Assembly (NCBI GenBank): GCA_965287045.1
Contig: OZ336871.1
Coordinates: forward strand, 31,248,001 to 31,312,000
Direction of reading: 5' to 3'
Length of the DNA stretch: 64,000 bases
Origin: Carcharhinus amblyrhynchos
Lineage: Eukaryota
A model generated the notes under the pieces. That model was not told where the DNA came from. It worked only from the letters and a program-made list of their open reading frames with translations, and made no database searches. The position numbers were made by a program, and so were the translations under genes. Of this stretch, positions 1-64,000 are shown one piece after another. How positions within the stretch are numbered: the first letter of the stretch is position 1; every line of letters begins with the position of its first letter.

Positions 1-1115
1 AAGCACTTTGGGGAAACCTGACAAGAATAGGTGCTATAAAAAGGCAAGTCTCCTTCTTTATGAATACATTGGGCTGTAACGCCAATTGCCATAGTGTCAT
101 ACTGGGTGGGGGGAGGTGGGGGATGTACCACAAAGATGAGCTGGGGAATCCCCTTCAGAAGTTCCCAGCTAAAGTTTGCAGGATCATCACCCAGAGTTTC
201 GATTTAAATCGCAAACTTTGGATTGTTCCAAGTGTGCGAAGTCAAAATCAGTTAGAAAACTTAAAAACTTCTCCTAACCTCTGGGCACAGACGCACACCA
301 ACCCACCACAGGACTCAGCCCCCCCTCCCAGTCCACCCTCACCGCCCCACCCACCGACCCACCTACCACCAGGGGACTCTCCCCAGTCCCTCACCCACCA
401 ATAGGCCTCCTCCACCCACCCAGGGATCAAACACAACCCACATCTTACACGTTCCCCCAGCTCCCAATACCTCTGGGATCTCAGTCCACCCAGACTGTGG
501 AGGGATTTGAAATCAAGTATGCAAGCGATAAGAAAACCTCCCTGCTTTCCACCCAGGCATTAAAGGTTTTGGCTGCGGCATCGGCTGCTGAGACTGTGTT
601 TGTTATTGGAGGCTCAGTGACCTGCTGCCCCAAGTAGGCCCCATTACTGACTCTGAGCCTCACTCCAGAACCGCAGCATGCAATCTGGGCTGACGTCTCG
701 GCTCAACACTGAAGGATTCTGCAGTGCAGAGGGGTCATCATTTCAATGAGCTGTCTACTCTCCATTGCACAAGAGTCAAATGACCATTCCAAAGGCTCAA
801 GTGCTCATAGAGTACCTGAATCTAAGGCCACTAGTTACTGCAGAATGATTTGTGCTTAAGGAATAATGAAAATGAATCTCTGTTTGTGGCAGAACTGAGG
901 AAAATGTGTCCAAATTACAAGTCTTTGGTGGCTTTCTGGTTGGTGCAGCAAGTTGTCTCAGGTTTGACTGGCGTGATCACATCAGGTGAATTGTTGGTCG
1001 GAGACAGAGCAGCCTGAGCCAACAATGAGTTTGCCTTTGCTGTGATGGCCAAGGAGAGCCACGGGATGACCCGACCAGGCCAGCAGCAAGGCTGAGAGGG
1101 CGGATAGGCAACAAA

Positions 1116-1430
1116 CAGCACGGTGGCACAGTAGTTAGCACTAGTGCCTCACAGCACCAGGGACCTGGGTTCAGTTCCTGCCTCGGGGAACTGTCTGTGT
1201 GGAGGTTGCACATACCCTCTGTGTCTGCATGAGATCTCCGGGTGCTCCGGTTTCCTCCCACACCCCAAAGATGTGCAAGTCAGGTGGATTGGCCATGATA
1301 AATTGACCCTTTCTAGCAGGGGGATTATCAGGGTAAACACATGGGGTTATGGGGATAGGACCTGGCTAGGATTGTGGCTGGTGCAGATTTGGTGGGCCGA
1401 ATGGCCTCCTTCTGCACTGTCGGATTCTAT
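1116..1430 (+). mobile_element. HE1/V-SINE, CR1-type tail
   Basis: tRNA-like A/B boxes, V-domain gggtgctccggtttcctcccaca, tail gggccgaatggcctccttctgcactg. Confidence 0.9.
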
Positions 1431-1779
1431 ATTTGAAAACAGGCCAGCCAGGCAACAGGCCAAGGCAACTACTGAGCGAGCCTGCACATTTCCTGAGGTT
1501 GTCATCGAGCAGAGGTGAGGCGTAAGGGTCGAGGAGGTGCTGGTGGTCATCGAGGGGAGCAACGGGGTGACCCGACCAGGCCAGCAGGGCTGAGGAGGGC
1601 TGGTGGGCAACAAGCCAAGGGTGAAGATGAAGAGGTCAGATAGCCAGACAGGCAGCCAGTGAGCCAGTATCACAACAAGGTCATTGAGTGAGCGGGGCAA
1701 CTTGAATGCAGGGCTGAAGAAGGCAAACAAGTCTGCAATTGCAGAAAAGTCATTCGCTAAAATCAAGAAAGATCAGCCA

Positions 1780-4560
1780 ATATGAAGCAACATTATCTAT
1801 TTGGCAATCAAAAGCACAGAAAATTGAAGTTGAGGCAAAAGGATGAAGCTAGGCAAAAAGACAGTTTGTCAATTTACTTTGGAAAGTTTGAAATATTGAG
1901 CAGTGCACAAACTCCTCATTCATCTTCATTGAGCAAAAGTATGGGTGAATTATTTGATGACTTTGGCTTGCCAATTTCCAGAGATACCACATCGCCTGAA
2001 AAGGTGAATAAGAAGTTCAAGAACAAGAAGTGGACGCTTGGGAATGGAATTGCAAGATACTGCAGGTTCTCCTGCTGTTGAAGAGACTGTAGAAACCCAA
2101 CCCAAAGTCATTGCCTTGTCGCCAAAATCCGTTCTACTGTGTACAACAGAATATTTTGCACTAAATAAACTAGAAAACATAGGTAATATGGAAAATTTGA
2201 GAATAGAATTTGAGGTTGGAGGGTGGAAGCAGATTAGAAGTCTTCCTAAGTTCCATTTTCCGAGGTTGAAGAGAAATGGGATGATGGAAACTAAGAACGT
2301 GATTTTTCTGGCCGCACGTGCCCCAATGGAGGTCAATGGAACTTTGCATGCTCCATGTCCTGCCCGCTACAATTCCCATAGTGGGTGGGAGGGGAATGCT
2401 TCACGCAAGAAATTGTTTTTTTTTGAAGCCTCTCAGGCAGTCTTATTCCTTGACCCTAGTAAAAGGAAATAAGCATTTGTCGGCGAGTACACTAACTGGA
2501 CAAATGTTGGAAGAAATCTTGCAGATCATGAAACTTCCAAAGCTCATATTAAAGCTATGGGCGTGTTTGTTCAAAGATTTAAATTACCTGGGAGAATTGT
2601 CTCTGCCTTATTGGCTGAGTTTGAAAAGGAGTGTTCTTGTTGGAGGAAAGTGCTGAGATGTGTTGTTGCCTCATTCAAACTCTTGTCTTCTTTGGGGCTT
2701 CCATTAAGAGGACTTGAAGAGTCATCATTGTCAACTCGGAAATGTACATTTTTAGTCTGCATTGAATATATCAGTGAATTTGATGAACTTCTCAAAGAGC
2801 ATTTGAAAAGTTATCAATTTGTCACTCAGAGGAGACCAACTTTTTAACACACGGAACCCACGATGATTTCATCACTATAATGGCAGAGCGGCTCAGAAAC
2901 CAATTCACTAATGAAGTAAAAGATGCCAAATACTATTCCATAATAGTTGATTCAACACCAAGTGTGAGTCCTGTGGACTAATTAACATTATGTGTCCAGT
3001 AATGGTGAAGTTGCAGATCGATTTCTCTGCTTTGTCCAGCTATAATTCAGACTTTGTGTGTGTCTGTCTGAAGCCAACGATTTTGGAAGTCATTGCAAAT
3101 CTGAGTTTGGACATCGTGGGCAGAGCTTCGATAATGCCACAAATATGGCAGGAAAATATTTAGGTCTGCAATGCCAGCCCCAGTGCATTATTCATCCCAT
3201 GTTCTAGGAATTCCTTGAATTTAATCTGCAATGCAGCTGCTGAATCCTGTGAGGCAGCCGTACATTTTTTGACTTTGTTCAAAAGTTGTATGCTTTTTTC
3301 TCGGTTTCCACACATCAGTGGCATATGTTGCAATCGCATTTGTAACAGGCACAGGGAAAACATTGGACGGTAAAAAGAATTTGAGACATCAGGTTGTCTG
3401 CTCATGCAGATGCTGTTTTGGCTTTGAAACTGAATTTTGTCGATATAAAGAAATGCATTCAGACACAATCACATCAAATTCAGAAAAGTCACATGTTAAA
3501 GCTGATGCAAAATCCTTAGCAGAGAAGTTTGAAAAGTACAATATTGCTGTTTTTAACAGGTTTATGGAACCATTTACTTCAAAGAATTAATGTTGTCAGC
3601 AAATCACTGCAAAATGTGAATACAACTGAATGCTGCACAGTTGTTAGCTTAAGTTAGAAGCTTTGTCATGGAAGTTTAAGATGACGATAGCTCGGTAGAA
3701 GCAGAGGGATTAACAACAGCAAAGAATACATGTCCCTCTGATGATGAGAAGTGTACTAGACACAGCAAGTTATTTCTCGATGAAACTAGAGACAATGAAG
3801 TCACTTTAAAAGGGAAGGAGAAGATTATCATTGAAACTGTCGATGTTATTTATGACACACTAATTGTGCAATTGCAGAGAAGTGAATCTCTGAAGAAAAC
3901 GGTTGATTTATTTTGCAAGCTTTTCAACAGAAGTTTGGATAAGAATGCTAAAAAGCCACTGCGGTAAGAAGTAGATTGTGTAACCCCTCAAGCCTGCACT
4001 GCCACTCAATAGGATCATGCTAATCCAACATCCCTTGCGTCTACTTTCCTGCCCTTTCCCCATAACTCTTGATTCCCTTACTGATCAAAAATTCATCTAT
4101 CTCAGCCTTAAGTACACACAAGGACTCTGTCTCCACAGCTCTCTGTGTCAAGGAGTTCCAAAGACTCACAACTCTCTGAGAGAAAAAATTCCTCCTCATC
4201 TCTGAAATTATGTGCATTCTACCAGGAGGACATAGACACAAATCTTTTTGCAGATGAAATGAAACAATTCGTTCATTTCATCAATAATGATGAGCTCTGT
4301 GCTTCAAGGTCACCAGCTGATTTGTACAGACTCGTACATGATGGTTTGCAGGCAACGTTTCCAAATGTGGACACCATTCTGAAAATATATTGAACAATAC
4401 CTGTCACAAGTGCTCCTTGTAAACCTTCTTTCTCTGTATTGGAAAGTGTGAAAAGTTATTTGCAAAGTACGGTGGATCAAGAACATTAGACAAGTTCAAC
4501 AATATTGATTATTGAAAGTGCGCCTTTGCAAGATTTTACCTGCAGTTGTCATGCTAACAA
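1780..4560 (+). pseudogene. Decayed hAT transposase (ZMYM1-like; DUF4371 plus hAT dimerisation domain)
   Basis: Motifs across broken frames: NWTNVGRNLADHETSKAH, LGLPLRG, KYYSIIVDSTP, GQSFDNATNMAG, FIPCSRNSLNL, ATFPNVDTILKIY*TIPVTS; many stops and frameshifts. Confidence 0.88.
3968..4201 (-). mobile_element. CR1 LINE 3' fragment inserted in the hAT transposase
   Basis: EMRRNFFSQRVVSLWNSL...GIKSYGERAGK, the CR1 ORF2 C-terminus, plus 3' UTR. Confidence 0.85.
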
Positions 4561-5336
4561 GGAATAATGCAAGAAAATCTTAAAAATCTGTCCCTCTTCA
4601 TATACTCTTATTTAAATTCTACTTTTCAAAAGGGACCGCTTGTTAGTCTGATATAACGGCTGCTGGTCACATGCAGATATTTCTAACCACCCACCAGACC
4701 TTATCGCTCTCAAGACTGGCCTTCGGGAAGCCTCTTCTAGGACAATGAACAGAATCCTGCCAGACAAAGACACGCTGCTGATATTGGACTTGGACTCATT
4801 GGAACCCACTCGATTGGAGTATTTGCTTTTACACTGGACTTTTTCCAATTTGCTCTCTCCTGCACTGGCCTGTGCTGCCACCGTAACATCGGCTAATTTT
4901 CCCATCTCATAGCTCATCAATCAGCCAGCTCCACGTTTACTCACCTCGAGGCACATGGATCACAGTATTGACCATCTTTATCATCACTCTGAGAACAGGT
5001 AGACTTGGATTTCAATTCAGCGATCGTAGACATGTTTCGATCAGTTAAAAAAAAGCCATTAATGAATGATCAAGTCATGTATTTTTGTGGCTGGTACCTT
5101 TGCGTTCTTTGGCGCGAGGGCGGGCAGAATTGGGAGGGAAGTGACACCATTCGGGTGGGGCATGGAATCACTGAAGGGGGTGGGCATAATATCAAGAGGG
5201 AACCCAGAAACGAATGTGAGAACATGGCCCCATAAGTCGAAGTCCATACCACTGCTTGGAAAATAGCTGTTTGCATCTCAAAAATTCTGACGGGGATGTG
5301 GATAAGTGATATGCGATGTATTTGCATATTTTCTGT

Positions 5337-5355
5337 TGAGCACTAGAGGGCTCCT
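5337..5355 (+). promoter_or_regulatory. CTCF-like motif next to an octamer (ATTTGCAT, 5320-5327)
   Basis: TGAGCACTAGAGGGCTCCT. Confidence 0.35.
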
Positions 5356-5879
5356 TGATATGAGTTAGACTGCAGTAGTAATTGAACTACAGGGTTTTCT
5401 CATTTTACCGAATGTTATATCTTTAGGAGAATGTTGCAGGTCTGACGTTCTATTGCAGTGCTCATGGTGCTATGGACATTAACCCATGACCCATATTACC
5501 AAACAAGAGGTCCTCACCTCACTGTGTTTATGGAGCCTTGCTAGTGACCACTGCTTTACTGACATAACCACACAGTTTAATTAATTGTAAGTAAAACACT
5601 AGGGAACAGAAAACTGTATGTCAAAGCATTTTTTTTTTGATTCTGTTGCGTAGATATCAGTTGAATCTGTTCTATGGCAAAAGGGCCTCAGTTTGACATC
5701 CAAGTGCTGAATTCCTCATGTTGTTAATTGATGTTAATTAAGACAATATAAGCTATTGTGGACAATGAAATAAGCAGCGACTAAGCCATGTTAGGATTAA
5801 TTAATTACCTCATAGTGAAGGTGCTCAGAGGTAGCAGTAATCATATTATGATTGCATTTTACATTCAGTTTGAGGGAGA

Positions 5880-6900
5880 GAAGAGTGGTTCCAAGATTAG
5901 TATTTTAAACTAAATATGGGAAATTATGAGGGCATAAAAGCAGAGCTAGCTAAAGTGAACTAACAAATTATGTTAAGGGATAAATAGATAGGGGCAGATG
6001 TTTATGGGATATTTCAGAATACATAGCGTAGATCAATTCCAATGAGAAAGAAAAATTCCACAGGGAGGACATGTCACCTGTAATTAACTAAAAAAGTTAA
6101 ATGTAGTATCAGACTTAAAGAGAAAGCATCTAATCATGCAAACATGAGTGGCAGTTCAGAACCATAAAATCCCTACAGTGCAGAAGGAGGCCATCAAGCC
6201 CATCAGGTCTGCAAAGAACATCCCACCGCTCTATCCCTGTAATCTTGCACATTTACCATGGTTAATCCATCTAACCTGCACATTTATGGACACAAAAGGG
6301 GCAACTTAGCAGGGCCAATCCATCTAACCTGCACATCATTGGACTGTGGGAAGAAACTGGAGCACCCAGAGGAAACCCACACAGATATGAGGAGAACGTG
6401 CAAACTCCACACAGACAGTGACCCAAGCCAGGAATCAAACCAGGTCCCTGGCACTGTGATGCAGCAGTGGTAACCACTGTGCCACCACGCTGCCCATCAG
6501 AAGATTGGACATAATATAAAAAACAGCAAAGGTTGACCAGAAAATTGATAAGAAGGAAAAATTAGAATACGAGAATAATCTATCAAGAAATATAAAGGCG
6601 GATAATAAGAGTTTCTATAGATATTTTAAAAAGAAAAGTATTAATAAGGTGACTGTTGGTCCTATAGAAAGTGAATCTTAGAATTAGTAATGGAAAATAA
6701 GGACATGGCAGAAGGATTGAACAAGTAATTTGTATCCATCTTCACTCTAAGGATACAAGTAACATCCCAGACCTAGCTGTAAATCAGGAGATGGAAGAAA
6801 GGGAGGAACTCAAGAAAATTACAAACACTAAGAAAGTGGTATTGAGAAAAGCATTGTGGGCTGGTAAGTCCCAGGTCCTGAAGGACTTCATCTGAGTGTC
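5880..6900 (+). mobile_element. Degenerate CR1 ORF2 fragment (EN-RT linker), split by a SINE
   Basis: A-rich decayed coding sequence including NIKADNKSFYRYFKKK- and ENKDMAEGLNK-like segments. Confidence 0.7.
6162..6496 (-). mobile_element. HE1/V-SINE, CR1-type tail
   Basis: Reverse complement of the same consensus. Confidence 0.9.
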
Positions 6901-6939
6901 CCATCCAGGAGACAGGAATAAATATGTTCCATATATATA

Positions 6940-7045
6940 ATGAAGGAGCAGTGCTCCGAAAGCTCATGATAACAAATAAACCTGTCGGACTTTAACCTGG
7001 TGTTGTGAGACTTCTTACTGTCCAACGCTGGCATCTCCACATCAC
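6940..7045 (+). mobile_element. Older Penelope-like pseudo-LTR fragment with 5'-truncated hammerhead
   Basis: tgaaGGAGCagtGCTCCgaaagct followed by aataaacctgtcggactttaacctggtgttgtgagacttcttactg...gcatctccacatca. Confidence 0.7.
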
Positions 7046-7256
7046 AGTAAAAAGTCTGACAACACCAGGTTTTAGTCCAACCTATTTATTTGATAATATA
7101 CTCACTAGCTTTCGGGGTTACCCCCTTCGTCAGGTGACGAAGGGGGTAACCCCGAAAGCTAGTGAGTATATTATCAAATAAATAGGTTGGACTAAAACCT
7201 GGTGTTGTCAGACTTTTTACTGTGTTTACGCCAGTCCAACGCCGGCATACCCACAT
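7043..7256. mobile_element. Young Penelope-like insertion: inverted partial pLTR plus direct pLTR, forming a perfect palindrome
   Basis: Arms 7043-7132 and 7135-7224 are exact reverse complements; 14-bp direct repeat catctccacatcac at 7032-7045 and 7257-7270. Confidence 0.8.
7103..7136 (-). ncRNA. Minimal type I hammerhead ribozyme (PLE type)
   Basis: CAC-CUGACGA-A-GGGG(GUAA)CCCC-GAA-AGCU-A^GUG: conserved core, GNRA-capped stem II, palindromic AGCU in place of stem III, CAC/GUG stem I. Confidence 0.7.
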
Positions 7257-7623
7257 CATCTCCACATCACGCCAGACAGAGACAGCTGGCGGAAAAAAAT
7301 TCCAATCACAAGATAAGAATTAAGATATGTTTTGGTTTTAGTATGTGTTCAGAGTTCAGTTTGTTTTCGAGATGCTGTCCAGTACAGTACAGGGGCTGGC
7401 TTCGCAACCAGTCTCAAAGTTTTCTTTTCAGTGCTGCAATGTTAATTTTAAGTTTTGTTCAATAAAGAAACTCATTGTATCGGTGCTGTCTTCGCCTGTT
7501 TAAAGGAATGAATGGATCAAAATGCAAAAGAACTTCAGATTTCAGTAATGCTTCTTTGGCTTCCACAAAAGTGTTATTGCATTGATCTGACTGATATTTC
7601 CGCTTCTCGTTTTGGTACCACAT

Positions 7624-7905
7624 GGGCGGCATAGTGGCACAGTGATTAGCACTGCTGCCTCACAGCACCAGAGACCCGAGTTCAATTCTTGGCTTGGGTC
7701 ACTGTCTGTGTGGAGCCTGCACACTCTCCCCGTGTCTGCATGGGTTTCCTCTGGGTGCTCTGATTTCCTCCCACAGCCATGAAAGACGTGCTGTTTAGGT
7801 GCATTGGCCTGAACAAGTGCCGGAGTATGACAACTCAGGGAATTTCACAGTAACTTCATTGCAGTGTGAATGTAAGCCTTACTTGTGACTAATAAATAAG
7901 CTTTA
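7624..7905 (+). mobile_element. V-SINE with alternative tail (ttcacagtaacttcattgcagtg)
   Basis: Same head and V-domain, different 3' end. Confidence 0.88.
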
Positions 7906-8157
7906 TAAACTAATGCAATAGCTCAGAATGGTTGCCAAATTTGAAACAAATTTTACATAATAGTTCAAGAATTGCAATTGGTTATTATTCTGAGATGCAG
8001 GTGTCTCTGCAATAGCCTTGACTTTCAAAAGAGATTTGTGAAGCCCGTATCACATGTCCCACATACTCAATGGAGAATTGGAAAAACACATTTATCCTTG
8101 GGGTTCTCAAACTATAGTCTTCCAATCTCTAAAGAGTGGCATTCATCTGTAAGTACA

Positions 8158-8491
8158 GGGCAGCATGTTGGCGTCGTGATTAGCACTACTGTCTCACAAT
8201 GCCAGGGACCCAGGTTCAATTCCAAGCATGGGTGACTGCCTTTGTGGAGTTTGTAAATTCTCCCCATGTCTGCGGGGGTTTCTTCCGGGTGCTCTGGTTT
8301 CCCCCCACAGTCCACAGATGTGTAGTGGGGTGGATTGGCCATGCTAAATTGCCCCTAGTGTCCCAAGATTAGGGGGATTGGCGGGGTAAATGTGTGAGGT
8401 TGCAGGGATGGGGCAGGGGGTGGACCTGGATGGGATGCTGTGTCGGAGAGTTGGTGCAGGCTGTCATTCTGCACTGTAGGCATCCTATGAT
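8158..8491 (+). mobile_element. HE1/V-SINE
   Basis: Consensus head, V-domain and tail. Confidence 0.88.
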
Positions 8492-9144
8492 TAAGCCTGG
8501 CTGAGGTCAGTGTGGGGTAACAGCTACTGTTCCACACACAACACTGGATTAGGCATGACACTGAAGACTCTGCAAATCCTTATGGATCCACCCTTCCTCA
8601 TGACTGGTACTATTGGTGTAGCCCATTCACTAATAATACTGACAGCTCCCAAGACTCCTATCTTCACTAGTCGTTCCAAGTTAGCCTCCACTTTCTGCCT
8701 GACAACATATGGTACAGACCTTTCCTTCTAACATTTTGTTTGGATTCCTTCTTTAATCTTCAATTTAACTGTGATGTTTTTCATGCTCCCCAGTTCTCCA
8801 TCAAACATAACAATGTGCTTCTTCAGAATTTTTGTAAGACCCAATTCTTCATTGATCATCAGGCCCAGCTCAGTCAAATCTTTTCTAACCACGTTTGACC
8901 CATCAATGCTGGATAATTGCCCTTTACTACATGTAGAGACAAATCTGCTGTTTGCCCATTAAGTTCCAGGACCACACCAGTGCGGCCCTTCAGTGGAACC
9001 ACTTCACCCCTGCATGTCTTCAACACCATTCTTGAAGCTTTCAAGGAAATATGTCTGAGTGTTTCCTTATACCCAGTCTCTGGTACCAGTGAGACTGTTG
9101 TCCCAGTGTCGACTTCCATCCTTATTAATCTCTTGCCTTAAAGA

Positions 9145-9485
9145 AGGATTTAAATGCATTCCAGAGAAGGTTTACTCGATTAGTTCTTTGGAATGAGCAG
9201 GTTGTTTTACGAGGGGAGGCTAGATAAGATAGGTTTGTATCCACTGGAGTTTAGAAGAGTCAGAGGGAACTTCATTGGAACAAATAAGATGCTGAGGAGT
9301 CTTAACTGAGTGGATGTGGAGAGGATGTTTCCTCTTATGGGAGAATCTAGAAATTACTCTTTAAAAATCAGGAATAGTCCATTTGAGACAGAGATGAGGG
9401 GCATTTTTTTCTCTCAGAGGGTGTTGAATTTTTGGAACTCTCTTCCTCAAGAGACTGTGGAAGCAGAGTCTGAATATTTTTAAGT
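9145..9485 (+). mobile_element. CR1 ORF2 C-terminal fragment
   Basis: GLYPLEFRR...EMRGIFFSQRVLNFWNSLPQ-like decayed sequence. Confidence 0.75.
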
Positions 9486-10239
9486 GTGGCGATGCTGGCA
9501 CAGGACTGGAGTGTGCAGAGTAAGAAGTGAATTACTGCTGATTATAGATGGTAGCATCGACACAGGGCATTAAAACTGGTTTCAGCTCAATGCGTGGCAA
9601 TTTGCCTCAGACGGAAAATGTCATGATTTCTGCTTGCACTGGCAAAGAAATGATGTTCTCCACTTTAACGGATGCAAGGATCGGAATAGGCGTCCAGTCC
9701 ATCACGCCCTTTATATCAATCAATAAGGTCATGGCTAATCTGTACTTCAATCTCATTTACACATTTTTGCTCCATATCCCTGGATACTTAATGAAAATAT
9801 ACCAATCACAGTCTTGAAAAGTTGAATTGATCCCGATGCACCGTTTTTTGTGGGAAGAGTGTTACAGATTCCCACTATTCTTGTGTGAAGAATCACTTCC
9901 TGATTTGCTCCTGAAAGAACAGTAGGAAACTTTAAGATGATGCCTCTACCTGGAGAGATAACTTATCTGTATCCATCTTCTTATCATTTTAACGGCCTCA
10001 ATTAAATCACCCTTCCATTATCTAAACCAAACAAGTCAAATTTAAACTAATTTAATCATTTTATGTTCTGGAAGAAATTTGCTGAATCCTTAATGCATGA
10101 AGTCTTAAAATCATATATTTAAGCATTCATTTTTTTTAAAATAGCATTTAAAAGTTCCTAAGTTTCCTCTTTATGAACTCAAGTACTAGGAATAATATAA
10201 TTTGCAGCGAACCATTTAGTTTGGCCAAAGTTTTTTGAT

Positions 10240-10258
10240 AGGCCACTAGAGGGTGCAC
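10240..10258 (+). promoter_or_regulatory. CTCF-like motif
   Basis: AGGCCACTAGAGGGTGCAC compared with consensus TGGCCACCAGGGGGCGCTA, in non-repetitive sequence. Confidence 0.5.
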
Positions 10259-10727
10259 AGTGTCCATTTCTAGATCAAAAGCAACTTAGTGATGTGGTGG
10301 GGTAGAGCACTGCTCACACAGGTCGTATCACACAAATACACATGCACAGACCTATAATTAAAAATCGATCCTTAAGATCACAAATGGATGATTAATTTTA
10401 AAGTGCAGGAAACATGCATCAATACGAGTGACTGTAAAGGCATTTTGGGTACAAACCTCTAACTGGAAGTGAAAGATTGAAGTCCATGAGTTACGTTGAC
10501 ACATAAATAGGGGTGTTATAACAGGTTGTATGTTGTGTGCCTCGCTTCTTAAAAAAAACAGAATGTTTATTCATTTTTGGAATGCGGTTGTCTTATCCTA
10601 GAACAACTGAGCCACATCGGAGGACATTCAGCTTGAGTCACTTATAGGCCCAGAATGGAGAAGGACGCCAGCTTCCCCTTCCTGAAGGGCATAAGTGAAC
10701 CAGATGGGTTTTTACAACAGTCCGATC

Positions 10728-10974
10728 ATAATGGCACAGTGGTTAGCACTATTGTCTCACAGCACCAGGGTCCCGGGTTCAATTCCCAGCCTGGGTCACT
10801 GTCTGTGTGGAGTTTGCATGTTCTCCCGCGTGCATGGCTTTCCTCCAACAATCTAAAACTTGTGCTGGTTGGGTGCATTGGCCACGCTAAATTCTCCCTC
10901 AGTGTACCCGAACAGACGCCGGAGTGTGGCAACTGGGGGATTTTCACAGTAACTTCATTGCAAAGTTAATGTAA
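10728..10974 (+). mobile_element. V-SINE, alternative tail
   Basis: tccctcagtgtacccgaacag..ttcacagtaacttcattgc. Confidence 0.88.
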
Positions 10975-11799
10975 ACCGGTCTGGAAAACACCTCCTCTAA
11001 ATAAGTCGGAGTCTGGAACTGCATTAATGCGGGTGAGCGAGGAGGTAAGTCTCTGCATTGAAACTGCTCCGTGTGCTTAGAGGGGGCTATTTCATGGTGG
11101 CCATGTTGTATTTCAGGTCGGGGGGGGGCTACAAGTGTGTGTGGCTGTCGGGGGGGCTCTGTTGCTTATGGAGTCCAAACTTGAAACAAATTTTACATAG
11201 TATTTCAACAATTGCAATTGGTTAATATTCTGAGATGCAGGTGCCTCTGCGATAGCCTTGACCTTCGAAGGAGATTTGTGAAGCCCATATCACATGTCCC
11301 ACATACTCAATGGAGAATCGGGAAAAACTCACATTTATCCTTGGGGCTGTCAGGCTTTCAGCATGGACCTGGGTCAGGAGCACTGATCTGGGATCGTAGG
11401 GATCACTCATGGTCCTAGTGCACACATCTGGAAACACCGTTGCAGGTGGGAGTTTGCGATGCAGTCTCAGGGCTTTTAAAGCAGCACTGAGTGTGGCTAC
11501 TGCTGCACGGGTTCTGGGTCTCTGCCTGTGAGTGGGGGTGTGAGGAGGGGTGGGGTTGCTGCATTGCTATCCTGGAACCTGTAGGGGTTATGGACAGTGT
11601 GTGTTGCTGGGGGGCTATGGGGGAGGGCAGTGGGGGGGGGGGGGGGGGGGGGTAGTGTGCGTTGCTATGGAGCTATGGAGGATGGGTGGGGTGTGTGTTG
11701 CTGGTGGGGAGATGGAGGGTGTGCATTGCTGTGGGGTTATGCGGGGCTGGGTGGGGTATGTGTTGTTGGGGGGGCCATGGCGGGTGGGGTGGGTGGGTA

Positions 11800-13190
11800 T
11801 GTATTCTTTTGGTTGCTGCTGGAGCGGAAGAGGAGGATAAATTGCGGATAGAGGAGGCCCAGGACTTAAAACTTGCAGGAGGAGAGGGAGTCAGCCACTG
11901 GGGACAGGATATGGCTGCCATTCGCCCGGGATGGGAGGGGGGGGTTGCAGAGACACCAGCAGTTCCACACATGGGTGTCTTTCAAGCAGTTGGACATCAC
12001 GTGCCCCGAATGCTCCAGTTCCAAAAGGAGACAGTGCGATACCTGTGCCATTTATTGCGAGACCTGGCACCTCAGGGCACAGGGATGATGGGGGGGGGCA
12101 CCCACTCCCAATGGCTGTGAAATTGATGGCCACCTGAAACCTTTCTGAGACCAAATCCTTTTAACCTGCCAGTGGAGAACTCTGTGGCATCTCACCATCA
12201 TCCATCCACAAGTGTGTTAAGGAGGTCACGGATGCCCTGTATGCCCGGGCCTGGCCGGTGTATTAAATTTGACCTGACCAGGCTCAACAGGAAGGCCCCA
12301 GGCTGCAGGATTCACAGCCATCGCAGCGATGCCAAATGGGCAGGGGCCTGTAGACTGTACCCACGTCACCCTCAAGGCCCTGGTCATGAATCCAGCAAGA
12401 TTCATGAACAAAAAAGGGCTTCCATTCAATAATTGTGCAGTTGGTTTGTGACCATCAGCTGAATATTATGCACATCTACACCAGACATCCTGATAACATA
12501 ACAGCTTTATATTGACGAGCTCAATGGTTTGTGAGTGACATGAGGTACCCACTTTGGATTTGGCTGGTGACGCCTGTGCTAAGGCCTGAGACTGAGGCAG
12601 AGACCCGATACAACGAGGCCCATATTGCCACCTGTAGAATAACAGGGCAGTGCAATAGGGCTCCTCAAAATGCAGTTCAGTTGCCTGGACCACTCTGGCG
12701 GGGCACTCCAGTGCAACCCTACACAACCGCAGCGAGGAGACCTTTTGGAAAAGGAGGATGTGGAGGCAGACCAGCCGGGGTGTCTCTGGAGAGGAAGCGG
12801 CCCAGCAGGAGGAGGAAGGCAATGATGAGCAACGTCAGCCAGACACTAGAGGGCAGTGAGGGTCAGGCAGGCGAGGGCGGTGAGGGTCAGCCAGACACTA
12901 GAGGGCAGTGAGGGTCAGGCAGGCGAGGGCGGTGAGGGTCAACCAGACACTAGAGGGCAGTGAGGGTCAGGCAGGAGAGGGCAGTGAGGGTCAGGCAGAC
13001 AAGGGCAGTGAGGGTCAGCCAGACACTAGAGGGCAGTGAGGGTCAGGCAGGCGAGGGCAGCGAGGGTCAGGCAGGCGAGGGCAGCGAGGGTCAGGCAGGC
13101 GAGGGCAGCGAGGGTCAGGCAGGCGAGGGCAGCGAGGGTCAGGCAGGCGAGGGCAGTCAGGGAGACCCTGATCACCATGCGGTTATGCCA
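11800..13190 (+). pseudogene. Harbinger (HARBI1-like) DDE transposase pseudogene
   Basis: FQKETVRYLCHLLRDL, HPLPMAVK, GELCGISPSSIHKCVKEVTDAL, GPVDCTHV, FMNKKGFHSIIVQLVCD, YPLWIWLVTP...ETRYNEAH, terminal VRETLI; frameshifted. Confidence 0.88.
12834..13158 (+). repeat. GC-rich minisatellite of 24-bp and 28-bp units
   Basis: gagggcagcgagggtcaggcaggc units interspersed with gagggYRgtgagggtcagccagacacta units; 52-bp higher-order period at the start. Confidence 0.95.
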
Positions 13191-13339
13191 CTGGGAGTCT
13201 ACGTTGCCACACGTTCGTTCCATTCCCTACTCCCCCCTCCCCAACTCCCCTACAATTACCTACAATATTGTAACACTGGAGTGGTGGGCCTGGGTACACT
13301 GTGTCAGTGAGTTTCTGTGGCAGACAGGAGGGTGATGAC

Positions 13340-15860
13340 GGCTCACTATGCACCATCCTGATAATGTGCTGGCGCAAACTAATCTGACTCCTACCTGAGC
13401 TCCCTATGCACGTTGGCACCTGGGCCCACATCAGGATAGTGGGTAAGGGTCATGGAGCGTTTGGGGTGGGGGAAGGGAGGGAATCTGTAGTGGGTTTTGG
13501 GGATGCCATGGGAGATGGTGTAAGTTGCTGCCAATGCATACCACCCACCATAGCCAGTGATTTCTTTGAACATCTTCATTTTGTCAGTGACAGAGCATTG
13601 GGGGGGGGGCTCCCCCTCCTGACATCAATACACAGGTTCCCTTTGGGGTAAGGTCTTTCCTGCTGGAGACAAATCTGAGACGTTAGTCATAGGTGGGTGG
13701 TGAAATGACATTTATTTGAGTGGCAGGGTCAAAGCGATGGACGAGCCACAGCAGAGTCCCAGAGGGCCACGGTTGAGTGGGCTGCTGCCATAGCGCGCTG
13801 TTCCGCTGGGTCTCCTGCAAGCTCTCAAGTCTCTCAAACATGGCAACAGAATCTCGAGAAACATGTTCAGGCCCTCAGCTGTAGCCTCAGTGACTCAACC
13901 GTGGCCGTCTGGGACTCTGCTGTGGGCCTGCTGTGACTCAGCCATTGCTTAGACTCTGCCAGTCATGGTGCGGATCCTCTGCCCGAGGCTCTCCACCATT
14001 GACACCACCCTTGCAGTGTTGGCCTGGGAACCATACAAGACATGCAATAGCTGGTCCAATCAACTTTTACAGCATCCTTTCTGGTTGTATCACAGTTCGT
14101 CATGGCTCATTCTCTCCCCAAGACCACAAAAGGTCATGAGTCCATTACGCAAACCAGCCTCCCATTCATTGACTCTGTTCACACTCCCCACTACCTCAGC
14201 AAAGCAGCCAGCATAATTGAGGATCCCACGCATCCTGGACATTCTCTCTTCTATCTTCTTCCGTCGGGAAAAAGTTACAAAAGTCTGAAGTCACGTACCA
14301 ACCGTCACAAGAACAGCTTCTTCCCTGCTGCAGTCAGATTTTGAGTGGACCTAACTGACATTAGGTTGATCTTTCTCTACACCCTAGCTACAATTGTAAC
14401 CCTAAATTCTGCATTCTCTTGTTTCTATCTCTATGAATGGTATGCTTTGTCTGTATGGTGGGCAAGAAGCAATACTTTTCATTATATACTTATATATGTA
14501 ACAATAATAAAGCAAATCAAATCAAAAAGCCTGAAAACTCCTCCCAACAGCCTCACAGTTGGTCCAGTGTGGCCATCACTCCCTCTTGCGTTCCCTGGTT
14601 CTGTTGCTGCATCTCCAGCAGCTATGGGAGAAGTGATCTCAGAGGCCCAGCATGTAGCCTAGGGCCAGCTGAGTCCTTGCCTCCAGCAGGTCCCCGCATG
14701 CCAGAGGCCTCGGGCCTTCCCTCCTCAGCAGATGTGTCGTGAGCACCATTGAGTGACCCAGATGGCTTGTCACTAACTTGACCCACCGATGTGAGAGTCT
14801 CTGGGGTGGTGAGTTGTGAGGTGGAAGCTGACGCCAAACTGGTGCCTCCCTCAGAGGTTACTTCACCAGCTTCCTCCCGAGGAGCTGTCAGCGGCAGGCT
14901 GGGTGGGAGCAGTAGTGGGGCCCGCGATGCCAGATGGCCTAGGTACATCAGGGTCCCTTCCTGTATCACAGGACACAAGGTTAAGCGCAAGGGAGGGAGA
15001 GGAATCTGGGATGCAGGCAGCTTACTTGACAGTTCTCCATTGAATAAAGAACAAAGAAAATTACGGCACAGGAACAGGCCCATCAGCCATCCAAGCCTGC
15101 AGCAACTGTCTGAATTAAAACCTCTTACCCTCCTAGGGACCGTATCCCTCTATTTCTATCCTATTCATGTATGTGTCAAGACGTCCTTGAAAAGTCACTA
15201 TCGTATCTGCTTCCATGACCTCCCCCGGCAGTAAGTTCCAGATACCCACTACCCTCTGTGTAGAAATCTTGTCTTGTACATCTCCTTTAAATCCTGCCCC
15301 TTGCACCTAAACCCGTGCCCCCGAGAAGTTGCCTCAAACTGAGTGGAAAATTGGTAGGTGCTCATTTCTCGACTCCAGCGGTTGCTGATAACCCGGATGT
15401 CCTCCTCTCCCACAAGCTCCAGCGCCCGCTCCTCAAAGGATCACCGTGAAAAATCTGATGGTGTGCAGAGTATCGGGGGTAGCCCTCAGAGGGCAAGCGT
15501 GAGATGCTCTTGGGGGGGAAGGAAGGCAGTGTTTGGGGGTCAGGGTTTGGGTGCTGGGGATAGGGGGATCTGGGGGTTGATTTGGGTGAAGGTGCCAGAT
15601 GGGGTTAAACACTTGCCCGTGCTGCCTGGATGAGGTCATTTATTTCCTTGTGGCACTGCTTGCCAGTTCTCCTAGCCAGTGCCATGGCACTCACAAAGGC
15701 AGTCCATACCTCCCATACCGCATATCCGTTGCTTCCCTTGGGATGAGATCCTGTTGCGGGGAAGAGGCCGTCCTGTCTTGCCTCCACTGCCTCCAGCAAC
15801 CTGGCTAGGTCAGATTCAGAAAATCTGGGAGCTTCCTTTCTTCTTGCACTGTCTGGCCAT
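13340..15860 (-). pseudogene. Harbinger Myb/SANT-like DNA-binding partner gene (multi-exon, decayed)
   Basis: APRFSESDLARLLEAVEARQDGLFP...W...RRTGKQCHKEINDL (about 15840-15620), FEERALELVG (about 15435-15405), then S/T/P-rich segments. Confidence 0.78.
14045..14527 (+). mobile_element. Rex1/Babar-type LINE 3' fragment
   Basis: SILSGCITV, IIEDPTHPGHSLFYLLPSGKSYKSLKSRTNRHKNSFFPAAVR, (aaatc)n tail. Confidence 0.8.
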
Positions 15861-17209
15861 CCTTGGGGTTTTTATGGAGCTGTCTGTCATTAGGGCGGAT
15901 AAGCTGCAGGCTGTTTGGCAGAGCATTCGAGCAAGTTAAGCGTAGTTTGCTTGTTAGCATTGAGGGGAAGCCAAGTGAGATGTGCTGATGAGGAGGAGGC
16001 GAATTTGTGCCTCTATGATGATTGGGGGGAGAGGGAGAGAGGGTCGTGTCAGACAGGCATCAGGCCCAGGAGATGATGGGGCCAAGTGCGAGTGGGTCTG
16101 GGGTTTGGGGGGGGGTAAGGGGGCCAGTAATGTTGGGTGGGTGGGGGGGGGGTCTAATGTCCGTGGGGGCTGAGGGGGAGGCTGTGTCTGGCCCGGGAGG
16201 GATCCGGTGGGGGAGCCGCTTTATTTAAGTCTTCTCCTGCGCCTGTGCAGTTTGAGGCTCCGACAGGGAGCTGCAGGTTTTCGGGAGCGTTAAGCCCCAT
16301 CCACTGCTTTCTGTAGCAAGAAATAGACTCGCCCAAAGTTTTGCAGGTGACTGTGCTTGAAAACGTGCCCAGAAAATGGATCTGAAACTGTCCCGGTTTT
16401 ACGCCAGCCCAATACTTAGAAACAAATCTCGTAAAATTACGCCCTTCAACTTCCTCTTTGATTCAGTGATTCACTGGGATATCACCCCACACCCCGTTCC
16501 TATCGTCCCGTCACCCGCTTAGTAATCATTCAACCTAAAAAAGAATGTGAACTTCAATCCCTCTATAAAAGTGTCTTACCCAACGACACACACTATCTTC
16601 TCCAGTGGGAAATTTTACAACCATTGCTAATGACGTCCTCTGACTGCACAGTATTTCCTGCTTTGCTGTCCCTGTGGTGGCTGGCCGAAAGTACACGGAA
16701 AGTACACAATCAGCAATACGATCTAACAGCTCAAGCAGTACAAACGAGTTTGACACTTGAGCCAGCAAATCATCAAGACTGAATTTCTCTCCGTGCTGTA
16801 AACGCTCTACGTTACAAATCCAGAACCTCAGTCCTTGATGTTTTTGAAAAAAAACACTTGTAAGGAAGCTTTACATGAGGAATATCCCCAGGTTTGAGAG
16901 TTCTCAATATGTGTGCAAATAATTGGAGATCTGTCGCTAAGAGACGTACAAACCTGGCCACAGGCACAAGTGGCCAACCCCATTAGCTATTCAGAGAACT
17001 TCTGACCACAGACTGTAACTGTCTAGTGTCATGTGTACAGGATATTCGGAGGCTGGTTGTCTGATTTGTGCCATCATGAATTATGCAACAAATTTAAGTT
17101 TGTGTTTAAATTTAATTAATATTAAAGGAGATGCCATTTACTTTAGAAGAGTCAGACGTGTCACATTGAAATATAGGGGGTTCTTGAAAAGATGGATGTT
17201 GAGCAATTT

Positions 17210-17510
17210 GCGGCACAGTGACACAGTGTTCACACTGCTGCCTCACAGCGGTAGGGACCGGGGTTCGATTCCAGTCTTGGGTAACTGTCTACGTGGCATT
17301 TGTGCGTTCTCCACATGTCTGCATGGGTTTCCTCCAGGGGCTCCGGTTTCCTCCCATAATCCAAAGATGTGCGGGTTAGGTGGATTGGCCATGCTAAATT
17401 GATCCGAATGTCAGAGGGATTAGCAGAGTAAATGTGGGGCTTGGGTGGGGTTGTGTTTGGTGCATATTCAATGGGCTGAATGTCCTCCTTCTACACTGGG
17501 GGATTCTATC
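17210..17510 (+). mobile_element. HE1/V-SINE
   Basis: Consensus match. Confidence 0.85.
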
Positions 17511-17972
17511 TATATGTGGAGCATCTCAAACTAAGGATCAATGGCTGGAATTTTCCAGCTGTTCCTGCCAGCTGGATCTTCTGGTCCTGCCGATGGCGCA
17601 ATCCCCGCCACGGATTTCTCGGCATGTGGGGTGCGGACAATGGGAAACCCCACGGACAATAACAGGACCAAAAGGTCCCACCACCAGTGAACAGCGCACC
17701 ACCTCCCACCATGAGAAACATGCGGTGGGGAAGCCAAAAAATCCCCATAATCTCAGGATAAAGTGCTGAGATTTTTGTACTGAGATGAGGTGAAATTCCT
17801 TTACTCAGAGGGTTGTGAACTTTTTTCTCCGCTTAGAGATTGTGGATGTTCAGTTGGTGAGTATATTCAAGGCAGAGATTGATAAGATCTTGAAGGGAAC
17901 CAATGGGATAAAGCAGGAAAATGCAGTTCACATCAGTACCTGATTTATAGTTAGAGTAGACTCAAGTTCATA

Positions 17973-18650
17973 TTGATTTGATTTGATTTGATTCATTATT
18001 GTCACACATATTGGGATACAGTGAACAGTATTGTTTCTTGCACACGATATAGACAAAGCATTCCATTCACACAGTACATAGAGGGAAAGGAAAGGAGAGA
18101 GTGAAGAATATAATGTTACAGTTACCGATAGGGTGCAGAGAAAAATCAGCTGAATATTTGATCGGACCATTCAAAAGTGGCAGCAGGGAAGAAACAGTTC
18201 TTGAGGTGTTTCGTGTGTGAGCTCTGACTTTTGTACCTTTTTCTTGATGGAAGAAGGTAGAAGAATGTCTGGGGTGCGTGGGGTCCTTGATTAAGCTGGT
18301 TGCTTTTCCGAGGCAGCGAGATGTGTAGACAGAGTCAATGGATGGGAGTGGAATTTGCTACCTCAATGCGCAATGGATGCTAGGACAGTGAGTAAAGTTA
18401 AGGAGGAGTTAGATAGATTTTTAATTGGTAATGGGTTGAAAGTCATAGGCAGGAAAATGGGGATGAAGAGAATATCGGCCATGATCAAATGGCAGAGCAG
18501 ACATGAAGGGCCAAATAGCCTAATTCCGCTCCTATATCTTATGGACTTATGAATAAGGCTGGTTTGTGTGACGGACTGGATTACATTCACAACTCTTTGT
18601 AGTTTCTTGCAATCTTGGTCAGAGCAGGAACCTTACCAAGTTGTGATATA
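17973..18650 (-). mobile_element. Rex1/Babar-type LINE 3' fragment with nested CR1 tail (about 18355-18550, +)
   Basis: Reverse-complement homology to 14045-14527; (gattt)n tail at 17973-17991. Confidence 0.75.
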
Positions 18651-21210
18651 ACTTACTGTTACTCCTATTGCATTCCTTAAATAATGTGCACAAGTGCTTC
18701 AGTTCCTGGTAAAGTGCTATTTCTTGATGAGTTTAGTGGTGTGTGTGGGAAGTGTGGTATAATCTGATAGTGCATCAAACATGATTCATCAAACATTGTG
18801 GTACTTGCTAACTGCATCATTAGATTTTCAGATGATGAGATGTGGCCCCATAAACCAATATAAAAAACATTTGAATCATGTGACATCTCTTCACAAAAAC
18901 CTTGAATTCTTCATTTCAAGTTGATAACCCAGTGAAAGAGCTGTGGGTTTCTGTGAAGAGCGGAATTGTGTCCTCATATCAGTAAATGTTGCCACCAAGG
19001 AGTGTGGCACGTGGGCAAGGGATACGAAGTGGCCAAGAATTGATTGCTGGGCACACGAGGCAACTGCAATAGTTTGTGGGGAGGTTTGGCTCAGTGGGGT
19101 AGGGGAGGGGATAGAAAGAGTGAAAAGAGCTAAATAAACGTGATAGCAATGAAAGCCACAAACTCCTCGCACTTACAACATATGAGATTGGAGGATAAAG
19201 GCGAGAATGAAACTTTTCAAGGGAGAGAAAAATTAGGCATTATCTTTATTGTCCAGGACAACATGGGGTAGGAGAGTTCTAGCAAATGGAAGTGAAGTCC
19301 AGTAACATTTAATGTAGATCTTGGCTAAATAAGTTGTGCATAAGACATGCTCAGTTCTGGACTTGAAGATCTATAAAAGTAGCATCTTTCCAAATCTAAG
19401 TGATTCAGTTTGACAGCATAACGGGGGGAAGACTTGGGTACCGTTGGTGGGAAGGGAACATGCAAGGTGAGTCCATCTCTTATCGATAGACAACTGAAAT
19501 ACAACCGGTCTCTGCCAGCACTATATTACTGATAAACACACACACAAATTGGTTCTGCAGAAGGATCATTTAGATCTGAACCATTAGCTCTGTTCCCCTT
19601 CACAAACTCAGTGGGTCTGACAGCTTCCATCTTGCATGTTTCAGTTTTTGCTCCAGATTTGCAGCGTCTGCAGTATTTTATTTTGACACAAATTAGTGCC
19701 ATTGGAGCAGTTGCCTGGTAGGTACGAACAACAATGACCCTTGAAGGTGTGCTGGTGGCAGGAGATGGATCTGAAACCTTACTGTGGAAAAACAGTGTGC
19801 TGTCTTTAGAAGCCCATTTGGTTGAGAGGATGGCAGAATGGATCAGTGCCAAAGGGCTGGCAGATTTTGGGTTCCTGACCTCAGCATGCCAAGGGAGACA
19901 TTAAGCCAATAAAGGCCAGGTGGTTAAGACTTTTTTTTAGTAGCAGAGGATGCCAAGAGAATTAATTCAGATCTTTTGGCACAAAAATCCCAACGAGGGT
20001 AACATTTGAGAATCTTTCATTCAGGTTGCATTCTAACCTTTTCAATGATAGATGGTGCATACCAAGCAGACATAATCTTGACATTTGAGCCTTGGATTCA
20101 GAAGCAAAGTGCTGCTTTACAGAAAGGGTGATAGAAACATGGAAGTCCCACCCCAAAAAAATCATGGCTGAGATTTTACACCTGTGCTCACCACGGGCAC
20201 AAACGGCAACGTACAGGAGTCAGAAAATGAGAATCGCACTGGTAAGATCTTCTCCTTCCCTGCCGCCAGTGATGGTTTTCTCCCACAGTCCAAAGATGTG
20301 CTGGTTTGGTAGATTGGCTATGCTAACTTCCCCTTACTGCCCCAAGATGTGGAAATTTGGATTAGCAGGGATAAGTGTGTGGGCCTATGAGGATGGGGCA
20401 GGGGTGGGCCTGGGTAAGATGCTCTGTCGGAGAGTCAGTGCAGACTTGATGGGCCAAAAGGCCTCCTTCTGCACTACGTGGGCTCTTTGGGCATAATCCT
20501 TCTGGCCCACTGCACTGGCTGATCAGCTCTGGGCCAGGAAGACAGCATGCAAGGCTCTTATGCCAGGCTCAAATTGGTCCCGTGCCAAAAGCCAACTTCC
20601 CAGACCTGTTCTGCTGGCACAGAAAATCAATTTGAATATTAATGACATGCTTATCCATTTCCAACCTTCTGGACACCTCCCCCTTCACCAGTGAGAGGTC
20701 TTGCAACAAGAATCACTCATGGTCCCATCCAATGAGGACCAAGTGTGATGGCCACAGCGGGGGCATTGACAACCATTGAAGTCCCTGGGTGGTCAGGGGT
20801 GTGGCCAGGCAGCACCCATCATGAATTGCCAACCTGACGGTGCCCATCAGGCAGCATAATAATGCCAGGGGCAGCAGCCAGGGAGAGGGGCCTGAGTGAG
20901 GGGGAGGGGGAGGTCTATGAAGCAGGAGCTCTGTAGGGGGTGGGGGAGAGGCTCCAGGGTATTATAGGGGGAGTGGGGAGGCAAAGCAGGAAATTTGGGA
21001 GAGGGCTGATTGCACGCCGCCTCCATTGCCAAAGGGTCAACAATGCCCCCCAAATGGTGGGGGGCATGCAGGAGGGATGATCAGCAAGGGTGGCTGCAGA
21101 TTGGGTCATGATGGGCAACTTAGCAGGAGGGTCCCGTTGCCCTGGTGCTGGTGACCCATGTTACCATTGGGGTTACCACTGATGATGGGAGTGAGTGATG
21201 TCGGTGTGAT

Positions 21211-22105
21211 AGAACATAAGAACATAAGAAATAGGAGCAGGAGTAGGCCATCTAGCCCCTTGAGCCTGCCCCGCCATTCAATAAGATCATGGCTGATCTG
21301 TCGTGGCTCAGTTCCACTTTCCCACCCTCTCCCCATAACCCTTAATCCCCTCTCTTATCAAAAACCCATCAACCTGTGTCTTAAAAATATTTAGCGAGGT
21401 AGCCTCCACCACTTCAACGGGCAGAGAATTCCAGAGATTCACCACGCTTTGAGTGAAGAAGTTCCTCCTCAACTCCGTTCTAAACAGCCCCCCCTTTATC
21501 TTGAGGCTGTGCCTCCTAGTCCTACTGTCCTTTCTGAGCGGGAAGAGTCTCTCCACCTCTATCCTATCCATCCCATTCATCATCTTATACGTCTCAATGA
21601 GATCTCCCCTCATTCTTCTAAACTCTAACAAGTACAAGCCTAGTTTATTCAGCCTCTCCTCATAGCTCAACCCCCTCAACTCCGGCATCAGCCTAGTAAA
21701 CCTCCTCTGCACTCCCTCCAAGGCCAAAATATCCTTGTGTAAGTGCGGCGACCAAAACTGCACACAGTACTCCAGCTGCGGCCTCACCAGTACCCTATAC
21801 AGCTGCAGCAAGACCTCCCTACTTTTATATTCAATCCCCCTCGCTATGAAGGCCAGCATCCCATTCGCCTTCCTGACCACCTGCTGCACCTGCAAGCTGG
21901 GTTTTTGCGACTCATGCACAAGGACCCCCAGGTCCCTCTGCACCGCTGCCTGCTGCAGTTTTTCGCCCCATAAGGAATAGTCCTTCCTACCATTATTCCT
22001 ACCAAAGTGGACCACCTCGCACTTGCCAACATTAAATTCCATTTGCCAGTTCCTGGCCCATTCGCCCAGCCTATCTAGATCCTTCTGCAGACTCTCCACA
22101 CCCAC
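21211..22105 (-). mobile_element. Young 5'-truncated CR1 (HER1-like) LINE
   Basis: Open ORF2 C-terminus LQKDLDRLGEWA..WQMEFNVGKC..RPQLEYCVQFWSP..GKWN*, 3' UTR and (ttcttatg)n tail. Confidence 0.95.
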
Positions 22106-22431
22106 CTGCGCACTGGCGCCTGGAGTCTGCAGCCGGCTTCCCCAGTGAGCTCTCCTCCGCATCCACCCCCCACCACCCCCAGAACGCTCCCACCAGACCT
22201 TTTGGACACTTGGAGTTTATTGGGAAGATTGTACCCCCATGACTGGAACCGGCTGCTTGGAATGAAAAGCTTGCGTCATTGATCAAGCACAGGTTGGGCA
22301 GGCATTTGGTCAGAAAGCTTGTTGAAGGTTTGGGAAATTAGTTGTACATCAGTTTTTGAATTCTGGGACTAGTCCAGTGGGTTAAAATGGTCTTTTTTGG
22401 GGGTCATACATGTTCTCATACACATTTTTCT

Positions 22432-22746
22432 TAGAATCCTACAGTGCAGAATGAGGCCATTCGGCCCATCAAGTCTGCACCGATCACAATCCCACCCAGA
22501 CCCTATCCCCATAACCTCACGCATTTACCCTAGCTAGCCCCCCTGACACTAAGGAGCAATTTAGCATGGGCAATCCATCTAACCTGCACATCTTTGGACT
22601 GTGGGGGGAAACCACAGCACCCAGAGGAAACCCACACAGACACAGGGAGAACATGCAAACTCCATAGTGACCCAAGCCAGGAAACGAACCTGAATCCCTG
22701 GCACTGTGAGGCAACAGTGCTAACCACTGTGCCACTATACTGCCCC
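22432..22746 (-). mobile_element. HE1/V-SINE
   Basis: Consensus match. Confidence 0.9.
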
Positions 22747-23015
22747 TTGGTTTAAGTCAGAGAACTGTATAAAATAACATTTACTGCTCCTAGATTCCCA
22801 ATTTCTTAGAAGCAGAAGGATGTGATGTCCTGTGATCCCAATGCAATCGCTAATATTTTGAAAGTTATCTTAAATATCTGCAACCAGGAGACTTTTATAT
22901 ATCAGTGAAAAGTGAAAAGTATTAGCCACTCTCTGCAGCAGAAGAGGCAGAGCCATCATAATTAGTCTCAATCAACCAGGATTCCTACTCTCGATTCCAG
23001 TAAAGCACTTTGCTT

Positions 23016-23272
23016 TTATTCATCACTGTCACAAGTAGGCTTACATTACCACTGCGATGAAGTTACTGTGAAAATCCCCCAGTTGCCACACTCCAGTGTG
23101 TTTGGGTACACTGAGGGAGAATTTAGCATGTCCAGTGCTTCTAACACGTCTGGGAGGAAACCCATGCAGACACAGTGGGAACATGCAGTCTCCCCACAGA
23201 CAGTGACCCAAGCCAGGAATCGAACCCAGTCCCTAGTGCTGTGAGGCAGCAGCGCTAACCACTGTGCCACCA
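23016..23272 (-). mobile_element. V-SINE, alternative tail
   Basis: Consensus match. Confidence 0.85.
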
Positions 23273-23342
23273 GTCCTTAACATGAATGTGAGTGAACACA
23301 GACCAAAATCAAATTTGACTGTAACGCTGATTATATTCATAT

Positions 23343-23454
23343 AGTGAGAAGTCTCACAACACCAGTAACCACCAAATAAACCTGTTGGACTTTAACCTGG
23401 TGGTGAAACTTCTTATTGTGCTTACTTCAGCCCAACGCCAGCAATTCCACATCA
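23343..23454 (+). mobile_element. Short Penelope-like insertion (inverted 5' piece plus pLTR)
   Basis: Homologous to 6960-7045; direct repeat tatattcatatagt at 23332-23345 and 23455-23468. Confidence 0.75.
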
Positions 23455-24128
23455 TATATTCATATAGTCGGCTAATATATGGCCTGGAATTCTTAGCACC
23501 TTGCCCGCCACAGAATTGGAGCAGGCGAGGGTCCAACAACGTGGACCTTGGGCGGGAATTTCCAATCTCACCCATAAATGCAAATTGCTGACTTGGCTGA
23601 GGTAACAGAAAGAAGTCGCGACCTGTAAAGACACACCAAGTCTTTGCATTTAATGTTGCAAAATGTCCTAAGAAGCTGCTCAGAAACATAATCAAACAAA
23701 AATTGACACGGATCCAGGGAACAAAGCATTGCTGGGAGATGCTTCATTTGTACAGAAGGCGGGGTTGTGCATTACGACAAACGGTGTAGCCCTCACCTCC
23801 AACTAGCATTCCCTTTGCTTTCTTGCAGGCAAACAAGGAGAGCTCCAGATTCCCAGCTCAGATCAGTGTCAGACAGTTTGAACCAAGGCCCAGGAAAGAA
23901 TGAAACAGTAAATCTGCTGAAGATCATGGGTGAGGGGAAAGGCAGCTTGCAGTAAACCCCAGACTAGGAATATCAATGCCATACTGTTCAGTGAGACTGA
24001 AACTAATTCTTCCAATATTATAGTGACGTGCTGAGGATAACAGCCAATGTCAATAAAAAGCAACACACCAGGGTAAGTAATAGGATTTATTTTAATATCA
24101 AACAAAAATATACACAAGCTTCCAAACT

Positions 24129-24134
24129 TTTATT
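24129..24134 (-). terminator. Candidate polyadenylation signal
   Basis: Minus-strand AATAAA followed by a GU/U-rich element (ttgtgtatatttttgttt); a second AATAAA at 24086-24091. Confidence 0.6.
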
Positions 24135-25276
24135 TTCTTACAAACTTTGAACATTATTCAGCAATATGGCACAGTTATATGGAGAGTTTTCTATATATAT
24201 GTATATACACAGATATAAAGTGCATGGATTTACAATATTGTTCTTATTTTATGACAATGAGAACAGGCATCATGAGACAGTTAATGACGAGGACTGCGAG
24301 AGCAGTTGTAAAAGCGGCATTTCCATTACTCAAGTGAAGCTGACTGCAGCCCAGGAGCTGTCAATTCTCCATGACTGTCTCTTTTGAAATTGATGGGTAA
24401 TATTCAGGACACTTATTGTGTCCGGGAGTGACAGTGAGGGGGGCGGTCATTGAAGCATTGAAAAAGTTGTGTGTGTTTATCCCCCCCAATTCTTTTCCCG
24501 CTATGTTTCTACTGAGTCCTGGAAAAATGGGCGAAGATGATGAGCAACCCATTAAGAGCAGGAAATGATGTGATGAAAACTGACCTCCAACCAGAGGTGG
24601 CAACTCTATTGCTGTTACATTGTGCTCAAGATGCTAGCTGCAGCCATCAGTAGTGTTCCCGCTGACCCTTCTCAGGTGAAGTCTATCCGTTTCAGCAGTG
24701 TATGCATGGGGGGGGGAAACAGGGCCACAGCATGTGCCCTTGTCAGAATGGCATGCAAGTTCTCGCTATGTGACTCTCTTACCTTAGGACTTAAATTAAG
24801 GATATTTAATAAATTATCAAAAGTATATAACAAGAGCTTCCTAAGGATCCCGAAAAAGATGTAGTAACCTCATTGCATCTTTAGACTACCAGGCTATGGA
24901 ACTGTTTCTCAAGTGTGTCTCATGATTCACAAAGTACTTAAGACAATTCAAACTTAAGACGTTTTTCCAGGCTACCCCCGACTCCCCCACTCCCACCCAC
25001 TGTGGTTTCCAGTGTGTGTGTGTGTATGTGTGGCAGGGAGGCGGGAAACGATGTTGGAAAATAGTAAAACAGAACAAAGTGCAATATATACTATGGTAGG
25101 GGGATAGGATGGGGGAGAAGGGGAAAAGAAAGTCCAGTATATGAAGCTTCCTATCCTGGACCAGCAACACCAAATATGTAGACACAGAAAAGCTTCTTGA
25201 AATCCGCACCAACGTTAAGAACTTTGACATTCATTCAGTCATAATTGAGGTAAACTTCCCAAGATTGTCATTCAAC

Positions 25277-25579
25277 TGGCACAGTGGCGCAGTGGTTAGC
25301 ACTGCTGCCTCACAGCGCCAGGGACCCAGGTTCAATTCTGGCCTTGTTCTCCCTGTGTTTGTGTGGGTTTCCTCCGGCTGCTCCAGTTTCCACCCACAGT
25401 CAAAGATGTGTGGATTAGATAGATTGGCCATGCTAAATTGCCCATAGTGTCAGGGGATTAGCGTGGTAAATACTTGGTGTTTTGGGTATGGGGATAGAGC
25501 CTGGGTAGGATTGTCACTGATGCAAATTCAATGGGCTGAATAACCTCCTTCTGCACTGTAGGGATTCTATAATTCTATG
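25277..25579 (+). mobile_element. HE1/V-SINE within the putative RNF144B 3' UTR (antisense)
   Basis: Consensus match. Confidence 0.88.
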
Positions 25580-26250
25580 CAGGACTGGTGCTTTTGCACA
25601 TAATCAGCACATAACACAGAGAGCTCGTAATAACAAAGTTAGTGTTTGGTGAGAAAAACAAAGTCTACAAGTACACGAACAGAACAACAACCATCATCCA
25701 AACATCAGAGTGTGGACCTCGTGGTAAAACCATACAGTTTCTCACATCCAAAGGGACAGATAGCTCTGAGTTCCAGCCTCAAATTGCCCCTTCCATGCGA
25801 GTCTCATTATGTTTGTAGCAGTTCATTGACCAGGGCAGGGAGGAAGTTGGGATTCAGAATATTATCCTGTCCCAAGGCGGCCAAACAAATCAATAGATCT
25901 GGGTGGGAGATAGGGGAAAGAGAGGAGGGGCAGGGTAGAACAACAGCTGAGAACGTCCAGTTATCCTCAGATTATTAAGAAATGTGGGCTGCAGCAGCTT
26001 GCAGTATAAAGACATTTGGGCAATGTCAAAACATGTCCACCAACTTCACTTTGGTGTGATGTGTTTCCTTCAGTCACTACAATGATATATCCACAATCTA
26101 AGCTACCCCAACACCCGTTCCCCCAACATAATCTACATTATGTGTGCTTCCGCAGCGCTGATCCAACAGGCACTTCACCTGAGAGAATGATCAGGCGAGT
26201 GGAGAAGTCTTGGCACCAGAAGGACACTGGACTGGGGGCTTTCCTCAGTT

Positions 26251-26391
26251 TTACGTAGACGGCGGGCCATGGTGTTTCCTCTTACTTCTCAGGGACTTGC
26301 AGGCACAGCAGACAATGCAAGGGGAGGCCAGGAGGAGAAGCGGAGATGTGACCAGTACAATAAGACCTAGACCAAAGAGGATCCCGACAAC
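26251..26391 (-). CDS. RNF144B: RNF144B coding exon 7 (transmembrane helix with GxxxG, stop)
   Basis: ttgcag|[46 protein letters not shown]; the seven exons sum to 921 nt. Confidence 0.96.
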
Positions 26392-26743
26392 CTGCAAATG
26401 AGAGAAGGAAGAAAAGGCCTTAGATTTTCTATCAGGCACGGGATCAGTGACTCGAGCTGCTCAGACACCAAGACTCAGATTCAAACCCCAAGTGCTTTCT
26501 TCTTCAAATGATAAAATACATCAGCACAAGGAACTTCCAAATAAAGAATATTTTAGTATAAGAACCAGAGCTTATCTTCCAATGCAGGAGGATTGTGAGC
26601 CCAATTGTCATCTTCCCCATTTTTTGTTTTTTCCAAAAAAAACATTTAAACATCCAAATTGAATCTTGAAGTTTGCACCAGAAAGGAACCACCATTAATT
26701 TTTGTAGCGCATATGTGGCTTTGATTTGTATATTTCTAATCAT

Positions 26744-27089
26744 AGCACGGTGATACACTGGTTAACATTGCTGTTCCTCAGTGCCAGGGACCCAAGTCCG
26801 ATTCCAGCCTCGGGTCAGCGTGTGGAGACTGCACGTTCTCCCCGTGTCCGTGTGGGTTTCCTCCAGATGCTCTGGTTTCCTCCCACACTCCAAAGATGTG
26901 CAGGTTCGGTGGATTGGCCATGCTAAATTGTTCCTTAGCATCCCAAGAGGTGTAGGTTAGGGGGATTAACAGGGAAAATCGAGGGGGGGGGGGGGGCAGG
27001 GTTTACAAGGAAAGGGCCTGGGTGGGATTGTAGTCGATACAGACTTAATGGGCCGAATGGCCTTCTTCTGCACTGTAGGGATTCTATGA
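26744..27089 (+). mobile_element. HE1/V-SINE (intron 6)
   Basis: Consensus match, internal G-run. Confidence 0.88.
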
Positions 27090-27379
27090 CAATCACTTGT
27101 AGCACCATCATATTTCATGTTAACTATAATTTCTCTCATTAATGCACAAACACACCAACACGTGTCAGTACCCTGTGGTGCTGCTCATACGGGGTCAAGG
27201 ACTAAGTTCATCTCCAGATGGAGGAGGAGATAGTTCGAGCTGTATAGCCCCAATTCAATCTGCACTAGTTACCAGATATCCTTCAGAGTACTTCACACCT
27301 GCACTTCTAGACCATTATCTCCACATAACACATCAATGCAGAATTTAAGTGGTTCCACTTTCTCCATTGGGCCACTCAC

Positions 27380-27469
27380 CTGGGTTCTGTTCCATATAAC
27401 GGAGGCCCTGGAGTGGCCAAGTTTATTGCGGCATGGACCTTTGTCATAATGTCTCAAGAAAATGTCATT
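27380..27469 (-). CDS. RNF144B: RNF144B coding exon 6
   Basis: tttcag|[30 protein letters not shown]|gtgagt; 90 nt. Confidence 0.97.
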
Positions 27470-28776
27470 CTGAAAGATACAAATTGTCTGCATCTGAATA
27501 AACTACATTGAATTGCCACATTCTACCTAGTGTCATCAACAATGTGTTCATTCAATATCAATTTGTCATCAATAATACTGTATCTGAAGATTTGTATGTG
27601 GTTTTGTTTGCTGTGTTACAGAGATTAATTCAAATGACATTAATTCAAATAACATGTTTGAAGCACAGCACAGAATTACATCTACTACTGCCTCTGCAGC
27701 AACAACTTGATTTTGCATAGCGTCTTTAACATCAAAAATCTCCCAAAGTTTCACGACAGTTTTAATAAAAAGAAAGGATCTCAAAGAACAAAATGGAGAT
27801 ACAAGGAAGAGCGGCCAGAAGTTAAATAAAGTTTTGAGGTGGGGAGGAGAAACAGAGAGGAGGAAAGGGTAACAGTGGGGTAGAGGGGTTTCTATAACAT
27901 GATACAGATGCTGCATCTATACCATGGTATAGATGTTCTCCCAAGACTAACGAAAACTAGAGACAGATTTGATTGAGATCACATTACAAAAAAAGAGGCC
28001 ATTCGGCTCAGTGAGCCTGCACCAACAATAATCCCATCCAAGCCCTATCCCCGTAACTCCACATTTTTACCCTGCTAATCCCCTAACACTAAGGTCAATT
28101 TAGCATGGCCAACCAACCTAACCTGCACATTTTTGGAGTGTACGAGGAAACTGGAACACCCAGAGGAAACCCACGCAGACACAGGGAGAATGTGCAAAAT
28201 TATGAAGGACTTTGAGTAAATATGCAAAAACTAACAGGAAAGGTATCATCAAAGGAGACAGATTAAAAAAGAAATCTAGCCAGCGAGGCAACTGTGCAAA
28301 CTGACCCCACAATCTGCTGAGTAACCTAGAAAGGGTTTATCATGTTGCGGAAATGAATTTCTTTTGCCTTTCATTGGGGTGGAATTTTCCACATCCCCTA
28401 CACGCAGTGTTTTGTGGCAATGGTCAGCAACAGGATCTTCTGATTGCACCATTTCCCCATTATTCATACCCTCTGCCCACCGGAGACCTGCAGCATAGGG
28501 TTCACCCGCTGGCAGGAAGAGTTGGAAAATCCTCTCCATGGAGTCCACGAATAATGAACAGTTAGCAAATGAACTATGTCTCATGAGGAGCAGATTACAG
28601 TTCATAACATGGTTCACGACAGGTTAAGTGGTCTCCATCCGTGCAGTTCAATTTTATACTAGACAACTGAAGGCACAACCTCCAATTGGGGGCGGGGGGC
28701 AGGCAAATGCATATTAGACCAATCCCTTTAAAAGTGAACACTTCTGCCTAGACCGTAACTTTCCAACAAATTAGAA

Positions 28777-29048
28777 GCAGCACACTGGTCAGCACTGCTA
28801 TCTCGCAGCGCCAGGGACCCGAGTTCAATTCCTGACTTGGGTCACTGTCTGTGCTGAGTCTGCACTGTCTTCCCATGTCTGTGTGGATTTCCTCCAGCTG
28901 TTCTGGTTTTATCCCACAGTCTGAAAGATGTGCTAGTTAGGTGAATTGGCCATGCCAACACCAAACAGGTGTTGGAACGTGGTGACCAGGGGATTTTCAC
29001 AGTAACTCCATTGCAGTGTTGATACAAGCCTACTTGTAACATAAATAA
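28777..29048 (+). mobile_element. V-SINE, alternative tail (intron 5)
   Basis: Consensus match. Confidence 0.85.
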
Positions 29049-29111
29049 AACAGAAAAATGAAATAAGAATACGAATTGAGTGACTAACAGCTTCTTGAGG
29101 AAGACACTTAC

Positions 29112-29256
29112 ATCCAGATTATGAAGACAGTACCAGCAAAAGGTGTGCTTGCAGTTTTTACACATCATTTGGGCACAACCTTCATTTCGTTCTATGAAGA
29201 TATGACACACCGGACACTGTTTAATGGGAGCATCTGTGTCCTGGCTGGTGGAAACC
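29112..29256 (-). CDS. RNF144B: RNF144B coding exon 5 (RING2/Rcat with catalytic Cys in GCAQM)
   Basis: gatag|[49 protein letters not shown]|gtaagt; 145 nt. Confidence 0.97.
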
Positions 29257-29901
29257 CTATCAGAAAAAGAAGCAAAAGACAAAGATGATGTGTTAGAATA
29301 TATTAAAAAGTAACTTTAATCTTATAACTTGGGAAGAATAAACAGACTAAGGCCAATCTCTAAACAATCCTAATGTATACTAGAGCTTATCACAATTACT
29401 ATACAATATAATCAGATGATTTCATAATTAACACTCAGGATATAAACAAATTTGTTGCCATTGGGAAAAAAACACTGAATATTGTCTAATTTTGGAATTT
29501 TCAAATGCACAAAATCAAAAGCTATTGACTATAGTCTGATCCACATCAAATGATTAATTGTTAATTGGTCTAAGGACTCCATGGCCTGGATTGGAGCTTC
29601 CAAAATGATTTTCCAGCTCTTCCTGCTGGCAGGATCTTCCAGACCTTCCAGCCCATCCCCCAGTGGCAAGGTAGGTGAGTCACGCATATTGTCATAGACA
29701 TCGATGGGACCAGAAGATCCTACCAGCGGCCAATGGCAAGCTGTCTCCACTGCCAGAAAACACAGTGCAGAATGATTGGAATGTTCCACCCAGAGGCTCT
29801 TGAAGGGGAAATAAGGTTAATCAAACTGTCATCATCTGAAGGTTATTAAATCCCCTGCACTTTAAGCTTTAAAAACCCTGGCTGCAGTGTTAAGGTGGCC
29901 T

Positions 29902-30190
29902 GGTGGCACAATGATTAGCACTGCTACCTCACAGTGCCAGGGATCCAGGTTTGATTCCCGACTTGGGTCACTGTCTGTGGAGTCTGCATGTTCTCCCCAT
30001 GTCTGCATGGGTTTCCTCCAGGTGCTCCAGTTTCCTCCCACAGTCCAAAAAAGGTGCTGGTTAGGTATACTGGCCATGCTGAATTCTCCCATCTACCCAA
30101 ACAGATGCCGAAGTGTGGCAACTAGGAGATTTTCACAGTATCTTCATTGCAGTGTCAATAGAAGCATACTTGTGTGACACTGATAAATAA
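29902..30190 (+). mobile_element. V-SINE, alternative tail
   Basis: Consensus match. Confidence 0.88.
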
Positions 30191-30752
30191 GCTTTAAACT
30201 CAATAAGAGTTTTAAAATAATCTAGACAAGGTGAAGCATCTGTCCGAGCAGTTTAAAAAGTGGTTTATTGGCACTGGATGCCACTGACAGAAATGTTCTT
30301 AATAGTACTTTTTGGGAAGGGCAATGGGCCTTAAATGCTACAATGCAACTGTGACAAAGTCCCAGAGAACAAAGGGCCTTTTAACCAGCCCGTGGCTCTC
30401 AGTCACACCCAGGGCTGCCTATTCCATTCCCAAGAAGAAACCAACCCAGATCTGCTTTTTAAGGAGTGATAAATGCTGCGCACAATTCTGTGAACAAGCA
30501 AATTGATCAAAAGCAAATTTATCATAACAACCGACTCTTCAGAAAACAACTTAAATAATCAGAGCATAACATTTGCTCTTCGTATCCAGGTATCATCTGA
30601 AATCATGACAATAGGGTTCAGGTGTAGGCATGTGAGATATCGACTACATCTCAACGTCACCTCTCTCAACCCCTCCACTCTCCCTAAACAGTTAAATTAC
30701 TTGTCCGACTTCCAGTACTTGACAGGTAGATGTTTCCTCCAACTAAATACAG

Positions 30753-31044
30753 GAATCATAGCATCCCTACTGTACAGAAGGAGGCAATTCAGCCCATCAA
30801 GTCCGTACTGACCATAATCCCACCCAGGCCCTATTCCCGTAACCCTCATTACCCAACTAATCCACCTGACACTATTGTCAATTTAGCCACAAATCTTTGT
30901 ATTATGGGAGGAAACCTGAGCACCCAGAGGAAACCCACACAGACACAGGGAGAATGTGCAAACTCCATACAGACAGTGACCCATGGCTGGAATTGAACCT
31001 GGGTTCCTGGCACTGTGAGGCAGCAGTGCTTACCACGTCACCAC
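30753..31044 (-). mobile_element. HE1/V-SINE
   Basis: Consensus match. Confidence 0.85.
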
Positions 31045-31084
31045 AGTATTCATTTCTGCTATAAACTCCACTCACCAGTTAACA

Positions 31085-32055
31085 ACTCCATCCCTCTCCC
31101 TGACAGCTGAGAGACTGAGTTGGGCCGTGCTCAATCTTATCTTGGTATTTGACTTGAAGATCATCACACTTCAACATCAAAACCACATACTTCCATTTTT
31201 GTAGTGTCACCCTTCTCCATCCCATCTCAATTCATCTGCTGCTGAAACCTTCAGCCATGGCTTTGTTACCACTAGACCTGACCATCTGCAATGCACTTTT
31301 AACCAGCCTCCTATCTTCAGCCCAAAACTATTCATTGACATACATAGGCTCCTGGACATCAATATTCTGATTTTAAAATTCTCGTCCTGGTTTTCAAATC
31401 CTTCCATGGTCTCAGTCTTAATCATCTCTGTAACCTCCTCTGCCTTATAACTATACTGACACTCATCCAATTCAGAACACTTGCATATTCCCAATTTTAA
31501 TCACTCCACCATTGCAGGTCATGCTTTCAGTTGCCTTGCTCTTAAACTCTGGTATTCCCTCTTTCAACCTCAACCCCTCTCTTTGTTTCTCTCCATCTTC
31601 ACAAAGTTCTTTAAAAACTGCCTCTTTGATTGTCTTCCCTAATATCTCCTTTATGGTGGTTGTTCATGCTAAGTTTTGTTTGATAACACTCAGCATGGTG
31701 GCACAGTGGTTAGCACTGCTGCCTTACAGTGCCAGGGACCTGGGTTCAATTCCAGCCTCAGGTCACTGTCTATGTGGAGTTTGCACATTCTCCCCATGTC
31801 TGCATGGGTTTCCACCCAATCTGAAAGATGTGCGGGTTAGGTTGATTGGCCAAGCTAAATTGACTCTAGTATCGGGAGGATTCGCTGGATAAATACATAG
31901 GGTTACTTGAATAGAGCCTGGTGGGATTGTGGTCTCCGCAGACTCAATGGGCCAAATGGCCTCCTTCTGTATTGTCAGGATTCTATCACACTCTGATGTG
32001 CCTTGGGATGTTCCGCTACAAAAAAGGTGCTATATAAATGCAAGTTGCTGTTGTA
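31085..32055 (+). mobile_element. L2-type LINE 3' fragment split by a SINE; minus-strand relatives at about 56600-57180 and 60295-60780
   Basis: Decayed AAETFSHGFVTTRPD and ILILVFKSFHGL segments; tail ggtgctatataaatgcaagttgctgttg. Confidence 0.6.
31691..31985 (+). mobile_element. HE1/V-SINE
   Basis: Consensus match. Confidence 0.88.
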
Positions 32056-32129
32056 GTTTTTACTCAAATATATTCAATACAGTAACAAAGATTATTTGAC
32101 TGCTACCCGTGACGATACTCAAGCCCCTA

Positions 32130-32460
32130 ACTCACAATCTAGATAGACTCTTCAATGCAGCATTAAGAGATATTTTAGGTGCTGTCCTTGGGAGGGGACA
32201 TTAACTCATGGCTCCCCTGTCCCCTGATACATGTAAAAGCCCCCATGGCACTATCTGAAAGACAGTCATGTTTGAATATTTATCTCACAGTCAATATTAC
32301 TGAAAACAGATGACCTGATCATTATCACACTATTCGTTACGTGACATTGCTGTGTGCAAACTGGCTGCTATGTTTTGCATATTACAACAGTGACTCTCTT
32401 CGAAAATACTGTAAAATGGGACATCCTGAAAGGTATTAGATAAATTCTGGTCTTTCTTTG
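32130..32460 (+). mobile_element. Old DeuSINE (SacSINE/AmnSINE-like) body
   Basis: cccatggcactat..gaa, ctgatcattatcacact, ttgctgtgtgcaaactggctgc, attacaacagtgact; related tail at 1-58. Confidence 0.55.
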
Positions 32461-33822
32461 GTTTAGGTTAGTTTCTTGCACTCACGTAAACAGCAATTCA
32501 AAAGGTCCCACCCTGCAGCCCCTAGCCCACCTTGCCCTTCAGGAGATACCCGCTCCAGCCCCCTTTAGCAATGTTTCCCCACCTCCCCCTTTTAACAGCA
32601 GCCCTGGTGCTACCCCCCACTTTAAAGGGGCCTTCCCCTTCAGGCTCCCCCCTCCTTGGCACTACCAACCTGGGACCCTACCCGTGCACCAGGGAGGAGT
32701 GCCAGGGCACTACTCAGTCATGTCCCTGACCATCCGGGGGTTTCAATGGCCTCCTCAAGCCCCTGGTGGCCATCATGACTGGTTTCCATTTGTGGAGACC
32801 AGTAGTGATTCATTTCAGGTTGCCGCTGCACCAGAGGATCAAGAGAATTGCAGTGGCTGGGAGAATCCGGCTAACTGGCCCAATTATTTAAATAAGATAA
32901 TCTGGTTCTTGTCCTCACTGGGCGTAAACCAGATTATGTCGGGACGCGGGGGCTGGGAGAATCCCAAATCCATCTAGATTCTGACTTAGGAGCTTGAGTA
33001 TCGTCACGGGTAGTAGTCAATACAGAATACAATTCAACACACTATCGCAGGTGCAACCACGCTGTGGCCCCTCCCCCATGATCCTTAAGCCCTGGCATGG
33101 TTTGTGCTTCAGCGCATGGGGTTGGAGGAGCAAGACCTATATTGCAATAGTTTGAGGGATCTTGCCATGAAGACAAAAGGTCCACTCCTCTCTCCTGTAT
33201 GATGATAGTGACCATGCTTCAGGAAGGAATAAAGGGACATGGAGAATCAACACCCACACGAACTGGACAATTTCTATTTAGTCCTTCACATTTGAAGCAC
33301 TTTGAGATGTTCTTCCTCCATCTCTTCTGAAAATGTTACATTTAGTTCTGATGATTTAAGTACTTTTGTCGGCTAATTCAGCACTCAGTGTAGTTATCTA
33401 CTTGACTTTTGTACTCCAATAACTATGTTTTAAAAAATCCCACATTAGAAACCCAAAATCATAGGGTGTAACACCATAACAAAACACTGTTATTCCCACT
33501 TTGTATCTCACTGTAGGCACTTCCCCCCCCCCCTTTTGTATTTATAATTAAATGATATAATTCACACAAAAGACAACATTTTCCGGTCTTTCCTGCTAGC
33601 AGGATGTTCCTGTCCCACCAAGGACAACCCTCCGTGCGTGTGGCCTGGCAGCGGAGGGTGTGGGGCATGCAAAAAAAAAACCCATAAAGATCAGCAGGAC
33701 TCGCCTGCAAATGGGGACCACCTCCACCACCAGAAAACATGCATCAGGGCTGGGGATCCCACCCAAAGTGTTGCTTATTCTGAGAATCAGAAGGATACTG
33801 TTTCCTGCTTCATAATTCTTAC

Positions 33823-34033
33823 CCAGGATCATCCACTTTCGAGGACATGAAGGGTTGGCTCTCTTGACACACTTGCCCTGGATGCCAGCTGGCCTTACAA
33901 AGGGAACAAAACTGGATGTGGCAGGAGGGGCATTGTACTGGTGCAGCCTGATGAGAATCAGCCGCGTCAATCTGGCACACAGCCTGACACTGAACCCTGG
34001 GACACCACGTCCTGGAAGGATCCAGATGGACTT
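33823..34033 (-). CDS. RNF144B: RNF144B coding exon 4 (IBR domain)
   Basis: ttttag|(E)VHLDPSRTWCPRVQCQAVC...CPSCHIQFCSLCKASWHPGQVC...DDP+GG|gtaaga; 211 nt. Confidence 0.96.
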
Positions 34034-35554
34034 CTAAAAACAAAACAAAGAGACTTTAAGCAAATTCTCAATACCAATGATTAATTGAGCTCAAACTATA
34101 TTCAATCCTAACCTTTAGATATTAGAAAAATTAGATTTTATCAGCAGTTGCATTAGTTTTTCCTCCCTCACCCAGGTAATGAATCGTTGTGTGATTTTTA
34201 GTTTTCATGTCTTAGACATGAGTATTAAAAATCAACCCAAGTGAAGCAATTGTAAAATGTTTGGTCTTAAACTAACTGCTGTGCATTTTATTGGTAGGAT
34301 AAGCACCATTAGCATCTCTTACTTTTCCCCTTGTTTTTGTATCTAACTCATCTTTCATTCCCTCACCCTGCAGTTTAAATATCTCCCTTTTTCTGTGCCT
34401 TTTAGCTTTGACAAAGGGTTATCTGGACTCGAAATGTCTGCTCTTTTCTCTCCTTACAGATGCTGCCAGACCTGCTGAGATTTTCCAGCATTTTCTCTTT
34501 TGGTTTCACATTCCAACATATCCAGTAATTTGCTCTTATCCAGCGTTTCCGGAATTATTTTTATTTGTGTGTAATCGCCACGCAGGCTGTGACCCAAGCC
34601 GGGAATCAAACCCAGGTCCCTGTAACAGGACTTCCCTAGATTTTCCATTTTTTGGAAAGGTATGGCAATTTGAGGGCAGTGAATAGGTGGAAAACGGCAA
34701 TGGAAAATAACCCCAATCCTTAGGGAGGCATTCTACAACTGTGAAGGGAATACTTCAACTGGAAGAGGCAATTATCACAAAGAATGAAGTGCTTTATGCA
34801 ATGATCAGAATCTGCTGAAGGGGACATGTGAAGGAGGATAATGAACTAGCTACACGGTTGGTTAATATGAGTTTTTTTCCAATCATGATACATGTGAGTG
34901 TCATCTATCTAGAAAGGGTTAAAGGGAAAGTGTGATGCCTACAGGAAATAAATTCCAATGCAAGACTTCATCTATATTTATGAGGGCTCCTTCCCTGGTC
35001 ATTTTGAGCCTTTGTTTTTTTGTACATATCAGCAGATAACAGTAAAAACCAGTGTGCTCCACATCATCAGTATTTGATAATGCCCACACTGATGGAATAA
35101 CAATTGGAATGGAAACTTTGCACTTTATGGGGGTCACAGGCAACAACTGATTTGAGGAAAGTAACACGAGAAATTTTTAATCCATTGAAAAGGAGAACCG
35201 CTTCAGCCTCTGTGAAACAACTTAGAGAGAGAACTATGCCAACTAACATCGAGTGGATTCTGTTCCACTAGTAATATATCTCAGATGTCTCAGCAGTATT
35301 TGATGGAGGATGTATAGTTTAAGAAAAATTGCCCAGAGGAGTTAGAGAGAAATGGTCGCTATTTACCAACTGTCAGAAAAACTCATGAAATTGACAAGGT
35401 ACATTATCTAGCAGATTGCTGCAACAAAGAGGACAATTATATTCAAATGAAGCTTATTACTTCTCCATTTCCAAACACAGACCCCTTCCAGCATCCACTA
35501 TACCACTTTTATTTGCCCTCCACTGAAGGCAGTGACCAAGTCAATTGGAAGTAC

Positions 35555-35770
35555 CACCCTCATTTGGACTATCAAAAGCATTGAATCAACCCCTTCCTCA
35601 CTAGTCTACTGAAAGCAGTGAACAATCCCTCCCTCACTGGATTTTAGAAAGCCCTGAACCACACGCCCTCCCCCCCGCCAACCTCGTACCCCACTGGACT
35701 ATTGAAAGCCCTGACCCACATTCCAAAAATGGTTGGATTACTGAAAGTATGGACCACCTTCACTGGACAT
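35555..35770 (+). repeat. Degenerate tandem repeat, unit about 35-40 bp
   Basis: Recurrent cctcactggacta(c/t)tgaaagc..tga motif, about 5 copies. Confidence 0.6.
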
Positions 35771-36185
35771 AGTTTTTTGGGCTCTGGTGTGATGCTGAAT
35801 TAACCACTATTCGAGTGCAAGAATTGACAGTACACACCAGCAGGTTTTTGGTTGCAAAGTATCACCAGTGAACCCAATCTGTCTCCAATCGATAATCTCA
35901 TGCAAACTTCCAGCAACAGTTGCTGGATATTAATCAGGAACAGGAATCTAGCTGGTTTTCTGCCTTTATAATGCAATGACACTGAGGCCAATGCAGCACT
36001 CACACTGTCATTTCAGATGAACTTAGTGCTGTCCCAGAGCCAAAGGTGATCATTTCCTCAGCTGTCAGCCCATCTGCTCCTTAGCATCAAATATTTTGGC
36101 TGTAAAAGAAACTCGGCTGCTCAGTGAGATGGTCATTAGGTTTTTCACTTAGTAGTTATGTAATATAATCATTACAGGGCAGCAT

Positions 36186-36701
36186 TTGGCCCTGGAGGGA
36201 GTGCAGAGGAGGTTTACTAGGCTGATACCGGAGTTGAGGGGATTGAGCTATGAGGAGAGGCTGAATAAACTAGGCTTGTACTCGTTAGAGTTTAGAAGAA
36301 TGAGGGGAGATCTCATTGAGACGTATAAGATGATGAATGGGATGGATAGGATAGAGGTGGAGAGACTCTTCCCGCTCAAAAAAGACAGTAGGACTAGGGG
36401 GTACAGCCTCAAGATAAAGGGGAGGCGGTTTAGAACGGAGTTGAGGAGGAACTTCTTCACTCAAAGGGTGGTGAATCTCTGGAATTCTCTGCCCGTTGAA
36501 GTGGTGGAGGCTGCCTCGCTAAATATTTTTAAGAAGCGGGTTGATGGGTTCTTGATAAGAGAGGGGATTAAGGGTTATGGGGAGAGGGCGGGAAAGTGGA
36601 ACTGAGCCACGACAGATCAGCCATGATCTTATTGAATGGCGGGGCAGGCTCGAAGGGCTAGATGGCCTACTCCTGCTCCTATTTCTTATGTTCTTATGTT
36701 C
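36186..36701 (+). mobile_element. Young 5'-truncated CR1 LINE, same subfamily as 21211-22105, inserted in a SINE head
   Basis: ALEGVQRRFTRLIPELRGLSYEERL...GKWN*, same 3' UTR; flanked by gggcagca and tggtggcacagtgg. Confidence 0.95.
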
Positions 36702-36702
36702 C

Positions 36703-36774
36703 TATGGTGGCACAGTGGTTAGCATTGCTGCCTCTCAGCGCCAGAGGCCCAGTTCAATTCCAGCCTCAGGTCAC

Positions 36775-36862
<88 letters not shown>

Positions 36863-37101
36863 TGTGGAGTTTACACATTCTTCCCACATCTGCGTGGGTT
36901 TCCTCCGGGTGCTCCGCTTTCCTACCACAGTCCAAAGATGCGCGGGTTAGGTTGATTGGCCATGCTAAATTGCCCCTTAGTGTCAGAGGATTAACAGGGT
37001 AAACATGAGGAGTTGTGGGAATAGGGTCTGGGTGGGATTGTGTTCAGTGCAAGCTCGATGTGCTGAATGGCCTTCTTTTACACTGTAGGGATTCTATGAT
37101 T
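36703..37101 (+). mobile_element. HE1/V-SINE containing an expanded microsatellite
   Basis: Consensus match on both sides of (TG)n. Confidence 0.9.
36779..36860. repeat. (TG)41 microsatellite
   Basis: Uninterrupted TG run. Confidence 0.98.
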
Positions 37102-38452
37102 CACTACACACAGGAGCATTTGCCACAAGTGAGAATAAACTTCCACGTCCATTTCCCATCAGCCTCCCCCCTCCCCCACCCATGCAGAGTAATGGCAGCT
37201 TAACCACAAGCTGACTATGACCATAAGACCATTAGGGGTAGGAGCAAAAGCAAATCATTCAGCCTATTGAGTCTGCTCCACCATTCACGATCTCACAGAA
37301 TGACAGAACAGACCCAAAGGGCCGAGTGGCCTATTTCTGCTCCTGCATCCTATGGTCAGAATCAGCTTGAGGTTAAACTTCTCCTGGTCAAGAATGGGAT
37401 TGAACGTCATATGAACCTGTATAAATAGAGATGCTCAAAGGAACACGAGGGGCTATTCCAAGACGCAGAATTGCTCAAAAGAGGAATTCTACGAGCGAGC
37501 ACAGCTCATGACTTTGTGCATCCATTAATTGCAACTTTAGCTGATTAAAAGTCACAGGTTGTACGCCTGCAATTTTCCACGCTGACATCCTGTGGGTGCC
37601 AACATTCATCTCAATAACAGCTTCTTGGACAGACTAAATGAATGCTGAAAGCAAATGGCCATTGTTGAACAGGAGGGATGGGAAGAATGAATGGATATGT
37701 TGCAGATTCACTTGAGTATCTTTTCCGGGGTGGCAGGGAGGTGCAATTTCACAGAATTTTCCATCAGCAAGTTAAATAGCTGGTGCAGAGCCTGTGATAT
37801 GACTGGTTGTTAATAGACTGGGGAAGATTAAATAGTCAGGTTAGACTCTATTATAGGACCATTTACACATGGACTGTAAAAGGAGATTAAGTAATCAGGT
37901 AGTACATTAGACTGGAAGAAACGAAATGAAGTGGCAAACTTTTCTTTCTATGCTTCTTTTCATTCAAGATCAAAGTAGAAACTTTCCACAAATTTAACAA
38001 ATTTTTTTTCTGAATGTAAATCATGGCTCATTGTGCAAGTAACAAGACCACATTTTACCTTACGTCTGAGTCTGAAGAGGGACCACTTGTCTGACATATC
38101 ACATTGAACATGTATTTGAGAAACTAACAAAGTAAGTGTGGGAAAATGACTAAAGATTCAGGAGAAAAGTGGAGCAAAATTTGACTGAATATAGGCAAAG
38201 CACAAACAAGTCATCTGAGCTAGCTACCCCATCCTTAAAGTTACAAAACCAATGCTCAGAATAGACCAGGGAAAAACCAAATCCATTCCTTACTTGTTCC
38301 AAAAACCAAATTCAAAATCCAATTGAATTCAATTCATGGTCCCCCACAATGGAGACAAACAAGATCCAAAGCTTACAAGATGAGGCATTGTACCCCATCT
38401 TGGGCTTGATCTTAGACAAAAGGCTGAAGATGTCAAAGATATGAAAGATTGT

Positions 38453-38579
38453 GGGCGGAATTTTCCCATCCTGCCCGCCACAGGAATCGCAGCAGCCAGG
38501 GTATGGATGATGCAAAGGTCTGTTAACCTCGGGCAGGATTTTTCAGTCCTAGGGTGAGCTCGGTTGGAAAATCCCACCC
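38453..38579. mobile_element. Harbinger-type MITE; relatives at about 17543-17745, 28377-28537, 40313-40410, 49175-49306, 51331-51443 and 57569-57683
   Basis: Imperfect TIRs gggcggaattttcc / ggaaaatcccaccc with 3-bp flanking repeat TGT. Confidence 0.7.
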
Positions 38580-38735
38580 TGTATTTGTAACGATGGAAAA
38601 TAAAAGCCCACTGACACCCCCAGCAACTGCAGTGATTTTAGGCGGGAGTTGCTTTGAGAATCAGAAGGTAACAGCATCCCCGGCACAGGAACTCAAGACA
38701 TCACGCTGTTGGCTATATAAGAAAAAGTTGCACAC

Positions 38736-38796
38736 CTCGTTCAAATTTCAGTTGCTGGTACAATTGAAACGCCTCAGCTGGAACCAAACACGCAAT
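38736..38796 (-). CDS. RNF144B: RNF144B coding exon 3 (linker)
   Basis: tttcag|IACLVPAEAFQLYQQLKFER+G|gtgtgc; 61 nt, ends in phase 1. Confidence 0.95.
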
Positions 38797-39212
38797 CTGA
38801 AACAAATATAAAATACCACAAGTTAAACAAGATCTGAAATGTGCTCTTTGGAAACAAAAATTATAAATGATTAGACACACACGCAACTCAAAATACATCA
38901 TAAACACTTCCCTCTGTCGGCTGCCACCAATGAGGCGGGTCATTATCTAATAATTAAACTTGTTGTCTCCAAGTACCAACAGTAGGGAGATATCATTGAT
39001 TCTCGGAGAAGGGAGAACAGATCAGCTCATCATTAAATGATCAATGGCAGAACTTTCTTGATTATCTGCATTTTGCATCTGCTCTCTTGCTGAGGTGCGG
39101 TTCCATTGGCATTGGTTGCCCTGTTATACCTCATCCTAAACGAGGAAAGTGAGCCACATTGGACTGTTCGATGTGTATAGAGAGACAAGGTGGCAAACAC
39201 CCATGGGCCAAA

Positions 39213-39533
39213 GGGCAGCATGGTGGCACAGTGGTTAGCACTGCTACCTCACAGCACCAGGGATCCAGGTTCATTTTCAGCTTCGGGTGACTGCGTCTGG
39301 GAGTTTGCATTTTCTCCCCATGTCTACGTGAGTTTCCTCCGGGTGCTCAGATTTCCTCCCACAGCCCAATGATGTGTGGGCTAGGTGGATTGGCCACGCT
39401 AAATTGCCCCTCAGTGTCAGGGAGATTAACAGAGTGAATGCGTGGAGTTACAGGGATAGGGCCTGGGTGGGATTGTTGTCAGTGCAGGCTCGATGGGAGG
39501 AATGGCCTTTTTCTGCCCTGTAGAGATTCTATG
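39213..39533 (+). mobile_element. HE1/V-SINE
   Basis: Consensus match. Confidence 0.9.
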
Positions 39534-40861
39534 AACAGGGTATTTCGAATCTAGATTAATACCCATATCTTCACCCTAGCTGAGGCCAGTCAACTCAGTG
39601 TAACCCAGGGATCACAGCTGGGACCTTTGTGATTTGGTTACTCACTGAATTACCTAGCTGGGATACCAGTACAGTGAGTTTATCGTATTTTATTTGCACT
39701 TGCACTGAAAAGGCCAGAAACTTCAGTGTCACTATAAACAACTCTCTGGGCCACAGTGAGCTTATATTTGAGCATTCAGCAGCGTACCTTAGCTATGCAG
39801 AGTACATAAATGTTTTTACTTTACACCCAGTAAATTAGTCAATTATACTAATCTCATAGATGGCAATGTTACATGCTGCAGTTTTGTAATGTCCCTGTCA
39901 CTCAACAGCTAGAACTGTGGCTGCTGGAACTCTTGACAGTTTGGCAGAAACCTCAGATGATTCGTGCATGTCTGTTGATGGGAAAATCTGACTTTTGGCC
40001 AGTATCTATATTCTTTCCGGTAATCCCACCTCCTCCCAAACTAAAAAGGAAAAATTGCACAACGCAGGTTCTGAATCATCCTCGAGGAAGTCACGTTACA
40101 ATTTACTACAGTCCAGTCAAATAAATGAGCGAATTAAATTTAATAATCAGAGAGCAGTTTTTCTTTAACCTGCACACATTGTGTTCACTTCTAATTGAGT
40201 ACTCCCAGATATAAACCTGTGACCTTCACCACCCTGAAAGACAAGGGAGTCAATGCAGGGAACGACCCAAGTCTGCCTCTATGTTACACATCATCCAATT
40301 TGGAGATATGTTGGCTGGAATTATCACCCCGCCACTGCTGCCAGCAAGAACAGAAAACTTGGCACTCAGACAAACCTCCATTTCTAGAAGCTGGACTGGA
40401 GAATTCCAGCCACTGGCAAGGGCAAAAAAAAATCACAGCCATTATCATTAAACAAAAATCAAGGAACTCCCTACCTAGTGGAAGTATCTTCATCACTCTC
40501 ACTGCAGCAACTCAAGAATGTGGCGCAATGCCATCTTCAAGGATAACTAGGGATGGGTAATAAATGCCAGTGCCAACCACAATATTCAAAGAATATTCTT
40601 AAGTAAGCTAACAAATAGCCCAAACAGTCCAAAGACGTGTGGGTTAGGTGGATTGGTCATGCTAAATTGCTCTTTAGCGTTGGGGGGACCACTTAGGGTA
40701 AATGCATGGGATTATAGGGATAGGGCCTGGGTGTGATTCTGGTTGGTGCAACAGCCTCCTTCTGTATTGTAGGATTCTATGATTCTATGAAATAGCCTTA
40801 CTCTTGTGTATTCCTTCAAATAAAATGCTTAATTTGTTTGCAAGGATCAAGTGCATGAACC

Positions 40862-42005
40862 ACAGAACCCCTACAATGTAGAAAGAGGCCAACTGACCCA
40901 TCAAGTCTGCACTGACTCTCCAAAAGGACATCTTACCCAGATCCATCCTCACACCGTCCCTTCCTCCCACCATCCCTGTTACCCCATGTATTTACCATAG
41001 CTAACCCCCCCTAACCTACACATCTTGGGACACTAAGGGGTAATTGAGTCTGGCCTATCCACCCAACCTGCACATCTTTAACATAGAACATAGAACATTA
41101 CAGCGCAGAACAGGCCCTTCGGCCCACGATGTTGCGCCGACCAGTTAAAAAAAAACAACAATGACCCACTAACCTAAACCAAACCCTTTTCGTCCATAAA
41201 CCTGTCCACAGACCTCTTAAACGCCCCCAAACTAGGCGCATTTACAACTGCAGCAGGCAGGGCATTCCAATCCCTCACCACCCTCTGGGTAAAGAACCTA
41301 CCCCTGACATCTGTCCTATAACTACCCCCCCTTAGTTTAAAGCCATGCCCCCTCGTGCTAGATTTTTCCATCAGAGGAAAAAGGCTATCACTATCCACCC
41401 TATCTAAACCTCTAATCATCTTATATGTTTCAATAAGATCCCCTCTTAGCCGCCTTCTTTCCAGCGAAAACAACCCCAAATCCCTCAGCCTCTCCTCATA
41501 GGATCTCCCCTCCATACCAGGCAACATCCTGGTAAACCTCCTCTGCACCCTCTCCAAAGCCATCCTTCCTGTAATGTGGGGACCAGAACTGCACACAATA
41601 CTCCAAGTGCGGCCGCACCAGAGTTGTGTACAGTTGCAACATAACGCTACGACTCCTAAATTCAATCCCCCTACCAATAAACGCCAAGACACTGTATGCC
41701 TTCTTAACAACCTTATCTACTTGATTCCCAACTTTCAGGGATCTATGTACACATACACCTAGATCCCTCTGCTCATCCACACTATTCAAAGTCTTCCCGT
41801 TAGCCCTATACTCAACACATCTGTTATTCCTACCAAAGTGAATTACCTCACATTTCTCTGCATTAAACTCCAAGCACATGGAGCACATGGAGGAAACACA
41901 CGCAGACATGGGGAGAACATGCAGATTCTGCACAGTCACCCAAGCTGGGAATCGAACAAGGGTCCCTAGTGCTGTGAGGCAGCAGTGTTAACCACTGTGC
42001 CGCCC
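40862..42005 (-). mobile_element. HE1/V-SINE split by a CR1 insertion (head 41878-42005, tail 40862-41079)
   Basis: The two halves are collinear with the consensus. Confidence 0.8.
41081..41875 (-). mobile_element. CR1 LINE of a second subfamily nested in a SINE
   Basis: EFNAEKCEVIHFGR..RPHLEYCVQFWSP..LRGDLIETYK; (ttctatg)n tail. Confidence 0.93.
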
Positions 42006-43187
42006 ATGAAAGATATGCCTGATTTATTTCCTTGCTGAGGCCAAGAGTTATTATACCCTGCCCAGAATAGCATTCCAAACAGTAACTAACCAAGGAGATA
42101 CAGGCAGGGTTATATGGCAATGCTGGGAATTGAAGACACATGGTAGGTTAGCTAGAAACTCTGTTGTCTAGCATTTTTAAACAAGAAAATAAAGCTAATA
42201 AGAGGACGGATTCACATCCTTAATCAAAACAAAAACTGCTTCTCCAAAATGGAAACAGCTGAAGGAAGTGGCCAGAACACAACAGCTGCTGTGCTCAAGT
42301 TATACAAGGCCAGACGCCCTGAGTTCAACTTCTACTGCATTTGCTGATATCAGCCTGTGTCGCAGACTTGGAGATAGCATTGGCCTCAGGATCCTTGGGC
42401 TGGGAACAGGAAACTAACAGTTCCCCCGGGGAATCACTATTTACTGCTCTCAGCTGTGTGGATAGAAAGTACGGAATACAAGAAGCCTGGCTGCCCTTTT
42501 CCCTTTCCAATCTGGAGAGCTGGCACATCCACAAGGTACTGTAGAACTGGATGGTGCTTGCGGAGTGGTAACTCATGGTCACAATCACCAGCTCATAAGG
42601 GGAGGGTAATAAAACTTTTAATATTACGCTGATCATGGGATCTCCTGGTGTGTAAATCAGCTGGCCCATTTCCCAAAATTAGCCACTTCATCTCCCTAAA
42701 GTACGACATTGACAAAACATCAAGTAGAGCTTTGATGACCGTGAACTGCTTTGGGACACCTTGAGGTTGCGGAAGGCACTCTAGATGGACATTGCACCTG
42801 TATCTGTAAAAGCTGTGCTTGTAAAAGCCAATTCTTGTGTCTGCACCAGAAGGCTGTAAGATGGTCCAGAGTTATGTATGTTTAATAACAATATATTAGC
42901 ACACCAATGGCTCCAAACTGTGGATTTTACTTTTGAGACTGGGCACAATAGGACAGATAGAAAATCCACTTCAAACAAGGAGGCAAATCGTATCAGCATG
43001 AGACATCACAGATGAAAGGGTTGGTTATGAATGGATAAGTCATCATCTCACAAGTGATGCCAATTTACCATGGTGACTAGTCATTACTGAATCTACAATT
43101 ACAAGGATGGTTGTAAACTTAATTATAGCATTACATAGAAAAAAGGAAACCAAACAAACTGCCCAGATTCCTGCATGTAGATCTGAG

Positions 43188-43320
43188 CACTGATGAACGG
43201 TCATCCCAACGTGAAGCAGTGGCTCTATTCTCTCTCCACAGATCCTTTCAGACCTGCTGAGATTCTCCAGCAACTTCTGTTTTTGATTCAGATTCCTGCT
43301 TCCGCAGTATTTTGCTTTAA
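43188..43320 (+). mobile_element. PLE-type pLTR remnant with degenerate hammerhead core; related copies at about 19553-19685, 34403-34540, 47600-47735 and 55585-55645
   Basis: ctgatgaacggtc...gaagc followed by ctctccacagat...gacctgctgag...ccagca...cgcagtattttgc. Confidence 0.55.
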
Positions 43321-43574
43321 TATCCAGATTCCTACTTTTACTCAGTAGCTCCCAGGGCATATCTATTTGTGTACATACACCTGAATGCAATAGCCCTCAC
43401 CCACCTCCACATTCACTGTCCAAGGTTCATAGGTGGTGAAGAAAGATGTGTGTTCCTAGTTGCAGGACCTACCTCAGCCCTACCACTCCCGGAAGCCCCC
43501 TCTCCATCTTTGTCACCATCGCCCTCTACAGCTCTAACGTACTCCTTGCCAGTCTTTCAACCCCACCCTACACA

Positions 43575-43915
43575 AATGAAAACTTTACTCCGGTATTCAC
43601 GGTGGAAAAAGATCTTGGTGGTTGTACTGCAGGCTTGTGGTGGGCTGAAAAGCTTGAGTGTGTGGACATTAAGAAAGCGGATGTGTTTGAATAGCATCAA
43701 GATAGATAAGTCACCGGGACCGGATGGGATGTACCTCAGGTTACTGTGGGAGATGAGGTAAGAGATTGCAGAGCCTCTGGCGAAGACCTCCATTGATGGA
43801 GACGGGAGAGGTTCCGGAGGATTGCGGATGTGGTTCCTATATTCAAGGAAGGGAATAGAGATAGCCCAGGAAATTATCGACCAGTGAGTCTAACCTCAGC
43901 GGTTGGTAAGTTGAC
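43575..43915 (+). mobile_element. CR1 RT N-terminal fragment
   Basis: IKIDKSPGPDGMYLRLLWE...EIAEPL...IADVVPIFKEGNRDSPGNYRPVSLTS. Confidence 0.85.
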
Positions 43916-44205
43916 GGGCCTGGGTTCAAATCCCATAACGGCAGATGTTGGAATTTGAATTCAATAAAAAATATCTAGAATTAAGACTCAGCTGATGACG
44001 ATGAAACCATTGGCAACTGTCGGAAAAACCCATCTGGTTCACTAGTGTCTTTAAGGAAGGAAATCTGCAGTCCTTACCTGTCTGGCCTACATGTGACTCC
44101 AAACCCACAGCAATGTGGTTGATTCTCAATTGCACTCCCAGGGCAACCAGAGATGGGCAATAAATATTGGCCAGCCAGTAACACGTCACACAAATGAACA
44201 AAAAA
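43915..44205 (+). mobile_element. Second shark SINE family (tRNA-derived head)
   Basis: B-box ggttcaaatccc; core aaaacccatctggttcact..aggaaggaaatctgc; minus-strand relative at about 10560-10725. Confidence 0.65.
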
Positions 44206-44589
44206 GACATCCTTACATCCTATTAGAACACGTATGTAAGAAAGGAAAAAAAAATGAGGGAAAAGGAACAGGGATTGGGCCAAGTGAACAGTTCTCTCAC
44301 AGAGCTAGTACAAGCACTATGGGCCAAATGGTGTCTTCTTTTGTGTAATTCTATAAACTAGCGAATCCCTTTTAAAAAGGATTTGTATTGTATGAAATGC
44401 CGAAACTCAGAAAAGAAGTTCAGCTTCCATTCAGATGAGACACCTAACATCCATATAACATAGAACAGGAGATCCTGGTGTCAAATTGTTGAGGAATAAC
44501 TCACAGGACAACTAATTGCAGCTGTGGAGCACTCAGAATCACAGGACAAGAACCCGTGTTGAACTTTAATGCAAGCTTTTCAAATATTG

Positions 44590-44970
44590 TAAATTAAAAG
44601 GGCAGGTGTTACACCTCCTGTATTTTTGCCTCCTCTCTCGTCATTGTGCAGGTCAAACACCAATTTAAGTGCACTTCTCTTGATTAAATGTATTGTATTC
44701 ACTGCTCACAATGCATTCTCCTCTACAATGGGGTGACCAAACACAAATTGGGGGTACCTGCTTTGCAGGGCACCTTCATTGAGGATGTCCCTGAGCATCC
44801 ATCCAGTGATATGCCTTTCTAATTGACCATCTTGCTCGGACACTGATGTCTGTTGTCCTTGGCCTACTGCAGGGTTCCAATGAAGTTTGAGGAATAGCAT
44901 CTCATTTATCAATTAGACACTTTACTGTTTTCTGGACTCGACACTTGAGTTCAACAATTTTAAACGATAA
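44590..44970 (+). mobile_element. Penelope-like element GIY-YIG endonuclease remnant
   Basis: QVKHQFKCTS..MYCIHCSQCILLYNGVTK..LGLLQ..E*HLIYQLDTL..EFNNF, similar to the vertebrate PLE C-terminus. Confidence 0.72.
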
Positions 44971-45579
44971 CATACCCCACTAATCCCCCTAACCTACACA
45001 TCTTAGGACACTAATCGGCAATTTCCCATGGCCAATCCACCTAACGTGCACATCTTTGGACTGTGGGAGGAAACCAGAGAACCTGAAAGAAATTCACACA
45101 GATACAGGGAGAATGCACAAACTCCACACCAACAGTCTGTCACCCAAGGCCAGAATTGATCTGTACTCAACCTTCTTGTTTCCCTATTTTTCTTCGCTTC
45201 AGTTTTAATCTTGTTTTTCTCTTGCTTAGAAGGGCAGCTGTTCATCATTCTGTCTTAGTTCACACCGTCTCTGGACACATCTTGTTTCTTTACTTGTCAT
45301 ATTATCACTATCATTTGGCGCAGTCCCACCAACTCTTTTGCCATCAAAACTCTCCTATATTCCTCCCTATCACAGCTCTTCCTTTTTACTCGTTTTCCAC
45401 CCTCCTACATTTATAGGTTGACAGGAGTTTACTTGTGCTTTCTGCATGGTGAGCCCGCTGCTGGCTTCATTTATTTTAAATTCTTTCACAGGATGTAGGC
45501 GTCGCTGGCTAGAACAGCATTTTTACTGCTCATCAGGAATTGCCCTCGAGAAGGTACTTTACAGCCCATTTGAGTTCGT

Positions 45580-45898
45580 AGGTGGCACGGCTGCAGAGTG
45601 ATTAGCACTGCTGCCTCACAGCACCAGAGATCCGCGTTCCATTCCTGGCTTGGGTCACTGTGTGGAGTTTGCACATTCTCCCCATGCCTGCATGGGTTTC
45701 CTCCAGTGCTCTGGTTTCCGCCAGTCCAAAGATGTGCAAGTTAGGTGGATTGGCCATGCTAAATGGCCCCTTAGTATCAGCGGGACTAGCTAAGGAAAAT
45801 GCACGGGATTATTGGGATTGCGATATTGGGATAGAATATTGTGGTCGGTGCACACTTGATGGACTGAATGGCCTCCTTCTGCACCGTAGGATTCTATG
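45580..45898 (+). mobile_element. HE1/V-SINE
   Basis: Consensus match. Confidence 0.85.
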
Positions 45899-46389
45899 GT
45901 GGTGATCAGCTGACTTCTTTAACCACTGCAGTACCTTTGGGCGTAGGTACAATCACAATGCTGACGGGGGGGGGGTGCAGTTACAACATTGTAATCCAGT
46001 GACAGTGAAGAAACTGATCATTTCTAAGTCAGGGTGGCGTGTTACTTGGAGAGGAACTTGCAGGTGGCTGTGTCCACATGCACCAGCTACGCGTCCTTCA
46101 AGGTGGTAGAGATTAATACCAGCAGTGTTGAAAGGAGGCCTTTAAGTCTACAGTTAGTGTCCACTTAAGAGTCTCAATTGGCAGCGGGACAGAAAGATCA
46201 TCCACGAGCCTTAACACTACAGACTAATCAAGCAGAGACAGGAAGGGAGCAGGGCATGCATCTGCCACCCACCCAAATATAAGCTCCCCAGTCACCAAAC
46301 TCACCAGACGGGATGGCACAACTTTCCACCCATGATAAAACAGCAAGAAAGATTGTAATCAACCTGACTCGGATATATACTGCCTGGTG

Positions 46390-47130
46390 GAGTGGATGGA
46401 CATTTGGTGAATTGCAAAGCAGAAAAGAATGGCGATAAAGTTTGGTGGGAAGAAAGGCAATTCCTGTTCATTTTAACGGGGATTCCGGAGAGAAGCTGGG
46501 GGGGTGTTTGTGAACAAATATTTGAAAGTGGCAGAGCAGGTTAACAAAGTATATGGAATCCTGAGGCTTAGAGTACAAAAGCCAGGAAGTTATACAGAAC
46601 TTGTATAAAAAAAACACCAGTATGGCCACACTTGGACTATCATGTTCAATTCTTGGCATCACAATTAAGGAAAATGAAGGTTTTAGGGAGGGTTCAGAAA
46701 ATATTTAACCGGAATAGTTCCAAGGATCAAGATTACCATGAGGTGGAGAGTCTGGAGAAGCCGATATTGTACAGTAGAAATGGCCAAGAGAAGGTACAAT
46801 AAGTGTGTTCTAAATCATTAAGTTAGTTGCTCATCATTTCCAATGGCTAAAGGCTTGATAACCAGCCAACACAGACTTAAGGTGATTGGCAAAAGAATCA
46901 GAGGTGAAAAAAAATTTCACACTAAAGTATTTAGGATTTGGAATATATGCCTGGTAGGATGGTGGATACTATTCAATAGTAACCTTCAAAATCGGAATTA
47001 GATGAACACTCAAAAGGAGAAAATCATTGCAGAAAAATAAGGAAATAGGACTAACAGGACTGCTCTTGAAAAGAACAGTGGACACTCAATGGGCCAAATG
47101 ACCTCCTGTCGTGCTATACCATTCTGTGAT
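46390..47130 (+). mobile_element. Old degenerate CR1 3' fragment
   Basis: Decayed EYKSQEV..LY and WPHLDYHVQF segments, plus CR1-type 3' tail. Confidence 0.65.
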
Positions 47131-48399
47131 CCTAACGTAAAAGTATGCTCATTATATGATGTTCCTGACTAGTTGAAAAGTATGATTACCAATAAATATT
47201 GAGAGAATAAAGAAAGTTGTTGGTTTCAGAAAAATAAAACATTTGCAGTAAATGCAGTTTTCTTCGTTAGTTAGTGTTTAACTGCTGCTCAACATAACTT
47301 GGCCTTTCATCTTACTCATCCTCCTCAATAGCCTCTGCTTCTAAACAATCCTACATTCAGAAGTTCTACACTTCTTGGGAGTTCATCTACAACAGTGACC
47401 ATTTCACAATTTTAAAACAGAAAGGGAACTGAGGTCAAATAAGTAGTCATTAGGTTTGTACTGTTTAAAGATTTCATTCCATATTTGCTTAGGTTGGTTT
47501 CCCAGTATATGGGTTACAGAAGAGTAGGGTGGGTCTCTTACAGTACAGAACTTGGCAAAAAGCTACAGCTGCACTGAGTCATACAAACCTCCAGTAATGC
47601 AAAACAAATACTGTCATTGCTGGAAATCCAAAATAAAAGCCATAAAGTGCTGGAACCACTCAAAATCAAGAGCATCTGTTCCTCTCATGAGATTTTGCCT
47701 GAGTTACTGAGTATTTACCGCATTTTCTGTTTCTATCTCCAATAATGTTTGGTCAAGTACTAAGGGAGCGAACATTTCTGCAATGCAAAGTCAGGTTGAG
47801 AGTATTAAGAGTTAAAAGACTTTGTGTTTCACTTCTCCTATACTTGAGATAAATATGAATTAAAAATAGGCAGCCAGAAGTATTACATGCGGTTTTCAAT
47901 GGGCACTTGTCTGCTTTCAATCATTAAAATATTGAGCTTGAGCTTGAGCCCAGAAAATTAAATCACCATCTGACCCCACAGTGTTCTACATCAGGGGTGC
48001 ACTCAGTCCCATTTTGGCCAGGACCATTTAATCCCCAGAATACCTGTCCAAAATCATCTGGCACTTAGTTAATATTGCCAAATGAAGGTCCTGCACCTTT
48101 TTCCAAGGACTTGAGTGCTATTTTCAACATCTCTGTTGTCCCACTCATCAGCTCCACAATAGACACAGGAATTGTGGCCAGGAAAGTATCATTTCCAGTT
48201 GAAATCTCGAGGGATCAACTAATTGCAGTTTTACCACTTGTTTGACCGTCATGATTACTTGTGGCCTGTCATCAATTTCTCTTGGCTGTTGGCTCAGACA
48301 TTAAATCCTCTGAAAAAGTTATCTGACTGAGCCTACTGTGGAATTTTAACCAGAGCTTCTGGTAAACCTCTGGCTTACTCATGAAGCTGATTGTGACTA

Positions 48400-48900
48400 G
48401 AGGAGGAAGAAGAACCGGCAAGTGTCCAAATACCTACAGCTGCAGACAGAAAAGACAGGAAGTCCCGACCCCATGGCTGTGGGCACTGGGCCCTGCCCCC
48501 ATGGCAGCAGGCAGGTCAAGAACTTCATACTTGTGAGGAGTGGTGTGAGGGCATTCTGCTTTACCAGGGAGCCGTCACAAAACATTTACTACCTGCTACA
48601 GTACGAACATTAGATGACAATCACCCTTGCTGCCTTGCAGACAATCACCGTGTATTTTATGCCAAGGATTACTCCACCTCTCAGCAGTTGGTATTTGCCA
48701 CATTAGGCACTCAGCTCTGCATGCCTGCATCAAGCATGTGACAGATGTGCTCTTTAGCAGAGTCAATTACTTCATCACCATCCATTTGAAGGCCAAAAAG
48801 CAGCAAGACAGGGCAGCTTCAGAATTGCAAGATCTTCCCAGGTATACCACAGCAATGACTGCACATGAGTACCTTTGCATGCAGCAAGAATGCAGGTCAA
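48400..48900 (+). pseudogene. Second decayed Harbinger transposase fragment (RNF144B intron 2)
   Basis: FCFTRE..YYLLQ, GICHIRHSALHACIKHVTDVLFSRVNYFI..KQQDRA, NDCT; collinear with the HARBI1 N-terminus. Confidence 0.65.
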
Positions 48901-49312
48901 CAGGAAGGGCTTCAGTTCACTGAACTAGCAATCAGTATGATATGCATACAGCATGTCAGAATTCCTTTAACTTCATATTATGGATGTAACTATGACACAA
49001 CACTGTCCTGTAGAATCCAGGACACACTGCCAATATTCAGAAACTAGTTAAAACCAACATGTGCTTGACATTGATGCTCCCTTTCCTTTAGATTACGAAA
49101 GAAGTCCACAGAGTAGGGGATTCAGATGAGATTCCTTACCTCAATGTCTGACCCATTAAGATAGTTCATGTCTCTGGCTGGGATTCTCCGGCTGTTTGCG
49201 CACCGCTGCCAGCAAGGACAGAGAATTTGGCATTCGGCCAAAATCTCCATTTACTGCAGTGGGACTGGTGAATCCCACTAGTGTGAGTGACCAGAGAATC
49301 CCGCCCTCACCT

Positions 49313-49620
49313 GGGTAGCATGGTGGCACAGTGGTTAGCACTGCTGCTTCACAGTGCCAGGGACCTGGGTTCAATTCCAGCCTCAGGTCACTATCTACGT
49401 GGAGTTTGCACGTTCTCCCTGTGTCTGCGTGGGTTTCCTCCGGGTGCTGCAGTTTCCTCCCACAGTCCATATATGTGCAGGTTAGGTTGATTGACCATGC
49501 TAGATTGACCCTAGTGTCAGGAGGATTAGCATGGTAAATATGTGGGGTTAAGGGAATAGGGCCTGGGTGTTAGATGCAGGCCCAATGAGCCGAATGGTCT
49601 ACTTTGCACTGCAAGGATTA
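49313..49620 (+). mobile_element. HE1/V-SINE
   Basis: Consensus match. Confidence 0.9.
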
Positions 49621-52462
49621 TATCTATCTCTTGGCACGTGTGATATGAAAGGCTTGATCTTTCATATCGCATATGTCAAAGTTGGGCGAAGATCTTCCAA
49701 GCTGTTTAACTTTAGATCATTTTCATTTCGGACAATTTGAAACAAAGAAAAGGTCCCACTCACAGCATAATGGGTGGCTTATTAAAGTCCATTTCATACA
49801 AAAATATTGCAATTTACCGGTTGGTATAAGAAACAAGCTGAAGAAGATATTCTGACTCCTCTTAAATTATATCGATTTTTGCTTTCTAAATACTTAGACA
49901 ATTAGAATCTTATTATGTTTTCCTGCTTTTATACATCTTACTAAGAAATAAATCTGACATTAGTTTTAGCCTGAATGTCATGTCAATACCACACTGTCAG
50001 AACCTTAGCTTTCAGAATAGAAAGAAGTGGGAATGCTATCTGGTCTGTGATATCCAAGGAGTAATTGTTAGTCTGGTCTTTCTCTGTCCCAGTCATATCA
50101 TATCTAGTTTGAGTTCATGGAATTAAACCTAAATGATAACAGAATAGATATTATATTTCCCACTTGTGAAGCCATGCCAACGGTATGATTCAGGAGGTGT
50201 AAATTGTCATACAAGCAGGATTTCAGTTTTATATTGGAGTACACTTCACAGAAGTTGATTAAAGCTACGTTGGTCTCATGAGTGGGATGTGAAATTTGAG
50301 CCCAAATCTTTTATCTCATGTATTCGTGTTTCAGATGCAATATCCATCAATGCACTACTTGTTGTGTCTTGCCTCATGATTTTGATAACTCCAAGAGTAT
50401 CATAAGCTACTTGTCTTCAATTGTATTTGCAGCTTAAGTACATACACATACGAAACCCCAAGGAATTTGGAGCAAACCACGAGCACTCACATGACGAAGC
50501 TGGCATGGTGGCAGTGGTTAGCACTGCTGCCTCACAACATCAGGTTCAATTCTGGCCTCAGGTGACTGTGCAAACACACATTCTCTCCATGTCTGTGCAG
50601 GTTTCCTCCAGGTGCTCCAGTTTCCTCCCACAGTCCAAAAACGTGCAGGCTAGGTGTATTGCCCCTTAGTACCAGAAGGTAAATGTGTGGGGTTATGGGG
50701 ATAGGGCCTGGCTAGGATTGTTGTCAGTGCAGCGCACCCCCCACCCCCACCACCCTCAGTGAGCTCTCCCTCTTCCCCGTAGCCTCGCCATCAAGACTTC
50801 CCATCATCAGAACCCGTCCCTCCCTGTCCCCGCCATGACAGCCCCACACCGACCTCTCGCCTGGATCCAGGACAGAGAGTTTGAGGACTGCTTCTGGTCA
50901 TCCCAGCAGTGACCAACAATGCCGGTAGCCGTACTGGGACTACAGACCTGTCAGCTAATCTAATTGGTGACTAAGGGATTTTCACAGTAACTTCATTACG
51001 GTGTTAATATAAGCCTACTTATGACATTAATGAAATAATAATAAAATAAAATAATAAAGGTTAACCATTTGCTTTCCCAATTGCTTGCTGTAGCCACACA
51101 ACTTTCTTCACGCTTGTACAAGGCTCCCCTAATTCCTCTGAATACCAACACTTTCCACTCAACTTTTTTGCTTTCCTATTTCCCTATCGAAGTGTGTGAC
51201 TTCATACTTCCCCACACTATATTCCATTTGCTACATTCTGCCCACTCACTTAAATCCTTTTATAATCTCTGCACCCTTCCCTTACCTCCCCACCTAGCTT
51301 CATATCGCCAGAAAACCTCCAAGCTCACTCGGGGCTAGGATTCTCCGGTGCCGCTGCGGTGAATGGAGTTTTTGGCTGAGTGCCAAATTGTCCATTTTCA
51401 GTGACAACGGGGCAGGAACAAATGCGATCAAAGAATCCCGCCCAACATGTTTGTTTAAGATTGGCCTCGAGTCAACAATAGATCCATTGTAACCAGCCTC
51501 TGTTCAGTATTGTGGGCCAAAAACTGCTACATCAGGGCAAATTACCAGGCCACATTCTTCACAGTGTCACAGTACAGGCAGCAGGAGGGGGTTTCCAGAC
51601 TGACACTATCAAAGGATATCATGGGGAATTTTGAGGTCAAAGCTAATTTTAAAAAGGGAGACACCTGGCCAGTTTTCCTGATGTTTAGGGGCTTTTCTAC
51701 AAATGAAAAGCTAAAAAAAAATCCAATCTTCACAATAATAAAATAGAATTTCCTCAAGTAATGAGGTTGTTTTGTAATGAACTAAACTTCAGATGTTGAT
51801 TGATTTGAATAAGAGGAATAGAATCTGGCTGCAGTGGAATTTACCATGCAAGTACAAAAATAAGTTAGTTCTCAAAACCGTAAGCTAACTTGTGAGGCTG
51901 AAGATAACCAGTGGAAATTCAATGTAAAATGATGAGAAGCGGAATTGGTTTTAATCTGAATCAGAGAGTGGACAGGAGACCAGGCACCAGATAGGGAAGA
52001 GCAGAAAGAGGGGCTGGGTCTAAAGATACATGGGGCTAATTCTCCAACAGTTGCCAAAGAGCAACACCCACGTAATAATTTAAATCAACTCAATATCAGA
52101 TGCTTTGTGTCAGTGATTCTTTGACAAGTCTGAAGACAAGTACCAATCGACTCAAGAACAGCTTCAAAATGCCTTCAGATTTGAGCAGACCTGCCTGATG
52201 TTAAGTTGGTCTTTCTCTACACCCGCTCCTTGCCTTCCCTATTAACAGTATGCTTTGTCTGTAGAGCACATAAGAAACAATTCTTTACACTGTATACTAA
52301 TACGTGACAATAATAAATCAAATTCAAATCAAGCGGTTCTAGCACATACCTCCCATTTGTGAACTCTTGCTCAGATGATCAGGATGAGATGTTGGTCAAA
52401 GTTTGGAGTTGTATCATGTTGTTGGGGCAGAGTAGGAGGAACCTTTACACTATATTGCAGTT

Positions 52463-52754
52463 AGAATCATAGAATCCTTACAGTGCAGAAGGAGGCCATT
52501 CAGCTCATCGAGTCTGCACCGACCACAATCCCACCCAGGCCCTATTCCCGTAACCCCACCTATTTCCCCTGCTAATTCCCTGACACTATGGTCAATTTAG
52601 CATAGCCAATTAACCTAACCCACATATCTTTGGACTGTGGAGGAAACCCAGGTGAGGAGAATGTGCAAACTCCACACAGACAGTGACCCAAGGCCGAAAT
52701 TGAACCCAGATCCCTGGCACTGTGAGGCAGCAGTACTAACCACTCTGCCACCCC
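52463..52754 (-). mobile_element. HE1/V-SINE
   Basis: Consensus match. Confidence 0.9.
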
Positions 52755-54890
52755 TACCTGAACTGGGAATAATTGACACGGTGTGGAAAAATCCATGATC
52801 TAGCATGAATTTGCTTCAGAGAGTTCTGATTGACTCTTACATTTTCAGATGCTCATCAATCAACAGTGTACTTTTTGACATGAATATTCTTTATTCTGTC
52901 AAATACAAAAACCAAAACATGTATTTTTCTTATACAGGAGATTAAAACTCAGAGGTAACCTATGGATATTGTTAAATGCGCAGTCCAGCATTACAAGAAT
53001 GCCTCCTGCATTTCAACACAAAGCAAGTTTCCAGTGTTACCCAATTGCAGGCATAAGACTGAATAGCACAAGCTAAATTTATTTTGATACAGGCATTGCA
53101 TTATGTCAGAATGCTCATCATGTAATAAGACTGGCCACCAAAACAGGCAAAAAAATGAGAACAAACAGGGTGAGCAGCTAGTTAAAATCCAGACAAACAA
53201 TCCACAGCAGCAAAGGTATTTCAGCAGGCAAACATGAAATAAATATTAAGCTGTCAAATGTAAGTCATATGGCACTTTCCTAAGCCCAACCAAATACACT
53301 GCAGGCACTTTATAACATGGAACACATTCCACTCTTGTCTCAATCCGTGAACAAAGGTTCATTCGTAACCATACATAGTTTACAGGCACTCCTTTCCAGT
53401 GTCCAATAACAAATGTTACACTCTGAGGAGCACAGAAAACAAACCTATGATTTTGTCTATATTTTTTTAAATTTAAATCTCTTATCAGTCTCTGGGTGGG
53501 CAAACAAGGAGACGATCTCCAGCAAAAATCAGCCACAAGTGTTCCAGGGATTCTGTCACCAAATTCCCTTCTCATGCGTAAAAATATCACTTAGCCCCAC
53601 TCACTTTCACATCATGTTGGTAAGTGGAAAGTTGGCAATGGTAGGCAAGAATTCATCTCAACCAAAAGAATCAGTGCCACCTGACGACCCCTCACTACGC
53701 GAGCAGGTCTTTCAACAGTTAAATAGTCAAATCCACTTCCTAAGGAAATCATTTAGAATTTCAGTCTTGGTCTTGATCTTTCTAACCCAATTGCCTTTTG
53801 GATAAAGAAGTGCTCTGTGCTGCAAAGCAAAATCATGGCAGCAAGCAGGGAAACTACGTCCAGGGACAGAGTTCTCCAGTCCTGAATCAAGACGGGACAG
53901 GATAACAAATAAAAGACGGAGATCTGCATGCCAACTTACAAATTTCTTGAGGACCTGGGTGATGTGAAGAGCAGACAACAGTTGGAAAAAAAGTCCCCTG
54001 CCTCATTAACAGAGCAGCTCAAAGTGGTCAGGGAGCTCATATGGAGCTCACCTTCAGACCTTCCGAGGTGTACATACAGGTGGGCAGCAGCAGTCAAGTG
54101 GAAACAGGAATGGCAGCAATGAAACAGTTCCACTGGAGTGTAAGTTTGGACAAACCAAGTAGTAATAAAGTCTTAACATATAATCTTTCCCTACCCTATC
54201 TTCGGTCCTCGCATTCCATTTGTCCTGGCCACTTTGAACATGAAGATCCTTTCTTTAAAAAGTAACACAACATAGAGAAGTCAGCCGCTGCAATAGGTGC
54301 TAATTCAAACCAGAGCGTGGCCCACTTCCTTGCTGTCCTTGTTGTCAGTCTCACCCCCACTGCCATCAATTGAGTGGCAGATCCATCTCCAGGGTCAATA
54401 ATGCATCGACCCCAACAAGAACCGTGCCTCACACCACAGTGGCATCATGGGTGGGCTCACGGCTTGGGATCAACCCTGCCCCCAATGGGGAAATCCAACC
54501 CAGGTGGGTAAAATTTCAAATGGATGCCTTGTTCTATTTTCCCTCTGGAATCACGCCTGCAAGTTTATCCTTGCTGGCAATGACAGAGCAGTTATTGTTG
54601 AAGAGTTAAGAAATGGGAAGGGTGCAGCAGTACCTGTTTGGAGAGTGCTGAATGACCCAGTTAGAAGGTGCAAAAATAATTGACAGATTGAAAACAAACA
54701 AATTGTGTCAGGCTGATTGGCTGGACTGTGTTAGAAGGACATTAACATTGTGGATTTCAAACATGAAAGTTCATAAAGCTATCAATATTACAACATTAAA
54801 AAATAATCAGCACAATCCGCAAGCATCAAACATCAGGTTGTTAGGAAGAGCGAACCCTCTTAAACATCGCAACTTGCCAAACATTCTTAC

Positions 54891-54995
54891 CTCTGCGTCC
54901 TGCAAGACTCCATTTTTAGGGCATCCAAGCTCTGGACATGTGATAGGAGATCCACAACCTTCCCTGATCATCAGTTCGACATAACGCGTTAAGCA
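54891..54995 (-). CDS. RNF144B: RNF144B coding exon 2 (end of RING1)
   Basis: cag|[35 protein letters not shown]|gtaaga; 105 nt; [12 protein letters not shown] is RNF144B-type. Confidence 0.96.
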
Positions 54996-55169
54996 CTGAT
55001 GAATCATAACAGAAATAAAAAAGAAAAAGTACGTCAGTTATTCAGCGTGACATAGTATCAGTGTGTTTATTTCAGTGAACCCTGGATTTTACTCCCCTTA
55101 TTATTTGGCATGACATTCTACGCGAATACACATCAGCTGACAGCAATACTGAAAAATACTGTACACAGG

Positions 55170-55480
55170 GATAGCACAATGGTTAGCACTGCTGCCTCAC
55201 AGCACCAGGGTCCTGGGTTCAATTCTGGCCTTGGGTGACTGTGTGGAGTTTGCACATTCTCCCCGTGTCTGCGTGGGTTTCCTCCATGTGCTCTAGTTTT
55301 TGCCCACAGTCCAAAGATCTGCAGGTTAGGTTGATTGGCCATGCTAAATTGCCCCTCAGTGTCCCAAGATATATAGGTTAGGGGGATTAATGGGGTAAAT
55401 ATGAGGGGTTACAGGAGAAGAGCTGCTGCAGACACAATGGGCTGAATGTCCTCCTACAACATGGTACATATTCTATGATT
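55170..55480 (+). mobile_element. HE1/V-SINE
   Basis: Consensus match. Confidence 0.9.
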
Positions 55481-55815
55481 ATCTATGTTTGTGCAGCACC
55501 TTTGTTGACAGCCACACAATAAATTGTACGAGAACGATTCCATTCTTTCCCCAGACACCAGACAGAATAAAACAACCACCATATGAGTTCTGAAGAGTAA
55601 CCCAAACATTCTATCTCTCCACGGATGCTGAGTAAATTATTGTGTGTTTCTAGCATTTTCTGCCTATCTTAAAGAGGATTCCCAGTGCCCAAAGGGAAAC
55701 CACATCAAACTTAAAAGTTGAAAATCATTTTTTCAGACTGCTGCTTTTTATTTCCCGTCTACTGAGTCACTGGCGGCTTCCGATAAATTTCAGACAAATT
55801 CAGCCTCAAGTCATT

Positions 55816-56121
55816 GAATGCCTACAGTGCAGAAAGAGGCCATTTGGCCCATTGAGCCTACACTGACAACAATCCCACACAGGCCCTATTCCCTTAACCC
55901 CACATATTTACCCTTCTAATCCCCTGACACTGAAGGGGCAATTTTATCACGGCCAATCCACCTAACCCACACATCTTTGGACTGTGGGAGGAAACCGGAG
56001 GACCCAGAAGAAACCAATGCAGATGCAGGGAGGACATGCAAACTCCACATAGACTGTGACCCAAGTCGGGAATTGAACCCGGACCCTGGCATTGTGAGAC
56101 AGCAGTGCTAACCACTACGCC
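55816..56121 (-). mobile_element. HE1/V-SINE
   Basis: Consensus match. Confidence 0.9.
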
Positions 56122-57298
56122 ATCTGTGTCAGCCCCGAAGTCTAACAAAAGATAAATGATTTTGGGTGATCTGAAATTCTGACTAAGACACTGTTCCAGT
56201 GTTTGCATAGAGATATAAACTATTCTAGAACTTCAGTGGCTAGCACTGCTGCCTCACAGTGTCAGGGATCTGGCTTGGGTCACTGTTTATGTGGAGTTTG
56301 CACATTCTCCTTGCGGGTTTCACTCCAGGTACTCCGGTTTTCTCCCACAAACCAAATATGTGCAAGTTAGCTGGGTTGGCCATGCTAATTGCCCCTTTAG
56401 GTGTTCCAAGACATGTAGGTTAGGGCTATTCCATAGAATCACTACAGTGCAGAAGGTGGCCATTCACCCCATCAAGTCTGCACCCTCCTGCACCCTATCC
56501 CTGTAACCCCGTGCTGAATGATCTCTTTCTGTACTGTAGGGATTCTAAACAGACAAAAATAGTTGACACAGCAATGTAGCACCCATCATCGAAAATTAAA
56601 CCCTGTGCCATTTTACTTCTTCACCAATGAAGCACCCTTGATGAAGTAAACCCTAGCAAGGCATTTCTCAGGAGCACAGCAAAAGAAAAATAAACACGGA
56701 GCCATGTCAGGATAGGTGAACAAACACTTGGTCAAAGAGACAGGTTTTATTCAGAATCTTAAAGGAGAGGTGGCAAAGTTTGGGGAGGGAATTCCAGAAC
56801 TTAGCAACTAAATGGTTGAAAGCATTGTCACCAAAAGTACATTAAAAGGAAGTAGGAGTTGGAGTTGTAAAAGTTGGAGGGATCCTTAGACAATTGGAAG
56901 TTTACAGAGATAGGGAGGTACAAAGACTACGGAGTGATCGGAATAAAAATAAGTATTTTTTTTAATGTTCTTTTAGTGGATCAGAAGCAACGAACATAGG
57001 CATGATGGGTGAACAGGTCCTGGTTTGCATTAGAATAGGAGCAGAGTTTTGGGTGTGCTTAATGGACTTTGACAGAGGGAGGTCAGGCGTTAGCCAACAG
57101 AGCACTAAAATAGTTGAACCTGGAAGAGGGGGAAATAAAAAAAAAGAGGATTTCAGCAGGTTGATATTATGGAGGAATTACTTGAAAGAAAACTATATCT
57201 TTCCAACCCAATCAAAACAATAGTGATCTCATTAATATCATTCAGTAAGCTTCATTTTCAATAAACTCCTGTTATTATGCATTGCTGGGCACACTCAC

Positions 57299-57466
57299 CA
57301 CAGTGCAGAAAATGCAGTTGCATTGCTCCAGAGTGGTCATTCCATCGAGAGGATATTCACAAAGACAGAGCTTGCACATCATCAGTGGGTCCAAAGCCAA
57401 GTCCCCACCCACTGACAAGCCTGTTGCAACGATTGGGTGGTGGTGGGTTTTACTGGAAGGCTCCAT
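57299..57466 (-). CDS. RNF144B: RNF144B coding exon 1 (ATG, start of RING1)
   Basis: MEPSSK...[36 protein letters not shown], then GTG|gtgagt donor; 168 nt, phase 0; matches the RNF144 N-terminus. Confidence 0.93.
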
Positions 57467-58100
57467 CCTTCTGCTGAATTACACCAATGGATCCCTCTTG
57501 TACCTATCAGTAATCACAAGAGTTGATGAAGATGCTTCCAAAATATGACAAAGTCTTCAATCACATTTGGCTGGAATTCTCCAACCTCGCCCATGGCTGG
57601 GATTTTCTGGTCCCATTGAGCACCAAAGTCTCCATTCTTGCTGGTAGCAGTAGCAAGACGTGTGAAACCAGAGAATTTGGGCCATATTTTCCTCTCATAC
57701 ACCATCATAAAGCCAAGTTATAGGCTGGAACATGGAACACCTGTTTTGGCAGAACTCCAAAAGGTTGAGCAGTTACTTAGGTTTGCGTGCAAGACCCACT
57801 CATTTCGGTTCCTTCCGCCTTTACACCAAGTCATTTCTACTTTATTGAATCCTTGGCTTCCGCTTTTTAATCAAACATCATGTTGCTAACCGACAACTTA
57901 CTTTGCAACTCAAAGAGGTGTTACATTGTCACGCCTTAAAATCACAAGTTAACTTAAGGATTTTTAATTCTCTCAATTTGGGAACAAATTTTCTCCGTAA
58001 CTATGCTAATGGTTCCCTTCTTAATGGCTAACAATTATATCAAGATTCTTCCTTTATGGATTGAATTTACACTATGGAAACAAAAGAGGTAGAACACAAA

Positions 58101-58372
58101 CACGATGGTACAGTGGTTAGCACTGCTGCCTCACAATGTCAGGGACCTGAGTTCAACCACTGTCTGTGCAGAATCTACATATTCTCCCAGTATCTGAGTG
58201 GGATTCCTCCGGGTGCTCCAGTTTCCTCCCACAATCCGAAAGATATGCTGGTTAGGTGCACTGCATGTGCTAAATTCTCCCTCAGTGTACCCAAACAGGC
58301 ACCAAAATATGGCGATTAGGGGATTTTCACAGTAACTTCATTGCAGTGTTAATGTGACAATAAATAAACTTT
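58101..58372 (+). mobile_element. V-SINE, alternative tail
   Basis: Consensus match. Confidence 0.85.
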
Positions 58373-59261
58373 ACTGTCTCTATTTTAGGTTATCATCTTT
58401 GTTGAAATAAGAGGCAAAAAAACCTAAATCTAACTTGTTTATTAGCAATATCAAATTATACATTGCAATGTCCTTGGAGTAAATCTTTTCTGTGCAAAAT
58501 TGAAAGGCGTCACCTTGGTTAAGTTGGTAGTTTATCTTTAAGTCAGATGGTTATTGGGTCAAACTGCACTCAAAACTTATAAATCAAGGTTCAAACTTCA
58601 GCTCCGTATTCTCATAGCACTACTCCGAAGCAACTTCAAACTATCAGTCTGTTCAGACTAAAAGGGCCAATCACGTTCATTCAATAAGAACAGGGAGTTG
58701 TCCCAATATCCTGTGTCTGTCATTCTTCATGCAATCTCACAAACTTGTTATCTGTCAATACAAGGCCTTATATACACATTTCCTCGGTGTTTGCCCAGTG
58801 ACCACATTTCAAAAAGTAATTGGTGTTATGTGTTTTCACACATTTCTCAAATGTGAGATCATATGCTGTGTAGATGCAAGGTTTTCTATTAGATAGCACA
58901 TTGCTTACCCGTGAGAAAAATTCAAATAAACTCATAAGATCTTCTCTTCCTTTTGAAGTCTCACCAAAGTACACACCACTGGATGGATAAGCAAACAAGT
59001 CTCCAGGCAACATCACAAGGAAACTTGCTAGTGAACCCAGAGATCCCTTCTTCACTCTCCTTTGAGTAGGGGAAGTAGTTCCTCATCCTCATACTAGCCC
59101 CAATTAAGGTCAAAAATTCACTCCATAGAAAACCACAGGTCTGAACTCATGTAAACTATATCCCTGAGATATAGCATTTTGGCATAGTAGCCTAGTATTG
59201 CTAGACATTCAAGCACAATGATAGTCCAGGCAATTGGCATAGCTAAGTTTATGTTCAAAGT

Positions 59262-59935
59262 TTGTTTAATACTGTCAAGTAGGCTTACATGAACACGCAA
59301 TGAAGTTAGTGTGAAAATTCCCTCGGCACCACAATCAGGCACCTGTTCGGGTACACTGAGGGAGAATTTAGCATGGCCAACGTACCTAACCAGCACATCT
59401 TTCAGACTGTGGGAGGAATGATAGAATCCCTGCAGTGTAGAAGGCAGCCATTTGATCTATCGAGCCTGCACCAAAAACAATCCCACCCAGGCCCTATCCC
59501 CATAGCCCCACATATTTACTCTGCTAATCCCTCAGACACTCAGGGACAATTTAGCATGGCCAATCAACATAACCCGCACATCTTCAGAGCATGGGAGGAA
59601 ACCCACACAGTCATGGGGAGAATGTGTAAACTCCACACAGACAGTGATCCGAGTCCAGAATTGAACCCGGGCCTCTGGCACCGTGAGACAGCAGTGCTAA
59701 CGTGAATGGGACTGAGAGTTAGGATGCAGGCAAGTTTTGATGGGGTATAAAACAGGAGGCCTGTCATGAGGGTGTTGGAATAGCCGAGTTGAAACATAAC
59801 AAAAGGCACAGATGCACAGTTCCCCTTTCAAATTATTTCTTACCAAGCTGTTTTGCACAGGCAATGACCCAAGCCAGGAAATGGACCCGGGTCCCTGTCG
59901 CTGTGAGACAGCAGTGCTAACCACTATGCCACCCT
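59262..59935 (-). mobile_element. Composite of nested V-SINEs (alternative-tail 3' part, HE1-type copy, separate head)
   Basis: Tail at 59262-59418, second copy at 59421-59700, head at 59862-59935. Confidence 0.75.
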
Positions 59936-60786
59936 ATCCAAGTACAGATTGTAACTATGGTGATTAAACCTCTATTCAAATGAAGCCAACTAAAATGTGT
60001 CCTGTGACATTTAAGAATTTTGATTGGCAGCCAAGAAACATGAGCTAACCAGGGAGCTGCTTTCGTAACATTCTTCCTTCAGTCAACACCACTAAAGCAA
60101 ATCATGAAATCATTTATTGCATTCCTGTTTATGGAATCTTGCCAAGCATAAATTGACCACCGTACAGAATTATTGAAGACACATTCCTTAGTGGTTCAAT
60201 GGGTAAATGTACCACGAGATGTGCTAAATGAGCTACACACACCTCACTAAGTTCCATAAACTTTTATCAGAATTGGCTGATCTCAGCTAGTCAGCAACAA
60301 ACAAGAACTAGTATTTACACAGCACTAACAGTGGAATGAAATATTCCATGGCACTTCACAGAAATGTTATCAAAAGACGACTACTAAGTCTTTATGACAG
60401 GTAATTGAAAGCTGGGTAAAAGACCTGTGGTTTAAGGAGCACCTTAAAGAAGGGCAGAGAGTTAGAGAAATGGAGTGTGCAGGGAGAGAATTCTAGAGAT
60501 TAGGGCCTAGGTATTTGAAAGTGCCGTGGCCAATGTAATCAGGTCTGTGCAAAAGTTCAGGGTTGGACGAGAGATCTTGAAATGTTTGTTGAGCACAGGA
60601 TGACTATAGCGATAAGGAAAGACAAAACTGAAGGGAGTTAAAATCAATACGAGGCTGGAATCACCAATATATATAAGTGAGCACAAGAGTGAGGGATGGG
60701 TGAATGGAACTTGATGAGAGTCAGGACACAGGCAAGTGTTAATGGGGTATAAAATAGGAGGCCTGCCATGAGGGTGTGGGAATCAT

Positions 60787-61090
60787 TAGAATCTCAATGC
60801 AGGGGGCCATTCGGCCCATCAAGTCTGCACCAAACACAATCCCACCCAGATCCCGTAACTCCATGCATTCACCCTAGCTAGTTCCCCAGACACTGAGGGG
60901 CAATTTAGCATGGCCAATCAATCTAAACTGCACATCTTTGGACTGTGGGAGGAAATCAAGAGCACCCAGAGGAAACCCATGCAGACACAGGAGAACATGC
61001 AAACTCCACACAAACAGTGATCCAAGCCGGGAACTGTACCTGGATCCCTGGTGCTGTGAGGTGGCAGTGCTAACCACTGTGTCACTGTAC
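60787..61090 (-). mobile_element. HE1/V-SINE
   Basis: Consensus match. Confidence 0.88.
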
Positions 61091-64000
61091 CGTAACAAAA
61101 GATATGGATAACGGTTTCCCTTTCAAACTATTTCTTACCAAGCTATTGTCATAGGCTGGATATTCCTGATTTCATCACTTCGTGTTCAGCACAGTGCATC
61201 AGCCCACCATCCCAACCCCAGCCTCATTTGCAACATATTCACAGTGGGCTCCCAGAAAGATTTCCTTCAACAAGTTGAAACCCAATACTGTCCACTAAGA
61301 GATTACAGGTGACATTTGCAGAGGGGGCACTCCTATGGCACAAGAAGAACCATACAACACAGAAGGAGGCCATTCAGCCCATCGAGTCTGCACTGATTCT
61401 CTGAAACAGCATCTTACTCAAAGGCAATTTAGCATGGCCAATCCACTCAACTGTAACATCAATGCACTGTGGGAGGAAACCAGAGCACCTGGAGGAAATC
61501 TACACAGACATGGAGGAGAAAGTCTGTCCGTGTTGAGTTTGCACAGTCACCCAAGGACAGAGTCAAACCTAGGTCCTGGGCACTGAGGCAGAATCCTGCA
61601 GCTTAGAATAGGGATAACAGGGCTGAAAGAAACCATTCACAAAGCTTCAGCTGCAGCTGAAATCTTTAGCGATAGGTTAGGGAAGCAAATTAGCAGGAAA
61701 AGGGGACCACACGTAGAGTCAATTCCACCAATACTCAGGGCCGGGCACCAAACTTCATTGGTGGCCCCCATGAGGAGTGCAAATGGAGGCACCAGGAACC
61801 TAGGCCCAGCCCTGTTATTATTTACAAAGTGAATAGAGAGAAAGCAAAGATGGAGGTCAGGTCAATGAGATACTAGATGATTTCAATGCCAGTCTTGTCA
61901 CTTTTCTGCTGCTCCCTGTACAAATCCAATGTCTTTTTATTATGTTCCTTTCTCTGTTATGTTTAACTACATGATCTCATCTCTAAAGACAACTCCTTTG
62001 TCTACCTTCTATCTATTTCTATAAGTATGTGGTGGATTGGCCATGATAAATTGCCCCTTAGTGTCCAAAGATTTGTAAGTTAGCTGTTCTTTTGGAGAGT
62101 CAGTGAAGGCTCAATAGGCCCAGTGCACTGTAGGGATTCTGTTTCTTCATAACATCACTGGTTTCCGTGTTGTTATTCTCGTGTCTTTCAGTTTACAATG
62201 TTCCCACCTAGCCCCTGGAGTTAGCAACAAAAAAAGCAATAGAAAAAAAGAAAGGAATTTGAAGCACATTAATACAACTGACATCAGCAGCTAAGGTTAC
62301 ACAATAATAACTGGTAAAAGATTAGAAAAGTAAACAGTCTGGAGTGAAAATTCCAGGACATCCTGACATTGACATGATTTTCAAGAGGAGGGTCTCTGGC
62401 ATAGATTCGGTTTAGCAAATATTTACCTGTGCAGGTGTGTCTTCAAGTGAGATTACCATTCATACTGGATTCCAACAGGTTTTTAAAGGGAGAGGCCAGT
62501 AATTTAATCTAACACTACTGTTATGGTACTGGATGAAGCATGGTACAGAGGTCTAGAATTGTGAAATTGGTCAACAGATAAAGTAATTTATGGGGTGACA
62601 CCAGAGGAAAATGAAATTGGACACATCTAGATCATTATAAAATACCAAATGATTTTATTAATGTTTAAGGGAAAGGAAAATTCCTGCTCTGATTTGATGT
62701 TAGGATTTTTGTCTCATGTAGGTCGGAGGCTTCTTGAAGTCTTCAATGCTTCAAAGGATGGGTAATAAAGACTGGCCAATATCACAAGTGTGACCAATAT
62801 CGCAAGAAAAACTACATGCCTTTGGCATTTAAGTACCTTTGGTAGTTGTTATTAGTGCCCTTCAGCAGCACAACACAAGCTGAAAGTTTACTGAGCCCAT
62901 TAGCCCAAGGAGACTCCAAAGATGTGCAGGTTATGTAGCTTAGCCATGCTAAATTGCCCCTTAGTTTCAGCTGGACTAACAGGATGAGTAAGTGGAGTTG
63001 TAGGGATGGGGTCTGGATGGGATTGTTGTTGGTGCAGGCTCAATGGGTTGAATGGCCTCCTTCTACACTGTAGGGACTCTCTGGAGACAATCATTTTTCT
63101 CCAATTGGAACTGGACAAAAATGCAAAAGATCAGGGACAGCAAATTAGATGCCTTTGAGAAGTTCAATTGGAATTCCTTACCATCACCTTAAAATGGTGC
63201 ATCAAACCTACACGGTGATTTACTCAAGAGCCATCAACTGGTTACCCTCCTCCCCATCCTTTAATATTCTTTCTTTCCAAGCCAATATTTGATACTCTTT
63301 CAAAAAGGAAATGCTTGGATACTTCAGGAATGCTCTACATAAGAACAAGGAGCAGGTGTAGGTAATTCAGCTACTTGAACCTGCTTCTCCTGCCATTCAA
63401 TACAAGAATGGCTGATCTCATCTCCTGTCCATTCTCCATAACCCTTCAACCCTTTACTAATTAAAAATCTGTCTGTCTATCTATTCCTTAAATTTACTTA
63501 ATGTCCCAATATCAACCGCACTCTGAGGCGGTGAATTCCAATGATTCACGACCCTTTGAATTGGCTACATCTTATCCTAAAACTGTGGCCTCTTGTTCTA
63601 GATTGCCCCACAAGAGAGTTGGTGCAGCCCATCAAGTCTGCACTAACTATCTGACAGAGGATCTTACCCAGGCCCTCCTATTCCCCATAACCCCACACAT
63701 TTACCATGGCCAGTCTATCTAACCTACACATCCTGGGAGTGTGGGAGGAAACTGGTGCGCCCAGAAGAAACCCACACAGACACAAGGAGAACATGCAAAC
63801 TCCACACATTCACCCAAAAGCCTTGTCAGCAGGAAGGCCAAAGCTTAAAGCTGCATGTACATTCTGGAGCAATTTTGAGGACTTGAATTCATTGGAAACC
63901 AAACATCAAGAATAAAAGCCCCATAGTTTTGTTACATATTCAAGAACGAATTTTAGCTCTAGCCCCTAGAATAGAGGAGTGAGAAGGTAAAATGGATCAA

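Follow-up and report, generated by a model that had tools for sequence, protein, structure and literature searches.

A perfect palindrome carrying a minimal hammerhead ribozyme on its minus strand lies in the 64-kb stretch of Carcharhinus amblyrhynchos DNA analysed here (64,000 nucleotides; the window), and it raises the question of whether the palindrome is a mobile ribozyme-bearing unit in its own right or a fragment of something larger, and of how its two arms came to stand head to head. As originally predicted, the arms 7043–7132 and 7135–7224 are exact reverse complements over 90 bp, separated by a GG spacer; no other perfect palindrome with arms of at least 12 bp (spacers of 0–10) was detected in the window. 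The 211-bp structure is a head-to-head stump left by a young Penelope-like retrotransposon (PLE) that codes for protein, and it consists of the parts below, where element positions are counted from the A of the ORF start codon (ATG) as +1 and TSD stands for target-site duplication.

7028 to 7030, plus strand: left half-site CTG of the palindromic target (TG at 7029–7030), lying in host DNA and separated by 2 nt from the duplicated core; fits TG-NN-[13 nt]-NN-CA.
7032 to 7045, plus strand: left TSD copy, 14 nt shared, with the motif-fixed 13-nt core at 7033–7045; also the 3' end of the older stump.
7046 to 7137, minus strand: inverted arm without tail, element positions -37 to -128.
7102 to 7137, minus strand: minimal type I hammerhead with an intact core, a 4-bp stem I, a 4-bp stem II and a palindromic AGCU stem III; predicted cut at 7106/7105.
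7135 to 7137, either strand: 3-nt arm-joining microhomology (TGA/TCA), the overlap of both arms.
7134 to 7165, plus strand: broken hammerhead copy, with G for C3 and the 5' strand of stem I missing.
7135 to 7257, plus strand: forward arm, element positions -123 to -1.
7222 to 7257, plus strand: one-sided 36-nt "tail" between the two start sites, ending just 5' of the ORF ATG in full-length copies.
7257 to 7270, plus strand: right TSD copy, core at 7258–7270.
7273 to 7275, plus strand: right half of the palindromic target site, CAG, fitting the target rule.
6940 to 7045, plus strand: older Penelope-like stump, about 70% identical, with a GGAGC/GCUCC stem II and a core that has lost CUG; the young copy is inserted in its tail.

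The limits originally assigned to the feature, 7032–7270, coincide with the outer ends of the two copies of the 14-nt stretch (7032–7045 and 7257–7270), that is, with the TSD. The first three nucleotides of the perfect arm (7043–7045) are part of the TSD and match the RNA as microhomology, and the insertion site reads CTG-GC-[13]-GC-CAG, with a 13-nt core. Both arms correspond to the last 123–128 nt of the element, and the forward arm showed 0/122 differences from the 3' ends of three long copies (L072, L075, and L076), supporting the recent insertion that had been proposed; a coding element thus left a young and very short copy of itself here. Taken alone, the stump is an ordinary dead copy. 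Cruciform extrusion is plausible for such a perfect 90-bp palindrome, the DNA hairpin energy of which is predicted at about -109 kcal/mol.

A search of the animal's own genome with 7135–7265 gave 40 scored places at 98–100% identity, and the upstream DNA led into an ORF with reverse transcriptase (RT) and GIY-YIG motifs, so that both the near-identical copies and the linked RT/GIY-YIG master element anticipated by the original prediction were found. The suspected Penelope-like origin is supported, as the arms are the 3' end of this coding element, and the proposed "non-coding derivative" is not borne out, as the same element has open full-length ORFs elsewhere in the genome. Among 20 long copies fetched, L068 and L078 carry open 893-aa RT plus GIY-YIG ORFs; in both, an inverted copy is followed by a partial tandem, the ORF, and a pseudo-LTR (pLTR), and partial tandems forming pLTRs are present in these two and in L080. 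The RVT_1 domain of Pfam scored 37.2 bits, above the cut-off of 29.6, and GIY-YIG was below the cut-off on one copy (20.6 versus 22.6 bits) and absent from the listed matches of another, the domain call being based on motifs and on the Pfam rows of relatives. The C-terminal GIY-YIG has two Cys residues between GIY and YIG (CCHH), reading IVYLIRCKKGCPEAWYIGET, followed by His residues. A structure model of the ORF had a pLDDT of 89 and telomerase RTs (TERT) as the top solved folds, with residues 6–127 predicted to be helical; the nearest named relatives are shark proteins at 79–91%.

The family is abundant. Exact copies in the genome numbered 997 for the 33-mer of the window hammerhead, 2148 for the 33-mer of a sister variant, 3598 for an older 28-mer pattern, and 15,047 for a 34-mer of the pLTR, and thousands of near-perfect palindromes have been seeded in the genome by this family. 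In the first 100 matches listed for the window hammerhead, a count by eye gave 27 pairs in minus/plus order within 3.5 kb and none in plus/minus order. A set of 42 loci was assembled from 25 of those pairs, 15 single matches that were fetched, and two pairs already in hand; complete head-to-head insertions were found at 34 of them, where the inverted arm begins between -29 and -50 and the TSD measures 12–15 nt, in agreement with the inverted 5' partial repeat that had been suggested, and for the other eight the script found no tail-bearing arm. Across loci, the arms range from about 30 to 2900 nt, reaching into the ORF, and the central junction varies, that of the window occurring in none of the other fetched loci. 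The start sites are common to the family, one arm beginning at the ORF start codon (-3 to +5) and the other about 37 nt upstream. At another locus (L012:740-1640), a young insertion abuts a short head-to-head stump that is about 92% alike, with the same 12–14-mer present three times, as if the same site had been hit twice; the arm ends, ..TTACTG, may supply a new TG half-site there.

What the insertions share outside the element is the target. The survey began with 90 loci; in 67 of them, the inverted arm started at the fixed site and a stretch of 10–16 nt was repeated exactly at both ends, and the motif was scored only where the exact TSD was at least 12 nt (63 of the 90 loci). In the 31 loci whose shared stretch was exactly 12 nt, which could be placed without reference to any motif, T at -4 was present in 31/31, G at -3 in 30/31, C at +3 in 31/31, and A at +4 in 30/31, with C at -5 in 20/31 and G at +5 in 23/31, and the inside of the stretch was unremarkable. 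Altogether, 60 of the 63 insertions fit cTG-NN-[12-13-nt TSD]-NN-CAg, 47 with a 12-nt and 13 with a 13-nt core, compared with a mean of 0.88 and a maximum of 5 out of 63 fitting TG-N16/17-CA at random host positions (3000 draws). The first held-out set was of the sister variant: 30 loci gave 22 merged rows, 10 of them head-to-head with a 12–16-nt TSD, and after removal of one repeat, eight of the nine new loci fit the rule, as did two forward-only copies with a TSD. In the second held-out set of 16 loci, 10 had a TSD of this kind and eight of these fit, bringing the held-out total to 16/19. Because TG-N16/17-CA occurs 796 times in 64 kb, the site is loose, and the rule is one of recognition rather than R2-like targeting of a single site. 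It is established for the young family only, since one of three scorable loci of the older GGAGC family fits. A preference for "ATC after the tail", seen in the first 30 loci, was discarded as a selection effect of the query.

The two arms also tend to end together. Their 5' ends were at most 50 nt apart in 21 of 34 loci (permutation mean 7.8, maximum 17 in 50,000), in 17 of 22 loci of the first set (permutation mean 5.7; three loci with the inverted arm off the fixed site dropped, and two loci shared with the 34-locus set), and in 7 of 14 held-out loci (mean 2.4, p 5e-4), the coupled cases including arms of 830, 1330–1400, and 1710 nt. In the other 13 of the 34 loci, the ends were more than 50 nt apart, and only 2 of 13 loci picked for a long arm were coupled, indicating that the coupling is not universal. 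The differences between arm ends centre on zero with both signs, and either arm can be the longer one. That the two RTs stop at the same time was considered and rejected, because it predicts that the inverted arm extends about 36 nt further. Where the arms begin, at least one nucleotide of the target primer matched the RNA in 25 of 41 loci on the tail side and in 25 of 39 on the inverted side, compared with 27% by chance, and the match was zero in 16/41 and 14/39, respectively.

We therefore consider it quite probable that the stump, of a young coding PLE in a cTG-N17-CAg site, is the one-step product of two cDNAs, each primed at one end of a staggered cut. For the family as a whole, we lean somewhat towards a Neptune-type element in which a dimer reads cTG-N16/17-CAg, makes a 12–13-nt staggered cut, and copies one RNA twice from two fixed start sites. 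The RT/GIY-YIG protein would act as a dimer reading the two half-sites, and each strand would be nicked 2 nt inside its half-site to leave 12–13-nt 3' overhangs; such a dimer nicking both strands is suggested by the two-fold symmetry of the site and the fixed stagger. Each 3' end would then pair over 0–5 nt with the RNA at one start site and be extended. As the two minus-strand cDNAs often appear to stop nearly together, the best fit is a single 5'-broken RNA copied twice, a reading that is based on the equal stopping points and on private variants (three two-armed loci share, between their own arms, a block absent from every other locus). The cDNAs would finally be joined by microhomology, TGA/TCA in the window, and unequal pairs of arms could be due to early drop-off, to two RNAs, or to later loss at the centre of long palindromes. 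The dimer, the nick positions, and the order of priming are all inferred from junctions. In L1 twin priming, cDNA synthesis likewise starts from both target ends and microhomology joins the products, as would be the case here, but the L1 segments are different parts of the RNA, whereas those of the window family overlap and so form a palindrome, with a fixed second start site.

The closest biochemical precedent is the Poseidon protein of Anolis carolinensis (PAc), which in the accessible text of its study cuts and extends both strands in vitro, starts reverse transcription at two sites, one at either end of the tail, and is predicted to dimerise by a long N-terminal helix, its pLTR hammerhead being dispensable for insertion in vitro (PMC11167929). 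Since the primer–RNA match is above chance at two fixed sites like those of PAc, both arms of the window family are best read as primed cDNAs. The main rival, which we regard as unlikely, is that a single cDNA folds back, by self-priming and possibly with an antisense template, copies to the -37 site, and joins the other DNA end, as has been proposed for palindromic PLE junctions in what is available of PMC3846280. Fold-back would also yield coupled truncation points, as observed, and would leave short inverted matches in the middle of the palindrome, TCA-GG-TGA being an example in the window. However, a fold-back of the tail-primed strand should leave the forward arm longer, yet among the 21 coupled loci, the inverted arm was longer in seven (by 11–26 nt) and the forward arm in four (by 12–48 nt), and the tail cannot come from a fold-back of the other strand. 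Moreover, the fixed start of the inverted arm agrees with the second of the RT start sites that were mapped in vitro, according to the accessible part of PMC11167929, in favour of priming from both ends.

With regard to the hammerhead, the minus strand from 7137 to 7102 reads UCAC-CUGACGA-A-GGGG(GUAA)CCCC-GAAA-GCU-A^GUGA, with the sequence and the cut at 7106/7105 just as first described, and the assignment to the minimal, dimer-type class holds, the family having CUGANGA and GAAA cores, stems I and II, a palindromic stem III, and no G at H17. Stem I has 4 bp in the window compared with 6 bp in untruncated copies of the family (stem II 4 bp). An Rfam scan, in which minimal forms are modelled poorly, gave no hammerhead match at E <= 1 and only chance matches to miRNA hairpins. 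The ribozyme had been called intact, which is correct for the minus-strand sequence, but the plus-strand copy is broken and the minus-strand copy is predicted to be trapped in a hairpin: a read-through RNA of the locus folds in prediction as a long 90-bp hairpin at -177.9 kcal/mol and reaches -127.4 kcal/mol when the hammerhead stems are forced, at a cost of about 50 kcal/mol, and a 51-nt minus-strand piece is also predicted to favour the central hairpin. The hammerhead is best read as cargo of the pLTR, conserved in the family and likely idle at this locus.

Among 236 hammerhead motifs in the fetched loci, a sample biased by the fact that loci were partly picked with search patterns fixing these letters, C3 was present in 234 and GCU in 233, and H17 was A, U, or C in 136, 90, and 10 cases and never G. 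Stem II variants in these loci paired over at least 3 bp in 19 of 23 cases (mean 3.5 versus 0.64 when shuffled), and the compensatory swaps in the family comprise pair 2 (GAGG/CCUC) and pair 3 (GGAGC/GCUCC). The core conservation and stem II covariation expected among copies are present in this sample, and selection on the hammerhead fold at the family level is likely; template switching in hairpins can, we infer, mimic covariation of stem II. The more local argument, that stem II differs fully from that of the neighbouring stump and yet pairs, holds in part: GGAGC/GCUCC and GGGG/CCCC have pairs 1, 2, and 4 in common, differ by a compensatory A-U for G-C at pair 3, and by one extra pair. Stem II is far more variable than the rest of the family, which is 98–99% identical. 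One locus (L068:2150-5830) has two variants, GAGGG/CCCUC upstream and GAGG/CCUC in the 3' pLTR, suggesting that two templates were used or that the change arose locally. In addition, GTGAGT stands at the hammerhead cut site in 7162–7236 (plus strand) and in the pLTR of L078, with a T-rich tract about 74 nt further on that ends in CCAG, and this stretch looks like a candidate small intron; in a Drosophila element, an intron overlaps the hammerhead, as stated in the accessible part of PMC4209133.

These data also bear on a mobile non-coding ribozyme element of the retrozyme or MITE kind, in which the palindrome itself would be the unit. Such an element would account for the many short palindromic copies in the genome, and non-autonomous retrozymes are stated to derive from pLTRs in the portion of bioRxiv 10.64898/2026.07.22.740005 at hand. 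It is, however, largely refuted and very improbable, given that the junction and the arm length vary by locus, as described above, that the locus is a head-to-head stump without the head-to-tail array of non-coding units that marks non-LTR retrozymes, and that its read-through RNA is predicted to be a closed hairpin. Preservation of an older, imperfect inverted repeat by gene conversion, or by selection for a cruciform or hairpin RNA, would fit the zero mismatches over 90 bp and the strong DNA hairpin, and arm homogenisation had been offered in the original prediction as an alternative to youth. We give it an equally slight chance, since both arms equal hundreds of copies elsewhere, identical 88-nt arm blocks were found in 39 of 52 two-armed loci, and the other 13 retain differences, mostly one or two changes or changes at the arm end, several of them at CpG. 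Perfect arms are the norm in this family, and youth and a common template explain them, so that homogenisation is not needed.

An assembly or library artefact (a fold-back chimera) is next to inconceivable, in spite of the difficulty of assembling palindromes and of the lack of a spanning contig among those listed, because a chimera would yield neither a TSD nor a one-sided tail nor a target site typical of the family, and the layout recurs at dozens of loci. The public contigs aligned to 6600–7700 are dominated by paralogues. A contig in X1 (7238–7386, 0 differences) and another in X4, from another sample (7239–7386, 1 difference), cross the right junction, each with 18–19 element letters where 31 are needed for bridging. 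Contigs in X21 and X5, two other organisms, start at 7257 with 7 and 11 letters unaligned and would fit an empty site.

The family belongs to the EN+ PLEs, with which it shares a single ORF with a telomerase-like RT, a CCHH GIY-YIG domain, pLTR tandems, and an inverted 5'-truncated copy with a one-sided tail and a TSD. The complex insertions of EN+ PLEs are described in the available passages of PMC8557442, PMC3846280, and PMC8969392 as an inverted 5'-truncated copy with a 30–40-bp tail on one side and a TSD, and the head-to-head layout, the 36-nt one-sided tail, the TSD, and the partial tandems in full-length copies are alike here. In contrast, the copies in those passages have 8–10-bp TSDs (rotifer) or a microsatellite bias (Neptune, Naiad, Chlamys, and Hydra), and the same passages contain neither a fixed-spacing palindromic target nor coupled arm truncation, both of which are found in the window family. 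Between RT and endonuclease, the protein has a CX4CxxC linker motif (CHSNLCKTC; present in 35/40 aligned rows), and a CX2-5CxxC linker marks Neptune and Nematis and is lacking in Penelope/Poseidon in the relevant part of PMC8557442. The Neptune type is assigned from the linker motif, which Nematis shares, and an initial reading as the Poseidon clade was dropped on the same motif. The microsatellite bias reported for Neptune was not seen in the 67 flanks, which are mixed sequence with TG..CA half-sites. PAc is alike in its two RT start sites bounding the tail, its pLTR hammerhead, and its predicted N-terminal helix, but it belongs to Penelope/Poseidon and has an ORF that begins within the hammerhead and a preference for ATT in vitro (PMC11167929, as far as available), whereas the window family has its ORF start at the tail end, the CX4CxxC linker, and the target cTG-N16/17-CAg. 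The minimal hammerheads of metazoan pLTRs, as covered in the accessible part of PMC4209133, in which sharks are unnamed, share with this family the bulged base before stem II, the G10.1-C11.1 pair, the palindromic 15.2/16.2, the lack of a stable stem III, the variable stem II, and opposite-strand pairs 100–700 bp apart; they differ in that stem II is short here (4–5 bp) and the hammerhead here is known from sequence.

The layout of an inverted truncated copy, a 36-nt one-sided tail, and a TSD has already been published, and the stump and its hammerhead are of a known kind; as far as the literature searches reached, the new elements are the palindromic target and the coupling statistics. These searches, of sources partly available, found no report of a palindromic target or two-ended priming for PLEs, nor of coupled arm truncation, and older papers and Repbase may hold target data and bear on the coupling as well. 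The accessible portions of PMC9977147, PMC12602865, and PMC6765202 contain no palindromic PLE target or two-ended priming, and the text supplements of PMC11167929 make no mention of target, tail, TSD, or inversion, although its figures S1–S2 may bear on target preference. The locus is ordinary, and it is the family rule that is useful. The origin of the inverted repeats and tails of PLEs is still called undefined in the available parts of PMC8557442 and PMC11167929. If the proposed mechanism is true, the inverted pLTR, the one-sided tail, and the TSD would all follow from a single symmetric double priming, integration would amount to a restriction enzyme coupled to two polymerases, and the site would be the first defined target substrate for double priming. 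With a near-invariant palindromic target, a fixed stagger, and two fixed start sites, and with open ORFs and young copies in the thousands, the question is open to a simple assay for which the substrate, the nick positions, and the products are all predicted.

Several other features were recorded in the window. The palindrome is located about 19 kb beyond the final coding exon of a minus-strand RBR E3 ligase gene (26254–57478) and is therefore not intronic; from its exon sequences, we take the gene to be RNF144-like, with exons near 57.4k, 34.0k, 29.2k (IBR, Pfam), and 27.4k, followed by the transmembrane exon near 26.4k that ends the gene. At 23331–23467 there is another Penelope-like stump, older and likewise head-to-head, with a 14-nt repeat at both ends; its 12-nt core is preceded by CTG-AT and followed by GT-CGG, one base off the target rule. 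Two LINE 3' fragments (21212–21728 and 36185–36701), presumably CR1-like, are 96% identical and stand in opposite orientation 14 kb apart, and a tandem array with 24/28-nt spacing occupies 12788–13226.
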